Source of the DNA: an uncultured bacterium
Lineage (GTDB): Bacteria; Margulisbacteria; Marinamargulisbacteria; SXXA01
Direction of reading: 5' to 3'
DNA length: 64,000 nucleotides
Assembly (NCBI GenBank): GCA_903864835.1
Contig: CAIPHK010000004.1
Coordinates: 64,448-128,447 of the forward strand
A program made the position numbers and the translations under genes. How positions within the stretch are numbered: position 1 is the stretch's first letter; every line of letters starts with the position of its first letter. The notes beneath the pieces are model-generated. The model did not search any database, had not been told where the DNA came from, and was given only the letters and a program-made list of their open reading frames with translations. This document shows, in pieces, positions 1 to 64,000 of the stretch.

Positions 1-215
1 TGTCGGTAGGTGCCTTTGAACGTATGAACGAGCCCGTCGGCATTGGTCATTTCGCAATGAAAAAGTCCGCCAGTTTTAAGGTCGTTGATCACAAAACTGG
101 TCCATGATTGTTTGGGGAAAAACCAGCGGGAAAGGATCTCGGATTGGGTCCATGCAGCGTAAAGCTGTTCGGGGGTGGCGTTAAATTGTTGCTGAATGGT
201 GACGGGAGCTAACAC
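1..215 (-). CDS. Partial (5' part only) SRPBCC / Aha1-domain family protein; a GTG start at 215 sits one nucleotide from the aroC stop.
   Basis: Minus-strand translation reads VLAPVTIQQQFNATPEQLYAAWTQSEILSRWF...GTYR and runs off the window edge. It resembles the AHSA1/SRPBCC ligand-binding fold. It is absent from the ORF track because it has no stop in the window. Confidence 0.45.
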   Translation of the reverse strand, partial: MLAPVTIQQQFNATPEQLYAAWTQSEILSRWFFPKQSWTSFVINDLKTGGLFHCEMTNADGLVHTFKGTYR

Positions 216-1294
216 ATCGCCCGCCGACCCGCGGTTATCGATTCCTGAATCAACCAACAATCCATAATCGTCAGTGCAGTCATGGCTTCGATTACTGGAA
301 CCACCCGTGGGCAAATACAGGGATCATGCCGACCGTGTACTTCGATGACTTCCGCCTCATTATCCACGGTGACAGTATTTTGCGCCTTACTAATCGAGGA
401 TGCGGGTTTAATCGCGACCCGAAAGAGGATGGGTTCCCCGCTGGAAATTCCACCCAAAATTCCACCGGCGTGGTTGGTGGCTGTAGTCACGGACTCACCA
501 TCCATGACAAATGCATCGTTGTTATGTGAGCCGCGATTCAACGTGGCGGCAAAGCCGTCGCCAAATTCGATACCCTTGGTGGTGCCGATCGACAACATGG
601 CATGGGCCAATCTCGCGTCTAATTTGTCAAATACAGGATCGCCGAGTCCGATGGGGCACCCGGTAACGACGGTTTCGATGACCCCGCCGATCGAGTCGCC
701 ATCGTCGCGGACGGATTCGATGAGCTGGATCATCTCGACCGCTTTGATGGGATCTGGACATCGCACGATATTGCGTTCAATTTCGTCCAAATCAACGGTT
801 TCGGCCCGAACGTTACCGACGGATAATGTATAAGATGTAATTTTAACGCCGACTACCGCCAAAAACTTTTTGGCAATGGCACCGGCTGCCACACGAGATG
901 CGGTTTCCCGACCGGAGGATCGCCCGCCACCCCGATAGTCCCGAATGCCATATTTATGATGGAACGTATAATCTGCGTGGCCGGGGCGAAATACGTCTTT
1001 AATGTTGGAGTAATCTTTACTGCGTTGATCGGCATTGCGGATAAGAAGTGCAATCGGTGCGCCGGTGGTAAGGCCTTCAAATACACCCGACAAAATTTCG
1101 ACTTGGTCGGCTTCTTGTCTCGGTGTAGTGACGCTGCTTTGTCCTGGGCGTCGACGGTCCAATTCGACTTGAATATCGGCCTCTGCCAAGGGAAGCATGG
1201 GGGGAACCCCATCGATGACGACGCCCACTCCAGGACCGTGGCTTTCACCGAAGGTGGTGAGATGAAGATGGGTGCCAAACGAACTTCCGGGCAT
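209..1294 (-). CDS. aroC: Chorismate synthase.
   Basis: 361 aa with the signature N-terminus GxxFGxxLxxTTFGESHG and an FMN-binding region. The stop codon is TAG. Confidence 0.95.
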   Translation of the reverse strand: MPGSSFGTHLHLTTFGESHGPGVGVVIDGVPPMLPLAEADIQVELDRRRPGQSSVTTPRQEADQVEILSGVFEGLTTGAPIALLIRNADQRSKDYSNIKDVFRPGHADYTFHHKYGIRDYRGGGRSSGRETASRVAAGAIAKKFLAVVGVKITSYTLSVGNVRAETVDLDEIERNIVRCPDPIKAVEMIQLIESVRDDGDSIGGVIETVVTGCPIGLGDPVFDKLDARLAHAMLSIGTTKGIEFGDGFAATLNRGSHNNDAFVMDGESVTTATNHAGGILGGISSGEPILFRVAIKPASSISKAQNTVTVDNEAEVIEVHGRHDPCICPRVVPVIEAMTALTIMDCWLIQESITAGRRAMC

Positions 1295-1305
1295 GATGTT
1301 GTCTC

Positions 1306-1824
1306 CTAAGTCTTTTCTTTACCCCGAGCCATGACAATCTTGCCGGTCCGCACAAGTTCAATAATCCCGTAGGTCGCTAAGAATTCCATCATAGCATCCA
1401 GTTTTTCGGTGCTGCCAGTGGCTTGGATGATCACAGAATGGGCCGTGATGTCCACCGTGAGTGCCTTAAAATGCTGAACGACTTGCAATACTTCACTCGT
1501 ATTTTCAGGAGTAATTTTGACTTTGATCAAGGCCAATTCTTTTTGGACGGCAGTTTGATCGCGATGCTCGGTGGCATGGACCACATCCACCAATTTGCTG
1601 GCTTGTTTGATAATTTGATCCAGGATGGCTGGGTTGCCCTGCGCCGTTATGGTCATCCGTGAAAAACGACCGTCGAGGGTAGGGGAGACCACCAGTGATT
1701 CAATATTAAATCCCCGACGTGAAAAAATTAGGGAAATCCGAAGGAGCACCCCCGGCTTATTGGCGACCAATAAGCTAATGGTATGGCTGGTATCCCGGGT
1801 AATGAGCGGTAGATTGGCAGTCAT
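1306..1824 (-). CDS. ilvN: Acetolactate synthase small (regulatory) subunit.
   Basis: 172 aa with an ACT domain followed by the ALS small-subunit C-terminal domain. It lies immediately downstream of ilvB with a 1-nt spacer. Confidence 0.9.
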   Translation of the reverse strand: MTANLPLITRDTSHTISLLVANKPGVLLRISLIFSRRGFNIESLVVSPTLDGRFSRMTITAQGNPAILDQIIKQASKLVDVVHATEHRDQTAVQKELALIKVKITPENTSEVLQVVQHFKALTVDITAHSVIIQATGSTEKLDAMMEFLATYGIIELVRTGKIVMARGKEKT

Positions 1825-3546
1825 TTAGGTACTTCCTTTCGGTTTTTCCAATTTAATTTTGGGGGGGTCAATAATCATCTCATCGGCGGTTCCACCGGCG
1901 GGAATCATGGGGAATACATTATCTTCCTTGATTACTTCGGCGTGAATCAGGCAGGGGCCATCGGAGTAGGCCAACGCTTTTGCCAACACTTTTCGAACGT
2001 CGGCAGCCCGTTTAATGCGGAATCCCTTGACCCCATAGGCTTCGGCCAATTTAACAAAATCGGGATTGCCTTCGAGGTCGACGCCGGACAAGCGGTCATC
2101 ATAAAAAAGTTGTTGCCACTGCCGAACCATCCCCAAATATTTGTTATCGATGACCACGATTTTGAGGGGTAATTTATGAATGGCCGCTGTGGACAATTCA
2201 AATGCCGTCATTTGAAATCCGCCGTCTCCGACGATCGCAATAACGGTTTCTTTCGGTTGGCCAAATTGGGCACCGATCGCTGCAGGAAATCCAAATCCCA
2301 TGGTGCCTGCACCGCCGGAGCTGAGCCAGGTTCTGGGTTTATGGGTTTTGAAAAATTGTGCGGCCCACATTTGGTGTTGGCCAACGTCGGTGGTGACGAT
2401 GGCGTCGCCCTTGGTTAGTTTATAAAGTTCGTCGATAACATGTTGGGCTTTGAGTCCGCCGGTTTTTTTGTAGGTGAGGGGAAACTTCCGTTTATATTGA
2501 TCAACTTCTTTGATCCAGTCCTTGGTATTGAGTTTCTCAATCATGGGAAGGAGATCCTGAAGTACCAATTTGGCATCCCCCACCACGCTGGCATCGGGAA
2601 CCACAATTTTATTGATTTCGGCAGGATCGATATCGATATGAAGTTTGATCGCGTCGGGGCAAAATCGTTCTATTTTACCGGGCGTAATCCGGTCATCCCA
2701 TCGGGATCCAATCGAAAAAATAAGGTCGCAGCGGGCGAGGGCTTTGTTGGCGTAGGCCGTGCCGTGCATCCCCAACATCCCCAACGATAACGGATGGTTT
2801 TCCGGGAAGGTTCCTTTACCGATCAGTGTATTTACTACTGGGGCATTGAGGGTTTCCGCCAACTTTTTGACTTCGGCACTGGCTCCAGCGATTTCCGCTC
2901 CGTGGCCGACCAATAACAAGGGTCGTTTGGAATGCTTCAAAAATGAGGCCAATTTCTGGATATCTTTTTTATTTCCAGTGGTGGGAAATGAATACCCGGG
3001 AATATCCATTTCGATGTTCCCAGTGGATGCTGTTGACGGGCCGCCAGTGATGTCTTTGGGGAGATCAATAAGGACCGGGCCGGGGCGACCGGTATTACAG
3101 ATATGGAAGGCTTCTTCGACAATGCGCGGAATATCGTTGGCGTCTTTAACGAGGTAGCTGTGTTTAACAATCGGGGCGGTAATTCCAAATACGTCCGCTT
3201 CTTGAAACGCGTCTTTGCCTAACGATGCAGTAATGGTTTGTCCGCATAGAACGATCATCGGAACTGAATCCATGTTGGCGGTAATGATGCCGGTAACGGT
3301 GTTGGTGGCTCCTGGTCCGCTGGTAACTAAGACTACCCCCGGTTTTCCGGTTGCCCGTGCATATCCATCGGCGATATGGGTGGCACCTTGTTCATGACGT
3401 ACTAGGACCAGTTTGATTTTGGAGTCGACGAGCGCATCGAATATGGGGATGGCTGCCCCACCGGGATACCCGAAAATGATGTCGACGCCTTTTTGTTCGA
3501 GGCATCGGATCAGGGATTCGGCACCAGTTAGTGTTTTTTTAGTCAT
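1825..3546 (-). CDS. ilvB: Acetolactate synthase large catalytic subunit (ThDP- and FAD-dependent).
   Basis: 573 aa with TPP-enzyme N, central and C domains, including the GDGGFQM ThDP-binding motif. The RBS aagagg precedes the ATG. Confidence 0.95.
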   Translation of the reverse strand: MTKKTLTGAESLIRCLEQKGVDIIFGYPGGAAIPIFDALVDSKIKLVLVRHEQGATHIADGYARATGKPGVVLVTSGPGATNTVTGIITANMDSVPMIVLCGQTITASLGKDAFQEADVFGITAPIVKHSYLVKDANDIPRIVEEAFHICNTGRPGPVLIDLPKDITGGPSTASTGNIEMDIPGYSFPTTGNKKDIQKLASFLKHSKRPLLLVGHGAEIAGASAEVKKLAETLNAPVVNTLIGKGTFPENHPLSLGMLGMHGTAYANKALARCDLIFSIGSRWDDRITPGKIERFCPDAIKLHIDIDPAEINKIVVPDASVVGDAKLVLQDLLPMIEKLNTKDWIKEVDQYKRKFPLTYKKTGGLKAQHVIDELYKLTKGDAIVTTDVGQHQMWAAQFFKTHKPRTWLSSGGAGTMGFGFPAAIGAQFGQPKETVIAIVGDGGFQMTAFELSTAAIHKLPLKIVVIDNKYLGMVRQWQQLFYDDRLSGVDLEGNPDFVKLAEAYGVKGFRIKRAADVRKVLAKALAYSDGPCLIHAEVIKEDNVFPMIPAGGTADEMIIDPPKIKLEKPKGST

Positions 3547-3549
3547 ATT

Positions 3550-3730
3550 TTGACCTCTTTTTTATGTAATTGAGTGAATTTTAACATAAAGAAAGAGGTG
3601 ATATATATCTAATATTTCTTGTTTGTTGTGTGTTTGTGTAATTTTTAGTTGCGTTGTGCGTTTGTGTGGTGAAACTTATGTGTATGTAGGAGTTTTTGTC
3701 GAATTTTTTACAATTTATTGAATTGTGATG
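3550..3730 (-). promoter_or_regulatory. Low-complexity leader/promoter region of ilvBN. On the transcribed strand it is a CA-rich, AC-repeat-like tract upstream of the RBS.
   Basis: The plus strand is GT-rich (gtgtgtttgtgtaattttt...gtgcgtttgtgtggtg), so the ilvB mRNA leader is (CA)n-rich. No Val/Leu/Ile-rich leader peptide is evident. Confidence 0.3.
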
Positions 3731-3732
3731 TC

Positions 3733-5097
3733 CTATTTTATGAATACTTTGTCGACGTCTGCGTCTCGTATTTTAGAGAGGCTCGTCAATAGGTCCTTGG
3801 GGGACATGCTCTCATTAAATTTAATTAACTTCAGCTCTCCTAAGACTTTGAGGAACGTTATATCCACTTTATCCGGCTTGAATTCGGGTTCATTTAGCTT
3901 CGCTATTAAATCTCGAGTTGTGGTTTTGAAGAATTTTGTCGCGGCCTCAGCCTTTTCCGGCCGCTTCATGTGAATGTCTTTAATTGTATTGAATAGCTTG
4001 ACGCCGGCTTTAATGCCCAGACTTAAGGCGACGACCCCAATTAATAGAATGGGTCCCGCGAGAGCGCCTACGCCCCCCAATACGGAGCCTCCGATAGTTC
4101 CGGCGATAAGGACTCCTGTTCCAAGGACCACGGTCGTGCTCTCAATTGCAATTGAGACTTTGTGAGCCTGAATATTGTGGGTGGTTTGGGTAATCGCAGA
4201 TTCAATATGGGTCCCCATCTGGCTCAGCCGTTGTTGTTGGTCTTCGGATAATGCAGAGTCGCGGGTCGAGGTAATGACCATTGCAGAATTGAGTCCATTC
4301 AGCTGATTTGTAGCGGTATTGAGATCGACTATCGCGATTACTAAGTTAGCCGCGGAAATTCCGATACCGACTCCCGCGACACAAAGACCAGCAACGCCGT
4401 CGAGTGCCGACAATGAACTCGCAAAATCTTTAATATACCCCGCCCCCGCAAGTCCTACGTCTACCGCTTGCGCTATCGTGCCGGCCTTTCCGAATAGATC
4501 AGCGCCATCGAGTGCGGCCAAAGATCCGTGATTAGTTGCAATCGGTTTATCTAAAATTGATTCTCGGGTTTTATACCCCATTATCTTAGAAAGAGATTCG
4601 GAAACACTTAAGCCCTTATACCCGCCGACATACGTTTTTAGCGAATGGGCGGCCAGTGTAAGCCCCATTGGGGGTTCAACGGGCCGCACTTCGGTGGAGC
4701 GCATGGCGGATATCGCTGCCCTACGCGTTTTTGGTAAGGTAGTTCTGATAGGTTCGCGTTCGGAAGATTTTTTTGTGGGCTTACTCAACATGGGTGCGGA
4801 GTTAGTGCGTGTGAGTACCTGATTCTCAGGTTTGAGTAGGGTTTCTGATTGGCTTTTTGTCAGTGGAGGACGTCCATTTGCCTCAGTGGGCACCATAGTG
4901 GCCAACCCCTCACTGAAGGCGGCGAGCGGCCTCGCTGTGTGAAGAGTGGATGTTCCTGGAGCGCTTATTGCGGCGAGACCCGTGAGTTTGGGGGCCGCAG
5001 CCTCTGTAGTCGGCGCAGATCTTGGAGGAACCGACGGCGCAGATCCTATCTGTCTCGAACCCGATTGCCCCCCCATATACTTCCGATCCTCCCCCAA
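3733..5097 (-). CDS. Hypothetical protein with no recognisable domain. It has a long Pro/Ser/Thr/Ala-rich, disordered-looking N-terminal half and a Gly-rich transmembrane segment near the C-terminal third.
   Basis: The 454-aa ORF has coherent coding composition. A hydrophobic stretch reads VVLGTGVLIAGTIGGSVLGGVGALAGPILLIGVVALSLGI. Confidence 0.5.
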   Translation of the reverse strand: MGEDRKYMGGQSGSRQIGSAPSVPPRSAPTTEAAAPKLTGLAAISAPGTSTLHTARPLAAFSEGLATMVPTEANGRPPLTKSQSETLLKPENQVLTRTNSAPMLSKPTKKSSEREPIRTTLPKTRRAAISAMRSTEVRPVEPPMGLTLAAHSLKTYVGGYKGLSVSESLSKIMGYKTRESILDKPIATNHGSLAALDGADLFGKAGTIAQAVDVGLAGAGYIKDFASSLSALDGVAGLCVAGVGIGISAANLVIAIVDLNTATNQLNGLNSAMVITSTRDSALSEDQQQRLSQMGTHIESAITQTTHNIQAHKVSIAIESTTVVLGTGVLIAGTIGGSVLGGVGALAGPILLIGVVALSLGIKAGVKLFNTIKDIHMKRPEKAEAATKFFKTTTRDLIAKLNEPEFKPDKVDITFLKVLGELKLIKFNESMSPKDLLTSLSKIRDADVDKVFIK

Positions 5098-5216
5098 GGC
5101 GTCTGTAATCTAATGCAAGGCAATTCCCCCATTATGGAGGTTTTAAACTTACTCTTTTTACCCAGGATTTAGGGTATAATTCCCCCATCTTCTAATCAAA
5201 ATGAGGTCATTCCACT

Positions 5217-5612
5217 ATGAAACTCCCCGTCATAATCCATAAAGCCCCTAACGGAAAAATCCAGTCGATTGAGTATTCGCCGGGTGGATCTGAAGTTGCA
5301 TTGACTGAATTGCATGCGATATCACCGGATCAATTGCCTTGGGAGGGTGTGACCGATTTTCAACGTCGGGTCTATAGGGAATTGATGACGGTGCCTGCGG
5401 GGACCACCGTGTCGTATCAAGAGTTGGCGGCTCGGGTGGGGAATCCAAACGGCGCTCGGGCGATCGGTCATGCGGTGGCCCGCAATCCGTTTCTTTTTGT
5501 GGTGCCTTGCCACCGGGTGATTAAAAGTGACGGCGGGTTGGGTGGGTTTGCTTGTGGGCTTGAGGTTAAAAAACGGTTACTGGCGTTTGAGGCGGGGCGG
5601 GGGGCGTTTTAA
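5217..5612 (+). CDS. ogt: Methylated-DNA--protein-cysteine methyltransferase (O6-alkylguanine transferase).
   Basis: 131 aa with the active-site motif PCHRV and a DNA-binding helix-turn-wing. A 9-bp-stem hairpin ccccctctc...gagaggggg follows the stop at 5640 to 5690. Confidence 0.9.
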   Translation: MKLPVIIHKAPNGKIQSIEYSPGGSEVALTELHAISPDQLPWEGVTDFQRRVYRELMTVPAGTTVSYQELAARVGNPNGARAIGHAVARNPFLFVVPCHRVIKSDGGLGGFACGLEVKKRLLAFEAGRGAF

Positions 5613-5720
5613 GGTAACGGTTCGTTTGCCGTTGCACTCACAAGGATTTTCACCCCCTCTCTGCATACAAAGTGGGTGGAGAGGGGGCAGGGGGTGAGGT
5701 TACTTAATGTAACGATCCAT

Positions 5721-5849
5721 TTACTTCGTGGAGCCTAAGCCAGTGGAGGCCTTGCTCGATTTTTTGTCGCGTTTGGCGGCCTTTTTTTCTTTAGGAGATA
5801 GTGCTGCCACTTTCTTGATGTCCTTCTTCTTATCTTGTCCCTTTGCCAT
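5721..5849 (-). CDS. Small, highly basic 42-aa protein (MAKGQDKKKDIKKVAALSPKEKKAAKRDKKSSKASTGLGSTK). It is not in the ORF track because it is under 60 aa.
   Basis: An ATG with the RBS ggag 9 nt upstream on the minus strand, a TAA stop, and a Lys-rich composition. Confidence 0.35.
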   Translation of the reverse strand: MAKGQDKKKDIKKVAALSPKEKKAAKRDKKSSKASTGLGSTK

Positions 5850-5916
5850 AAATGATTAACTCCTCATTGGATTTTTTTCAGAGAACGCAGGGAGTGTATC
5901 ACGGGGGTGGAGGGAA

Positions 5917-6795
5917 TTACGCCTTCAGTTGTCGAATGATATTCTCAATCTGCGCCACCTCCGCCTCAGTCGCAGGCACCAACGGCAACCGTGGCTGGCC
6001 GACGTTAAACCCGGATATGGTCAACGCCGCTTTCAACGGTGTGGGATTGGATGTGATAAATAGCACATCAAACACAGGTTTTAACTCCGTTTCAATTTGA
6101 CGCGCTTTGTCTTTATCGCCGGCGACAAACGCCGCAATCATCTCGGCCATCTGTTTTCCAACGATGTGTGCCGCCACCGACACTACGCCGACAGCGCCAC
6201 ATTCCATAAAATCGAGGGTTAACCCGTCGTCCCCCGAATAAATAATAAACTCAGCGGGCGTTACGTCGCGTATTTTTTGGGCTTGGTCGACGCTGCCGGC
6301 AGATTCCTTGATCCCAATAATCGTCGGAATTTCGGCCAATCGGGCGATGGTTTCTGGTTCTAGATTTCGACCCGTTCGGCCGGGGATATTGTACAAAATA
6401 ACCGGTAAATCAGTGGCCTCAGCAACCGCCTTAAAATGCTGATAGCAGCCTTCTTGCGAGGGGCGGTTGTAATAAGGTACCACTTGCAATACCCCGTCGA
6501 CGCCCAGGTCGGCCGCTTCTCGGGTGGATTCGACGGCGGTGCGAGTGCAATTCGACCCCGTGCCAGCAATAATTTTCTTTGTAGGAAACGCATCTCGAAT
6601 CGTTTTGAATAATTGGAACTCTTCATCGTGAGTCAGGGTAGGGGATTCGCCGGTGGTTCCTGCCAATACGATGGCGTCGGACCCTGTGTCATACAGGTGT
6701 TGGGCGAGGCGGATGGCCTCCGAATAATTGACGTCCCCGTTGTGATCAAATGGGGTCGCCATTGCAGTAATAATTCGGCCAAATTCAAGCGTCAT
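5917..6795 (-). CDS. dapA: 4-hydroxy-tetrahydrodipicolinate synthase.
   Basis: DapA/NAL family with the Schiff-base lysine region and the GTTGE motif. The preferred start is ATG at 6795 (MTLEFGRI...), which has the RBS agagga. The track ORF extends to 6849. Confidence 0.9.
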   Translation of the reverse strand: MTLEFGRIITAMATPFDHNGDVNYSEAIRLAQHLYDTGSDAIVLAGTTGESPTLTHDEEFQLFKTIRDAFPTKKIIAGTGSNCTRTAVESTREAADLGVDGVLQVVPYYNRPSQEGCYQHFKAVAEATDLPVILYNIPGRTGRNLEPETIARLAEIPTIIGIKESAGSVDQAQKIRDVTPAEFIIYSGDDGLTLDFMECGAVGVVSVAAHIVGKQMAEMIAAFVAGDKDKARQIETELKPVFDVLFITSNPTPLKAALTISGFNVGQPRLPLVPATEAEVAQIENIIRQLKA

Positions 6796-7960
6796 GTAAA
6801 ATTCCTCTTTCGGGCTGGAGTTCAAATAGACTATCAGTGGACGGAACATGGTGGGACGGGTCGTATTGGGTACTCAATTTATCGAGACGCCGTTCGATGG
6901 TCCGTGTTTTTCGGGTGGCGTCTTCGATGCTTTGCCCGGCTTCATGAAGTTTTTTCTGGGTTTTTTCTAATAATGCCCCAAATTTTCCAAATTCGCCTTG
7001 GATTACCGTCAGCAGTTGCCATACTTCCCCAGTGCGTTTTTCAATCGCCAAGGTCTTGAACCCCAGTTGCAAGCTGCTCATGATGGCGGCCAGGGTGGTT
7101 GGGCCAGCAATAATAACTCGGTATTGAGATTGAAGGAGATCTTGCAATCCCCCCAATCGGAGCGCCTCAGCAAACAACCCCTCGGTGGGCAAAAACATGA
7201 TCGCAAAATCGGTACTAAAAGGAGGATGAATATATTTTTGGGCAATGGACTTGGCCTGAATTTTTAACGTGGCGTCTAGCTCTTTATGGGCCGCATCGAT
7301 GGCGTCTTGATTTCCATCGTCGATAGCGGTGATTAGCCTATGGTAGGATTCTTGAGGAAATTTTGAATCAATGGGAAGCCAGACGTTGTCCCGGTCGGTT
7401 TTCCCGGGGAGTTTAATTGCATAGTCCACAAAATCGGTTCCATTGGGAATGATTTTGATGTTTTTGGCATATTGATCTGGGGTCATCACCTGTTCAAGCA
7501 ATGCGCCAAGCTGGACTTCGCCCCAAGTTCCTCGGGTTTTGACGTTGGTGAGCACTCGCTTTAAGTCGCCGACCCCTTGCGCCAATTGTTGCATTTCGCC
7601 GAGCCCTTTGTGGACTTGTTCTAATCGATCCGACATCAGTTTGTAGGTCTCGCCCAACCGTTTTTCAAGAGTGGTCTGGAGTTTTTCGTCGACCGTTACC
7701 CGGATGTGCTCCAACTTGAGAGCCGTATCGCTCTGAATATCTGTGAGTTTTTTTTCAATAGTATTATTTAATGCCATGACCTGATTCGAAAATAATTCAA
7801 TCAGATGCTGTTGGCGGGTCAAATGGGCCACAAGCGTCGTCGACGTTTGCGTCCCTTGCGATTGCGTCGCTGTGCGAATATCGTCGCGAAGCTGCTTTGA
7901 AATCACCAACACCAAGCCAAACCCCAGCGCTGTAATAATAAGGACGGTTACTATTACCAT
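6785..7960 (-). CDS. rmuC: DNA recombination protein RmuC.
   Basis: 391 aa with an N-terminal TM segment, coiled-coil regions, and a C-terminal RmuC nuclease-like domain. Confidence 0.8.
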   Translation of the reverse strand: MVIVTVLIITALGFGLVLVISKQLRDDIRTATQSQGTQTSTTLVAHLTRQQHLIELFSNQVMALNNTIEKKLTDIQSDTALKLEHIRVTVDEKLQTTLEKRLGETYKLMSDRLEQVHKGLGEMQQLAQGVGDLKRVLTNVKTRGTWGEVQLGALLEQVMTPDQYAKNIKIIPNGTDFVDYAIKLPGKTDRDNVWLPIDSKFPQESYHRLITAIDDGNQDAIDAAHKELDATLKIQAKSIAQKYIHPPFSTDFAIMFLPTEGLFAEALRLGGLQDLLQSQYRVIIAGPTTLAAIMSSLQLGFKTLAIEKRTGEVWQLLTVIQGEFGKFGALLEKTQKKLHEAGQSIEDATRKTRTIERRLDKLSTQYDPSHHVPSTDSLFELQPERGILHDA

Positions 7961-7985
7961 TTGTTGATACCGTTGGGTTGAAATA

Positions 7986-8061
7986 TGGGGTGAACGATGG
8001 GAATTGAACCCACGACCACCAGAGCCACAATCTGGTGCTCTACCCCTGAGCTACGTCCACC
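7986..8061 (-). tRNA. tRNA-His (anticodon GTG).
   Basis: The reverse complement folds as a cloverleaf. The anticodon loop is cagattGTGgctctg, the T-loop is GGTTCAATTCC, and the 3' CCA is encoded. The extra 5' G(-1) characteristic of tRNA-His is present. Confidence 0.85.
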
Positions 8062-8202
8062 ATTTTCGATGTGTCGGCCGTCATAGTCTACTGGGCCATT
8101 CACGAAGGCGCAATAGGGGGGCGAAATAGGTTAGGGTCGGGTAATTCTGCGTGGTATCATTTCGAAAATATTATTCTCAATTTTTTGACCGGGAGACACC
8201 GT

Positions 8203-8841
8203 ATGAACACTGTTACACAATCGATTGTGACCCATTTTGGGGCGTCGCTGGATGCGTTGTATCGCTATGGGCGCCAGGAGCTTCCTCGTTTCCGATCCGA
8301 TGAGGTCCATTTATTAGCGGTTGTTTCGAACACCGAAATCTTATTGAACGATTACAAAGTCCCGTTCCTCAAGAAAATTCATTCGCTACAAGTGTTTACT
8401 TCGGCTGAATTGAACCGATCGTTGGATGTATTTCCTCTGGAATTTTTGGATATGAAATTGGACAGAGAATTAATCGTTGGAACCGATGTGTTAGCGTCCA
8501 TTGAAGTGGCCATTCACAATGTGCGTCACCAGGCCGAATTTTCCTTGAGATCCACTCTCCTTCGAGCGAGACAAGCCGCCTTACTGACCCCCAAGGACCA
8601 ACGAGGAGTGGTCGGGAACAGTGCGTCAGACGTTGTGCGGAGCTTGCGGGGACTCTTAAACATGCTTCATGGCAAGGCATTAAAAACGCCGGAGGAAGTG
8701 GTTCTTGCGACCGAAGAATGGACCTCAAAGGCATTGCCCATTTTAAGGAATCTTCTGGAGTCAGATCGGCCCGGTGCCATTGATTTTTCTGCCTACCGTA
8801 AAGAAATTGAGGTGTTGGTTGATCGGATTGATGCCCTATGA
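8203..8841 (+). CDS. Hypothetical protein. It is the first gene of an operon with the TPM and LemA genes, and its TGA stop overlaps the next ATG as ATGA.
   Basis: The ATG at 8203 has the RBS gggaga. The track ORF begins at 8071. No domain is recognised. Confidence 0.5.
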   Translation: MNTVTQSIVTHFGASLDALYRYGRQELPRFRSDEVHLLAVVSNTEILLNDYKVPFLKKIHSLQVFTSAELNRSLDVFPLEFLDMKLDRELIVGTDVLASIEVAIHNVRHQAEFSLRSTLLRARQAALLTPKDQRGVVGNSASDVVRSLRGLLNMLHGKALKTPEEVVLATEEWTSKALPILRNLLESDRPGAIDFSAYRKEIEVLVDRIDAL

Positions 8842-9575
8842 TTTCTCGATTTAGGTTGAGAGTTTGGGTTGGGATTGCGGTCGCCTTAGTACTGGCGATT
8901 CCTGTTTTTTCCGCGACGGGCCTTCATGGATATGTCACCGACGAAATGGGGGCGTTGACTCCTGAATCGATGGCGCGGATGACTGCAATTTCTGAAGAAT
9001 TAAAACAGAAAACGGGCGTTGAGCTTGCAACTTATCTTCCGAAGTCCATCGGGGATTCCTCTATTGAAGAATTTGCGGAAACCGCGTTTGCATCCGCTAA
9101 AATTGGAGAAAAAGGAAAAGACAATGGGGTCCTGTTGGTATTGGCACTCAACGAACGTAAAGTCCGAATTGAAGTGGGCTATGGATTAGAAGGCGCTCTC
9201 CCGGACGGCAAAGCGGGAGAATTAATTCGTGAATTGATCGTCCCTCGTATGAAGGCCAAAAAAGTAAGCGAAGCGGTAGAGGCCGGTCATTTTGGGATTG
9301 CGTATCATATCGCCGCTCAGGAAGGCGTTACCCTAACCGGTAAACCGAAGTTGTCCCAGGTGCGGGCTCCCGGAAAGTCACTTGGGTTTTGGATATTGGC
9401 GGTATTTTTATTGTTGATATTTGGTGGTGGGGGGCGGTGGCTGCCGTGGATGATCTTGGGGGCGGCACTTCCACGGGATCGGTTTGGCGGCGGTGGATTC
9501 GGCGGTGGCGGGGGCGGATTTGGTGGGTTTGGGGGCGGGTCGTCCGGCGGGGGTGGTGCAAGTGGAAGTTGGTAG
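8838..9575 (+). CDS. TPM-domain (TLP18.3/Psb32/MOLO-1, YgcG-like) protein with a TM segment and a Gly-rich C-terminal tail.
   Basis: Signal/TM segment at the N-terminus, a TPM phosphatase-like domain, a TM helix, then a GGGFGGGGGGFGGFGGGSSGGGG tail. This is the typical partner of LemA. Confidence 0.85.
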   Translation: MISRFRLRVWVGIAVALVLAIPVFSATGLHGYVTDEMGALTPESMARMTAISEELKQKTGVELATYLPKSIGDSSIEEFAETAFASAKIGEKGKDNGVLLVLALNERKVRIEVGYGLEGALPDGKAGELIRELIVPRMKAKKVSEAVEAGHFGIAYHIAAQEGVTLTGKPKLSQVRAPGKSLGFWILAVFLLLIFGGGGRWLPWMILGAALPRDRFGGGGFGGGGGGFGGFGGGSSGGGGASGSW

Positions 9576-9626
9576 ATATACTTATTTTTCATCAGTCTTA
9601 GACTCAATTTGGAGGGTACTATAATT

Positions 9627-10187
9627 ATGAATTCGAAGCGTGTTTTATGGGGTATTTTAGCTGTTGTAGCGGTTGTCTTTTTTTGGGGACTATCGATTAA
9701 TAACCGATTGGTTACCCTTGATGAAGCGACCACTTCACAGTGGGCTCAGGTTGAGAATCAATTGCAACGTCGGTACGATTTGATACCGAATTTGGTTAAC
9801 TCTGTGAAGGGTTATGCGGCCCATGAATCTAAAGTATTTAGTGCGATAGCAGAGGCCCGTTCCAAATTGGCAGGCGCAAAAACCCCCGATGCAAAAATTG
9901 CTGCATCAGGTCAGATGGAATCTGCATTATCCCGGTTGTTGATGGTGGTAGAAAACTACCCGAACTTGAAGGCAGACCAATCATTTAATCGATTGATGGA
10001 TGAGTTGGCCGGATCTGAAAATCGGATTTCGGTTGAACGTAATCGATACAATGAGCATGTAAGAGAATACAATCTGAACATGCGCAAATTTCCTAATCGA
10101 ATTATTGTGGGAATGTTGGGTTTTAAAGCCCGGTCCTATTTTGAAGTCGACGCAAAGGCAAAAGAAACCCCTAAAGTCGAATTCTAA
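9627..10187 (+). CDS. lemA: LemA family protein.
   Basis: N-terminal TM segment followed by a LemA domain. The RBS ggaggg lies 10 nt upstream of the ATG at 9627. Confidence 0.85.
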   Translation: MNSKRVLWGILAVVAVVFFWGLSINNRLVTLDEATTSQWAQVENQLQRRYDLIPNLVNSVKGYAAHESKVFSAIAEARSKLAGAKTPDAKIAASGQMESALSRLLMVVENYPNLKADQSFNRLMDELAGSENRISVERNRYNEHVREYNLNMRKFPNRIIVGMLGFKARSYFEVDAKAKETPKVEF

Positions 10188-10942
10188 TGGAGTTGCTTCG
10201 CTTGGAATCTGTGGACTACACCATTTCAGGCGAAACGATCCTCGATAACGTGAGTCTGTCCATTGGGGGGAAAGATTTTTTATCGATAATTGGACCCAAC
10301 GGTGGGGGGAAGTCGACCTTACTTCAGTTGATCGTTGGGCTTATATCACCGAGCCGAGGCACCATCTCCTTGATGGGAGAGGCGCCCAAAGTGGGACGGT
10401 CAAAAATTGGATACCTTCCCCAATATACCGAATTTGATCGTGCATTTCCGATTTCGGTCGAAGAAACGGTCGCATTGGCAACCCTCCAAAATCGGTGGCG
10501 TGGATTTTTATCGAAGGGCGACTTTGATCGCGCCCATCATTGGTTAGGTCAGGTAGGGGCGGTGCATTTGGCGAAACGAAACCTCCGCCACTTATCCGGG
10601 GGCGAGCGTCAGAGGGTGTTATTGGCGCGTGCGTTGATTAATGAGCCCCAGCTCCTCATATTGGATGAGCCAACCGCGGCAGTGGATACGGAAGGCGAGA
10701 AACAGTTTTATGATATTTTAGGAGAGTTGAATCATACGATGGCCATTATTATGGTAACCCATGATTTGACGGCCGTATCGGCGATTAGCCGGTCAGTGGC
10801 CTGTTTAAATAAACGATTGTATTACCATGGCGATGCCCATTTGGAGCATGCCGATATTGCCGAAGCGTATCAGTGTCCAGTAGATCTTATTGCGCATGGG
10901 CATCCCCATCGAATTTTCCCCCGGCATGATCACGCTTCTTAA
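10187..10942 (+). CDS. Metal (Zn/Mn) ABC transporter ATP-binding protein.
   Basis: Walker A GPNGGGKST, the ABC signature LSGGERQRV, and Walker B LLILDEP, all ZnuC/MntB-like. The start overlaps the lemA stop. Confidence 0.85.
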   Translation: MELLRLESVDYTISGETILDNVSLSIGGKDFLSIIGPNGGGKSTLLQLIVGLISPSRGTISLMGEAPKVGRSKIGYLPQYTEFDRAFPISVEETVALATLQNRWRGFLSKGDFDRAHHWLGQVGAVHLAKRNLRHLSGGERQRVLLARALINEPQLLILDEPTAAVDTEGEKQFYDILGELNHTMAIIMVTHDLTAVSAISRSVACLNKRLYYHGDAHLEHADIAEAYQCPVDLIAHGHPHRIFPRHDHAS

Positions 10943-11729
10943 CGATCCGCTACTCACGTATCCTCTTGCGGCGGCGCTGCTGTCGGGTATTGCCTGTGGG
11001 GTGGTGGGAATATTTGTGGTAGTGAAGCGAATTTCTAATATCACAGGTAGTATTGCGCACTCTGCATTTGGCGGGATTGGTGTGGCGCAGTATCTGGGCA
11101 TTCCGTCTATTGTGGGTGCGCTTGTGGCGGGGTGGGTCTCTGGAATTGCGATGGCGTTAGTTCGTCGGCATTTTAAACAAAACGAAGATATCCTTATTGG
11201 AATGATTTGGGTGATGGGGATGGCACTTGGGTTGTTGATGCTTCATTTTTCAACCGGGTACACCAGCGACTTATTTGGGCTTCTGTTTGGCAATATTTTA
11301 CTGATCACAAAGGCTGACATTATTCGGCTGTTTATTTGGGATATTGCGATTGTGGGGGGCTTGATCGCCTTTTTTAGAATGCTCCAAGCGGTGGTGTTTG
11401 ATGAGTTGTTTGCGACTGTGACAAATTTGCCAGTGGCGACGATTAACTACGTACTGATATCGGTGGTCGCAATCTCAACTATTTTGTTGATCAAAGCGGT
11501 CGGGATGATTTTGGTGATTGCGTTGATTACGTTACCTGCTGCCACTGCGATGAATTTATCTAACCGATTTGGGCTTGCGATTGTCATCTCAATCGGGGTG
11601 GGTATTGTGGCGAACTTGGCAGGAATTTTTGCCTCATTTGCCTTTGATCTACCGGTGGCACCGATTATTGTATTGGTGCTGATGGGTTTTTACGTGGGAT
11701 CGATAGGGGTTAATCGGCTGAGGTCTTAG
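10926..11729 (+). CDS. Metal ABC transporter permease (ZnuB/MntC-like).
   Basis: A polytopic membrane protein of the ABC-3 family. The preferred start is ATG at 10926, overlapping the upstream stop by 17 nt. The track ORF begins at 10890. Confidence 0.8.
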   Translation: MITLLNDPLLTYPLAAALLSGIACGVVGIFVVVKRISNITGSIAHSAFGGIGVAQYLGIPSIVGALVAGWVSGIAMALVRRHFKQNEDILIGMIWVMGMALGLLMLHFSTGYTSDLFGLLFGNILLITKADIIRLFIWDIAIVGGLIAFFRMLQAVVFDELFATVTNLPVATINYVLISVVAISTILLIKAVGMILVIALITLPAATAMNLSNRFGLAIVISIGVGIVANLAGIFASFAFDLPVAPIIVLVLMGFYVGSIGVNRLRS

Positions 11730-11962
11730 TACCTTGGCTCTTTTAATCCAAACTCACCCTCTCCCCCAAATTTCCCGTTCGGGGAATTTGAGGATCTCCC
11801 TCTCTACGCACAAGCGCATAGAGGGAGAAAAATAAAATATAAATGATCCAATTTGCCCCCTCTATCCGAATTTTCGGAGAGAGGCGGGCCCCTCAATAAA
11901 ATACCGGGGTCCCCGTAAAAGTACACTGAACGTAGCGATGGTTTTTAATACGCCCAAAAAAT

Positions 11963-11992
11963 AAAAAACCCCTCGGAAGAGGGGCTTTTTTT
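11963..11992. terminator. Rho-independent terminator hairpin (aaaaaacccctcggaagaggggcttttttt) that is symmetric and likely bidirectional.
   Basis: A GC-rich 7-bp stem with a 4-nt loop is flanked by A-runs and T-runs. It lies between the ABC permease (+) and the small ORF at 12019..12210 (-). Confidence 0.6.
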
Positions 11993-12018
11993 AATGGGTT
12001 ACAAGTCGGACAATCTGT

Positions 12019-12210
12019 CTACTTGATTTTGTCCCAGTCTGTCTTGCTACAAAACTTGGTCAATTGACGATCTTTGTACTTTGCGCGAAATGCATAGCGA
12101 GTTTGCTCACTGCCGTCTTTTAATTTTCGTTCATACTTTGTTTTTGTGATATCTGTTTCTTCGATGTTAACTTTCTTTCGTTCTTTAACATCATAAAATT
12201 CGATTGCCAT
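12019..12210 (-). CDS. Small Lys/Glu-rich hypothetical protein of 63 aa.
   Basis: The RBS ggagga lies 8 nt upstream of the ATG on the minus strand. The terminator sits directly downstream. Confidence 0.5.
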   Translation of the reverse strand: MAIEFYDVKERKKVNIEETDITKTKYERKLKDGSEQTRYAFRAKYKDRQLTKFCSKTDWDKIK

Positions 12211-12342
12211 AACTATCCTCCAGCTTTAGTTGAGTCCGTTGTGTCGGACGAGTGAGTTAACCCGAGTTATAGAAAAATCGAGGAACCACGTTTTTACATC
12301 TATTACAATAATGATTTTGGTACGATTTAGCAAGGAGTAGAT

Positions 12343-14958
12343 TTATTGCTTAAGTACGGCGATTTTTTGGCGCAACGTAATGGTTCCAGAGTCGTCGGAA
12401 AATGTCACGATTGCGATGTAAGTTCCGTTTGGAACAATATCTCCAGAATTATCCTTACCGTCCCATGACAGTTCATCATTATACCCAGCCAGTAAACTGG
12501 TTATCTGCTTAGAACGGATTTTGTGGTATCTCAGATCATAGATTCTCAATTCGCCGGACTGGGCCGGTCGGCTTAGTATAAAGGCGAGTTTGCAGCTTGT
12601 GGAGGAGCGGGGATCAAATGGATTGGGGTAGGCCAATAAATGAGATCGGGTGCCGACAGTCTGGGCACTGAGGGTGGAATCAGTCCGAAGCCCAATTGAG
12701 CGAGTGGATACGGCTGACAGGGTGTTTTTGATCGATGCGATAACATCCAGTGTGGCGTTGATTGGCAGTAGATAGACCGGCACAGCGTAGGCAACCGTCG
12801 GTAGATCAATCGCAAATGCGGACGGGCTGGAGATATAGGCAACGGTTACGGATTGGGTCGCCGTCTGAAAGGTAAGCTGGAGCGAATTGATCGACACTCC
12901 GATCGGATCGGCGAGGGAGAGTCTGACTTGAGAACCTTGTCCCATAAAGTCGTTTGGTACGGTGATAAATGTGATGACGGGCGAGGCTGCGCTGCCGATG
13001 GGGATATTTTGGGTTCCTGAATTGCCCAGTAAATCACTGGCAAAAATGGCCAATGTCCCCGAAATTGATGGGACGTACCCAAATTCAGTGAGAGTGATCT
13101 GTAGCATTGACCCATTTACAGACACCGACGTCGGATTGCTAGCAATTGTTTTGAGGACCGATGACCCCGTTGCCGTGTAAGAAACACGGATGCTGGATGT
13201 GGCAATACCAGAAATATCGTAGATATTCAGGGTGGCGATACCCGCTAACTGATCGTTGATGTAGCTATTGGGGGTAGTAAGCGTCGGGGCGGTGATGTCA
13301 GTCACTGCAATTTCAAAGTCAGGGAGTGACGTTTGGTTATTGTTAAGATCAATAGCGGATATCTTTAATTTGATTGCGTCGACGGTGATTCCCGGGGTTG
13401 AAATTTGGAGTGTATAGATTGAATTGCCAATGGCACTGATCGTCGGTGTTTCAGACCGAATCAATGTTGAATGGGCATAAAAATTAGCAGTCGCGTTGAC
13501 AACGGGTGCGATCACAAAATTGTCGGTTGCGCCTAATTGAATGGTTAAGTGTGAATCGCTGTTACATCGTGTGGGAATATTTGCGGACGTGATCGATGGC
13601 GCGATGGTGTCCGAAGTGATGGCCGTCAATAAACGGTAGGTGTTAATCAATCCGTATCCATATTGGGGGTCCTTGCCCGGAGATCCTAAATCGTCCGAAT
13701 AGGTCTGTAGAAGGGTTTTGACATTCGCAACAGTGAGCCGGGGTTGAAGGCTTTTGAGCAATCCAATCACGCCGGATACCACCGGTGTTGCCATGGAGGT
13801 TCCCGATGAAAAGGCGTAGGCGCTAGAACTTCCGGTCATCGTGGATGCAATCTTGGTTCCCGGTGCACTGACCCAAATGGCACTTCCAAAATTGCTATAC
13901 GTGCTATCGAATACGTTGGCGCTGGTTGCCGATACGGCGATCACTTCAGGAAATGAGGCCGGGATGGACGGCGTAATATCCATGTTGTCCGATTCGTTCC
14001 CAGCCGCCGCGACAGTGACGACATTCGCACTGGTGGCGGTCTGGATGGCGGCGCGATACAGGTAGTCATCGCTACTGGCTGAGCCGCCTAAGCTCATATT
14101 GATAATGCTGGCGCCCATCTCGGTTGCGTATTCGACGCCTGCGACCAACGCGGCGGTCGTAAATAACCCTTGGTTGGAGATGTTGGCCTTGATGGTCATC
14201 AATTTGCAATTGGGACAGATGCCTGCAATCCCTTTTGAATTGTTCAGCTTGGCGGCAATAATTCCGGCGACGTGGGACCCGTGAAATATATCCCCATTGA
14301 CCGACCCGCTCTGGGGTCCACCCGATGTCACCCCGGTATTGGCCCCGTTGATATCGTCGATGTATCCGTTGCTATCATTATCGATTCCGTCGACGGTCTC
14401 ATTGGGGTTGACCCACAGGCTATCGATTAGATCTTCGTGGGTGATGTTCGTGCCAGTATCAATAACGGCGATTATTATATTTTGGGTTCCCGTCGTGATA
14501 TCCCACGCCTCATCTGTATGGGTTAAATTAATAAAATTGTTTCCTGTTGACGATAGTGGATCGTTGGGGACGATGGTGCTGGTTTGATATATGTAATTGG
14601 GTTGGACATATTGAATGGTCTCTTTTGCAATACGTCCGCTGTTCCATGTTTTAGAAAAGACTTCAGGATCAATTCCCGACTTTAATTGAATCCGTCGGAG
14701 GTTAACCTCCCTAGTTCCGACTCTCTTTTTGACGTGAATGCCTTGAATCCGGGATAGGAGTCGAATTCCACCGGGAAACGCTTCTTGAATTTTCGACACT
14801 GCCGGATCATCTTCTATATTTCTGAAGAAGCCGGTGGGGCCGGCACTGATGCCCGGCTTGGACACCACCAGTACCTCGTTGGGCATATACTTTCCGACCC
14901 CAAGGATCGGAAGTGACATCGTAATGACTGCGAGAAGAGTACTGAACCCTTTACTCAT
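12343..14958 (-). CDS. Secreted subtilisin-like serine protease (peptidase S8) with extra beta-rich domains and a T9SS-type C-terminal sorting domain.
   Basis: Signal peptide, then the S8 catalytic triad regions (DTG..., HGSHVAG, GTSMATP). The C-terminus, ...YPNPFDPRSSTSCKLAFILSRPAQSGELRIYDLRYHKIRS...GTYIAIVTF..., matches the Por_Secre_tail (TIGR04183-like) pattern. Confidence 0.85.
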   Translation of the reverse strand: MSKGFSTLLAVITMSLPILGVGKYMPNEVLVVSKPGISAGPTGFFRNIEDDPAVSKIQEAFPGGIRLLSRIQGIHVKKRVGTREVNLRRIQLKSGIDPEVFSKTWNSGRIAKETIQYVQPNYIYQTSTIVPNDPLSSTGNNFINLTHTDEAWDITTGTQNIIIAVIDTGTNITHEDLIDSLWVNPNETVDGIDNDSNGYIDDINGANTGVTSGGPQSGSVNGDIFHGSHVAGIIAAKLNNSKGIAGICPNCKLMTIKANISNQGLFTTAALVAGVEYATEMGASIINMSLGGSASSDDYLYRAAIQTATSANVVTVAAAGNESDNMDITPSIPASFPEVIAVSATSANVFDSTYSNFGSAIWVSAPGTKIASTMTGSSSAYAFSSGTSMATPVVSGVIGLLKSLQPRLTVANVKTLLQTYSDDLGSPGKDPQYGYGLINTYRLLTAITSDTIAPSITSANIPTRCNSDSHLTIQLGATDNFVIAPVVNATANFYAHSTLIRSETPTISAIGNSIYTLQISTPGITVDAIKLKISAIDLNNNQTSLPDFEIAVTDITAPTLTTPNSYINDQLAGIATLNIYDISGIATSSIRVSYTATGSSVLKTIASNPTSVSVNGSMLQITLTEFGYVPSISGTLAIFASDLLGNSGTQNIPIGSAASPVITFITVPNDFMGQGSQVRLSLADPIGVSINSLQLTFQTATQSVTVAYISSPSAFAIDLPTVAYAVPVYLLPINATLDVIASIKNTLSAVSTRSIGLRTDSTLSAQTVGTRSHLLAYPNPFDPRSSTSCKLAFILSRPAQSGELRIYDLRYHKIRSKQITSLLAGYNDELSWDGKDNSGDIVPNGTYIAIVTFSDDSGTITLRQKIAVLKQ

Positions 14959-16165
14959 CCCGTTGCCGCATAGTGGACCGAATTTCTAATATTTTTTTGA
15001 CCATCGGAAAAATTTCGGATTCGTCGAGATCCCGCCAATAGACGATCCATTTGGGGAACTTCATGCACCCGTCACATTCCCGCAGATAGAAACTCGCCAG
15101 TGGATTAACGGGGGTGGAGCGCCATACCAATTTTGGATATTGTTCCACCACTTTTTGCCATAAACTCCGACCCAGGCCGGTGCCTTCAGACGTTTTGGCG
15201 ACCGCTATTTTATCGAGATAGGGGATACCCCTAATTTTTTTGATAATGGCTACACCCTCATAATTTTTCTCAATGAGGACCATCTTGATTTTGTCTTCAA
15301 AAAAATCGTCGACTAATGTTTTTCCAAACGCATCTTCTAAAAGGCATTTCATTCGTTCTTTATCCAAGTCCGCCATTTTTGATGTGGCGGTAATGGAATA
15401 TTTTTTTACAAAAGTGCCGCTTCCCTTAATTGTAAATATTTCTTTGAGAAGGTTGTCCGGCGACGTAAAAATGGCGGCACAATCGGGGGATTTTTTGAGT
15501 ACCTGACGGACCTCTCGCACGATTGGCTTCATCTCGGTTTTAACATGACTCCATTCTTTGCGTTGGGATAGATTCAAAAACGGAAGAATGGCATCGTTTT
15601 GATCTAAAATGCCCCCGACTTCGGTAATCAGGATATATTTAATGGGATTTAATTCATGCACTAATAAGTGGCTTAATTCTTCGGCGTTAACAAAGACCCG
15701 TCGTCGATTGCGGCGACCAAAGGGACTAATGATTGGCAATCGATCCATCTCCAACACACCATTGATAGGCTCGTGATCGAGCGTCCAATTCGAGGGTCGA
15801 GGGGAAGTGACATCCACGATATTTTCTACAATTTCAGCATTACCGCCGTATCGTGTGAGGGCCTCGATTAACTGAGTAGCGGTGGGCAGAAACCGTTTTC
15901 CTGCAGCAGAATCGGAAATTGGGGATTGGATGGAGTCGGAATAGGAATCGTTTTTCATATCCAAGATGACGACGGGATAGATTCCCATATGTTGCATAAA
16001 CGAGAGGCTTTCAGCGATGTCTTCCAACTGGGTTTCAATGATGTTGGTACTGACCCGAAGTACCGCAAACTGGTTGCGGGGTACCACGTTAAATCGTTGA
16101 ATAAAGAGTTCGATTTCTTGGGATTTTCCGACTTTTTCGAAAAACTTGAGAAGGAGATTGCGCAT
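14951..16165 (-). CDS. argA: N-acetylglutamate synthase, vertebrate-like type (degenerate amino-acid-kinase domain plus a DUF619-type NAT domain).
   Basis: 404 aa. The N-terminal AAK-like fold lacks the canonical K/GG phosphate-binding residues. The C-terminus, ...LGRSLWQKVVEQYPKLVWRSTPVNP...FPKWIVYW, resembles the NAGS NAT domain. Its ATG overlaps the purE TAA stop as TAATG. Confidence 0.65.
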   Translation of the reverse strand: MRNLLLKFFEKVGKSQEIELFIQRFNVVPRNQFAVLRVSTNIIETQLEDIAESLSFMQHMGIYPVVILDMKNDSYSDSIQSPISDSAAGKRFLPTATQLIEALTRYGGNAEIVENIVDVTSPRPSNWTLDHEPINGVLEMDRLPIISPFGRRNRRRVFVNAEELSHLLVHELNPIKYILITEVGGILDQNDAILPFLNLSQRKEWSHVKTEMKPIVREVRQVLKKSPDCAAIFTSPDNLLKEIFTIKGSGTFVKKYSITATSKMADLDKERMKCLLEDAFGKTLVDDFFEDKIKMVLIEKNYEGVAIIKKIRGIPYLDKIAVAKTSEGTGLGRSLWQKVVEQYPKLVWRSTPVNPLASFYLRECDGCMKFPKWIVYWRDLDESEIFPMVKKILEIRSTMRQRDE

Positions 16166-16680
16166 TATTGCGGCAATGAATCCAGTGGATCAACCAATTG
16201 GTTGCTGCGGATGGCGTCCATCACTTTTTCTTCAAGCACTTTTTTGTATAGGGCAACTTTTTCAATAAGGGAAGCATCGCCGGTTGAAAGTATTTGGACG
16301 GCCAATAGTCCCGCGTTGAATGCGCCGTTAATGGCGACCGTGGCGACCGGGACGCCGGTGGGCATTTGTACGATGGATAATAATGAATCCCATCCATCGA
16401 TTGAATTGCTCGATCGAATAGGGACGCCGACCACGGGCAACGGCGTGATGGCGGCGACCATGCCGGGAAGATGGGCAGCACCGCCAGCACCCGCAATGAT
16501 GACTTTGAGTCCTCGGTCTACAGCCGTTTGAGCGTAGGTCACTAGCCGATCTGGGGTTCGGTGGGCGGAGACAATGGTGAGCTCCGCGTTGATATTAAAT
16601 TCTTTTAGGGCATCTTGGGCTAATCTCATGATCTCAAGATCGGATTGACTACCCATGATGATTCCGACTACTGGATTCAT
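16165..16680 (-). CDS. purE: N5-carboxyaminoimidazole ribonucleotide mutase.
   Basis: 171 aa with the class I PurE motifs GSQSD and [13 protein letters not shown]. Its ATG overlaps the purK TGA stop as ATGA. Confidence 0.92.
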
Positions 16681-17816
16681 TGTGTAACTACCTCAAGTGA
16701 ACGCTGAATGTCGTCGGCAATCGAAAGTCCATCCGATACCGAAGGGTTCAGTATAGTGATGTGTCCCATTTTTCGAAAGGATTTTGTCATTTTTTTTCCG
16801 TATAAATGGACAAAGACGTTGGGATGGGCGAGCCATCGATCCAAATTGGTATATCTCACGGGGCCTGAAACGCCTTGTTTGCCCAAAAGATTGACCATTA
16901 CCGCGGGGGATTCCGTGACGTTAGTTCCCAGTGGCAATCCCATTACGGCCCGAATATGCTGTTCAAATTGAGAATGGGCACAACTTTCGATGGTGTGATG
17001 GCCGCTGTTGTGAGGTCGAGGGGCGCATTCATTAATGAGGAGTTGCCCCGACTGGGATATCATAAATTCAACGGCTAAAATCCCGACAACGCCCAATGTT
17101 GACGCGAGATCCGATGCAATGGTGACGGCTTCCGAGGCAAGTTTAGGTTCGATTCGGGCGGGGCTAATTAATGTTTTGAGCAAGTGGGCGTCGGGGTCAG
17201 CAATTAATTCAACGGGCTGAAATGTGCGAATTTCACCATTGTGTCCGCGACATACGATGACCGACAATTCCATTGCGATATCGACCCAACTTTCGATGAT
17301 ACTGGGGTCGTCGAATGCGGAACCGATGTCGTCTGAAGACCGGAGTTTGTAGACCCCTTTTCCGTCATAGCCCATCCTGCACAATTTCTGGATTGCCGGT
17401 AAAAAATCGGTGTGGGAGTACAGCTCATCTCGGGACCCAATACGCCGAAAATCGGCGGTAGGGAACCCATGGGTTTTATAGAATTGTTTTTGGAGCCCCT
17501 TGTCTTGGATCAGCCGAATACACCGGCTACTTGGCGCAACGATTTTGCCCTCTGATTCCAGAATTTCTAACGCGTCGCAATTGATATGTTCGAATTCGGT
17601 GGTGACCCGGTCAAATCGTCTCCCAAATTGAACCACATCGTCGAAGTTTAACAGGGACCCATGGTGAAGATCGTGAGTGGCGATGCTGCAGGGGGCGTCG
17701 GGATCGGAATCCAAGACACTGCAACTCAGATTGAGGGTTCGTGCGGACTGAATCATCATCAGACCCAATTGGCCGCCGCCTAAAATGCCGAGGCGCTCGT
17801 TTAGTGGTGAAGTCAT
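16677..17816 (-). CDS. purK: N5-carboxyaminoimidazole ribonucleotide synthase.
   Basis: 379-aa ATP-grasp enzyme of the PurK family. It ends in TGA, which confirms that TGA acts as a stop codon here. Confidence 0.9.
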
Positions 17817-17926
17817 TATCTTTTAAAAATTATCACAGTAGGGACTATCGTGACAAAATTAATGAAGGTTCCAGGAACCTACGCAAGTCCGATGTGCCAG
17901 GTTGACGCAGCAGCCCGGATAATAAG

Positions 17927-19186
17927 TTGAACGTCAGGGACATTTTTGGGTATCCTACCACGCCTATGAAACCACTCAATCGTTACGTTAATGCCCTTGT
18001 TGTGATCGCGGCTCTTGGCTATTTTGTTGATATTTATGATCTTATTTTGTTCAGTATTGTCCGTGTGCCCAGCTTAAAATCGTTAGGACTTACCGGCTCG
18101 GAATTATTTGATAGTGGGATTTTTTTGCTCAATACCCAGATGGCCGGGATGTTGGTCGGTGGGTTGTTGTGGGGCATTTTAGGCGACAAGCGTGGACGGG
18201 TCTCGGTTTTATTTGGATCGATTTTGATGTACTCGCTTGCCAATATCGCCAACGGATTTGTTCAGTCAGTTGAAATGTATGCGTTGTTACGCTTTGTCGC
18301 CGGGGTTGGGTTGGCTGGGGAGCTAGGGGCGGGCATCACGTTGGTTGCGGAAACATTGCCCAAAGAGACCAGAGGGTGGGGCACCATGATTATTGGAGGG
18401 GTTGGGATCAGTGGTGCGATTCTCGCCGGGGTTATTGCAGAACATTTTGATTGGCGAACCTGTTATTTCATTGGGGGCGGATTGGGATTATTGCTACTGT
18501 TACTTCGGGCGGGTGCGTATGAATCGGGGATGTTTAAGGCCACAACAGAAAAATCCGTTGCTCGGGGACAGTTTTTTCAGTTGTTCGCATCCAAAGAACG
18601 ATTTTTGAGGTACTTGTGTTGTATTTTGATTGGGATGCCGACCTGGTATGTCATTGGCATTTTGGTGACCTTTTCTCCAGAATTGGGGGCGGCCTTGGGT
18701 GTGCCGGGGACGATTGTGGCGGGGCGATCCGTCATGATGGCCTACGCGGGGTTGGTGGTTGGGGATATTATTAGCGGATTATTAAGTCAGTATTTGCGGT
18801 CCCGTAAGACGGTCATCGGTGCCTTTTTGGGTGCGACCGTCGTGGGCGTTGCGGGCTACTTCTTGTTTCCCTATCATTCAGTCGCTCAATTTTATTGGGC
18901 CTGTTTTGGTTTGGGTATTTCGGTCGGATACTGGGCGTTGTTTGTGACGGTCGCTGCGGAGCAATTTGGCACCAATTTAAGAGCGACTGTGGCGACGACG
19001 GCCCCTAATTTTATTCGGGCATCGTTGATTCCTCTGATTATCTTGTTTGGATATTTAAAGATTTGGATGGGTCCGATTCATTCGGCAATGGTTGTCGGGG
19101 CAATCAGTATCGGAATTGCCGCTGTTGCCCTGGCGCCGATGAAGGATACGTTTGATACGGATTTGGATTATATCGAGGGAGAATGA
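17927..19186 (+). CDS. MFS transporter.
   Basis: About 12 TM helices with MFS motifs such as GxLxDRxGR-like GILGDKRGR. The true start may be the Met at about 17966. Confidence 0.8.
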   Translation: MNVRDIFGYPTTPMKPLNRYVNALVVIAALGYFVDIYDLILFSIVRVPSLKSLGLTGSELFDSGIFLLNTQMAGMLVGGLLWGILGDKRGRVSVLFGSILMYSLANIANGFVQSVEMYALLRFVAGVGLAGELGAGITLVAETLPKETRGWGTMIIGGVGISGAILAGVIAEHFDWRTCYFIGGGLGLLLLLLRAGAYESGMFKATTEKSVARGQFFQLFASKERFLRYLCCILIGMPTWYVIGILVTFSPELGAALGVPGTIVAGRSVMMAYAGLVVGDIISGLLSQYLRSRKTVIGAFLGATVVGVAGYFLFPYHSVAQFYWACFGLGISVGYWALFVTVAAEQFGTNLRATVATTAPNFIRASLIPLIILFGYLKIWMGPIHSAMVVGAISIGIAAVALAPMKDTFDTDLDYIEGE

Positions 19187-19214
19187 GTCACCGGTTCCCA
19201 CCCGTTGCCTTGTG

Positions 19215-19268
19215 GCTTCACCTCACCCCGGCCGGAGGGCGGGGTGAGGTGGGGCACCTTTTTTATTT
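19215..19268. terminator. Bidirectional Rho-independent terminator between convergent transporter genes.
   Basis: A perfect inverted repeat cacctcaccccg-gccggagggc-ggggtgaggtg is followed by ttttttatt. On the opposite strand an A-run follows. Confidence 0.65.
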
Positions 19269-19273
19269 AGGGG

Positions 19274-20692
19274 TTATCCCTCACCGCTAAACATATCCAA
19301 TCGACTCGTATCCACCTTACGCCCATAAAACATATAGATCACGCCCCCAATAGCCATCCACACCACTAACCGGATCCACGTATCTTTGGGGAGGGCTGCC
19401 ATTTGACCGACGGCGGCCAAGATCCCCAAGATTGGGACCAGCGGAACCCACGGGGTTCGAAATGGACGGGGTAGGTCGGGGCGGGTTTTTCGTAGGACCA
19501 GAATCCCGGCGCACACGATTGCAAAGGCAAATAAGGTTCCAATCGAAACTAGCTCGCCCAACAATCCGATAGGGAAAAGGCCCGCGACTAGCATGGATGC
19601 GCCACCGGTGAGGACTGTCGTTAACGACGGCGTTTGAAATTTAGTGTGGACATTGGCCAATCCCTTGGGTAGAAATCCATCCGTGGCCATCGCAAAAAAG
19701 ATGCGGGATTGACCCATCAACATGACTAAAATGACGGAGCTGAGGCCGCAAATGGCCCCAAGTTTGATTAGCGGGCGTAACCATACCAATGATGCGCCCA
19801 TGGCATTGACCCCAACGGCAATCGGATCGGGGACGTTGAGTTGAGTGTAATTTACAACACCGGTTAAAACGTACGCGACCAAGATGTAGAGGATGGTCGA
19901 AATGGCCAATGATCCCAATATCCCAAACGGCAGATCTTTTTGGGGATTTTTACATTCCTGGGCAGCGGTAGAGACCGCGTCAAACCCAATGTACGCAAAA
20001 AAGATGACTGCGGCGGCCCGAAAGACACCACTGACACCAAATATTCCGGTGGTCCCCATATTGGGAGGAATAAATGGGGAAAAATTGGCGGTATCCACGT
20101 GGCTAAGTCCAAATCCAATAAATAGCAAGATGACAGACAATTTGACCACGACGATAATGGTGTTAAACCGAATAGACTCTTTAATTCCGAGGTACAGCAA
20201 CACGGATACCAAAAAAATGATTCCCATCGCTGGCAAATTTAAGAATGCGCCAGTCAAATGCCATCCGCCGGTTGGGTCGTATGACAATGGTGCTTGGGCA
20301 AGGTGAGCAGGGACTATAATTCCAAAGTCTCTTAGAAAACTAACGACATACCCTGACCACCCAACCGCTACGGTCGAGGCCGCAAAAAGATACTCCAATA
20401 TGAGATCCCACCCGATAATCCATGCGGCGGTCTTCCCTAATGTGGCTAACGCATACGTATATGCACTTCCGGCCCGCGGAATCATGGACGCAAATTCGGC
20501 GTAACACAGCCCCGCCAACAGACAAACGACCGCCGCAATCACAAACGACAAGATGATGGCTGGGCCGGCATACTGGGCGGCGGCGGTGCCTGTAAGTACA
20601 AAAATTCCCGCTCCGATAATAGCGCCGATTCCTAAATTGACCAGATTCCAACGACCCAAAACACGTTTTAACTGAGGACTAGTGCTTTCCAT
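19274..20692 (-). CDS. Amino acid permease (APC superfamily).
   Basis: 472 aa with 12 TM helices and an APC-family N-terminal signature region. Confidence 0.85.
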   Translation of the reverse strand: MESTSPQLKRVLGRWNLVNLGIGAIIGAGIFVLTGTAAAQYAGPAIILSFVIAAVVCLLAGLCYAEFASMIPRAGSAYTYALATLGKTAAWIIGWDLILEYLFAASTVAVGWSGYVVSFLRDFGIIVPAHLAQAPLSYDPTGGWHLTGAFLNLPAMGIIFLVSVLLYLGIKESIRFNTIIVVVKLSVILLFIGFGLSHVDTANFSPFIPPNMGTTGIFGVSGVFRAAAVIFFAYIGFDAVSTAAQECKNPQKDLPFGILGSLAISTILYILVAYVLTGVVNYTQLNVPDPIAVGVNAMGASLVWLRPLIKLGAICGLSSVILVMLMGQSRIFFAMATDGFLPKGLANVHTKFQTPSLTTVLTGGASMLVAGLFPIGLLGELVSIGTLFAFAIVCAGILVLRKTRPDLPRPFRTPWVPLVPILGILAAVGQMAALPKDTWIRLVVWMAIGGVIYMFYGRKVDTSRLDMFSGEG

Positions 20693-20714
20693 AGTAACTC
20701 CCTTTTTTAAGTAA

Positions 20715-21956
20715 CTAAATTTTTTGCTGACGAAGCGCCGCTAATTCAAGCCCTGCCGCATAGGCCGCAACCTTGGCGACGACCGAACATACGGATCTCA
20801 GGGGGGGCTGCAGCGACAAGGAATGGGCAGACTTCCACACAAATGGAGTAAACTGCATTCCTTGAGAATTGAGATTGTCTCGGTTTGATTTTGAATTATT
20901 TTGGCGATAAAACCCACCGACAATTTGGGTCCCAACCTGATAGATACAGGGTTCGGATGTCATCCCATCGATACGCAAGGAGGATGGAATGCCTTCTTGG
21001 AGAATAAATCGATGAATGGGTTGGCTCCCTTTACCTTTATGAAGCTTATTTCGTCCTTTGCGATTGAGTTCGACGATTTCCATCGGGTCTTCGATCGGCA
21101 TCACGCCCATGCCATAGGTTCCTGAGTCGGACTTAAGAAATATTAATGGTTTTTCGGAAATATTATGGGTGCGGTAGCGCTCGGCAATCGTTTTGAAAAG
21201 GGACGTGGCAGCGTCCGCCAATCGCGTCCGGTCATGGTCGAGAGTGACGTCCACATTGTCGACCACGGACTGTTCGCAGCGGAATAACCAGGGATCAAAT
21301 TTAAATTCTTCGGCGGCGCGATCAAGTATGGTCCGCGTAAAATTAAAATGGTCGGATTTATGACGCTGATGCCAGCCCGCTTCGGGCGGGGGTTCAATTG
21401 GAATTTGAAGTAAGGTGAGTACGGTAGGAATTCCGGCGGTCAAATCGTTGTTGAGTACGGCGAGGTCAAATGACTCGCTGCCGTCCCGGATATGTTGAAT
21501 AATTCGGTGTAAACAATTGAGGGTCACTTCGGTTCCTGTGGCAGATCGAATGACGAGACGGTCGGAATTGGCGCAATATTCCGGATCGTTGTCTAAAAAA
21601 GTCGCGATGGTGACTTCAAAGTGAGCCGACTCTAGTATCCGATTGAGGACCGCGATGTTTTCGAGGTACCACAGATTCCGTGTATGCTCCTCCGGAACCA
21701 GGAGAATGCGTCGACACCCTGGATGTGTTTTTTTGATGGTGATTGCAAATGCGGCGGCTGTGGCTTCTATATCTGCTGAATGAATATTATTGAACCCCGC
21801 AGAAAAGAGATTGGTGTCTACGGCGGCGGCCTTGTACTCGGATATTCTGACGTCGACCGACGAGTACAGTGGGGCAGGGGATGAGTTCCCGTAGGTCAAA
21901 TCCAACCACTGGTCGATCTGCTCAATGGGGATGTCTAAATAGAGAGATGGTAGCAT
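20715..21956 (-). CDS. Putative glutamate--cysteine ligase-like (carboxylate-amine ligase or ATP-grasp-like) enzyme. The assignment is tentative.
   Basis: 413 aa. A C-terminal segment, FLKSDSGTYGMGVM, resembles the nucleotide-binding region recalled from GshA-type ligases. No other motif could be checked. Confidence 0.4.
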   Translation of the reverse strand: MLPSLYLDIPIEQIDQWLDLTYGNSSPAPLYSSVDVRISEYKAAAVDTNLFSAGFNNIHSADIEATAAAFAITIKKTHPGCRRILLVPEEHTRNLWYLENIAVLNRILESAHFEVTIATFLDNDPEYCANSDRLVIRSATGTEVTLNCLHRIIQHIRDGSESFDLAVLNNDLTAGIPTVLTLLQIPIEPPPEAGWHQRHKSDHFNFTRTILDRAAEEFKFDPWLFRCEQSVVDNVDVTLDHDRTRLADAATSLFKTIAERYRTHNISEKPLIFLKSDSGTYGMGVMPIEDPMEIVELNRKGRNKLHKGKGSQPIHRFILQEGIPSSLRIDGMTSEPCIYQVGTQIVGGFYRQNNSKSNRDNLNSQGMQFTPFVWKSAHSLSLQPPLRSVCSVVAKVAAYAAGLELAALRQQKI

Positions 21957-21983
21957 CGGCGGCTACTTTACTATAATGGGGGG

Positions 21984-22718
21984 ATGGTAAGAAAGCTTCT
22001 CATTGGACTATTGCTAATTCTATCGATCCAACTGAACGCGTCGATCAAGGAAATTCAATACGATTATCAAGGCAATTTTAGGGCCAAGTTATGGGTGCCC
22101 GACGGTGCAAGTGCGTCTCGGAAGCTCCCGGTGATAGTGTATTCCTACGACGAATTTATAGACCGCGTGGGTGAAAATTTTGCGGCTCACAAAGGGTACG
22201 ATTTAAATCGCCATGTATTGGAATTTGCGAGATGGAACGTGGTGGTCATTGTTCCAATGGAGCATTATCGGAAGCTTAGCGCGATCAACGGCGCGGTCGA
22301 GTACGCCCGAAAACTTCCGATGGTGGATGCCCGTCGGATTCATGTGGTGGGCGTTTCAGAAGGGGGCGTGATGGGGTTGGTTGCGGCCCAAGGCCATCGT
22401 ATTCGATCGGTGAGTGTGATTACTCCGCTTGAAATTAACGACAAAGGGGCGTTTTCGTATGGCCACTTGGTTGGCCATCGTTCCCCCAAAAAAATCCCTG
22501 TCTTTGTATTATCCTCCGCAGAGGATAAACATTGGGAACTGGTCGATAATAAGCGGTTGGCATGGTTTTTTAGGGGCAATCCCAAATTTGAACGGCGGAT
22601 CTATCCCCATCAACGAGAATGGTTTTGGAGCGAAAAAAACTCGTTTATGTGGGATATTCGTGACTTTATAAATCGAAATGGAGGTATCGACACCGATGCG
22701 AGCCCACACCCACAGTAA
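21984..22718 (+). CDS. Secreted alpha/beta hydrolase (dienelactone hydrolase or peptidase S9-like).
   Basis: Signal peptide, then a nucleophile elbow GVSEGG (GxSxG) and Asp/His regions downstream. Confidence 0.6.
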   Translation: MVRKLLIGLLLILSIQLNASIKEIQYDYQGNFRAKLWVPDGASASRKLPVIVYSYDEFIDRVGENFAAHKGYDLNRHVLEFARWNVVVIVPMEHYRKLSAINGAVEYARKLPMVDARRIHVVGVSEGGVMGLVAAQGHRIRSVSVITPLEINDKGAFSYGHLVGHRSPKKIPVFVLSSAEDKHWELVDNKRLAWFFRGNPKFERRIYPHQREWFWSEKNSFMWDIRDFINRNGGIDTDASPHPQ

Positions 22719-23295
22719 TCCCTTAAGCTTTTTTCACCGTATGGAACCCATGGACCTGAATTCCATTTTTCCTCACTTTTCTGGGACGATCGATTTAGAG
22801 GTCGGAACCGGGATGGGGCTTTTTCTTCGTCAGTATGGGGCATCGTTTCCGGACCGTTTTATCATTGGCGTTGAGGTTCGCAAAAAAGTGGCGGATATCG
22901 TCGCGGAGCGGATTCAGGCGGATCAACTGACCAACGTTCACATGGTGTACGGGTCGGCGGAGCGACTGATTGAGGATGCGTTACCCGACGGAATTATTGA
23001 CCGGGTATTTGTGTTTCATCCGGATCCTTGGTTTAAAACACGACATCACAATCGACGGGTGGTCCGACCCTCGTTTTTGAAAATTTTGGAACCCAAATTG
23101 ACGCCAGGGGCACGGATCTATTTGTCGACGGATGTCACTGTTTTGTGGAATGCGATGGTGCCGACGCTCACCGAGGCGGGCTGGGTTCCAATCGATGACT
23201 CAGAGTTTTGGACGACCCATTACCAAACCCATTGGAAACAGTTTACTCAATCCGAATCGCGGAGTCAGCATTTTGGGACATTTCAGCGAAAATAA
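22678..23295 (+). CDS. trmB: tRNA (guanine46-N7)-methyltransferase.
   Basis: SAM-binding motif LEVGTGMG and the conserved FPDPW motif (here FHPDPWFK). The true start is probably the internal Met (MEPMDL...) downstream of the overlap with the preceding gene. Confidence 0.85.
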   Translation: MEVSTPMRAHTHSNPLSFFHRMEPMDLNSIFPHFSGTIDLEVGTGMGLFLRQYGASFPDRFIIGVEVRKKVADIVAERIQADQLTNVHMVYGSAERLIEDALPDGIIDRVFVFHPDPWFKTRHHNRRVVRPSFLKILEPKLTPGARIYLSTDVTVLWNAMVPTLTEAGWVPIDDSEFWTTHYQTHWKQFTQSESRSQHFGTFQRK

Positions 23296-23464
23296 TGTTT
23301 AAAATAGGGTCATAATGGGTACAACTATGCCTCGGGGGGGACCCATCTTCTTTTTCCACTTTTTTTCCACTTCAAGTTCCTTTTTTCTTCAATTCTAATT
23401 TCAAGCATGTACCTCGGCCCCCCCCCGACAATTTAATTGTTACCCCCAGAAAGTCCTTCACTGC

Positions 23465-23680
23465 GTTCAGTGTACTTTCCGAGGGACCCCCGTATTTTTA
23501 GCCCTCGCGGACTACCCTTCTGTAATAGTCTGGCCTTTCGGCCAGTTTTTTTGTTTTTGTGGGTTCCTGTTTTTCTCCCTCTATGCGGATTTGCGTAGAG
23601 GGTGAGTGGTTGCGGTTTTCTGTGGTACTTCCCGGGGGACCCCACTGTTTTATTGCAGACTTTTACGGTGCCGAAGGACT
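23465..23680. repeat. Composite intergenic repeat block. Family C (cgttcagtgtacttt..gggaccccc) occurs at 23465..23500 and as an inverted partner at 23612..23680. The block flanks a terminator hairpin (ctggcctttcggccag followed by a T-run) and a ccctctatgcg...cgtagaggg hairpin. A related block in the opposite orientation lies at 11790..11940.
   Basis: cgttcagtgtacttt at 23471..23485 is the reverse complement of aaagtacactgaacg at 11913..11927. Both loci also carry ccctct(c)tacgc...gcgtagaggg-type hairpins and ggggtcccc/gggaccccc motifs. Confidence 0.65.
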
Positions 23681-23698
23681 TCTAATTTATCGCTATAT

Positions 23699-23796
23699 CT
23701 GCCGTCTAACGGACCCAGGATAAAATATCCGACGGCCCTTCTCTGTTGACGCAGTCAATGGAGAGGGGTGGCCGTAGGCCGGGGTGAGGTGGGGGA
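23699..23796 (+). repeat. Repeat family A, copy 1 (about 100 bp: ...ggataaaatatccgacNgcccttctctgTTGACGyAGTCAAtggagaggggtgGccgtaggccggggtgaggtgggg).
   Basis: Near-identical to 26673..26770. The core is an imperfect palindrome and the GC-rich tail is cggggtgaggtgggg. Confidence 0.8.
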
Positions 23797-25005
23797 CAAC
23801 AAATTTAACCGATTAAGTCTATTTGGTATATTCGGGGTCTTCGTTTCTACCTTTAGTCGTTCAATCGTGTCCCGTATCAAATACCCAGGTTCAACCCAAA
23901 TTCCTTTAGTTACCGTTGATGCGCCGTTGGGCTTGTCCGGTCGGAGGACGTTAATTGAAATCATGCTGTAGCTTAAAATGGTGATTGCTGCGGCCAAGGC
24001 GATCTTTTTTTGGGTACCCAGAATGTGGGCGAGCCAATATATGGCAAACGGAAAACAGGGGAGCAGGTACTCGTTTTCGAATGGATATTGGGCAAATAAT
24101 CCGTGGAAAATAACGATCATTCCAATTCCTACCCATAAGGTGGCCCGGATCTGTGGGGTCTTGATTTCTGTGCGGGTCTTCCACGAAATAACGAGTAGAC
24201 TTGCTAGAATGATGAGCTGGGGAAGTCCCCAGAAATAGATCGATTTGTACACAAATCTGCCAATATAAGAGGCCAGACTCCAATCGCCTTCCCACGTGGA
24301 ATTGACGCCTAGAAATCCAAATCCCATGTCGAGGAATCGAATCAGATAAAATAGTCCGCCCAGGGCCCATCCCGCGGTCAAAATCACGAGTCTCTGGCGC
24401 CAACCGGCGAGCCGTTGGACCAACTCCACGGTGATGAGAACAGGGAATATGATAAAGGATGCCAATCGGATGCCAACGGCAAACCCCATCGCTGCGATCG
24501 AGATCTCCCATCGTTTCCGACGAAAGGCCCAAAATCCAAGAATTAGGCTGGATACTGCCCAGTTGTAGTCAATCAAACTTGCGGCATTGACCCATATGAT
24601 CGGATGCAAGGCATAGACCGTCGCCCAGAGTCGGGGGCGGGGGATATGGTCTTCTTTTAGAATTTTATATAAAAATATCGCGCCCATTACCGTCATCAGG
24701 GCGGTGAATATGTTGACTAGGGTGATTCCCCCAATGCTCCCGATTCCGAGCGAAATGGTATCGTGGACCCAATATCCGGGGTTAAGACGCCATCCAAAAT
24801 AGTGGCCGGTAGAGAGCCATTGGCGGACAGTACGAATCACCAATAAACTGTCAGAATCAGATCCTGGCCCCATAAAACAGAGGGGGAGATAGGCTAAGAA
24901 AAGCCCGATTGCCCAAATAACGGTGCGCTTATTTTCTGCGATACCGTGAACGACGCGACGCACCGGAATTGGCCCTTTCTGGATTACGGATCCCATCAAT
25001 TTCAT
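23755..25005 (-). CDS. Polytopic integral membrane protein, possibly a GT-C-fold glycosyltransferase-like protein (tentative).
   Basis: More than 10 predicted TM helices. The ORF's first 13 codons lie inside repeat family A and are likely artefactual. The true start is probably near MKLMGS at about 25005. Confidence 0.4.
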   Translation of the reverse strand: MKLMGSVIQKGPIPVRRVVHGIAENKRTVIWAIGLFLAYLPLCFMGPGSDSDSLLVIRTVRQWLSTGHYFGWRLNPGYWVHDTISLGIGSIGGITLVNIFTALMTVMGAIFLYKILKEDHIPRPRLWATVYALHPIIWVNAASLIDYNWAVSSLILGFWAFRRKRWEISIAAMGFAVGIRLASFIIFPVLITVELVQRLAGWRQRLVILTAGWALGGLFYLIRFLDMGFGFLGVNSTWEGDWSLASYIGRFVYKSIYFWGLPQLIILASLLVISWKTRTEIKTPQIRATLWVGIGMIVIFHGLFAQYPFENEYLLPCFPFAIYWLAHILGTQKKIALAAAITILSYSMISINVLRPDKPNGASTVTKGIWVEPGYLIRDTIERLKVETKTPNIPNRLNRLNLLSPTSPRPTATPLH

Positions 25006-25672
25006 ACTGGGCCAAATTGCGGTAGTGACCGGGTTCAAGGTGGCTCAATGGAATTTGTCCATATCTCACCCGGATAAGACGGATGACGGCAAGGCCCAAT
25101 TTGGTGATCATTCGACGGATTTGGCGGTTTTTACCTTCGTTCATCCGAATGATAAATCGGTTGGATTCTAGAATTTCAATGGCACTTCGTTTGGTCTTTT
25201 TTCCAAAAATCGTGACGCCTTCTTCGATTCGTTCCGCCATTCCCCCAGTGAATTCCCCCGACACGGTCACGACATACTCTCGCTCGTGTTGGGCGGCCAA
25301 CGCATGTTTGGCGAATACGCCGTCGTCAGTGAGTAAAATTAATCCTTCGGAATCTTTGTCCAATCGGCCAATGGTATGGAGCTTGGAGTATTCTTTAGGG
25401 AGCAAGTTTCGGATCTCTCGTTCCCCTTTGGCCGGTAGGTTGCTCACGATGCCGACGGGTTTGTGAAATGCAATATATTTATAGGAGGGGGTCGCTTTTT
25501 CAGGTGTTTCAATCGATAACTGGTCCCGGTCGGGATCAATCATGGTGCCCAATTCGGTGACGACTTTACCGTTAATTCGGATCCGGCCGGCAACCAGCCA
25601 GCGCTCCGCCTCGCGACGGGAACATAGGTCAAGTTCGGATAAGTATTTTTGAATTCGGATTGGAGATGCCAT
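24929..25672 (-). CDS. rluB: Pseudouridine synthase, RsuA/RluB family.
   Basis: N-terminal S4 RNA-binding domain (IQKYLSELDLCSRREAERWL), the catalytic-Asp motif HTIGRLDKDSEGLILLT, and an Arg/Ser-rich C-terminal tail. Confidence 0.85.
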   Translation of the reverse strand: MASPIRIQKYLSELDLCSRREAERWLVAGRIRINGKVVTELGTMIDPDRDQLSIETPEKATPSYKYIAFHKPVGIVSNLPAKGEREIRNLLPKEYSKLHTIGRLDKDSEGLILLTDDGVFAKHALAAQHEREYVVTVSGEFTGGMAERIEEGVTIFGKKTKRSAIEILESNRFIIRMNEGKNRQIRRMITKLGLAVIRLIRVRYGQIPLSHLEPGHYRNLAQYEIDGIRNPERANSGASRRSRYRRK

Positions 25673-25709
25673 TATACTAGGCGTCTATATTACCTTCCGG
25701 AGCATTCCC

Positions 25710-25964
25710 ATGGCAAAGCTAAAACTGGATCTTCACGATATCTTTAATAAAGGTGGGAAAATTGAGACGGAATTGAACCGGATAATTCAACAAGCTGTCG
25801 AAAAACGAATCGAATTGGTTGAAATTATCCCCGGGAAAGGATCCGGCCAACTTAAAAAGTCCGTACTGCGATTTTTGGCCCGGCCTGAAATTAAGTCGCT
25901 ATATCACCGCGTCGAAAAAGATGATAAAAATTTTGGACGAATCTTTGTACATTTTAGGTTTTAA
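25710..25964 (+). CDS. Smr-domain protein (small MutS-related).
   Basis: 84 aa whose N-terminal LDLHD motif resembles the Smr LDLHG signature, with a following Gly-rich loop. Confidence 0.6.
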   Translation: MAKLKLDLHDIFNKGGKIETELNRIIQQAVEKRIELVEIIPGKGSGQLKKSVLRFLARPEIKSLYHRVEKDDKNFGRIFVHFRF

Positions 25965-26010
25965 TTAGATTGGTCGTTTTACACAATTCCCATTATCAAG
26001 GAGACATCAG

Positions 26011-26400
26011 ATGAGCAGCAAAATTAACTCCATATTTACCGACAAAGCACCCAATCCCGTCGGCCCCTACAGTCAGGCGATTCGAGTTGAAAATTTTGTT
26101 TTTATTTCCGGTATGATTGCGCTTATTCCGGGTACTAATGACCTTGATGTATCGTCATTCGAAGCGGAAACCACCCGCGTTTTGGATAACCTTTCTGCAG
26201 CCATCATTGCGGCCGGGTCGTCGATGGAACACGTTGCGAAGGTGACGATTTATTTGAGAAATATGGACGATTTCCCACGGTTAAATGCGATCTATGCCAC
26301 TTATTTTAAAGAACCGTATCCGGCTCGGGTGACCGTCGAGGTGTCCCGGTTGCCTAAAGATGTGTCCGTTGAAATCGAGGCGATTGCGGTTGTGGTGTAA
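26011..26400 (+). CDS. ridA: RidA/YjgF family reactive-intermediate deaminase.
   Basis: 129 aa with a YjgF/chorismate-mutase-like fold signature (PxGPYSQA...RVTVEV). Confidence 0.9.
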   Translation: MSSKINSIFTDKAPNPVGPYSQAIRVENFVFISGMIALIPGTNDLDVSSFEAETTRVLDNLSAAIIAAGSSMEHVAKVTIYLRNMDDFPRLNAIYATYFKEPYPARVTVEVSRLPKDVSVEIEAIAVVV

Positions 26401-26445
26401 CTCACCGCTCCCAAACCTTCCCCTTTGTAAGCAGTAGCGTCCGGT

Positions 26446-26527
26446 CTTTCTGAGAATGGCCGGGCCTGCGGCCACCCCTCTCCATTGACTGCGTCAACAG
26501 AGAAGGGCTGTAGGTAATATTTTATTT
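26446..26527 (-). repeat. Repeat family A, copy 2 (reverse orientation). It forms an inverted pair with copy 3.
   Basis: ccacccctctccattgactgcgtcaacagagaagggctg is the exact reverse complement of the family-A core. Confidence 0.8.
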
Positions 26528-26672
26528 GGTTTGAAGTTTGGTGCAGCGCTGTCTAAACTTCTTGTCATAATAGCAATGGGACTTGCCCGTTTAATGTGTC
26601 CAACGACTTCTATTTATCGAATTGGATGGCGAATTTCATAGTGCAAAAAATAATATCAAAACTATCGTTATC

Positions 26673-26770
26673 TCTGGCGTCTAACTGATCCAGGATAAAA
26701 ATATCCGACAGCCCTTCTCTGTTGACGTAGTCAATGGAGAGGGGTGGCCGTAGGCCGGGGTGAGGTGGGG
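26673..26770 (+). repeat. Repeat family A, copy 3.
   Basis: It matches copy 1 at about 90% over 98 bp. Confidence 0.8.
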
Positions 26771-26810
26771 CAAGACGAGTCTTTTTTTAGCTCGTTTTCT
26801 TGCGCACTGG

Positions 26811-27602
26811 TTATGAGAACGGCCGGGGGGAGAGGGTGAGTTTTTCCAACGCACCATCCCATAACGCAAGGCGTGACCTCAACGCATCTTGGACCGCGGA
26901 GGTGGCCGATGCCCATTTTTCGGGATCGATCCCACATAATTGGGTCACCATCCGCATTGCCAGTGGCCCGTGTTCGTCTTGGTCGAGGTCGATATGGCGC
27001 TGGAGATAATATTGGAAACCGGCCAGTTCGGAGGGGAATTGGGTCCCCAGATTTCGGACGATTTCAGTAAACATGTCGGGAATTAGATTTTCTCGTCCAA
27101 ACGCAAATACTGCCGCTTGGTCGTGGAGGGGATGGTCAGTCACGATGCGCCAGGTATCGAGTATAAAACCAGCGGCGGCCGGCGTGCTGATTTGCAACGG
27201 GGCAATCGCGTCGGGTAATGAGTGGCCCTCGTGGATATTTTGAACCAATTCCGTCATGGCGTGAGTGGGGGCACCGGCGAGGGTCATTGCGTTTAAGTAC
27301 AATTCGAAATGGCTGATGGCGGTGCCGTTGGGGTCGATGTCGGATTCTTCCGCCAACACAATTTCATTGATCATGCGTCGGGAGGTGGGGTCGGATGACG
27401 GAATCCACGGAATATCGATACAGGTGAGTTGATGTTGAAGCGATTTTAATAGGGTCATAAAGTCCCAAACGGCGGCAACGTGATGGGCCATAAAACATTG
27501 CATGGCGGGGAGGCTGTGGAGTGACAGGAAGAGGGGATGTTGAATAATTTTTTCCCGAAGTGGGGAAATGTCAGCCTGGAGTTGGTCGAGTGGGGTGGTC
27601 AT
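26811..27602 (-). CDS. Hypothetical protein, tentatively DUF3050 / haem-oxygenase-like fold.
   Basis: The 263-aa ORF has good coding statistics. The family assignment comes from memory of sequence flavour only. Confidence 0.45.
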   Translation of the reverse strand: MTTPLDQLQADISPLREKIIQHPLFLSLHSLPAMQCFMAHHVAAVWDFMTLLKSLQHQLTCIDIPWIPSSDPTSRRMINEIVLAEESDIDPNGTAISHFELYLNAMTLAGAPTHAMTELVQNIHEGHSLPDAIAPLQISTPAAAGFILDTWRIVTDHPLHDQAAVFAFGRENLIPDMFTEIVRNLGTQFPSELAGFQYYLQRHIDLDQDEHGPLAMRMVTQLCGIDPEKWASATSAVQDALRSRLALWDGALEKLTLSPRPFS

Positions 27603-27664
27603 AGATGCTCCTCTATTTTGGTAGAGGACATTATACCTAAATCACGGCATTTTGAACCTAGTTG

Positions 27665-35618: not shown

Positions 35619-38600
35619 ATGACGGGAACCGTCGTGGTAATGACCGGCAAAATCCAATCGATCACCCCCAAGGGATCCGGCATGGTGTTGGTGCCTGTTG
35701 CGATCGGGTTAAGTACCACTCCAATTCCAGATGATGTCGAGATCAAAGAAACTCTGATCCAAGCGTTAAACGAATTTGAAGGTATCGGGACCGTCGCAAA
35801 GTGGGATGAAGGCAGAATCCGCTCTGAATTAGGTATTCTGAGTATCTCGGACTTAACGATTGAATCCGACATATTGCCCTTATCAAAAAGTCCAGATGGG
35901 CCGCTGCGGTCAGACCAGGTTCGTGCCGGCTGGACGGTGGATGCGTTAGAGTTGATTCAACAGATATCGGACGATGAGCCCACCACATCCATGGGAGATG
36001 GGCGTAAAGTCGGGGACCGGCAGGTGATGTCATACGGGGTGTTTCGGTTACCTTTTGCCCAACTTACCCGACCTCCGATCGACGCTGCATCTGAGGCAAT
36101 TTTGATTAACATGACCGTTACTTTAAGGTTGGATGGCACCACAGTTCCATTTTTAACCCCGGTATTGGACAGCGTACAATTTGATCGTTTGGCACGTTCG
36201 TCGTCGGTTCATCATGTCACGGTCCCATCGGGGGATGTATCCACCGGAGATGGATCTTTGGATGCTCAGATGGTTCATCACCGGTTGCGGTCGTGGGCGA
36301 ACGACGCAGCGACTATTCATTCTCGGTCAAAATCTCCCGCAGACCGAGTCGTGATTGTCCATCATTATGCGGGAAAAGAGTCGAGGCATTTACCCGCTTG
36401 GATACCGTTGAGCTACTTGCGACATTCGTTTGACGACATTCATTTATCCCTTCAAATAGTGATTTCAACCGACGACTCAATTGAGCCGCATTCGGCCGAT
36501 GTTTTACTTAATTTGTTGGGAGTGTCGTTAATTCATCCCCGATTGGTTGAACGGACGTTTCGAGACACACCATCGTTATTAGAGGTTATCCCCAATATGG
36601 TGGTGTCGCCCGAGGATCGGTTTGATCACTATCGAACGGGAATGACTAAGGCCCTCAAACGGATCATGGCAAAAAATGGGGATACCGATATGACGACCCA
36701 TATTGGGTCCAAAACGGTGGAAGCCTATCTCCTTGATGAAAAAATGGCAGCGCAACTTGGCACACGATCGATCATGGGACAATCCCGTTTTGGGCTACAG
36801 TTCTTTGTCGAGATGGCCGAATCCAATCGCCAAAATGCTGGATCTCACCCCCCCACCTTGGAACAGGTTGGACTTTATCAGTTTGTGTTAGGTGGGGTTA
36901 AGTTTAGTTGGGATTCGACCAATTTGATTCCGTTATTGGACACCTTACAATCGGGAAAAACCCCTCAATTTAACCCGGTTAGTGAAGATATCGAAGATAT
37001 TGGCTCTGATAAGGGCGGTTTAAGTTATTCAAAATTCAAGGCAACCTACGCCAATATCTGTGATTCCCAACGGATTACACTAGGTAGTCACTTGCGTCCG
37101 ATCACCAAAGTGGCCGTTGTGGCCATTGTTGGAGACGGAATTGCTGCGATGAAGTCTGCATTGGAAGCGGCTGAAGTTGAGACGGTAAAATCGGTGATCA
37201 TCATCGGCAAAATGCCGTTACCGGGCGGGAGATTACGATATGCAGTTGCGCCGGACCACGTCCACACCAAACAATTGGCCGATAGCCATCTCGATCAGAT
37301 TCTCACTCACCCTAAGGTAAGGTTATATACTGGGATCAAGGCATCGGGGGACTTGGTTCAGGAATTGCATGACATGGGGTGCATGGTCGTGGTCGCCCCG
37401 GGTTCCGCGACCCGAAAATTGACCCCCGATGACTGGGGGCGCCATGTCGTGACGGGCAGTAAAATGGTTGCATGGTATAACTCCAAACCTAATAAACACG
37501 GTAAAGGGCATCGCGACTGTCCAGTGTCATTGGAACACTCAACGTTGATCATTAATGGCCAGGGAAATGCCGCATTAGATGTGGCCAGAATGTTGGCAAG
37601 ATCCCCAAACAATGCCGAATTTAAGTCTCAAATTCGACCAGAAGTATTCGATACGCTATCCACCAAAAAAGTGACGACACTCTTGGTTTTGGGACGTCAG
37701 CCGCATTACAAAACCCGATTTTCGGCCACGGAGCTTGCCCAGTTAAGGGAATTATCTCAACAAGGACAATTCACAATTGAAAGTGAGTCATCGTTGGACA
37801 AAGATATTCATAAAATTAATGCGCAGCTCGTGGAGCTGGGCTGGCCGTTCGATGTCTCACTGACCCCAGACTATATTCGAAATGCTACCCGATTACAGGC
37901 CCTTTTGGCGGCCGTCGCGATTTCCATGGCGGCGGCTGCGGGGCTGGAACGATTCTCAGAGTGTGCCAATTTGGTGCAGACGGTTGCATTTTTTGATCAC
38001 TATTCTCTCACTCAAATCAGCGATCGTGGGGACTCCATGCCAAGCGTCGGCTGCCCGGTAATCCGATTTAAATTTGGAACCGTGATTTCGGATATCGATC
38101 CCAGTGACGAATCGGTTAACGTCCATTTTTCGGGAGGTCGTCACGACTCCATCACCTGTGGAGGCATTGTTGCCTGCGTTGGATTTCTCCAAGGAAAAGA
38201 AGCCAACGGAATTCGGGTCGACGACAGTGGCGACGTGTTTGCAAACGGTGTTCGCCTCACCTCCGCAATGGCGGCAGGGCAAGCTGTGACCGGGCGTGGG
38301 ACTGTTGGCGAAAGCACGGCAGGGCTCGAAATGGGGATTCAACGCCGGCTGAGTTCTCAAAAATGGATATCTCCAAATGGGGATCGATGGGTCAGCGACC
38401 GATACCCTCAGGCATTTACGACGGATGAGGTGAGAATGATTCAAGCCGCTGTGCGGAAGGGCGACGGTTACACGGTCTCGATGGAGGGTCTGACGCAGTG
38501 GCAAGCCGCCTATCGATTCGGCAAATCAGTGATGCCTACCGGTTCAATCAGTTATACGGCGGCGGCCTCGGATCCAAAAAAAATGGCGCCGCCGGTGTCC

Positions 38601-40046
38601 TATGACGTCGTGGTCGGAACACTGGGACCCAGTGGATTTTCAAAGATCCGAATGCATCGCGCCGAAGGTGTTGCCGCATCACGGTCCGTTAAAGACACGG
38701 TGAATGCGTTGCTGGGGGACGCAATTGGGGGATCATGTAACTCAGGCTCCTGCCAGGGGTGTACCATAGGGATTACGGATATCGAAGATCTGAGTCGATT
38801 TGGGTTAGCCTGTCTCCAAAAAAATAGTGACGTTACCCGGGTGTTTATACCGGAATCTCCTGTTTTGCCCCATATGGTTAGCAACGTATCGACTCACTTC
38901 AAAGCCCAAATCGATGATCGATCCAGCTGTGGGATCGGAGTGCATTCATTTTCAACGGCGTCCCCGGCGCACACTCAGGAAATATTGCGCCATCTCGCGC
39001 GAGATCGATCACGAGGCGCGGGGATTCAGGGCCAAGGCGATGGCGCTGGGGTGGTGCTGTCATTGGATCATGGGTATTTCAAAGCGCGAATATTCCATGA
39101 ACAAAAAAAAGTGCTTCCTGACCGGTTTGGCGTCATCCAGATTTTTGCAGATGAATCAGATATTGACCGAATTGAAGAACGGATAAAAGACCGGGAATTA
39201 GAGATCCTCGCGACTCGAAAAGTACCTATGAATGCCTCCAATTTTCATTCTCCTGACCGCCGTCACGTGGATGTGTATCAGATTATCGTCCCCGTAACGG
39301 ATTACACAAAAAATCAACTGAAAGAGATGTCAATTAACGCCGGATCCTGGTTACCCAATCGATACGATCTCTGTTCGGCATCGACCGAGTGGATTACCTA
39401 TAAATTGGCCGGTTATTCTGATGAATTAACGGTATTTGAAGACCTAACCTCTGATCAGCACTATCACACTCAATTCGGACTATCCCACGCCCGATTTAGT
39501 ACAACGACATTACCTCATCCTGGTCGTGCGCATCCTCATTTAGGATTAATTCATAACGGCGAAATACAGACCAAGGCTGCGATTATCAAATGGTTGGTGT
39601 CCAAAGCGATTGAACTTAAAACACGCAAGATACCGATGATGGTCGATGTCGCTGAATTACAAAGTGGGTCAGACTCTGCCGTTCTTCAAATTTATATTTC
39701 CGCTTTAGAATTGCTTTATCCGGAGTATACGTTACAAGAGCACCTTACGTTAATTTTTAGGTCCCACAACGGAAATCCAGCCATCGTGGCGCGGGGGAAA
39801 TCTGATGGGCTCCCTTTGGTGAGCGGACCGTGCAACATGGCGATGATTGGCGACGAGGGAGAGATCGTATTTGTGCGGGCTGAAAATGGGTTTAGACCCG
39901 CGACGCTCGTTCAATCGGAGTCGGACCTATCGATTACATCCGCAAGATATTGCCCTACATTCGACGAAATTCAACAGGTTCAGGAAGGGGCAATCATTTC
40001 AGTTGTGAATGGAAAAGTTATCTTGGACCAGGATACCACGGGATAA
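35619..40046 (+). CDS. Giant 1475-aa multidomain protein. It has an N-terminal region of about 480 aa with unknown function, an FprA/adrenodoxin-reductase/GltD-like FAD-NAD(P)H oxidoreductase domain, and a class-II (Ntn) glutamine amidotransferase domain of the glutamate-synthase large-subunit type.
   Basis: A Rossmann motif VAVVAIVGDGIAAMKSA. A second dinucleotide motif NGQGNAALDVARMLAR (compare FprA GNGNVALDVARIL). The FAD return segment VFANGVRLTSAMAAGQAVTG. GATase-2 marks are SCGIGVHSF...GDGAGVVL and ...HARFSTTTLPHP...HNGEIQT (compare GltB HNGEINT). The GltS FMN/synthase core is absent. The 5' 250 nt overlap the ATPase remnant, so the true start may be a downstream Met. Confidence 0.7.
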   Translation: MTGTVVVMTGKIQSITPKGSGMVLVPVAIGLSTTPIPDDVEIKETLIQALNEFEGIGTVAKWDEGRIRSELGILSISDLTIESDILPLSKSPDGPLRSDQVRAGWTVDALELIQQISDDEPTTSMGDGRKVGDRQVMSYGVFRLPFAQLTRPPIDAASEAILINMTVTLRLDGTTVPFLTPVLDSVQFDRLARSSSVHHVTVPSGDVSTGDGSLDAQMVHHRLRSWANDAATIHSRSKSPADRVVIVHHYAGKESRHLPAWIPLSYLRHSFDDIHLSLQIVISTDDSIEPHSADVLLNLLGVSLIHPRLVERTFRDTPSLLEVIPNMVVSPEDRFDHYRTGMTKALKRIMAKNGDTDMTTHIGSKTVEAYLLDEKMAAQLGTRSIMGQSRFGLQFFVEMAESNRQNAGSHPPTLEQVGLYQFVLGGVKFSWDSTNLIPLLDTLQSGKTPQFNPVSEDIEDIGSDKGGLSYSKFKATYANICDSQRITLGSHLRPITKVAVVAIVGDGIAAMKSALEAAEVETVKSVIIIGKMPLPGGRLRYAVAPDHVHTKQLADSHLDQILTHPKVRLYTGIKASGDLVQELHDMGCMVVVAPGSATRKLTPDDWGRHVVTGSKMVAWYNSKPNKHGKGHRDCPVSLEHSTLIINGQGNAALDVARMLARSPNNAEFKSQIRPEVFDTLSTKKVTTLLVLGRQPHYKTRFSATELAQLRELSQQGQFTIESESSLDKDIHKINAQLVELGWPFDVSLTPDYIRNATRLQALLAAVAISMAAAAGLERFSECANLVQTVAFFDHYSLTQISDRGDSMPSVGCPVIRFKFGTVISDIDPSDESVNVHFSGGRHDSITCGGIVACVGFLQGKEANGIRVDDSGDVFANGVRLTSAMAAGQAVTGRGTVGESTAGLEMGIQRRLSSQKWISPNGDRWVSDRYPQAFTTDEVRMIQAAVRKGDGYTVSMEGLTQWQAAYRFGKSVMPTGSISYTAAASDPKKMAPPVSYDVVVGTLGPSGFSKIRMHRAEGVAASRSVKDTVNALLGDAIGGSCNSGSCQGCTIGITDIEDLSRFGLACLQKNSDVTRVFIPESPVLPHMVSNVSTHFKAQIDDRSSCGIGVHSFSTASPAHTQEILRHLARDRSRGAGIQGQGDGAGVVLSLDHGYFKARIFHEQKKVLPDRFGVIQIFADESDIDRIEERIKDRELEILATRKVPMNASNFHSPDRRHVDVYQIIVPVTDYTKNQLKEMSINAGSWLPNRYDLCSASTEWITYKLAGYSDELTVFEDLTSDQHYHTQFGLSHARFSTTTLPHPGRAHPHLGLIHNGEIQTKAAIIKWLVSKAIELKTRKIPMMVDVAELQSGSDSAVLQIYISALELLYPEYTLQEHLTLIFRSHNGNPAIVARGKSDGLPLVSGPCNMAMIGDEGEIVFVRAENGFRPATLVQSESDLSITSARYCPTFDEIQQVQEGAIISVVNGKVILDQDTTG

Positions 40047-40099
40047 AAGGTGCCACCTTGGACCGCGTTCTCGACCGGTGTTGTTGCTCCGGCACATAT
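40025..40099 (+). repeat. Repeat family B, copy 2. It contains the last codons and the TAA stop of the 1475-aa gene.
   Basis: See copy 1. Confidence 0.8.
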
Positions 40100-40726
40100 T
40101 TCACTTGTTTTGTTCCCCAAAAATAGGGGGAAAAGGGTGTGGCGATCTTATTTATGGGATCGCGGTCCCTTATCAGGGATAGTTTTGTCCGTTAAATATA
40201 TAAATCTCTAGGGGGAAGTCGGATGGTTCATTTTAAACAGTTGTTTCTGCGCCTGTTCTAGAACCTATACCTGATCCATTCCGTTTTGCGTCAGCCCCGC
40301 CGGAAATTACCCCTCCAGCGGTTGAAGATGTTGCGGTGCGGGCGATTCTGATCGGGCCCCCGGTATCGATGGTATACCCAGAATCAGTGAGTTTGGCGGA
40401 TTCTACAGCGCGCAGCTTCCGGACTCAGATGTTTGACCCTTCAAGCTTGCCACCCGCTCCAACGGGGCCTGTCAATGTTCGAAAAGAAGAGAGGAAAAGA
40501 CTTGTCCCAGAATCTTAATGGCGAGGATTGCCTCAACGAACATCATTTTTTGGAGCCCATCGAGTCAATATCTCGCATTTTAGTAGCGTAGGAGATTATT
40601 GGTGCGGATGAACTGTCGTTAAAATAGCCTTAGTCCTAAACGACTATTTAGGTAATACTCCCCGATTAGAGTCTGTCGTAAAAAATAAAAGGGAGTGACA
40701 CTATTCGTCATTGGAAGTCGTTATGT

Positions 40727-41146
40727 TTGTCGGTTGTCTTGTTGGGCGCTTTGTCTATGCCCGCGCTTGCGATTCCCAGGTCTACTCTTATCGGTATCCA
40801 GATGGGTTTTGTGAATGGAGTGTATTTGTCGGTTCCTGAGGAAGGTCAAAATTTTTGGTCTGGGGCCATCGGGTTCCAAGACAACGATATTGCAGTGGCG
40901 GGTCAATATGGAAAAGTATATTCCTTCCCGAATTCGGCCAGTCTGTACTGGTATTATGGATTATCGGGATTTGCTAGACTTGATCCCAATACACCGGTTG
41001 TTGGCGGCGGTATTCCGTTTGGGATTTTGATTCCTCTCCATGAGGGGCCTCAAATTTTCTTGGAGGTGACGCCGTATATCTCGGTCTCGGATAATAAAAT
41101 GCAGACTGGATTTGCACCGTCGGTTAAGGTTGGGGTTCCGTTTTAG
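40727..41146 (+). CDS. Small outer-membrane beta-barrel protein (OmpW/OmpA-like, 8-strand class).
   Basis: Signal peptide ...ALSMPALA, alternating amphipathic strands, and a C-terminal ...VKVGVPF ending in Phe. The track start is a TTG codon. Confidence 0.55.
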   Translation: MSVVLLGALSMPALAIPRSTLIGIQMGFVNGVYLSVPEEGQNFWSGAIGFQDNDIAVAGQYGKVYSFPNSASLYWYYGLSGFARLDPNTPVVGGGIPFGILIPLHEGPQIFLEVTPYISVSDNKMQTGFAPSVKVGVPF

Positions 41147-41201
41147 GTTCCAGGAAACTACGGTTGAAAACCGTTTCAAACCGGTCGGACGGATATTAAA
41201 A

Positions 41202-41585
41202 TTACCGTTTCTGTAGCCCGCACACGTTAGAAATGGTGTGTCGCCGTTTTGCGATGGCGGTATATCCAATCCCAAATACCCAGAAAAATAGCGGGATTTT
41301 GAGGAGCCAATAAATGGGGGTCATCCACCATATCTGACGAGAGACCTCCTTAAAAAAATGGGCTCCTTTGAGAACCCGGCCGTCTTTGGCGATCAGATGG
41401 ATTGACGTCATCAATTCAATTTCATCGATTTGAACCGCATCCAGTAGTCCAGGATCTTGTATCGGACGAACTTTGAATCCATACCGTTCAAAAAATGCCT
41501 TTTTCTTCCCCACGAATGTAGTGCACATTCCGCAAGATCCATCAAAAATAATAAGACCTGCAGGACCCGTTTCTAGTGGTTTCAC
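41202..41585 (-). CDS. DCC1-like thiol-disulfide oxidoreductase family protein (DUF393).
   Basis: An N-terminal FDGSCGMC motif (DGxCxxC). Confidence 0.7.
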   Translation of the reverse strand: MKPLETGPAGLIIFDGSCGMCTTFVGKKKAFFERYGFKVRPIQDPGLLDAVQIDEIELMTSIHLIAKDGRVLKGAHFFKEVSRQIWWMTPIYWLLKIPLFFWVFGIGYTAIAKRRHTISNVCGLQKR

Positions 41586-41614
41586 TTGGACTCCCTCCGA
41601 TTTTTTTTAGCGTG

Positions 41615-42568
41615 TTAATGAGTATGATTTCGCCATTGGTCACATAAGTTTTGCGCGGCCTGCGTCCATTTGGGGTAGGAAAATTCGAATCCACTTTCGA
41701 TCAAGCGAGTGGGGTGGACCTTTCGACTTTTGAGAATCAATTCTGATTCGGTTTGGATCAGAACTGCACCGATCTTTAATAGCCATTCTGGCGTCGGTAT
41801 TCCCCATTTAAATCCCCACGCATCGCGGAGTTCCTTCATAAAGTCAGAATTGGTTACGGGAAACGGGGTCCCGAAAATAAATGCCCCGGATAGATCGCTC
41901 CGGTGAATCAAATGCTCGATCGCTCGGATCACGTCCAATTCATGAATCCAGGAAACAAATTGATCTCCGGCGCCGACACGGCCTCCCAATCCCAATTGAA
42001 CGAGTTTGAGAAGGTACGTAAATACACTTCCGGGATCGGGATTAAAAACCAAACTTGTTCGCATGACGACTTTGCGGGTGTGGGGGAGGGCGACTAATGC
42101 GAATTCACCTTCCCATGCCCGAGCAACGTCAATGCTGAATCGCCATTTCGAGGGCGCATTGGGCTCTTCTCCACCCAACACACCGGTATATTCATCATTG
42201 GGTGTATTAAATTGGTGGTCGTATAAGGTCGCGGTGGACGCCTGGAGCCACACGGATGGGGATGCCCCTCGTTCAAGGATTGCCCGCTCTAACACCCGAA
42301 TCGAACGGACTCGAGAGCTCCAAATGTCGCATTTGTTTTTGGGGGTATATCGGCAGTTGACGGAACGTCCGGTTAAATTGATTATCACGTCCGCGCCATC
42401 CAGCTCCTGAATCCACGGTCCCATTGTTTGGCCGTCCCATCGCACCGTTTTCCAATCGGTTTGGGCGGGGTGGCGAGTGAGCACCACAACCTCGTGATTA
42501 TTATCATGAAAATGTCTTGCTAACAGGTCTCCCATTTGACCACTTCCACCGGGTATTACAATTTTCAT
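41615..42568 (-). CDS. Epimerase family protein YfcH (TIGR01777; NAD-binding Rossmann plus DUF1731).
   Basis: MKIVIPGGSGQMG Rossmann motif at the N-terminus, 317 aa, and a DUF1731-like C-terminus. Confidence 0.8.
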   Translation of the reverse strand: MKIVIPGGSGQMGDLLARHFHDNNHEVVVLTRHPAQTDWKTVRWDGQTMGPWIQELDGADVIINLTGRSVNCRYTPKNKCDIWSSRVRSIRVLERAILERGASPSVWLQASTATLYDHQFNTPNDEYTGVLGGEEPNAPSKWRFSIDVARAWEGEFALVALPHTRKVVMRTSLVFNPDPGSVFTYLLKLVQLGLGGRVGAGDQFVSWIHELDVIRAIEHLIHRSDLSGAFIFGTPFPVTNSDFMKELRDAWGFKWGIPTPEWLLKIGAVLIQTESELILKSRKVHPTRLIESGFEFSYPKWTQAAQNLCDQWRNHTH

Positions 42569-43026
42569 ACAGAGAGCCTACCTTCTAATTTTTGCTTGAG
42601 GATATGGTTGCGTGATTCCAAAAATCGGGTCAAATACGGTGTTAAAACAATGGATGAAACCCATCGCCCTAAAAATCCAAATGGGGATTCAAACTCAAAC
42701 TGGTCTACCATCATGGTTGCGCCATCGTCGTGAAAAAAATGGTGGGTATGGGCCATTTTTGAAAACGCGCCCTGGGTCATGACGTCTCGAAAGTAGACGG
42801 GACGACGCATTTTGGAGATCACGACGGTGAGGCGTTGAACAATGCCAAAATGACGGGCCTGCCAGGTGACGGATTCGTTTTCTTCGATAAGTCCAGAGGT
42901 GCGGCCCGCAATGGCTTTTTCTTGAGTAGCGCCGGTACTTATTTGATGAAAGTCGATATCTCGACATAAGTCGAAGACCTGTTCGATCGGGGCATGGATC
43001 TTCGTAAGGAGCACGATTTTAGCCAT
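42565..43026 (-). CDS. SRPBCC (START/Bet v1-like, polyketide-cyclase family) protein.
   Basis: 153 aa. It overlaps yfcH as ATGA and is a common genomic partner of YfcH. Confidence 0.65.
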   Translation of the reverse strand: MAKIVLLTKIHAPIEQVFDLCRDIDFHQISTGATQEKAIAGRTSGLIEENESVTWQARHFGIVQRLTVVISKMRRPVYFRDVMTQGAFSKMAHTHHFFHDDGATMMVDQFEFESPFGFLGRWVSSIVLTPYLTRFLESRNHILKQKLEGRLSV

Positions 43027-43561
43027 TATTTTTATTCCTTATCAGACTAAGAATGGGTTTAAAAAATCGATTTTGTTCGAACTTTAAAACGGTTTCTAAC
43101 AACTGGTCACATTTTTTTCCGAGGCTATGTATATCGACGAGGACCTTTTTAAACGCGATTTCTTCGGGGCCAAATGGAGTCTCATTATCGATTTCCTTCA
43201 AAAGATGTTCGAGGGTTTTCATCATTGGATGAAGTTCTCTTTTTGTTCGTTCTCTTGCAATTTTTTGAGCTACTTCCCAAATGTCTTTTTCAGCGTAAAA
43301 ATATTCTTTTCGCTCACCGGGGCGGCTCTCTCGGTAAATCAGGCCCCAAATCATCAGGTCTCTTAAATTCATATTGGCGTTGCCTCGCGAAATAGTGAGG
43401 GCGCTCATAATCTGATCCGTGGTTAATGCGTGATCGCTAGCCAACAATAGTCCGTGAAGTTGGGCCATCGTTTTATTGATTCCCCATTCCATTCCGACAG
43501 TGCCCCATAGCTGGACAAATTTTTCTTTTAATTCAGACGGTTGCATCTTGATTGTCACCAA
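43019..43561 (-). CDS. GbsR/MarR-family transcriptional regulator.
   Basis: 180 aa with an N-terminal winged-HTH region similar to the GbsR/OpcR choline-sensing repressors. It is the first gene of a 4-gene minus-strand operon. Confidence 0.65.
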   Translation of the reverse strand: MVTIKMQPSELKEKFVQLWGTVGMEWGINKTMAQLHGLLLASDHALTTDQIMSALTISRGNANMNLRDLMIWGLIYRESRPGERKEYFYAEKDIWEVAQKIARERTKRELHPMMKTLEHLLKEIDNETPFGPEEIAFKKVLVDIHSLGKKCDQLLETVLKFEQNRFFKPILSLIRNKNNG

Positions 43562-43747
43562 CTTTCAATAAGTTATGAAACTTTATGTTGATCGGGTCGT
43601 TTAGTCAACATTAGACGTACATTCGGTGAGAATTTTCTGACGGGGCGTACTATTTTTTTACTGAAATTTTTTTTCGAGATTTCCGACAATTAGGGGTAAA
43701 CGCCCGCCTATTTAAGTTGGACACCCAGGATTTAAAGGAGATCGATT

Positions 43748-43924
43748 ATGAACTATCGGATCGTTGCCGCACCTTCAGCAAAAGATAATTTGCAACGTGT
43801 TGTTCGAACGGTTGTAAGGAAGCTCAAAAATAACGACTTTGGCATGCATAAAACTCGGTTCGATCAAAAAATTGAGGCATTGAACTCTCTTGATGGTGAT
43901 ATTCCTACTCGTGTAACCGCTTAA
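43748..43924 (+). CDS. Small hypothetical protein of 58 aa (MNYRIVAAPSAKDNLQRVVRTVVRKLKNNDFGMHKTRFDQKIEALNSLDGDIPTRVTA). It is not in the ORF track.
   Basis: A strong RBS aaaggag lies 7 nt upstream of the ATG, and the stop is TAA. It forms a two-gene unit with the following ORF. Confidence 0.45.
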   Translation: MNYRIVAAPSAKDNLQRVVRTVVRKLKNNDFGMHKTRFDQKIEALNSLDGDIPTRVTA

Positions 43925-44008
43925 ACCAAGCTGGTAAACGATATAGCTGTCTTTTTTATTAAAGCCCTGGAAAAAGCGCCTTGGATGGTGTTTCGGAGTT
44001 GGAACGAG

Positions 44009-44374
44009 ATGGGATTCTCTGGGCGAGATGTCGCGAAGGAAGGGTTTGCAAACCGCGTTGCGGAAAAGTTTATAATAAAAACTTATCTTGATCAGAACCG
44101 CTTTCCCTGTTTCGACGGTGATTTACAGCCTATCCAACAGTTTCACGATGGAACGCCGGCGGGTCGGCTTACGCATTTAATTGATACTGTATTGATGCCC
44201 GTCTGGCCGCTCGGCGATAGCGACGCATTTCGGGTTCGGTCCCAACTATTGACGGTATTGGCCGATGAATTGGGAGTAAAGGTTAAAGTCCCAACATCGT
44301 TAGACAATAATAGGTTTGATTTACGGCAGGTAATTGAAGGTTACTTGGCCAAGATGGACTTTGCGATTGCGTGA
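44009..44374 (+). CDS. Hypothetical protein of about 121 aa (129 aa if it starts at 43985).
   Basis: The ATG at 44009 has the RBS ggag. Repeat family B follows the stop. Confidence 0.45.
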   Translation: MGFSGRDVAKEGFANRVAEKFIIKTYLDQNRFPCFDGDLQPIQQFHDGTPAGRLTHLIDTVLMPVWPLGDSDAFRVRSQLLTVLADELGVKVKVPTSLDNNRFDLRQVIEGYLAKMDFAIA

Positions 44375-44385
44375 TTAAAGTTTAG

Positions 44386-44450
44386 GTTCCAGGATACCAC
44401 GATTAAAAAGGTGCCACCTTAGACTCAAAAGTGGAGATGGCACCTTTGAA
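44386..44450 (+). repeat. Repeat family B, copy 3, a variant with a strong terminator-like hairpin aaaggtgcca...tggcaccttt. A fragment at 41151..41173 is a fourth, partial copy.
   Basis: The first 27 nt are shared with copies 1 and 2. A 10-bp perfect stem follows. Confidence 0.7.
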
Positions 44451-44562
44451 AAGCCTGCCTTTATGGGGGCGTTATCGGAAGCCTCGATTCTAATCTCAAT
44501 TGTGGAGACTGACGGAGACATTTAGAAAGCGTTAATAGGGTCTAAAATTGACGCTTCGAGGG

Positions 44563-45168
44563 CTAAAGATCTTCGATCCTAAATTCGCTATACCCTTCAT
44601 AAAAGTAACTGATATCAATCCCCTTCATAAACAGCGCTCGATCGTAAATCGCGTCGGTCAGAGCGCTAGTTAACAACTGTTTGATTTCGATATCCTTAAC
44701 GACGCTACGTTCCATTGCGGATAGATAGTCGGCTTTATCAACCTGATTCCAATCAATTACGTTTTGAATTTGTTTTTTTAATAAAAGGTCCAGCCATAAG
44801 CGCGTTGCGCGGCCATTTCCTTCTCGAAAGGGGTGCGCAATGTTCATTTCAACGTATTTTTCGATAATTTCTTCAAAATTTCTTTGTGGCATTTTGTCGA
44901 TATGGTCTAGCGCTTGCTGTAGGTACATCACTGGTGCAAACCGGAAATTTCCTTTTGAAATATTTACCTCACGGATTTTTCCGGAAAAATCGTAAATATC
45001 CTCGAATAGATACCGATGAATTTGCGACAGTCCTACAAATGTGCCGACTTCAATTTGATCAATGTCCCCGGTTTCCAACAGTTGCTTGGCCTTTTGTTTG
45101 CTGATTTTTTCTTCGGCTCGGTTCAACTCAACTTGGTTGGTTATATTTAGTTTATTTTCTAAAATCAT
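44563..45168 (-). CDS. fic: Fic-family protein (AMPylator), class III, with a C-terminal auto-inhibitory helix.
   Basis: The canonical Fic motif [12 protein letters not shown] is present. The C-terminal ISYFYEG matches the inhibitory [ST]xxxE[GN] motif. Confidence 0.85.
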
Positions 45169-45242
45169 GGGCGGAATATATCGACTATCACTGTGCCGGT
45201 CCAGTTGAAATCAGACAGGATATTTTTTCTATCAACCGATAA

Positions 45243-46022
45243 TTAGCCTGGCACGACTGGCTTGCCATCTTGGGTCCAGCCGTAAAATAAATCGATATCG
45301 GTCTGGAGACTGCCTTTTCCGGGAGAGAGGACCAAGACGGATAGTTCTTTCTGCTTATTTTTGGTCAACTCCATTACCCCTGTTTTGCGTTTTGCGAGGG
45401 CCTCATAATCTCTGGTTTCAGGATCGTCCAAACAACACATCTCGATACCGACAAAGAGGGTGCTTTTGGAAAAAAGGATTTTGGGTAACGATTTCATGGT
45501 GTCCCAAATTACCACGTGATTTTGGGCAAGGGCGGATCGGACTTGAGATAACATTTCATCATCAACGGCGTGATTCACGGCGTTTCGAAGCGATGTCATG
45601 CGTTGATTTTCACGATTGTTTAGGCTCTCAAGGGTAATTTTGTGTTTTAAACTACGGTTGCGCTTGGTGATCTCTGCCTCCATACAGGCATCCCTTTCGA
45701 CGATGCTAACCCTGGTGCTATCAGCCTCAAAGCGAGTTTTCAGCGTCTGAGCCATTGTGGATTTTCCTGAGCCTGAGGGTCCCTTGAGCTGGATCACAAG
45801 GCTATTAAAAGGGCCTGAACGTTGAATTTTAAACGGAAATTGGTGTGAGTAGGCGTCCTGGAAGGCCATCGCGAATTCTGCCACATTGGCCGAGTTTCTC
45901 AATTCGTTGCTCATTTTATAGGTAGCCATCCCGCAAATAGATATAAGTGTCGGTTTACCAATCCCCATAACGATAACCGGGCCATTTTTGGTATAGGCAC
46001 ATTTCTCGCGAAGGGCGCACAT
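45243..46022 (-). CDS. P-loop NTPase or kinase of unknown specificity. It is co-transcribed upstream of fic.
   Basis: Walker A LKGPSGSGKSTMAQTL and a Walker-B-like hydrophobic-D stretch. It resembles polynucleotide kinases, zeta-like kinases, or AAA_33-type enzymes. The true start may be an internal Met (MATYKM...). Confidence 0.55.
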   Translation of the reverse strand: MCALREKCAYTKNGPVIVMGIGKPTLISICGMATYKMSNELRNSANVAEFAMAFQDAYSHQFPFKIQRSGPFNSLVIQLKGPSGSGKSTMAQTLKTRFEADSTRVSIVERDACMEAEITKRNRSLKHKITLESLNNRENQRMTSLRNAVNHAVDDEMLSQVRSALAQNHVVIWDTMKSLPKILFSKSTLFVGIEMCCLDDPETRDYEALAKRKTGVMELTKNKQKELSVLVLSPGKGSLQTDIDLFYGWTQDGKPVVPG

Positions 46023-46065
46023 GCAACGCTGTGTAACCGAAGCGAAAATGAGGCTATACCAAAAA

Positions 46066-46157
46066 TGGCGGAAAAGGTGGGATTCGAACCCACGGTAATG
46101 TTGCCACTACACACGCTTTCCAAGCGTGCTCCTTAAGCCACTCGGACACTTTTCCGC
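46066..46157 (-). tRNA. tRNA-Ser (anticodon GGA), type II with a long variable arm.
   Basis: The reverse complement GCGGAAAAGTGTCCGAGTGGCTTAAGGAGCACGCTTGGAAAGCGTG...GGTTCGAATCCCACCTTTTCCGCCA shows a cloverleaf with anticodon loop ttGGAaa. Confidence 0.85.
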
Positions 46158-46446
46158 GATGAAGACCATTCCAACAGTGTCGATCCATTATGCCTCAGCC
46201 ATCTTTCGATGTGAAGAGCTCAATTGGGCTCTGTTGCGAAATACCCAATCTGCCCAATTTTCGTTCAGTTTATGTGGCTCTGCCACACCGCACTGACCGA
46301 TAAATTGCACATCTTGTGCATTTGGCAACATCGCAAACGCGAGAATACTGGTATTTTGCGCCCGATCCAATTGCATTGTCACATAGGTCGATGGGATAAT
46401 TCCAAAAAAACCCTCCGCCAGCCCCCTTGAGTCTAGGTGAAATGTA

Positions 46447-46887
46447 ATGGCCGCCAATAGTAAATTTGCAGTTTCAACCCACGTAATGTCCGTTCTCGGA
46501 TATTTTTCTGTGTCCCCTGACCCAAAATATGTTCGTAACGATGGCTTGGTGAGCTCCGAAACCGTGGCGGGAAGCGTTAATACCAATCCGGTAGTGGTTC
46601 GTCGAATTCTGTCGCAATTGGCAAAAGCAGGGCTTGTGACGTCGCAATTGGGTAAACAGGGCGGCGTTAAATTGTCACGATCGGTCTCTGAGATTTCGTT
46701 GCTTGATATCTATTTGGCGGTTGGGGAGTCTCCATTTTTTTCCCATAATCCAAATGATCCGAACCCGATTTGTCCGGTCAGTTGTAAGATAAAGGCGCTT
46801 ATTCAACCGGTGTTTGATCAATTCAGTGTTTCGGTTAAATCACAGCTTGGGGCGATCACGCTGTCGCACCTCCTTTCTCAGCTCTAA
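46447..46887 (+). CDS. Rrf2-family transcriptional regulator.
   Basis: An N-terminal wHTH (VSTHVMSVLGYF...VVVRRILSQLAKAGLVTSQLGKQGG) typical of Rrf2/BadM, and a C-terminal region containing Cys. Confidence 0.75.
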   Translation: MAANSKFAVSTHVMSVLGYFSVSPDPKYVRNDGLVSSETVAGSVNTNPVVVRRILSQLAKAGLVTSQLGKQGGVKLSRSVSEISLLDIYLAVGESPFFSHNPNDPNPICPVSCKIKALIQPVFDQFSVSVKSQLGAITLSHLLSQL

Positions 46888-46906
46888 TCCCCCCTGTTTG
46901 ACACTC

Positions 46907-46941
46907 ATTTTTTAGGGGAGCATAATATTTCGGTTCTATTT
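46907..46941 (+). promoter_or_regulatory. Sigma70-type promoter for mdh-sdhCAB.
   Basis: TTGACA, a 17-bp spacer, then CATAAT. The site is about 60 nt upstream of the mdh RBS gaggag. Confidence 0.5.
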
Positions 46942-46999
46942 TTTTTTGGTTTCTTAAATTTTCTATAAATTTTTAGTTTTGATATGAGGAGTACACCAG

Positions 47000-47935
47000 A
47001 TGACGCGTAAAAAAGTAACGGTAGTGGGTGCGGGGTTTGTGGGTTCAACAGCCGCGCAACGGATTGTCGAAAAGCAACTGGCTGATGTTGTATTGATTGA
47101 TATTGTTGAAGGCCTTCCCCAAGGAAAAGCGTTGGACATGATGCAATCCGCCGCAGTTGAAGGATTCGATACCCATATTGTTGGGACAAATGACTATAAA
47201 GACACGGCGAATTCTGATGTAGTTGTTGTTACTGCGGGTATCGCTCGCAAACCGGGGATGTCTCGCGACGATCTTTTAAATACCAACGCCGGAATTGTGG
47301 GCGGAGTCGTCGAAGAAATTGCTAAGTATTCACCGAACGCCATTTTAATTGTGGTATCTAACCCATTGGACGTTATGACTCATTTGGCATGGCGACGATC
47401 TGGGTTTGATGCGAAGAGAGTATTCGGGATGGCCGGAGTATTGGATTCTGCCCGATATGCCTTTTTTATATCCGAAGCATTAAATTGTTCGATCAAGGAT
47501 GTTCGGGCGATGGTATTGGGCGGTCACGGAGATACGATGGTTCCGGTGCCTCATTTCACCACGGTGAATGGCGTGACGCTGACTGAATTATTGCCCGCTG
47601 ACAAAATTGAAGCGATTAACGATCGGACTCGAAACGGTGGCGCTGAAATTGTGAAGCATCTTAAAACCGGCAGTGCCTATTACGCGCCGTCTGCATCGGC
47701 AGTTGCGATGGTTGAGGCCGTTCTTTTGGGTTCGAATCGATTGTTGCCTGTTTGTGCATTAACGAGCGGTGAATACGGAATCAGTGATCTGTATTGTGGC
47801 GTGCCTGCAATCGTTGGTGCGGCAGGTGTTGAGAAAATTATCGAAGTTAACTTAAGTCCGTCGGATTTGGCTGCGCTACAGGCGTCGGCGAATGCGGTTA
47901 AAGAGTTGGTCGAAGTCCTAAAAATTACGGTATAG
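47000..47935 (+). CDS. mdh: Malate dehydrogenase (LDH-like, NAD-dependent).
   Basis: N-terminal GAGFVGS Rossmann motif and the LDH/MDH family active-site region. 311 aa. Confidence 0.92.
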
Positions 47936-47953
47936 ACCACACAAGGAGCGATT

Positions 47954-48649
47954 ATGGCTGGATATTTTTCATCGTCTCTGGGTCGGAAGCAAGTGGTAGC
48001 AATTACCGGCTTGTTGCTGATTCTGTTTTTAATTATGCATTTGTCGGGCAATTTACTGTTGTATAAGGGGCCTGATGCGTTTAACGCGTACGCGGAATTT
48101 TTGGATCATTTAGGGATGATTAAGTTGCTTGCGCGGGTTGGGTTGGTACTCTTGTTTGTGACGCATATCGTGTTTACGGCATTGTTGGTGATCGATAATC
48201 GGAAAGCCCGTGGCCAAGAGGGGTATGCCGTCAATCGCGCAGTGGGGAAACGCTCATTTGCCACGCGGTTGATGCCCTATACCGGAACGTTGGTGTTGGT
48301 CTATTTGATTTTTCACTTATTGGATTACACGTTGGCGGATCATCACAGTGCTAAATCGATTGTAGATGGCGTTAATCTGGGGCTTTACGGGTTGGTCTAT
48401 AACTCGTTTCGGAGCCCAGTGCGTGTGGCGTTTTACGTGGCGGGAATGTTCGGAATTGGGTTTCACCTGATTCATGCGGTTCAAAGTGTGGTGCAAACCT
48501 TCGGATTTAATCATCCCACGGCGACGCCTGTGATCCGACGGTTGAGTACGCTCATTGGGGTGGCGATTGCGGTGGGCTTCGCGTCGATTCCCTTTTATTT
48601 GTTTCTTTGTGGTGGTGCCCGTGCTTGCTCAGTGAGCTGCTTGTTTTAA
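47954..48649 (+). CDS. sdhC: Succinate dehydrogenase / fumarate reductase cytochrome b subunit (5-TM, b558 type).
   Basis: A 231-aa membrane protein with conserved His ligands, immediately upstream of sdhA. Confidence 0.8.
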
Positions 48650-48659
48650 GGAAATAGTT

Positions 48660-50573
48660 ATGAAACTCGATTCAAAAGTTCCAGAAGGCCCCATTGCCGA
48701 AAAATGGGAAAAACATAAATTTGATATGAAATTGGTCAATCCCGCCAATCGCCGCAAGTTCGAGGTGATTGTAGTTGGGACCGGTTTGGCTGGGGCATCT
48801 GCCGCAGCAAGTTTGGGTGAAATGGGATACAAGGTAAAGGCATTTTGTTTTCAAGACAGCCCACGCCGAGCGCATAGTATTGCGGCCCAAGGGGGAATTA
48901 ATGCCGCCAAGAATTATGCGAATGATGGGGATAGTGTTCACCGTCTATTTTATGACACGGTCAAAGGCGGAGATTTTCGCGCCCGAGAAGCCAACGTTCA
49001 TCGGTTGGCCGAGGTCAGCGTAAATATTATCGATCAATGTGTGGCCCAAGGGGTTCCCTTCGCCCGAGAGTACGGTGGATTGTTAGATAATCGGTCGTTC
49101 GGTGGGGCTCAAGTATCACGAACGTTTTACGCCAAAGGTCAAACGGGGCAACAGCTTCTTTTAGGGGCCTACAGTGCCATGATGAAAGAAGTAGCCAAAG
49201 GATCGGTAGAGTTGTTTTCCCGCCGAGAAATGTTGGAATTGGTCGTCATTGATGGTCATGCCCGAGGGATTATTGTTCGAAATCTAATTACGGGCGAGAT
49301 TGAATCCCATACTGCGGACGCTGTGTTATTGGCGACTGGGGGCTACGGAAACGTATTTTATTTATCGACTAATGCCAAAGGCAGTAATGTAACGGCGGCA
49401 TGGCGAGCCCACCGAAAAGGTGCGCTATTTGCTAACCCTTGCTATACCCAGATTCACCCTACGTGTATTCCGGTTCACGGGGACTATCAATCCAAATTGA
49501 CCTTGATGAGCGAAAGCTTACGAAATGATGGACGAGTATGGGTTCCTAAACAAAAAGGGGATACCCGCCCTCCGGCAGATATTCCGGAAGATGAACGAAA
49601 TTATTATCTTGAAACCAAGTATGTTAGTTTTGGGAACTTGGTACCGAGGGACATTGCATCTCGGAATGCCAAGTCGGTTTGCGACGAGGGTAAAGGGGTA
49701 GGGGCGTCAGGATTGGCCGTCTATCTTGATTTTGCCGATTCAATTCGTCGATTGGGGAAACCCGCGATTGAAGAAAAATACGGCAACTTGTTCGAGATGT
49801 ATGAGCGCATCACGGGTGAAGATCCCTATTCCACACCAATGAGAATCTATCCTGCAATCCATTACACGATGGGTGGGTTATGGGTCGACTATAATTTGAT
49901 GAGTACGATTCCGGGGCTCCATGTATTGGGCGAGGCTAATTTCTCGGATCATGGCGCAAATCGGTTGGGTGCGAGTGCCTTGATGCAAGGGTTGGCGGAT
50001 GGCTATTTTGTTATTCCGTATACCCTTGGCAACTATCTTGCGACGACTAAGCTCGAAAAAGTGACCACTGATCACCCTGAGTTTAAAAAGGCTGAGGCGG
50101 AAGCCAAAGGCCGAATTGACCAACTGTTATCGATCAAAGGAACCCGAACCGTAGATGATTTCCATCGCGAGTTGGGATTGTTGATGTGGGACAAGTGTGG
50201 GATGTCTCGGACTGAAGCGGGACTCAAGGAAGCATTAAAGCGGATTACTGAAATTCGTGAAGAATTTTGGAAAAACGTAAATGTCCTCGGTGAAAACGAA
50301 GAGTTTAATCAAGCGTTAGAAAAAGCGGGACGTGTGGCGGACTATTTAGAGTTTGCCGAACTGTTTGCGGCGGATGCGCTTCATCGGATGGAGTCCTGTG
50401 GGGGCCATTTCCGGGAAGAAAGCCAAACCCCTGAGGGAGAAGCCCTTCGGGATGATGAGAATTTTTGTTACGTCGGTGCATGGGAATTTAACGGTGTGGG
50501 ACAAGCGCCAACGCTTCATAAAGAGGCGCTGACGTTTGAAAATGTTCCCTTAACCCAAAGGAGCTACAAATAA
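48660..50573 (+). CDS. sdhA: Succinate dehydrogenase flavoprotein subunit.
   Basis: 637 aa with the FAD-binding motif [12 protein letters not shown], the covalent-FAD His region, and a capping domain. Confidence 0.95.
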
Positions 50574-51322
50574 TGAGTAAGTCGATTAATTTAACTCTTA
50601 AAGTGTGGCGCCAAAAAAATGCCAAATCCAAAGGGCAATTTGAGACCTATCTGGCTGAAAATGTAGATAGTGATTGTTCATTTTTAGAGATGTTGGATGT
50701 CGTTAACGAAGATCTAAACAAAGCGGGAAAAGATCCCATCGCTTTTGATCACGACTGTCGCGAAGGTATTTGTGGTGCATGTGGTGCCGTTGTAAATGGC
50801 CAGGTCCACGGGCCGCAGCGGAAGACGACGTTATGTCAGCTTCATATGCGACAGTTCAGCGACGGCGATACCATTGTGATTGAACCCTATCGATCACGGG
50901 CGTTTCCGGTGATTAAGGATTTGGCCGTTGATCGAACGGCGTTTGATCGGATTATTCAAGCCGGTGGGTATGTGTCAGTTAAAACGGGGCAAGCCCCTGA
51001 TGCCCACTCCATTTTGGTTCCTAAAACCAACGCGGATTTGGCGATGGATGCCGCTCAATGTATTGGGTGTGGGGCCTGCGTGGCCGCCTGTCCCAATGCG
51101 TCGGCGATGTTATTTGTATCTGCCAAAGTGAGCCACTTTGCACTGTTGCCTCAAGGGCAACTCGAGCGTAAAGAACGGGTAAAGCGGATGGTCGCTCAAA
51201 TGGACAAAGAAGGTTTTGGAAACTGTTCCAACGAATATGAATGTGAAGCGGCGTGTCCTAAAGGGATTAGCGTTTCAAATATCGCTCGGATGAACCGGGA
51301 CTATATGGGGGTTGGGAGCTAA
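50573..51322 (+). CDS. sdhB: Succinate dehydrogenase iron-sulfur subunit.
   Basis: Cys clusters for the [2Fe-2S], [4Fe-4S] and [3Fe-4S] centres ([10 protein letters not shown]..., [18 protein letters not shown]). Confidence 0.92.
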
Positions 51323-51360
51323 CTCTCACCCCCTCATATCAAGGGTTTGGACGATTGGCG

Positions 51361-51798
51361 CTAGCACCAATCGTCCATTCGATGAAGTAGTTGGATGTGA
51401 TGAATGATGGGTTCCATTTTAGGATTTCCCCTGAGTTTCTTGAGTGTTTCTTTGTCGATAGCTGAAATTTTGTTGAGAATTTCAGCTGTGGCATCGGCCA
51501 CTTTTACGTCTAATGGGTACTCGTAATGATATGCTTCTGAATACTTAATTCCGATTGATCTAAATACGTCAATCAAGGAGTTGATTGCATCGTCATTATT
51601 GAGTTTGCCTAGAAGTTTGCGTATTTCCGGCGTTAAACCTTGGCAATAATGTGCGAGATGTTGATTATAAAAGGCGACCACCTTGGTTCGTTTTTCAACT
51701 TGAGTCGCCTGGGGGGAGGTTAACGTTTCAAAAAGTAAATCGACCGAATTTGGCGGAATATGGGGGTCGGTGTGTACCGAAATATATTTGTGGTTCAT
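51361..51798 (-). CDS. Hypothetical protein of 145 aa.
   Basis: The ORF has coding-like composition but no recognised domain. Confidence 0.45.
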   Translation of the reverse strand: MNHKYISVHTDPHIPPNSVDLLFETLTSPQATQVEKRTKVVAFYNQHLAHYCQGLTPEIRKLLGKLNNDDAINSLIDVFRSIGIKYSEAYHYEYPLDVKVADATAEILNKISAIDKETLKKLRGNPKMEPIIHHIQLLHRMDDWC

Positions 51799-51859
51799 TG
51801 GTTATTTCCTTTTCTTGTTGCTGATGGTCGCACCACGCTCGGCTTTTTTTGCAGCAGTT

Positions 51860-53085
51860 TCAGCCGCTTGAATCGCTTTTGTAGTTTCGTAAGCTTGGCG
51901 TTCTGAGGGTGTCCAGAAATGTCGCTGTACTGCGCCGGATGCCATCGATGAGATTGAATGGGTTGACTGCCAACTTAATCACGTTCAACAGTCCGACATC
52001 ATATTGATCCGATTTCAACATGTGGTCTCGGAACGCTTCGTGAGTGGCTCGTGACACAAAGATGTCAATAAGATCTTTGGATTTGTGGCGTCGTACGTTG
52101 AGCCGAAGTTCATTATGCAATTCGATGCCCGCCGTTAGGGTTTCTGGGTTAAATCGAAAGTTTGCGGAATCTTCGCAACTGGAAGTTTCTGGTTTCCAAC
52201 TCACTTGGAATGGGTTGATCGTCCCCGCTTTGACAGCTGAAAGTAGGGGGGAAATGGATACTTGAGCACTGGCGGTGGCTGCATCATGGGTCAGTCCCAC
52301 CGACTCAAGATGGGCGCCAACTAAGTGAGCGTTGTCCGAGGTTACTTCGAATCGGCGTGCTGCAGCTTGATGTTGTAGTGATACAAACGCGACGCGGTCT
52401 AACGTGGATTTGTCGGCGTGAGACAGCGGGACTGTCGGGTCGATCACGAAGGCGTCAGCGAATTTTAGGGTTGGGCGATATGGTGTGAATCCTTGCTGTA
52501 CGAGAGTGATCAATTGGTTGGCTCTCTCCGTGGTTACGACGATCTCTTGATGATACAGATCTGGGCACCGGGTTGTGACGTACGCAGCGATGATGATCCC
52601 TCTTCCTGTACCAGTCGCCACGAAAGTATGGATGTTGGTGGGGTCAGGATCGTGCGCGATACTTCCAAGGTCTCTACTATGAGAGTCGCGATGAATTACG
52701 CGCTCTCCGCTGGAGTCTAGGTCAAAATGGTCTTCGTTAATTTGGACGTCGCCGGTGACCGCTAACGCAAATGTGACCGCTTGATAAAATTTATCGGAAA
52801 TATCGGAGGGGATTCCCACGTGGGAATGGGGAACGATCGAAATGGCACCTTGGTTTCTGAATGCGGGATTGGGATCTTGGCGATTTCATGAGTATGGAAT
52901 CCAACCGGAGCATTCTCCCATGCGTCTTGAATGGTTTGCCCGAGTCCATCAAGCCTAATGCTTCTTAAAATGTCCGATAGTTTTTCTAAATACAAATCCT
53001 TGTTGGTCGAGTGCACCAATTCCGACAGTTGATCTTTTAGGGTGATCCCCCTGGTGCTTACACTGACAATTTTATGGTTATTCAT
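51860..53085 (-). pseudogene. Hypothetical protein gene split by a frameshift into ORFs 52762..53085 and 51860..52819.
   Basis: Two overlapping minus-strand ORFs in different frames share a 58-nt overlap and have coherent composition. Together they would encode about 410 aa. Confidence 0.45.
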
Positions 53086-53244
53086 ACAGCATCCCCGTTC
53101 TAGTTTTAGATAGTTACCCCTTGTACGGCGCCGAGTATATTGCTAAAAATCTATTATGTCTATAGAGTAAGTATTCTATTAAAAAGGGACGCAAAATTTT
53201 TCGTCTGTACGGACCCTGGGGCCAGAGAAGAAAGGAAGATTAAA

Positions 53245-54438
53245 ATGAAATTAGGTTCAAAGATATTGATCGGATTAATTTCGGGAGTGGTGGCTGGGTG
53301 GCTGTTGGGGGATCGGGCAGAGATGCTTAAGCCCATTGGTGACCTGTTTTTAAATGCGCTTAAAATGATGATTGTCCCACTGGTATTTTCATCGTTGGTG
53401 GTGGCCGTGGCGAGGTTTAGGGACCCTCTGCGGTTGGGGCGTTTCGGAATAAAGTCCTTTGGATTATTTGTCGGTTTGTCGTCGATTGCGATTGGAATTG
53501 GCGTGAGTGTGGTCCGATGGGTTCAGCCGGGCGCGGGGCTTCATTTGGTACCGTCTGCGACCCATTCTGTGGCGTCGGTGAGCGTATTGGATCAGTTGGT
53601 TGCGATTATCCCTTCGAATCCGGTCGGGGCGCTGGCGACAGGAAATACCCTGCAGATTGTGGCCTTTTCCTTGATTTTTGGAGTATCGATGGTGTTGGCG
53701 GGAGACCGGGCCAGACCGGTGGCCGATTTCTTTGAGTCGTTTTCCGTGGTGATGGAGCGGTTGACGGGGTTGGTGATGGCGACGGCCCCCTACGGGGTCT
53801 TTGCCTTGATTGCAGCCACCGTAGGGGCGCAGGGACTGGCGATTTTGTTACCGTTGGTTCGTGTGATTGCGGCGGTAGGGGTGGCGTGTGGTATTCATGT
53901 GATCGTTGTTTATAGCGGGGTGCTATGGGTGGGGGCTCGGTTTAATCCGATTCGCTTTTTTTCGCGGATTGGCGACGTCGCAATGATGGCGTTTACGACG
54001 ACCAGTGTTGGCGCAACACTACCCGTGAGTTTAGACACGGTTCAGCGGAAGTTGGGTGTATCTGAAACCATTGCTAAGTTTGTGTTGCCGATTGGGGCGA
54101 CGGTTAATAAGGGCGGGACCGTGATTTATCAATCGGTTGCAGTGGGTTTTATTGCTCAGGCATATGGGGTGCCATTATCTTTGGGGAGTTACGCGATGAT
54201 TGGGCTGGTGACGCTGATTTCGTCGTTGGGGACCCCGAGTATTCCGGGGGCGGGGTTGATTATTCTGACATTGATTTTGAGCTCAGCCGGACTGCCTTTG
54301 GAGGGAATCGCTGTGATTGCCGGCGTGGATCGGGTACTGGACATGATTCGAACCCCGACGAACGTAATCGGCGATTGTGTGGTGGCGGTGGTTGTTGCGA
54401 CGAGCGAGGGCGAGTTAAGCGTGAGTCAAAAATTGTAA
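53245..54438 (+). CDS. Dicarboxylate/amino acid:cation symporter (DAACS; GltP/DctA/SstT-like).
   Basis: The RBS aaaggaag precedes the ATG at 53245. Multiple TM and re-entrant-loop segments are typical of the SDF family. Confidence 0.85.
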   Translation: MKLGSKILIGLISGVVAGWLLGDRAEMLKPIGDLFLNALKMMIVPLVFSSLVVAVARFRDPLRLGRFGIKSFGLFVGLSSIAIGIGVSVVRWVQPGAGLHLVPSATHSVASVSVLDQLVAIIPSNPVGALATGNTLQIVAFSLIFGVSMVLAGDRARPVADFFESFSVVMERLTGLVMATAPYGVFALIAATVGAQGLAILLPLVRVIAAVGVACGIHVIVVYSGVLWVGARFNPIRFFSRIGDVAMMAFTTTSVGATLPVSLDTVQRKLGVSETIAKFVLPIGATVNKGGTVIYQSVAVGFIAQAYGVPLSLGSYAMIGLVTLISSLGTPSIPGAGLIILTLILSSAGLPLEGIAVIAGVDRVLDMIRTPTNVIGDCVVAVVVATSEGELSVSQKL

Positions 54439-55293
54439 GAAATCCCGCTGAAGGACGCTCTGATATCGATTTTTGACGATGACCCAATAGAATGGGCGGA
54501 TCAACGATTCGATCGTTGGGATTTTGAACAATCGACCGCTATCTAGCTCATGTTGGACGGTGAATTGGGACACGCACGCGATGCCGAGTCCGGCTTCAAC
54601 CGCATGTTTGACCGCTTCGGTATGGCCCATGGTCATGGTGCGACCGAGTGTGATCGATTGCTGATAGAGGACCTGTTCAAATACAGTCAGCGTCCCCGAT
54701 CCTTCTTCTCGTAATATCCAGCGGTGGTCGGCCAATGCGGCCAAATGAACTGGCGTGTCGGTAGTTGGTGGTATGGCGGAGATAATACACAGTTGATCGT
54801 CGATCCAAGGGGTCTCTGCCAGTCTCCGGGTATCGGAAATGGGCCCTTCGACTAAGGCGATATCCAACGTGTATGCCAACAATTGGGCTTCGATGGCGGA
54901 GGTATTGGCGATATGGAGTCGAACGTCCACTCTGTCCCCGTAGGGGGCGCTGAATTTGCCTATTATCTTGGGGAGTAGGTAATTACCGATGGTGCTACTT
55001 GCTCCGACATCCAACTGGCCAGTGAGGGTATCGTTTTTAAGGATTTTAATATGATCCTCCACCTCGATTAACACGGGGGACAGATGTTCCAAGAGATACC
55101 GTCCCCGTTGGTTGAGGACCAAGCGATGCTTCACGCGGTCGAATAATGGTCCGGATAATGCCGTTTCAAGTTCGGAAATCGCCATGCTGATCGCCGAGTG
55201 GCTCATCGCCATCGACTGGGAGGACTGTCGCATGTTCAACGATCGAGCGACCTGAACAAAAATTTCCATCTGCCGAAACGTAATGTTGATCAT
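54415..55293 (-). CDS. LysR-family transcriptional regulator.
   Basis: N-terminal HTH (MRQSSQSMAMSHSAISMAISELE) and a LysR substrate-binding domain. It is divergent from the YeiH-family gene. Confidence 0.85.
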   Translation of the reverse strand: MINITFRQMEIFVQVARSLNMRQSSQSMAMSHSAISMAISELETALSGPLFDRVKHRLVLNQRGRYLLEHLSPVLIEVEDHIKILKNDTLTGQLDVGASSTIGNYLLPKIIGKFSAPYGDRVDVRLHIANTSAIEAQLLAYTLDIALVEGPISDTRRLAETPWIDDQLCIISAIPPTTDTPVHLAALADHRWILREEGSGTLTVFEQVLYQQSITLGRTMTMGHTEAVKHAVEAGLGIACVSQFTVQHELDSGRLFKIPTIESLIRPFYWVIVKNRYQSVLQRDFLQFLTHA

Positions 55294-55362
55294 TGGTCAG
55301 ACTATTTGAACATATTGGATCGATATTGTTAATACTAATTACCATTTTGGTGGGGTAGCCTA

Positions 55363-56391
55363 GTGTCCATGACATTATTAAGTTTGGTAATCGGGATTGT
55401 GATTTCGTTTTTTCTGTCCCACAAGTTAAAGAAAAAGTCGGGCCAACTTTTTGGTTTATTGTCGAAGGCCTGTGTGATCGGGGTGGGATTTGGTCTTCAT
55501 GTGGAGGACTTGCAAGTGGTGGATCTTCCACGAATTGGCATGATTGTCGGGGGGATCGGGATTACGATTGTGGCGGGTTATTTCTTGGGACGGCTGATGC
55601 GGATGTCGGCATCCATGGCGACGCTCATTACCGTGGGCACTGCGATTTGCGGGGGAAGTGCAATTGCAACGGTGGCGCCGCTTATTCGTGCAAAACGGCG
55701 AGATGTCGTGGTGGCACTGGCTTCAATTTTTTTATTAAATAGCGTGGCCATAATCATTTTTCCCGTTGTAGGGCGGGCCGTTGGATTGTCGGATTCGATG
55801 TTTGGCTTATGGGCGGGTATTGCGATTCATGATACGAGTAGTGTCATCGGCGCGGCGTCAATTTTTAGTGAAGCGTCGCTTAAAATAGCGGTGATTATCA
55901 AGGCGATTCGGACCCTGTTTATCGTGCCAATTGCGATTGGTATTTCCGTCTTGAGTCGTCGAAAATCAGAACCGACTGGGTTTCCATGGTTTTTGGGGAT
56001 TTTTTTAATTGCGATCGGCGTGGTGCAATTTTTACCAGCGGGAGAACCCTTTTTTCACATGGTTTATAGTGTCTCTAAGCAGATGACGGTGGTTCCTATT
56101 TTTTTACTGGGCACTTCATTTTCTGCCAAGGAAACGGAAGAAGGTGGGGTGAAGCCCCTCGTTTTTGCGAGTGTGTTATGGGTGACTGTCGCGGTAGCGG
56201 TTTTGGGAGTTATTTTTTTAACGAAAGTTCACCAGCGTCCATCCTGGGGTCCACCTCACCCCGCCCTACGGGCACCCCTCTCCACGCACTTCGTACGTAG
56301 AGAAGGGCTGTCGGATATTTTAAGAACGGATCGCTATCCGTCTGTGCAGATTAATACAAATATAACCTCCAGCCCTTCTCTGTTGACGTAG
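55363..56391 (+). CDS. YeiH/UPF0324-family membrane protein (putative sulfate exporter family).
   Basis: A polytopic protein in the classic divergent arrangement with a LysR gene. The last 45 codons or so run into a family-A inverted repeat, so the real stop is probably upstream or the tail is artefactual. Confidence 0.7.
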   Translation: MSMTLLSLVIGIVISFFLSHKLKKKSGQLFGLLSKACVIGVGFGLHVEDLQVVDLPRIGMIVGGIGITIVAGYFLGRLMRMSASMATLITVGTAICGGSAIATVAPLIRAKRRDVVVALASIFLLNSVAIIIFPVVGRAVGLSDSMFGLWAGIAIHDTSSVIGAASIFSEASLKIAVIIKAIRTLFIVPIAIGISVLSRRKSEPTGFPWFLGIFLIAIGVVQFLPAGEPFFHMVYSVSKQMTVVPIFLLGTSFSAKETEEGGVKPLVFASVLWVTVAVAVLGVIFLTKVHQRPSWGPPHPALRAPLSTHFVRREGLSDILRTDRYPSVQINTNITSSPSLLT

Positions 56392-56428
56392 TCAATGGAG
56401 AGGGGTGCCCGTAGGGCGGGGTGAGGTG
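56251..56428. repeat. Repeat family A copies 4 (reverse, 56251..56345) and 5 (forward, 56371..56428). They form a near-perfect inverted repeat separated by about 25 bp.
   Basis: The 32-nt arms cacctcaccccgccctacgggcacccctctcc and ggagaggggtgcccgtagggcggggtgaggtg are exact reverse complements. Copy 4 carries a variant core (cacgcacttcgtacgtag). Confidence 0.8.
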
Positions 56429-56440
56429 AAGTCACAAAAT

Positions 56441-64000: not shown

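Follow-up and report, generated by a model that had tools for sequence, protein, structure and literature searches.

Small hairpin-forming mobile DNA repeats inserted at gene ends, mostly as inverted pairs, in an uncultured freshwater bacterium

Family A comprises small, hairpin-forming mobile DNA repeats of an uncultured freshwater bacterium, which are inserted at gene ends, mostly as inverted pairs. It is best read as a non-autonomous REPIN/MITE-like doublet, and we put at about 0.6 the probability that it is a non-autonomous mobile DNA element whose doublet is inserted by a trans-encoded enzyme from outside the window (the whole stretch of 64,000 nt analysed here). Mobility was observed at one locus, where the pair c2/c3 was inserted with a 14-nt target duplication. 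Family A is a new example of a familiar bacterial "junk" repeat and not a new type of system.

A structured repeat with at least five copies had been noticed in a sequence-only reading of the window, and five canonical copies (c1 to c5) were indeed recovered, together with one divergent copy (c6) and one palindrome made of tails only (c0). A repeat search found direct and inverted families where that reading had placed them, and the 35-nt core CCCTTCTCTGTTGACGYAGTCAATGGAGAGGGGTG occurred exactly four times in the window and in none of 100 shuffles. When a covariance model built from family A copies was used to score the window, the five canonical copies reached 90-105 bits, and the divergent sixth was detected at 5633-5708 on the plus strand with 38.6 bits (E ~1e-8). 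The features along the window are:

5620 to 5703, plus strand: c6, solo and divergent; has hairpin 1 and the GGGGTGAGG tail, lacks hairpin 2; from the covariance model
19210 to 19257, no strand assigned: c0, imperfect 33-nt palindrome CACCTCACCCCGGCC-GGA-GGGCGGGGTGAGGTG
23681 to 23796, plus strand: c1, solo type I arm; covariance hit 23715-23798, 100.5 bits
26451 to 26464, no strand assigned: target duplication, left copy, 14 nt, TGAGAATGGCCGGG; single copy in the empty site of the relative L034
26465 to 26528, minus strand: c2, type II arm; covariance hit 26445-26528, 90 bits
26529 to 26655, no strand assigned: c2/c3 spacer, unconserved, with no similarity to the spacers of other pairs
26656 to 26770, plus strand: c3, type I arm with 5′ extension; covariance hit 26691-26774, 105.3 bits
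26771 to 26813, no strand assigned: non-repeat sequence of 43 nt that closes the insert on the right
26814 to 26827, no strand assigned: target duplication, right copy, 14 nt, TGAGAACGGCCGGG
56247 to 56345, minus strand: c4, type I arm; covariance hit 56245-56328, 94.9 bits
56352 to 56435, plus strand: c5, type II arm; covariance hit 56352-56435, 100.4 bits

The copies c1 and c3 are real, but the starts first given for them, 23699 and 26673, fell short; both reach about 45 nt further 5′, to 23681 and 26656. From its 5′ extension, c1 runs through a GGATA-AAA-TATCC hairpin, the 16-bp hairpin 1 and hairpin 2 to a GGGGTGAGGTGGGG tail, and the core of c3 is 94-97% identical to those of c1 and L010a. 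The G-rich tail is absent from c2, whose arm starts inside hairpin 2 (GGCC-GCA-GGCC). The inner stem of c4 (ACGTAC-GAA-GTGCGT) is substituted throughout with pairing retained, and its hairpin 2 has the GCCC/GGGC form; this inner stem also resembles the hairpin of another repeat family at 11796-11832. The palindrome c0 lies in an 87-nt convergent junction (19186 to 19274). It has the form of a pair without its hairpin-1 arms, both outer tails being directly abutted, and may be the footprint of an excision or a minimal family member.

Each arm is about 84-116 nt long, and on its G-rich strand two hairpins, of 16 bp and 4 bp, precede the GGGGTGAGG tail. The loops of both hairpins are mostly C(GNA)G triloops, a very stable form in DNA (PMC3201870). 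Across 11 aligned copies, about 99% (99.1%) of the stem cells are paired and four stem pairs have changed on both sides, in agreement with the stem covariation suggested earlier. All six wobble positions are G·U on the G-rich strand and none on the opposite strand, and the hairpins fold with -18 to -21 kcal/mol in the sense direction versus -8 to -9.5 kcal/mol in antisense, with the same direction of difference under DNA parameters. The tail sequence GGGGTGAG fits GGGG[AT][CG]A[CG] in ten of the 11 aligned copies (c2 is the exception) and in both halves of c0, and tail length is variable: c2 has no tail and L031 has tandem arrays of about 100 nt. The tetramer GTAG is never terminal; it occurs only inside hairpin 2 (GGCC-GTA-GGCC) and is replaced in three of ten copies, by GCAG in c2 and by GAAG in L031c and L032a.

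All four pairs, in the window and on L010/L031, are heterodimers in which one type I arm meets one type II arm head to head; they span 178 to ~500 nt with no ORF of their own. Their inverted arms (63-82 nt, 82-89% complementarity) enclose spacers of 23, 67, 123 and 162 nt with unconserved sequence, and they form stems of at least 70 bp when folded. Fold z-scores range from -12 to -18.6 overall and are about -12 for each of the two window pairs, for which long hairpins had been correctly predicted. The arms group by type across loci and not by pair, and arms from different loci are 90-97% identical. For the pair at 56 kb, exact complementarity of 32-nt arms does exist at 56252-56283 and 56397-56428, but the arms are not complementary end to end, because their inner stems differ (ACGTAC-GAA-GTGCGT vs GTTGAC-GTA-GTCAAT). 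The GCCC/GGGC variant marks a subfamily, since L031c and L032a, which lie at different loci, have it too; intrapair gene conversion, which had been invoked for this pair, is thus not its sole explanation.

Other contigs yielded two further pairs (L010/L031) and one solo arm (L032/L033), all at unrelated loci. Combined with the five loci in the window, these show a dispersed element and not a segmental duplication, as the window copies are neither the only ones nor confined to a single duplicated segment. Several metagenome contigs of the same strain terminate within copies (26748, 26720 and 26492), which is expected of a multi-copy repeat. Family A is rare in public data, because two pattern scans, one GTDB-wide and one JGI-wide, returned just one real locus; a profile of the repeat-encoded peptide, run against 1.84 billion representatives of protein clusters, gave only two true hits. 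The family is restricted to its lineage, and no copies were found in ~48 kb of DNA from more distant relatives.

The evidence for insertion comes from the relative L034, whose DUF3050 protein is 97% identical and whose flanking DNA is 86-92% identical. Its site is uninterrupted, TCTGAGAACGGCCGGGGGGAGAGGG, and at this position the window carries a 349-nt insert of c2, spacer and c3 with TGAGAAYGGCCGGG on both sides; c2 forms the left end of the insert, its boundary being set by the empty-site alignment. The duplication and the empty site enclose the whole c2/c3 pair, i.e., in this one reconstructed case it was the doublet that inserted. Directly after the right duplication copy, the target contains GGGGAGAG, which matches GGGGWSAS. 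On the minus strand, the DUF3050 gene now ends at a new stop codon formed by the last three bases of the insert (TTA, within 26771 to 26813). In relatives at 87% and 75%, the RidA/DUF3050 junction measures 0-2 nt, and the epimerase gene lies 11 nt from its convergent neighbour in relatives at 76%. The dispersed loci, the empty site with its 14-nt duplication and the absence from ~48 kb of distant relatives thus support the MITE/REP/BIME-type assignment made in the sequence-only reading.

Single arms may also move, as the solo c6 possibly has an 11-nt duplication of its own: it is flanked by the direct repeats TTAAGGTAACG (5609-5619, including the stop of ORF 5217-5612) and TTAATGTAACG (5704-5714), which match at 10/11 positions, with an estimated ~0.08 expected by chance. 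Beyond the 14 nt at c2/c3 and the 11 nt suggested at c6, no convincing target duplication was detectable at pair 56, c1 or the L010 and L031 pairs.

A verified 14-nt duplication and a suggested 11-nt one could also belong to a classical MITE, i.e., an internally deleted DDE-type IS whose left and right ends are the type I and type II arms and whose parent transposase makes a long duplication. The length of 178-500 nt, the lack of coding capacity and the long terminal inverted repeats are consistent with such an origin, as are the two arm types kept separate across loci and an interior that varies in length as independent deletions would make it. This origin is nevertheless somewhat unlikely: the outermost ends are neither sharp nor conserved, most copies show no visible duplication, the two duplication lengths are unequal (11 vs 14 nt), and solo arms are present, one seemingly with its own duplication. 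The strand-specific wobbles are unexpected under double-stranded TIR recognition, and no parent IS was found in the sequence examined.

The c2/c3 insert is not a clean TIR-to-TIR unit, because its left arm lacks a tail and its right end carries 43 extra nt. Moreover, target and tail share the microhomology GGCCGG at its left junction, a position that templated or recombinational insertion would explain equally well. Spread without transposition, with templated insertion during replication (template switching) or microhomology-mediated recombination acting on G-rich gene ends that readily form hairpins, could draw on this junction (target GGCCGGG against the canonical tail CCCCGGCC), on a target that is itself tail-like (GGCCGGGGGGAGAGGGTGAG), on the asymmetric insert ends with their unrelated sequence and on the likeness of the c4 inner stem to the 11796-11832 hairpin, which suggests modular exchange. 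It is highly improbable, as type I/II heterodimers at four unrelated loci, 90-97% arm identity across loci and a flanking direct duplication all exceed what sporadic switching predicts.

The tail motif GGGGWSAS points to RAYT-like TIRYT transposases, and the arms could be REPIN/TIR-type repeats mobilised as hairpins of single-stranded DNA, the enzyme being a TIRYT-subclass, RAYT-like Y1 (HUH) transposase whose gene lies elsewhere in the genome. Consistent with this, GGGGTGAG fits the GGGG[AT][CG]A[CG] of TIRYT-flanking inverted repeats (PMC3733652, PMC6006769), the target GGGGAGAG adjoins the duplication, both hairpins carry C(GNA)G triloops, folding is strand-specific, and the doublets and c0 are like REPINs and the footprints that these leave on excision (PMC3337134). 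However, the 8-mer is weak alone, with 24 window matches vs 15 expected, the arms measure 85-115 nt with a 16-bp stem vs 20-40-nt REPs, and GTAG is non-terminal and variable. No transposase of any kind, including Y1_Tnp, was found among the 57 window ORFs and eight L010 ORFs. The target duplication argues against this chemistry, as single-strand transposition of the IS200/IS605-type Y1 kind produces none, and 14 nt are duplicated around the c2/c3 insert. Such a mobilisation is therefore a possible but somewhat unlikely one, and it is a small mechanistic puzzle that a TIRYT-like GGGGWSAS occurs together with a target duplication of 14 nt. A broader and quite improbable solution is that a larger superfamily of G-rich-strand hairpin repeats, so far undescribed, includes the arms; TIRYT-type HUH enzymes would recognise its members in single-stranded form, yet insertion would come with a long staggered target duplication. 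Its layout (a CCCTCTC-stem ... GAGAGGGG unit, a small GC hairpin and GGGGTGAGG) recurs on the cyanobacterial contig L013 and in the repeat-encoded peptide PHPALRATLSQR (P0245); if true, this would be a mode of transposition undescribed for Y1-associated repeats.

All five window loci with copies are convergent junctions, among 11 convergent, 12 divergent and 36 tandem junctions in the window, and the arm ends lie from within an ORF to 46 nt off stops. The statement that copies are always 3′ of genes thus holds throughout the window, but one pair in a closely related genome (L031 10148-10438) sits between divergent genes. The 3′ end of c5 is 6 nt ahead of the stop of a minus-strand UDP-glucuronate decarboxylase-like gene (56441-57373). 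Two ORFs run into the repeat: on the minus strand, ORF 23755-25038 takes its final 13 codons and its TGA stop from c1, and c4 is read in frame by ORF 55363-56391, giving its last ~48 codons and stop. Because neither ORF has a stop before the repeat, the repeat truly supplies both C-termini; of the three ORF extensions once called spurious, only 26731-26937 is so, and the other two are genuine read-through tails.

This placement could alternatively reflect a role at the RNA level, with the copies acting as 3′-end host modules (bidirectional hairpin terminators, blocks to 3′ exonucleases, RNase III sites or, on the C-rich transcript, Rho entry sites) or, in a variant, as sources of small antisense RNAs running outward from the pair centre, mobility being incidental. 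The gene-proximal arms are all oriented so that the transcript of the gene meets the C-rich strand first, pairs would give ~70-bp RNA stems from the transcript of either side, stem pairing is conserved by compensatory changes, and type II arms contain a promoter-like TCAACA-16-TATATT pointing into the partner arm. We consider such a role, in either form, quite improbable. The same junctions in relatives measure 0-11 nt with no spacer, which makes the module dispensable, one pair lies between divergent genes, and the better-folding strand is not the one co-transcribed with the adjacent gene. A terminator function, as had been proposed, is not borne out: a consensus scan of both strands for a GC-rich hairpin with a U tract within 0-2 nt flagged no copy, and on the gene-sense strand the U-rich run begins ~10 nt past a mismatched stem. 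Nor does TTGACG behave as the -35-like hexamer it had been taken for, as it has no matching -10 and promoter-like hits occur at chance frequency. In an Rfam scan of the window, only tRNAs passed the gathering score and family A matched no family; its best match by E-value, a plant miRNA-precursor model (63 bits vs a threshold of 230), arose because of the long hairpin.

Under the preferred reading of a non-autonomous mobile doublet, the moving unit would be a head-to-head type I plus type II doublet with related, non-identical arms, a variable unconserved spacer and a GGGGTGAGG tail open to tandem amplification. It would be inserted by a trans-encoded enzyme absent from the window, with a 14-nt staggered target duplication at the one reconstructable site, and would persist almost only where it does least harm, a few bases off stops between convergent genes. 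Decay or excision may be the simplest explanation of the solo arms and of the palindrome made of tails only. The copies would be transcribed within 3′ UTRs, where they would replace stops and add short C-terminal tails, and the long hairpins would probably be a barrier to 3′ exonucleases or to read-through out of the gene opposite, any host benefit being presumptive.

Copies of this kind break metagenome assemblies, create repeat-encoded C-termini and new stops in otherwise conserved genes, and enlarge convergent junctions that measure 0-11 nt in relatives. In the c2/c3 case, a palindromic doublet is well documented as the insertion unit by its empty site, its duplicated target and its conserved strand-specific structure, and such elements had hitherto been uncatalogued in the uncultured freshwater lineage of the host.

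Among known systems, bacterial MITEs (Correia/NEMIS, ERIC, RUP, Nezha; PMC3733652) are likewise non-coding elements of 100-500 nt with terminal inverted repeats, target duplication, strong secondary structure and sites at gene ends. MITEs are co-transcribed with neighbouring genes (PMC3733652), which counts as a likeness insofar as family A is probably transcribed too. By the usual definition (~70-300 bp, non-coding, terminal inverted repeats), the family A pairs have the size and the inverted repeats of a MITE, with arms well above the usual 15-30 bp. A MITE family would also have a target duplication of characteristic length, for which family A offers 14 nt verified at one site and 11 nt suggested at c6. 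They differ in that these repeats are ~70-85 nt and internally structured instead of 15-30 nt, that the termini are ragged or tandemly extended, and that most copies show no evident duplication, the one at c2/c3 being long (14 nt); a parent IS with the same termini was not found in the available sequence. Rickettsia palindromic elements (RPEs) and the intragenic REPs of Opitutus terrae (PMC3733652) also add residues to normal proteins through in-frame palindromic repeats, but family A replaces only the extreme C-terminus (13 and ~48 residues) with no internal insertion.

The TIRs that flank TIRYT genes ("TIRtrons", PMC3733652; subclass 2.1 TnpA_REP, PMC6006769) share GGGG[AT][CG]A[CG] (PMC3733652, PMC6006769). 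Like family A, they are long inverted repeats, not short REPs, and occur singly, as dimers or in clusters; their motif is matched by GGGGTGAG of the family A tail, a likeness of 8 nt in a comparison made through the published motif only. No TIRYT gene was seen between or near family A arms.

REPINs, REP doublets and BIMEs (Bertels & Rainey 2011, PMC3116915, PMC3337134; Di Nocera et al. 2013, PMC3733652) differ from family A in their unit. A REP is a 20-40-bp palindrome with stems mostly of 6-9 bp (PMC3733652), whereas family A arms of 85-115 nt (84-116 nt at the extremes) have a 16-bp stem, a second hairpin and a G-rich tail, and only the remnant c0 (33 nt) is REP-sized. REPs carry a terminal GTAG or CGTC tag conserved in >90% of members, and single-strand transposition of the IS200/IS605-like kind, as for REPINs, leaves no duplication; family A has neither terminal tag, and the 14-nt TGAGAAYGGCCGGG is duplicated at its one reconstructed insertion. 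Furthermore, a REPIN has its cognate RAYT (Y1/HUH, Pfam Y1_Tnp) flanked by repeats in the same genome, and no RAYT was found among the window and L010 ORFs examined; the family is also rare in public data. On the other hand, REPs are extragenic and mainly downstream of ORFs, with copies at convergent junctions within ~20 bp of stops, and family A is placed in the same way (five of five window loci convergent, with the L031 exception). REPs and REPINs habitually form inverted doublets and heterodimers with variable spacers, lie within 20 bp of convergent ORF ends, supply stop codons and leave palindromic footprints after excision (PMC3337134, PMC3733652). Family A shares with them the long-hairpin inverted doublets, the variable unconserved spacer, the two-variant heterodimers, the sites within ~20 bp of convergent stops with stops or short in-frame tails supplied, the solo units, a footprint-like palindromic remnant (c0) and, in the case of c2/c3, the doublet as the unit of insertion.

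Family A is a real, structured and mobile repeat family of the REPIN/MITE kind, with arms of two types, I and II. The sequence-only reading had reported repeats at 23.7, 26.45, 26.7, 56.25 and 56.4 kb, and the sequences there match its description; a 35-nt core occurs exactly four times in the window versus zero times in shuffles, and direct and inverted repeat families were also recovered by a repeat search of the window. A covariance model trained on seven copies gave scores of 90-105 bits to the five copies known in the window and picked up one more at 5633-5708, a divergent sixth (38.6 bits) in which the second hairpin is missing. Because c1 and c3 share ~45 nt more sequence on the 5' side, the full type I arm is ~115 nt long. 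With the G-rich strand taken as sense, the elements in the window are:

5620-5703, plus strand: c6, solo arm, divergent
19210-19257: c0, a 33-nt palindrome of two fused tail modules, CACCTCACCCCGGCC-GGA-GGGCGGGGTGAGGTG
23681-23796, plus strand: c1, solo arm
26465-26528, minus strand: c2, paired with c3
26656-26770, plus strand: c3
56247-56345, minus strand: c4, paired with c5
56352-56435, plus strand: c5

On the sense strand, an arm consists of the following parts:

Part 1: A/T-rich 5' region, which in c1 and c3 contains a small hairpin, GGATA-AAA-TATCC
Part 2: 16-bp hairpin (hairpin 1)
Part 3: 4-bp hairpin (hairpin 2)
Part 4: tail, GGGGTGAGGTGGGG

The stem covariation claimed earlier is borne out across 11 copies from 7 loci, where 99.1% of stem cells hold standard pairs and four stem pairs show double-sided changes. 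In c4 the inner stem is fully swapped with pairing kept (ACGTAC/GTGCGT instead of GTTGAC/GTCAAT), and hairpin 2 alternates between the two forms GGCC/GGCC and GCCC/GGGC. C-G-closed G-N-A triloops cap hairpin 1 in nine of 11 copies (the exceptions being CCA in L010a, an arm on another contig, and AAA in c6) and hairpin 2 in all 10 copies possessing it; triloops of the C(GNA)G type are highly stable in single-stranded DNA (PMC3201870). The six wobble positions are without exception G.U on the sense strand, with none on the opposite strand, and therefore the sense hairpin folds better than the antisense one (-18 to -21 versus -8 to -9.5 kcal/mol), a direction that DNA folding parameters reproduce. 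We read this asymmetry as selection for one-strand folding; descent from a single master copy combined with strand composition could also account for the strand bias.

Both window pairs and two pairs on L010/L031, other contigs with copies, are arranged head to head, with A/T-rich ends inward and G-rich tails outward in all four. Every pair joins one type I arm (AAAATATCCGACAG...) to one type II arm (AAATATAACCTACAG...), and the spacers (23, 67, 123 and 162 nt) have no sequence in common. Arms cluster by type over loci, not by pair: identity across loci is 94-97% for c1/c3/L010a, 96% for L010b/L031d and 93% for c5/L032a, and within-pair identity is 79-93%. The exactly complementary 32-nt arms described for the 56-kb pair were confirmed at 56252-56283 and 56397-56428. 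When a pair is folded in full, a stem of ~70 bp results (z about -12). The second L031 pair is flanked on both sides by tandem arrays of tail units (10040-10160 and 10420-10525, with ACCTCACCCCGGCCT repeated ~6.7 times and GGGGTGAGGT ~8 times), and its fold spans ~500 nt with z -18.6. The G-rich strand of these arrays has at least four G4 runs with 6-nt loops, so that G-quadruplexes could form.

Insertion is most directly documented at c2/c3. The gap between the RidA and DUF3050 genes is 0-2 nt in relatives with 87% and 75% DUF3050 protein identity and 410 nt in the window. A closer relative's contig, L034 (DUF3050 97% identical in protein, flanks 86-92% in DNA), carries the uninterrupted site ...GTCCGGTCTTTCTGAGAACGGCCGGGGGGAGAGGGTGAG..., against which the window reads:

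26451-26464: left copy of the duplication, TGAGAATGGCCGGG
Between the duplications: 349-nt insert made up of c2, the spacer, c3 and an additional 43 nt
26814-26827: right copy of the duplication, TGAGAACGGCCGGG

The empty site and the flanking repeats together indicate a single insertion of the whole pair, accompanied by a 14-nt duplication of the target, which answers the earlier suggestion to look for target-site duplications and upholds the MITE/REP-type reading. The insertion left DUF3050 eight residues shorter, with a new stop codon. c6 is flanked by an 11-nt direct repeat (10/11 matching) that takes in the upstream gene's stop codon, for which ~0.08 would be expected by chance as an estimate. 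At pair 56 (c4/c5), c1 and the L010 and L031 pairs no target duplication was visible, just chance-level 8-9-mers. Relatives at 58-93% identity contained no family A copy in ~48 kb of DNA, and the lengths of their convergent junctions range from -4 to 11 nt. L034 also has an 85-nt segment between the RidA and DUF3050 stops that is missing from the window (L034 2745-2857 versus window 26401-26450); its complementary ends, AAGGGCAGGGCTT...AAGCCCTC, suggest that it may be another small insertion. Same-strain contigs frequently terminate within copies. On one of them (L003 1-80), 80 nt of unrelated G/A-rich sequence is fused to c1 inside hairpin 2, probably an assembly chimera via another repeat copy.

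The relatives' junction beside the epimerase gene was rejected as a clean empty site: it is repeat-free, but the neighbouring genes differ. In the relative L023 (93%), the epimerase gene adjoins the tRNA region and a 1243-aa ORF at 57419-61150, without family match, is missing. In window 61332-62999, a tRNA (61332-61416) precedes a spaced set of four 39-nt repeats (61447-61655), all containing a small CCCC-N-GGGG hairpin, and an integrase-plus-AAA ORF (61884-62999) comes last; judged by this layout, the region resembles the border of an integrated element that has putative arm-type binding sites. A similar integrase adjoins the epimerase gene in L024/L025, contigs of relatives. The ORF at 27665-30202 (845 aa) matches neither Pfam nor NCBIfam and contains tandem duplications at 28403-28653 and 29780-30015 (a perfect 104-nt one and a 93%-identical 95-nt one).

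The 59 junctions of consecutive genes in the window are 11 convergent, 12 divergent and 36 tandem, and all five family A loci lie in convergent ones (probability ~1e-4 from these counts under random junction choice). Each arm's tail is directed toward the 3' end of the closest gene, with 6 nt between the end of c5 and a stop codon, and 13 nt between the end of c6 and the stop codon of a 42-aa ORF. This ORF (5721-5849, minus strand), downstream of dapA, is lysine-rich (MAKGQDKKKDIKK...) and is a gene call in public assemblies. On L010, the pair likewise lies between convergent genes, for a methyltransferase and a hibernation factor. The description "always 3' of genes" thus holds for all five window loci and fails at the second L031 pair, which sits between divergently oriented genes, so that the convergent-junction rule is not absolute. 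The reading frames that run into c1 and c4 contain no stop before the repeat, so that their final 13 (c1) or ~48 (c4) residues and the stop are repeat-encoded, which contradicts the view that these ORF extensions are spurious. Lone GGGGTGAG and GGGGAGAG motifs follow directly after stops at 51325-51332 and 11759-11766, both in other convergent junctions without a family A copy, and could be remnants or preferred targets.

Effects at the RNA level are plausible as consequences, with 3' hairpins that would block exonucleases or opposing read-through, or serve as RNase III substrates; against such effects, relatives have no spacer at the same junctions. The proposed terminator role found no backing in a scan for the hairpin-plus-U-tract consensus, which zero copies fit, and the -35-like hexamer fared no better, since a promoter consensus scan gave promoter-like sites at chance frequency only. 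Rfam, in gathering and E-value modes, returned no matching family.

Family A appears limited to one lineage. A pattern scan that covered each GTDB species with one genome gave four matches, among which L010 is the single real family member; L013, a cyanobacterial contig, resembles it in module layout only, and the remaining two matches are due to chance. The same pattern gave no real locus in JGI metagenomes (four chance matches); two scans of viral contigs gave no match. The concatenated six-frame repeat peptide had no match at E <= 1 among 5.8 billion proteins; a profile of one open repeat frame had two true matches among 1.84 billion cluster representatives, leading to the new loci L031, identical to L010 across their overlap, and L032/L033, a solo type II arm in an unrelated locus. 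A full-text literature search with the repeat sequences returned unrelated papers alone. The tetranucleotide signature of L010 is as close to the window (r = 0.95) as the window's own halves are to each other; L010 is probably from the same or a sister species, and this match weakens it as independent evidence from another genome.

Hairpins in the same module order as in family A occur in L013 (6890-7053; Cyanobacteria bacterium J06633_8) and score 20-24 bits with the family A covariance model:

L013 modules, in order: CCCCTCTCC-loop-GGAGAGGGG, TG, CGC-TTCA-GCG, CGGGGTGAGG

The unrelated repeat-encoded peptide PHPALRATLSQR of protein P0245 resembles the family A frame, and both hint at a much wider repeat superfamily. 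That its members would share this module order and be tied to TIRYT enzymes, yet insert with target duplication, we consider improbable. Two further repeat families were noted in the window. Family B (~150 nt; 11796-11946, plus strand, and 23450-23606, minus strand) lies in convergent junctions, one copy directly adjoining c1, and its hairpin CTCCCTCTCTACGCAC-AAGCGCATAGAGGGAG is similar to the variant form that the inner stem takes in c4, a likeness that suggests possible modular exchange between repeat families. The third, CCAGGATACCACGGGATAAAAGGTGCCACCTTGGACCGC... (30999-31069, 40028-40099, 44389-44427 and 41142-41170), straddles the stops of four plus-strand ORFs and is followed by a short AAGGTG/CACCTT palindrome; two copies share 100% identity across 39 nt, and both their ORFs end in ...QDTTG*.

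Family A would be a non-autonomous mobile doublet, kept going by an enzyme encoded elsewhere, because its behaviour matches that described for REP doublets (REPINs) and their relatives. A Pfam/NCBIfam search of 57 window ORFs and eight L010 ORFs found no transposase; its sole exception, an integrase-like ORF beside a tRNA, is unrelated to the repeats. The strand-specific folding, the DNA-type C(GNA)G loops, the doublet form and the tail point to a RAYT-like single-strand (HUH) transposase; the tail fits GGGG[AT][CG]A[CG], the motif of inverted repeats around TIRYT genes (PMC3733652, PMC6006769), and in the target this motif also directly adjoins the point of insertion. The 14-nt target duplication, the asymmetric insert ends and the microhomology at the left junction speak against such an enzyme and point towards a DDE-type MITE or templated insertion.

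REPINs and related repeats form inverted doublets with heterodimeric partners and variable, unconserved spacers, adjoin the stops of convergent ORFs and can supply stop codons, and REPIN excision leaves palindromic remnants (PMC3337134, PMC3733652), which c0 resembles. Family A differs from REP proper in unit size and in the terminal GTAG/CGTC tag, and some of its details are unusual, namely the tandemly extendable tail GGGGTGAGG, the 14-nt target duplication at one site, the long structured arms and the type I/type II heterodimers.

What the first reader, a model, noticed from the sequence alone, without database searches (positions are those of the whole stretch)
35619..40046. Giant 1475-aa fusion protein: unknown 480-aa N-terminal region, FprA/GltD-like flavoprotein reductase, and glutamate-synthase-type class-II glutamine amidotransferase, without the GltS synthase core.
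Glutamate synthases pair a GATase-2 domain (Cys1, ...HNGEINT) with an FMN/Fe-S synthase domain in GltB and place the NAD(P)H/FAD reductase in a separate GltD. This ORF instead puts a GltD/FprA-like reductase (GNAALDVARML, compare FprA GNGNVALDVARIL) upstream of a GATase-2 domain (SCGIG..., GDGAG, HNGEIQT), with no FMN/GXGXG synthase module between or after them. A long N-terminal region has no detectable homology. The gene lies exactly where a P-type ATPase has lost its N-terminus, and it ends inside a mobile-looking repeat (family B). This is an unusual architecture that could couple glutamine-derived ammonia to a flavin-dependent reductive step.
Basis: partly seen in the sequence, partly recalled or inferred. 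Interest (0 to 1): 0.8.

Follow-up and report, generated by a model that had tools for sequence, protein, structure and literature searches.

The report
Truncated remnant of shuffled glutamate synthase
The 1475-residue reading frame is what remains after a 3.7-kb deletion cut the first 984 codons off a rare, domain-shuffled, single-chain glutamate synthase gene, so its missing "synthase core" reflects recent gene decay and not a new enzyme design.

Summary
The ORF (35619-40046, +) is real. The "unknown" N-terminus is a glutamate-synthase central domain, and a 2Fe-2S ferredoxin module lies between the reductase and the amidotransferase.

The missing synthase core is a deletion. A 92%-identical metagenome contig (L001) carries 3,672 extra bases at window 35567-35573. 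Those bases hold the 5' end of the divergent P-type ATPase, the intergenic region, and 984 more codons encoding the FMN/3Fe-4S synthase domain and two GXGXG beta-helix domains. Joining the two gives an in-frame 2,476-aa protein.

The order synthase, GXGXG, GXGXG-like, central, reductase, amidotransferase recurs in 2,300-2,660-aa proteins of Marinamargulisbacteria, an unnamed MAG, Tetrahymena thermophila and two unnamed assemblies. Ferredoxin cysteines were seen in five of the aligned members. Catalytic and cluster-binding residues are invariant.

The deletion is reproduced in independent assemblies. The neighbouring ATPase and TPR genes also carry nonsense codons.

Verdict: a recently truncated, probably dead copy of an uncharacterised glutamate synthase variant. 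That variant family is the interesting part, mainly because its catalytic amidotransferase cysteine is internal.

The parts
35567..35573 (.). Deletion junction. Sequence to the left is collinear with L001 1399-5898 and sequence to the right with L001 9571-12496. 3,672 bp present in L001 are absent here. Only a few bases of imperfect microhomology occur at the join.
   Evidence: blastn; three-way alignment
35568..35618 (+). 17 in-frame codons (SGVAVVNSVGRRAFDG...) identical to P0001 residues 985-1001. They lie upstream of the first available start codon, and an in-frame stop lies at 35505-35507. This is stranded coding sequence.
35619..40046 (+). 1475-codon remnant ORF, equal to codons 1002-2476 of the reconstructed 2,476-aa gene. 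The public gene call P0207 starts at GTG 35685.
35619..35723 (+). Last turns of the second GXGXG-type beta-helix domain. The rest of that domain is deleted.
   Evidence: The family profile of this region hits GltS C-terminal domains (7mfm 2.4e-10, 1llw 2.7e-8) and FwdC (2e-4)
35919..36725 (+). Glutamate synthase central domain (aa 101-369)
   Evidence: Pfam PF04898 E 7.9e-13; aligned to the 7mfm central domain
37107..38393 (+). Adrenodoxin-reductase/FprA-type FAD/NADPH reductase (aa ~497-925). It has GDGIAA and GQGNAALDVAR dinucleotide motifs and a conserved C-terminal GQAxTGRGTVG motif. It has no GltD-type 4Fe-4S region.
   Evidence: The C-terminal boundary is inferred from motif conservation, not from a solved-structure alignment.
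38571..38858 (+). Plant-type/adrenodoxin-like 2Fe-2S ferredoxin module (aa ~985-1080; C1040-x4-C1045-x2-C1048 ... C1065)
   Evidence: Three invariant Cys in family alignment A3; Pfam Fer2 in relative P0064; almost all PDB hits of the profile of this region are 2Fe-2S ferredoxins or ferredoxin-like domains
38928..40043 (+). Class-II (Ntn) glutamine amidotransferase domain (aa 1104-1475). The catalytic Cys1104 is internal. R, DGAG, RFST, HNGE and SDS motifs are kept.
34286..35573 (-). P-type ATPase pseudogene. Its 5' end was removed by the same deletion, and it has an in-frame TAG at 34862-34864 where L001 has TAT.
40026..40097 (+). Copy of a ~73-nt dispersed repeat that supplies the last codons and the stop of the ORF (...DQDTTG*). 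A 93%-identical relative, P0206, ends differently (...ILPFL).

Best explanation
The ORF is the 3' 60% of a gene that, when intact, encodes a ~2,476-aa single-chain, domain-shuffled glutamate synthase. The domain order is: N-terminal region, FMN/3Fe-4S synthase domain, GXGXG beta-helix, second GXGXG-like beta-helix, central domain, adrenodoxin-reductase/FprA-type FAD reductase, 2Fe-2S ferredoxin, class-II glutamine amidotransferase.

Inferred chemistry of the intact enzyme: NADPH reduces the FAD. Electrons then pass through the built-in 2Fe-2S ferredoxin to the 3Fe-4S cluster and FMN of the synthase site. The C-terminal amidotransferase hydrolyses glutamine and passes ammonia to 2-oxoglutarate. 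In effect this is a ferredoxin-type GltS fused to its own ferredoxin and ferredoxin reductase, in place of GltD. The nucleophile Cys is internal, with no Met before it. The domain would therefore have to be freed by self-cleavage, as the short propeptides of GltB and PurF are, or else work in an unprecedented way.

In this genome a single 3,672-bp deletion removed the promoter region, the start codon and codons 1-984 (the synthase domain, the first GXGXG domain and most of the second). It also removed the 5' end of the divergently transcribed P-type ATPase. What remains cannot make glutamate and has lost its native expression signals. It is most likely a very young pseudogene.

Shown: the deletion, the domain content, the conserved family architecture and residues, and reproducibility across assemblies.

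Inferred: the electron path, self-cleavage, and lack of function of the remnant.
For: - Sister locus. L001 is 92% identical and collinear on both sides of window 35567-35573, and carries 3,672 extra bases there. Its protein P0001 is 93% identical to window aa 1-648. Upstream of that it has ~1,001 more residues with Glu_synthase (1.5e-80) and GXGXG (1.9e-30). Splicing L001 6620-9570 onto window 35567-40046 gives one open frame of 2,476 aa.
- Conserved architecture. The same order is found in P0058 (Marinamargulisbacteria, 2,548 aa), P0061 (2,334 aa), P0059, P0064, P0209 (Tetrahymena, 2,661 aa) and P0210.
- Conserved residues. The 3Fe-4S Cys, three ferredoxin Cys, the GATase Cys and the glutamine-binding motifs are invariant across 25-33% identity.
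- Domain identities. The reductase profile matches adrenodoxin reductase (4e-35) and FprA (1.7e-29), against GltD at 3e-11 to 3e-7. The ferredoxin profile hits almost only 2Fe-2S ferredoxins or ferredoxin-like domains.
- Stranded coding sequence. Homologous codons lie upstream of the first start codon.
- Reproducibility. The truncated form occurs in independent assemblies. L085 is 99.98% identical over 11.9 kb including the junction.
- Neighbourhood decay. The ATPase has TAG plus the 5' deletion. The TPR gene has TGA at 33938-33940 where L001 has GGA.
- No local copy. The missing part is not elsewhere in the 64-kb window.
- Past constraint. dN/dS against L001 is 0.16, so the gene was constrained until recently.
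Against: - The remnant has no internal stop or frameshift over 4.4 kb. Under neutrality that is expected only if less than ~1-2% divergence has passed since the deletion (P of no stop is 0.18 at 1% and 0.03 at 2%). A constrained, still-used product is therefore not excluded.
- A start codon (ATG 35619, ATG 35682 or GTG 35685) is available.
- Two weak promoter-like sites lie upstream. They are not above the shuffle expectation.
- The only close full-length comparator, L001, itself carries an in-frame TGA at codon 1650. No intact copy from this clade was seen.
- Only 64 kb of the genome was visible, so relocation of the 5' half cannot be ruled out.
- Enzyme activity, the electron path and self-cleavage are untested for any family member.
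Confidence: 0.8

Rival explanations
1. One reading: the 1475-aa protein is a functional enzyme in its own right. It would be a reductase-ferredoxin-amidotransferase that couples glutamine hydrolysis to a flavin-dependent step without a GltS synthase site, expressed from a new promoter inside the ATPase remnant.
For: - The ORF is intact over 1475 codons, with start codons available.
- All catalytic motifs of the reductase, ferredoxin and GATase are kept.
- The truncated allele occurs in several samples.
Against: - Every relative with this domain order has the synthase core, and no relative has the short form.
- The boundary falls inside a beta-helix domain and leaves 17 orphan codons, which is not a domain boundary.
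- The same event destroyed the neighbouring gene, and adjacent genes carry nonsense codons.
- From established GltS enzymology (my own knowledge): glutaminase activity depends on the synthase site being loaded.
- Promoter-like hits are at chance level.
Confidence: 0.1
2. Gene fission, not loss: the 5' half (synthase plus GXGXG) was moved elsewhere in the genome, and the two halves assemble as subunits, as GltS domains do in some archaea.
For: - GltS domains can function as separate polypeptides in archaea (my own knowledge).
- The remnant is still open.
Against: - The flanks are exactly collinear with L001, as for a simple deletion.
- The deleted block also contains the ATPase 5' end and the intergenic region.
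- There is no trace of it in the 64-kb window by tblastn or blastn.
- The break lies inside a domain.
Confidence: 0.05
3. Assembly artefact: the junction is a mis-join or a collapsed region of a metagenome assembly.
For: The source is a metagenome-assembled genome. One short contig (L096) carrying part of the gene has 118 unrelated bases at its end.
Against: - The identical junction and flanks were recovered in separately assembled samples. L085 from ERZ18643718 is 99.98% identical over 11,877 bp. The look-up also lists an ERZ1426581 contig whose called genes match (the same 1453-aa product and neighbours), but no DNA was returned for it.
- There is no repeat at the junction that could cause a collapse.
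Confidence: 0.03

Closest known systems
Bacterial NADPH-glutamate synthase GltB/GltD (Azospirillum 2vdc/6s6s, B. subtilis GltAB 7mfm)
   Same: It shares all four GltB modules (Ntn amidotransferase, central, FMN/3Fe-4S synthase, GXGXG beta-helix) and uses an NAD(P)H-dependent flavoprotein as electron entry. The catalytic Cys, glutamine-binding motifs and 3Fe-4S cysteines are conserved. The canonical order and the essential role of Cys1 are described in bioRxiv 10.1101/2021.04.12.439528.
   Different: - The order is shuffled: synthase, GXGXG, GXGXG-like, central, reductase, ferredoxin, amidotransferase, against amidotransferase, central, synthase, GXGXG.
- The beta-helix domain is duplicated.
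- The reductase is of AdR/FprA type and lacks the two 4Fe-4S clusters of GltD.
- A 2Fe-2S ferredoxin is inserted.
- The catalytic Cys is about 2,100 residues from the N-terminus.
- The synthase domain carries a ~85-aa insertion between the second and third cluster Cys.
- Identity to canonical GltB is only ~25-30% outside the FMN domain.
- The window copy additionally lacks the synthase and GXGXG parts.
Ferredoxin-dependent glutamate synthase (Synechocystis Fd-GltS, 1llw/1ofd)
   Same: It is a single-chain GltS whose 3Fe-4S/FMN site is reduced by a 2Fe-2S ferredoxin. The GATase aligns from Cys1.
   Different: Here the ferredoxin and a ferredoxin reductase are fused into the same polypeptide, so the inferred ultimate donor is NADPH. 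The domain order also differs.
Eukaryotic NADH-GOGAT (single-chain GltB-GltD fusion, ~2,100 aa)
   Same: It is a giant single polypeptide combining the GltS modules with a pyridine-nucleotide flavoprotein. Examples appear among lower-ranked hits (P0268, P0278).
   Different: Those keep the canonical order and a GltD-type domain with Fer4_20 (PF14691). This family has neither.
Adrenodoxin reductase/adrenodoxin and M. tuberculosis FprA; phthalate dioxygenase reductase as a reductase-2Fe-2S fusion
   Same: The reductase profile matches 1cjc (4e-35) and 1lqt (1.7e-29). It is followed by a 2Fe-2S module whose best PDB match is the ferredoxin domain of 2pia.
   Different: Those systems deliver electrons to P450s or oxygenases, not to a GltS synthase site, and are not fused to amidotransferase domains.

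Membership tests
Glutamate synthase large subunit (GltB-type) | Class-II (Ntn) glutamine amidotransferase domain with catalytic Cys and glutamine-binding motifs | tested here: met
   PF00310 E 1.1e-24. Cys1104 aligns with Cys1 of 1llw. R, DGAG, RFST, HNGE and SDS motifs are invariant in the family.
Glutamate synthase large subunit (GltB-type) | Catalytic Cys is the N-terminal residue of the mature chain, with the domain first in the polypeptide | tested here: not met
   The Cys is residue 1104 of the ORF (2105 of the reconstructed protein). No Met precedes it in any member. Whether cleavage exposes it cannot be tested here.
Glutamate synthase large subunit (GltB-type) | Central domain | tested here: met
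   PF04898 48.9 bits against a cut-off of 22.8, aa 101-369
Glutamate synthase large subunit (GltB-type) | FMN-binding synthase domain with 3Fe-4S cluster | tested here: not met
   Absent from the window ORF and from the whole window. Present in sister locus L001/P0001 (PF01645 1.5e-80) and in all distant relatives.
Glutamate synthase large subunit (GltB-type) | GXGXG beta-helix domain | tested here: not met
   The ORF has no PF01493 hit. Only the last ~35 residues of the second beta-helix remain. The domain is present in relatives.
GltD (NADPH-GltS small subunit) | N-terminal 2x[4Fe-4S] region plus FAD/NADPH domains most similar to GltD, DPD or NfnB | tested here: not met
   There is no Cys cluster between the central domain and the Rossmann fold. 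The family profile scores AdR at 4e-35 and FprA at 1.7e-29 but GltD only at 3e-11 to 3e-7.
Adrenodoxin reductase / FprA family | Two GxGxxA/G dinucleotide motifs and overall sequence similarity | tested here: met
   VGDGIAA and GQGNAALDVAR motifs. The hit to 1cjc covers chain residues 3-216. The C-terminal FAD-domain motif GQAxTGRGTVG is conserved. The 3D fold was not confirmed because the AF2 model had pLDDT 47.
Plant-type/adrenodoxin-type 2Fe-2S ferredoxin | CX4CX2C...C cluster motif in a ~90-aa beta-grasp domain | tested here: met
   C-x4-C-x2-C is invariant and a fourth Cys is present in all aligned members. Pfam Fer2 scores 3.7e-5 in P0064. Almost all PDB hits of the profile are 2Fe-2S ferredoxins or ferredoxin-like domains, with best E 6e-4. 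The E-values are modest and the fold is not confirmed.
Shuffled single-chain GltS family (unnamed; P0058, P0061, P0209 and others) | Collinear full-length similarity with the order synthase, GXGXG, GXGXG-like, central, AdR-like, Fd, GATase | tested here: met
   The ORF aligns collinearly with the C-terminal ~1,475 residues of all members. The reconstructed 2,476-aa protein aligns end to end. The window copy itself lacks the first three modules.
Pseudogene (truncated) | Loss of the native start, promoter region and essential domains relative to orthologues | tested here: met
Pseudogene (truncated) | Internal stops or frameshifts, or absence of expression | tested here: not met
   There are no internal stops over 1475 codons. 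Expression cannot be tested with these tools.

The most novel reading that the evidence does not exclude
The intact family (2,300-2,660 aa; Marinamargulisbacteria, the window's clade, one unnamed MAG, Tetrahymena and other unnamed assemblies) is an undescribed, self-sufficient NADPH-dependent glutamate synthase. In it a fused AdR-type reductase and 2Fe-2S ferredoxin replace GltD. Its Ntn amidotransferase sits at the C-terminus behind ~2,100 residues. Either the protein cuts itself at the X-Cys bond to create the catalytic N-terminal cysteine, which would be the longest 'propeptide' known for an Ntn amidotransferase, or it is the first class-II amidotransferase to work with an internal cysteine.
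Probability: 0.5. Interest if true: 0.65.

Novelty: new variant of a known kind. Interest (0 to 1): 0.45.

Why it matters
For this genome the finding is a caution. The striking "core-less" fusion is a deletion product within a short stretch of decaying genes, and it should be annotated as a truncated gene, not as a new enzyme.

The value lies in what the remnant pointed to. It belongs to a very rare family: only about six full-length members plus a few fragments were found, four of them in an exhaustive scan of 1.84 billion cluster representatives. The family shows that the four GltS modules tolerate reordering, that GltD can be replaced by an adrenodoxin-reductase/2Fe-2S pair, and that an Ntn amidotransferase can be encoded far from the N-terminus.

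That gives a direct experimental test of how strictly class-II amidotransferases need a free N-terminal cysteine, and of how the ammonia tunnel and electron wire are rebuilt after shuffling.

The family's occurrence in both Margulisbacteria-like bacteria and a ciliate also raises the question of gene transfer between them. I did not test this.

Tried and rejected
- The genome-contig scan with the family alignment chose FMN-domain motifs shared with every gltB.
- The metagenome-contig scan with the window protein found nothing. The second scan, with the reductase alignment, was swamped by FprA-like genes. Its only family hit, L111, is the P0061 locus already in hand.
- The AF2 model of aa 480-1103 with a 4-sequence alignment had mean pLDDT 47. 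I ran no fold search on it and draw nothing from it.
- Genetic code 25 (UGA = Gly) was considered. Two in-frame TGAs correspond to GGA in the sister lineage: TPR gene 33938-33940 in the window, and codon 1650 in L001. A third TGA interrupts the L001 ATPase. I rejected recoding because TGA ends real genes here, including at ATGA overlaps (8838-8841, 16677-16680; also 19184-19186 and 6785-6787), and because the long genes contain no in-frame TGA.
- P0057, a 785-aa call with a different N-terminus, looked like a third structural variant. Its contig L096 is 100% identical to window 37768-42529 apart from 118 unrelated bases at the contig end, so it is probably a contig-end artefact.
- Insertion in L001, as opposed to deletion in the window, was rejected. 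Distant relatives have the long form, and the extra block also carries the ATPase 5' end.
- Five literature searches found no paper on a shuffled or ferredoxin-fused GltS. The library is incomplete, so this is only weak evidence that the family is undescribed.
- The synteny walk from sdhA in the 98%-identical lineage (L092-L095) did not reach the gene. That lineage has a serine-recombinase island upstream of mdh.

Full report
**Observation**

Window 35619-40046 (+) is an uninterrupted ORF of 1475 codons. Pfam finds three things in it:
- GATase_2 at aa 1104-1368 (E 1.1e-24).
- Glu_syn_central at aa 101-369 (48.9 bits against a gathering score of 22.8).
- A sub-threshold Pyr_redox_2 match at aa 501-661.

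NCBIfam's best model is the glutamate synthase large subunit, but at 116 bits against a cut-off of 1047.

Against solved structures, the amidotransferase aligns from Cys1104 onto Cys1 of Synechocystis Fd-GltS (1llw) and onto B. subtilis GltA (7mfm). Residues 501-713 match adrenodoxin reductase (1cjc, 9e-16) and FprA (1lqt, 6e-13).

The "unknown 480-aa N-terminus" is largely a GltS central domain.

**The ORF is not a whole gene**

The only close relative in 5.8 billion proteins is P0001 (1649 aa). It is 93% identical to window residues 1-648, and that match begins at its residue 1002. Upstream it carries Glu_synthase (FMN domain, 1.5e-80) and GXGXG (1.9e-30).

Its contig L001 has the same neighbours as the window: a TPR gene, then a P-type ATPase on the opposite strand, then the giant gene. 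blastn gives two collinear blocks at about 92% identity:
- L001 1399-5898 matches window 31087-35573.
- L001 9571-12496 matches window 35567-38492.

The window therefore lacks 3,672 bp. That block holds the first ~97 codons of the called ATPase ORF, the intergenic region, and codons 1-984 of the giant gene.

The join shows only a few bases of imperfect microhomology. Seventeen codons identical to P0001 985-1001 lie stranded upstream of the first available start codon, just after antisense ATPase sequence and an in-frame stop. Splicing L001 6620-9570 onto window 35567-40046 yields one open frame of 2,476 aa. No copy of the missing part exists elsewhere in the 64 kb.

**The long form is ancestral and belongs to a family**

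An exhaustive HMMER scan of 1.84 billion cluster representatives with window aa 276-1475 found a handful of giant proteins above the background of ordinary FprA-like and GltB proteins:
- P0058 (2,548 aa, 1e-107)
- P0059 (2,631 aa)
- P0061 (2,334 aa)
- P0064 (2,474 aa)
- a few fragments

A profile search added P0209 (2,661 aa), annotated "glutamate synthase, putative" from Tetrahymena thermophila SB210, and the partial P0210. P0058 is RAP34829.1 from a Candidatus Marinamargulisbacteria single-cell genome.

All of them show the same order in Pfam: Glu_synthase, GXGXG, Glu_syn_central, Pyr_redox_2, GATase_2. P0064 also scores Fer2 between the last two.

In the five-sequence alignment (25-33% identity to the reconstructed protein), the following are invariant:
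- the three 3Fe-4S cysteines of the synthase domain;
- a C-x4-C-x2-C motif in the linker;
- the amidotransferase Cys;
- the R-G, D-G-x-G, H-x-R-x-x-T, H-N-G-E and S-D-S motifs.

Profiles of sub-regions support the remaining assignments:
- The linker region hits almost only 2Fe-2S ferredoxins or ferredoxin-like domains (2pia ferredoxin domain 6e-4, plant ferredoxins, putidaredoxin, adrenodoxin-like).
- The reductase hits adrenodoxin reductase (4e-35) and FprA (1.7e-29) far above GltD (3e-11 to 3e-7).
- The segment between GXGXG and the central domain is a second GXGXG-type beta-helix (GltS C-terminal domain 2.4e-10, FwdC 2e-4).

The intact bacterial genes sit alone among housekeeping genes: argG-argH-ndk...efp in Marinamargulisbacteria, and tamB-bamA...uvrA in the other MAG. 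That placement fits a primary-metabolism role.

**How the intact enzyme most likely works (inferred)**

- NADPH reduces the AdR-type FAD.
- The fused 2Fe-2S ferredoxin carries electrons to the 3Fe-4S cluster and FMN.
- Glutamine is hydrolysed at the amidotransferase, and ammonia is channelled to 2-oxoglutarate at the synthase site.

This amounts to a ferredoxin-type GltS fused to its own ferredoxin and ferredoxin reductase, with the modules reordered.

One feature does not fit known enzymology. Class-II amidotransferases use the free amino group of an N-terminal Cys, and a C1A mutant of B. subtilis GltA is inactive (bioRxiv 10.1101/2021.04.12.439528). Here the Cys is ~2,100 residues in, and no Met precedes it in any member. 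Self-cleavage is the natural hypothesis, by analogy with the short propeptides of GltB and PurF (my own knowledge). It is untested.

**Status of the window copy**

The deletion is not an assembly error:
- The public gene call P0207, which is the ORF read from GTG 35685, occurs on four contigs with the same neighbours.
- L085, from a separately assembled sample, is 99.98% identical to window 31615-43489, including the junction.

The remnant lacks its promoter region, its start codon, the whole synthase site and most of both beta-helix domains. The break lies inside a domain.

The neighbourhood is decaying too:
- The ATPase has an in-frame TAG at 34862-34864 (TAT in L001) in addition to its 5' loss.
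- The TPR gene has TGA at 33938-33940 where L001 has GGA.
- L001 itself has TGA at codon 1650 of the giant gene, inside the GxGNAALDVAR motif, and a TGA in its ATPase.

Yet dN/dS between the two lineages over the shared 2.9 kb is 0.16, and the remnant has no internal stop. About 3.9% of random substitutions in the ORF would create a stop. Under neutrality the chance of no stop is 0.18 at 1% divergence and 0.03 at 2%. Either the deletion is very recent or the remnant is still constrained. I favour recent loss (about 0.8 for truncation by deletion and about 0.7 for non-function). The functional-remnant reading gets about 0.1.

**Host**

The window is bacterial chromosome: three tRNAs and the genes ilvB, sdhABC, mdh, gshA and argB. 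Its SdhA is 84% identical to one from Candidatus Margulisiibacteriota. It is ~80% identical to proteins from Margulisbacteria and from Hydrogenedentes. The assignment to Margulisbacteria-like bacteria is tentative, but it matches the phylum of P0058.

**Comparison and novelty**

The window ORF fails membership of GltB proper. It has no synthase domain, no GXGXG domain, and its Cys is not N-terminal. It also fails membership of GltD. It is a truncated member of an unnamed, rare, shuffled GltS family.

That family is present in public databases under generic names. I found no paper describing its architecture, although the searched library is incomplete.

I rate the family as a new variant of a known kind. 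The window feature itself is an ordinary deletion remnant. The overall interest score of 0.45 reflects mainly the family.

Noticed in passing
window 33938-33940 (TPR gene, minus strand, 31823-34225): The 800-aa TPR gene of L001 is split in the window into 95-aa and 704-aa ORFs by an in-frame TGA where L001 has GGA (Gly). With the ATPase and the giant gene, that makes three adjacent genes with lesions.
   Followed up: yes
L001 11567-11569 and L001 6225-6227; window 33938-33940: Two of the three in-frame TGAs (window TPR, L001 giant gene) align with GGA (Gly) in the sister lineage, which resembles genetic code 25; the third, in the L001 ATPase, lies inside the block deleted from the window. TGA clearly terminates other genes here (for example ATGA overlaps at 8838-8841 and 16677-16680), so these are probably plain G-to-T nonsense mutations. 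The coincidence remains unexplained.
   Followed up: partly
window 30999-31069, 40026-40097, 44384-44424: A ~73-nt dispersed repeat (CCAGGATACCACGGGATAAAAGGTGCCACCTTGGAC...GGCAC) with a possible GTGCC/GGCAC stem. Two copies supply the last codons and the TAA stop of unrelated ORFs (30427-31017 and the giant ORF). A 93%-identical relative of the giant protein ends differently, so the element seems to have replaced the native 3' end.
   Followed up: partly
window 23713-23794, 26460-26530, 26687-26770, 56251-56332, 56359-56431: A second family of ~70-82-nt elements, present in direct and inverted orientation and often in pairs 37-174 nt apart. They look like REP- or MITE-type intergenic repeats.
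   Followed up: no
window 28403-28653 and 29780-30015 (inside the 845-aa ORF 27665-30202, minus strand): Near-perfect tandem direct repeats of 104 nt (100% identical, spacing 147) and 95 nt (93%, spacing 141) lie inside a large ORF with no Pfam or NCBIfam match. It is a repeat-containing orphan protein.
   Followed up: no
L096 1-118 (contig ERZ27313351 k141_564847): This contig is identical to window 37768-42529 but starts with 118 unrelated bases. That produces a 785-aa gene call (P0057) with a foreign N-terminus. It is probably a contig-end artefact, but a further structural variant is not excluded.
   Followed up: partly
L092-L095 (lineage with 98%-identical SdhA), upstream of mdh; compare window 40.1-47.0 kb and tRNA-Ser 46066-46155: In that lineage a serine-recombinase/DUF7222/DprA-like island lies directly upstream of mdh. 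The window has Rrf2, a tRNA-Ser, Fic and other genes there. Synteny breaks next to the tRNA-Ser, which suggests an integration hotspot.
   Followed up: no
P0209 (Tetrahymena thermophila SB210) against P0058 (Marinamargulisbacteria): The same shuffled giant GltS architecture occurs in a ciliate and in a few bacteria at only ~27-33% identity. The patchy distribution may reflect ancient gene transfer between domains. No phylogeny was attempted.
   Followed up: no
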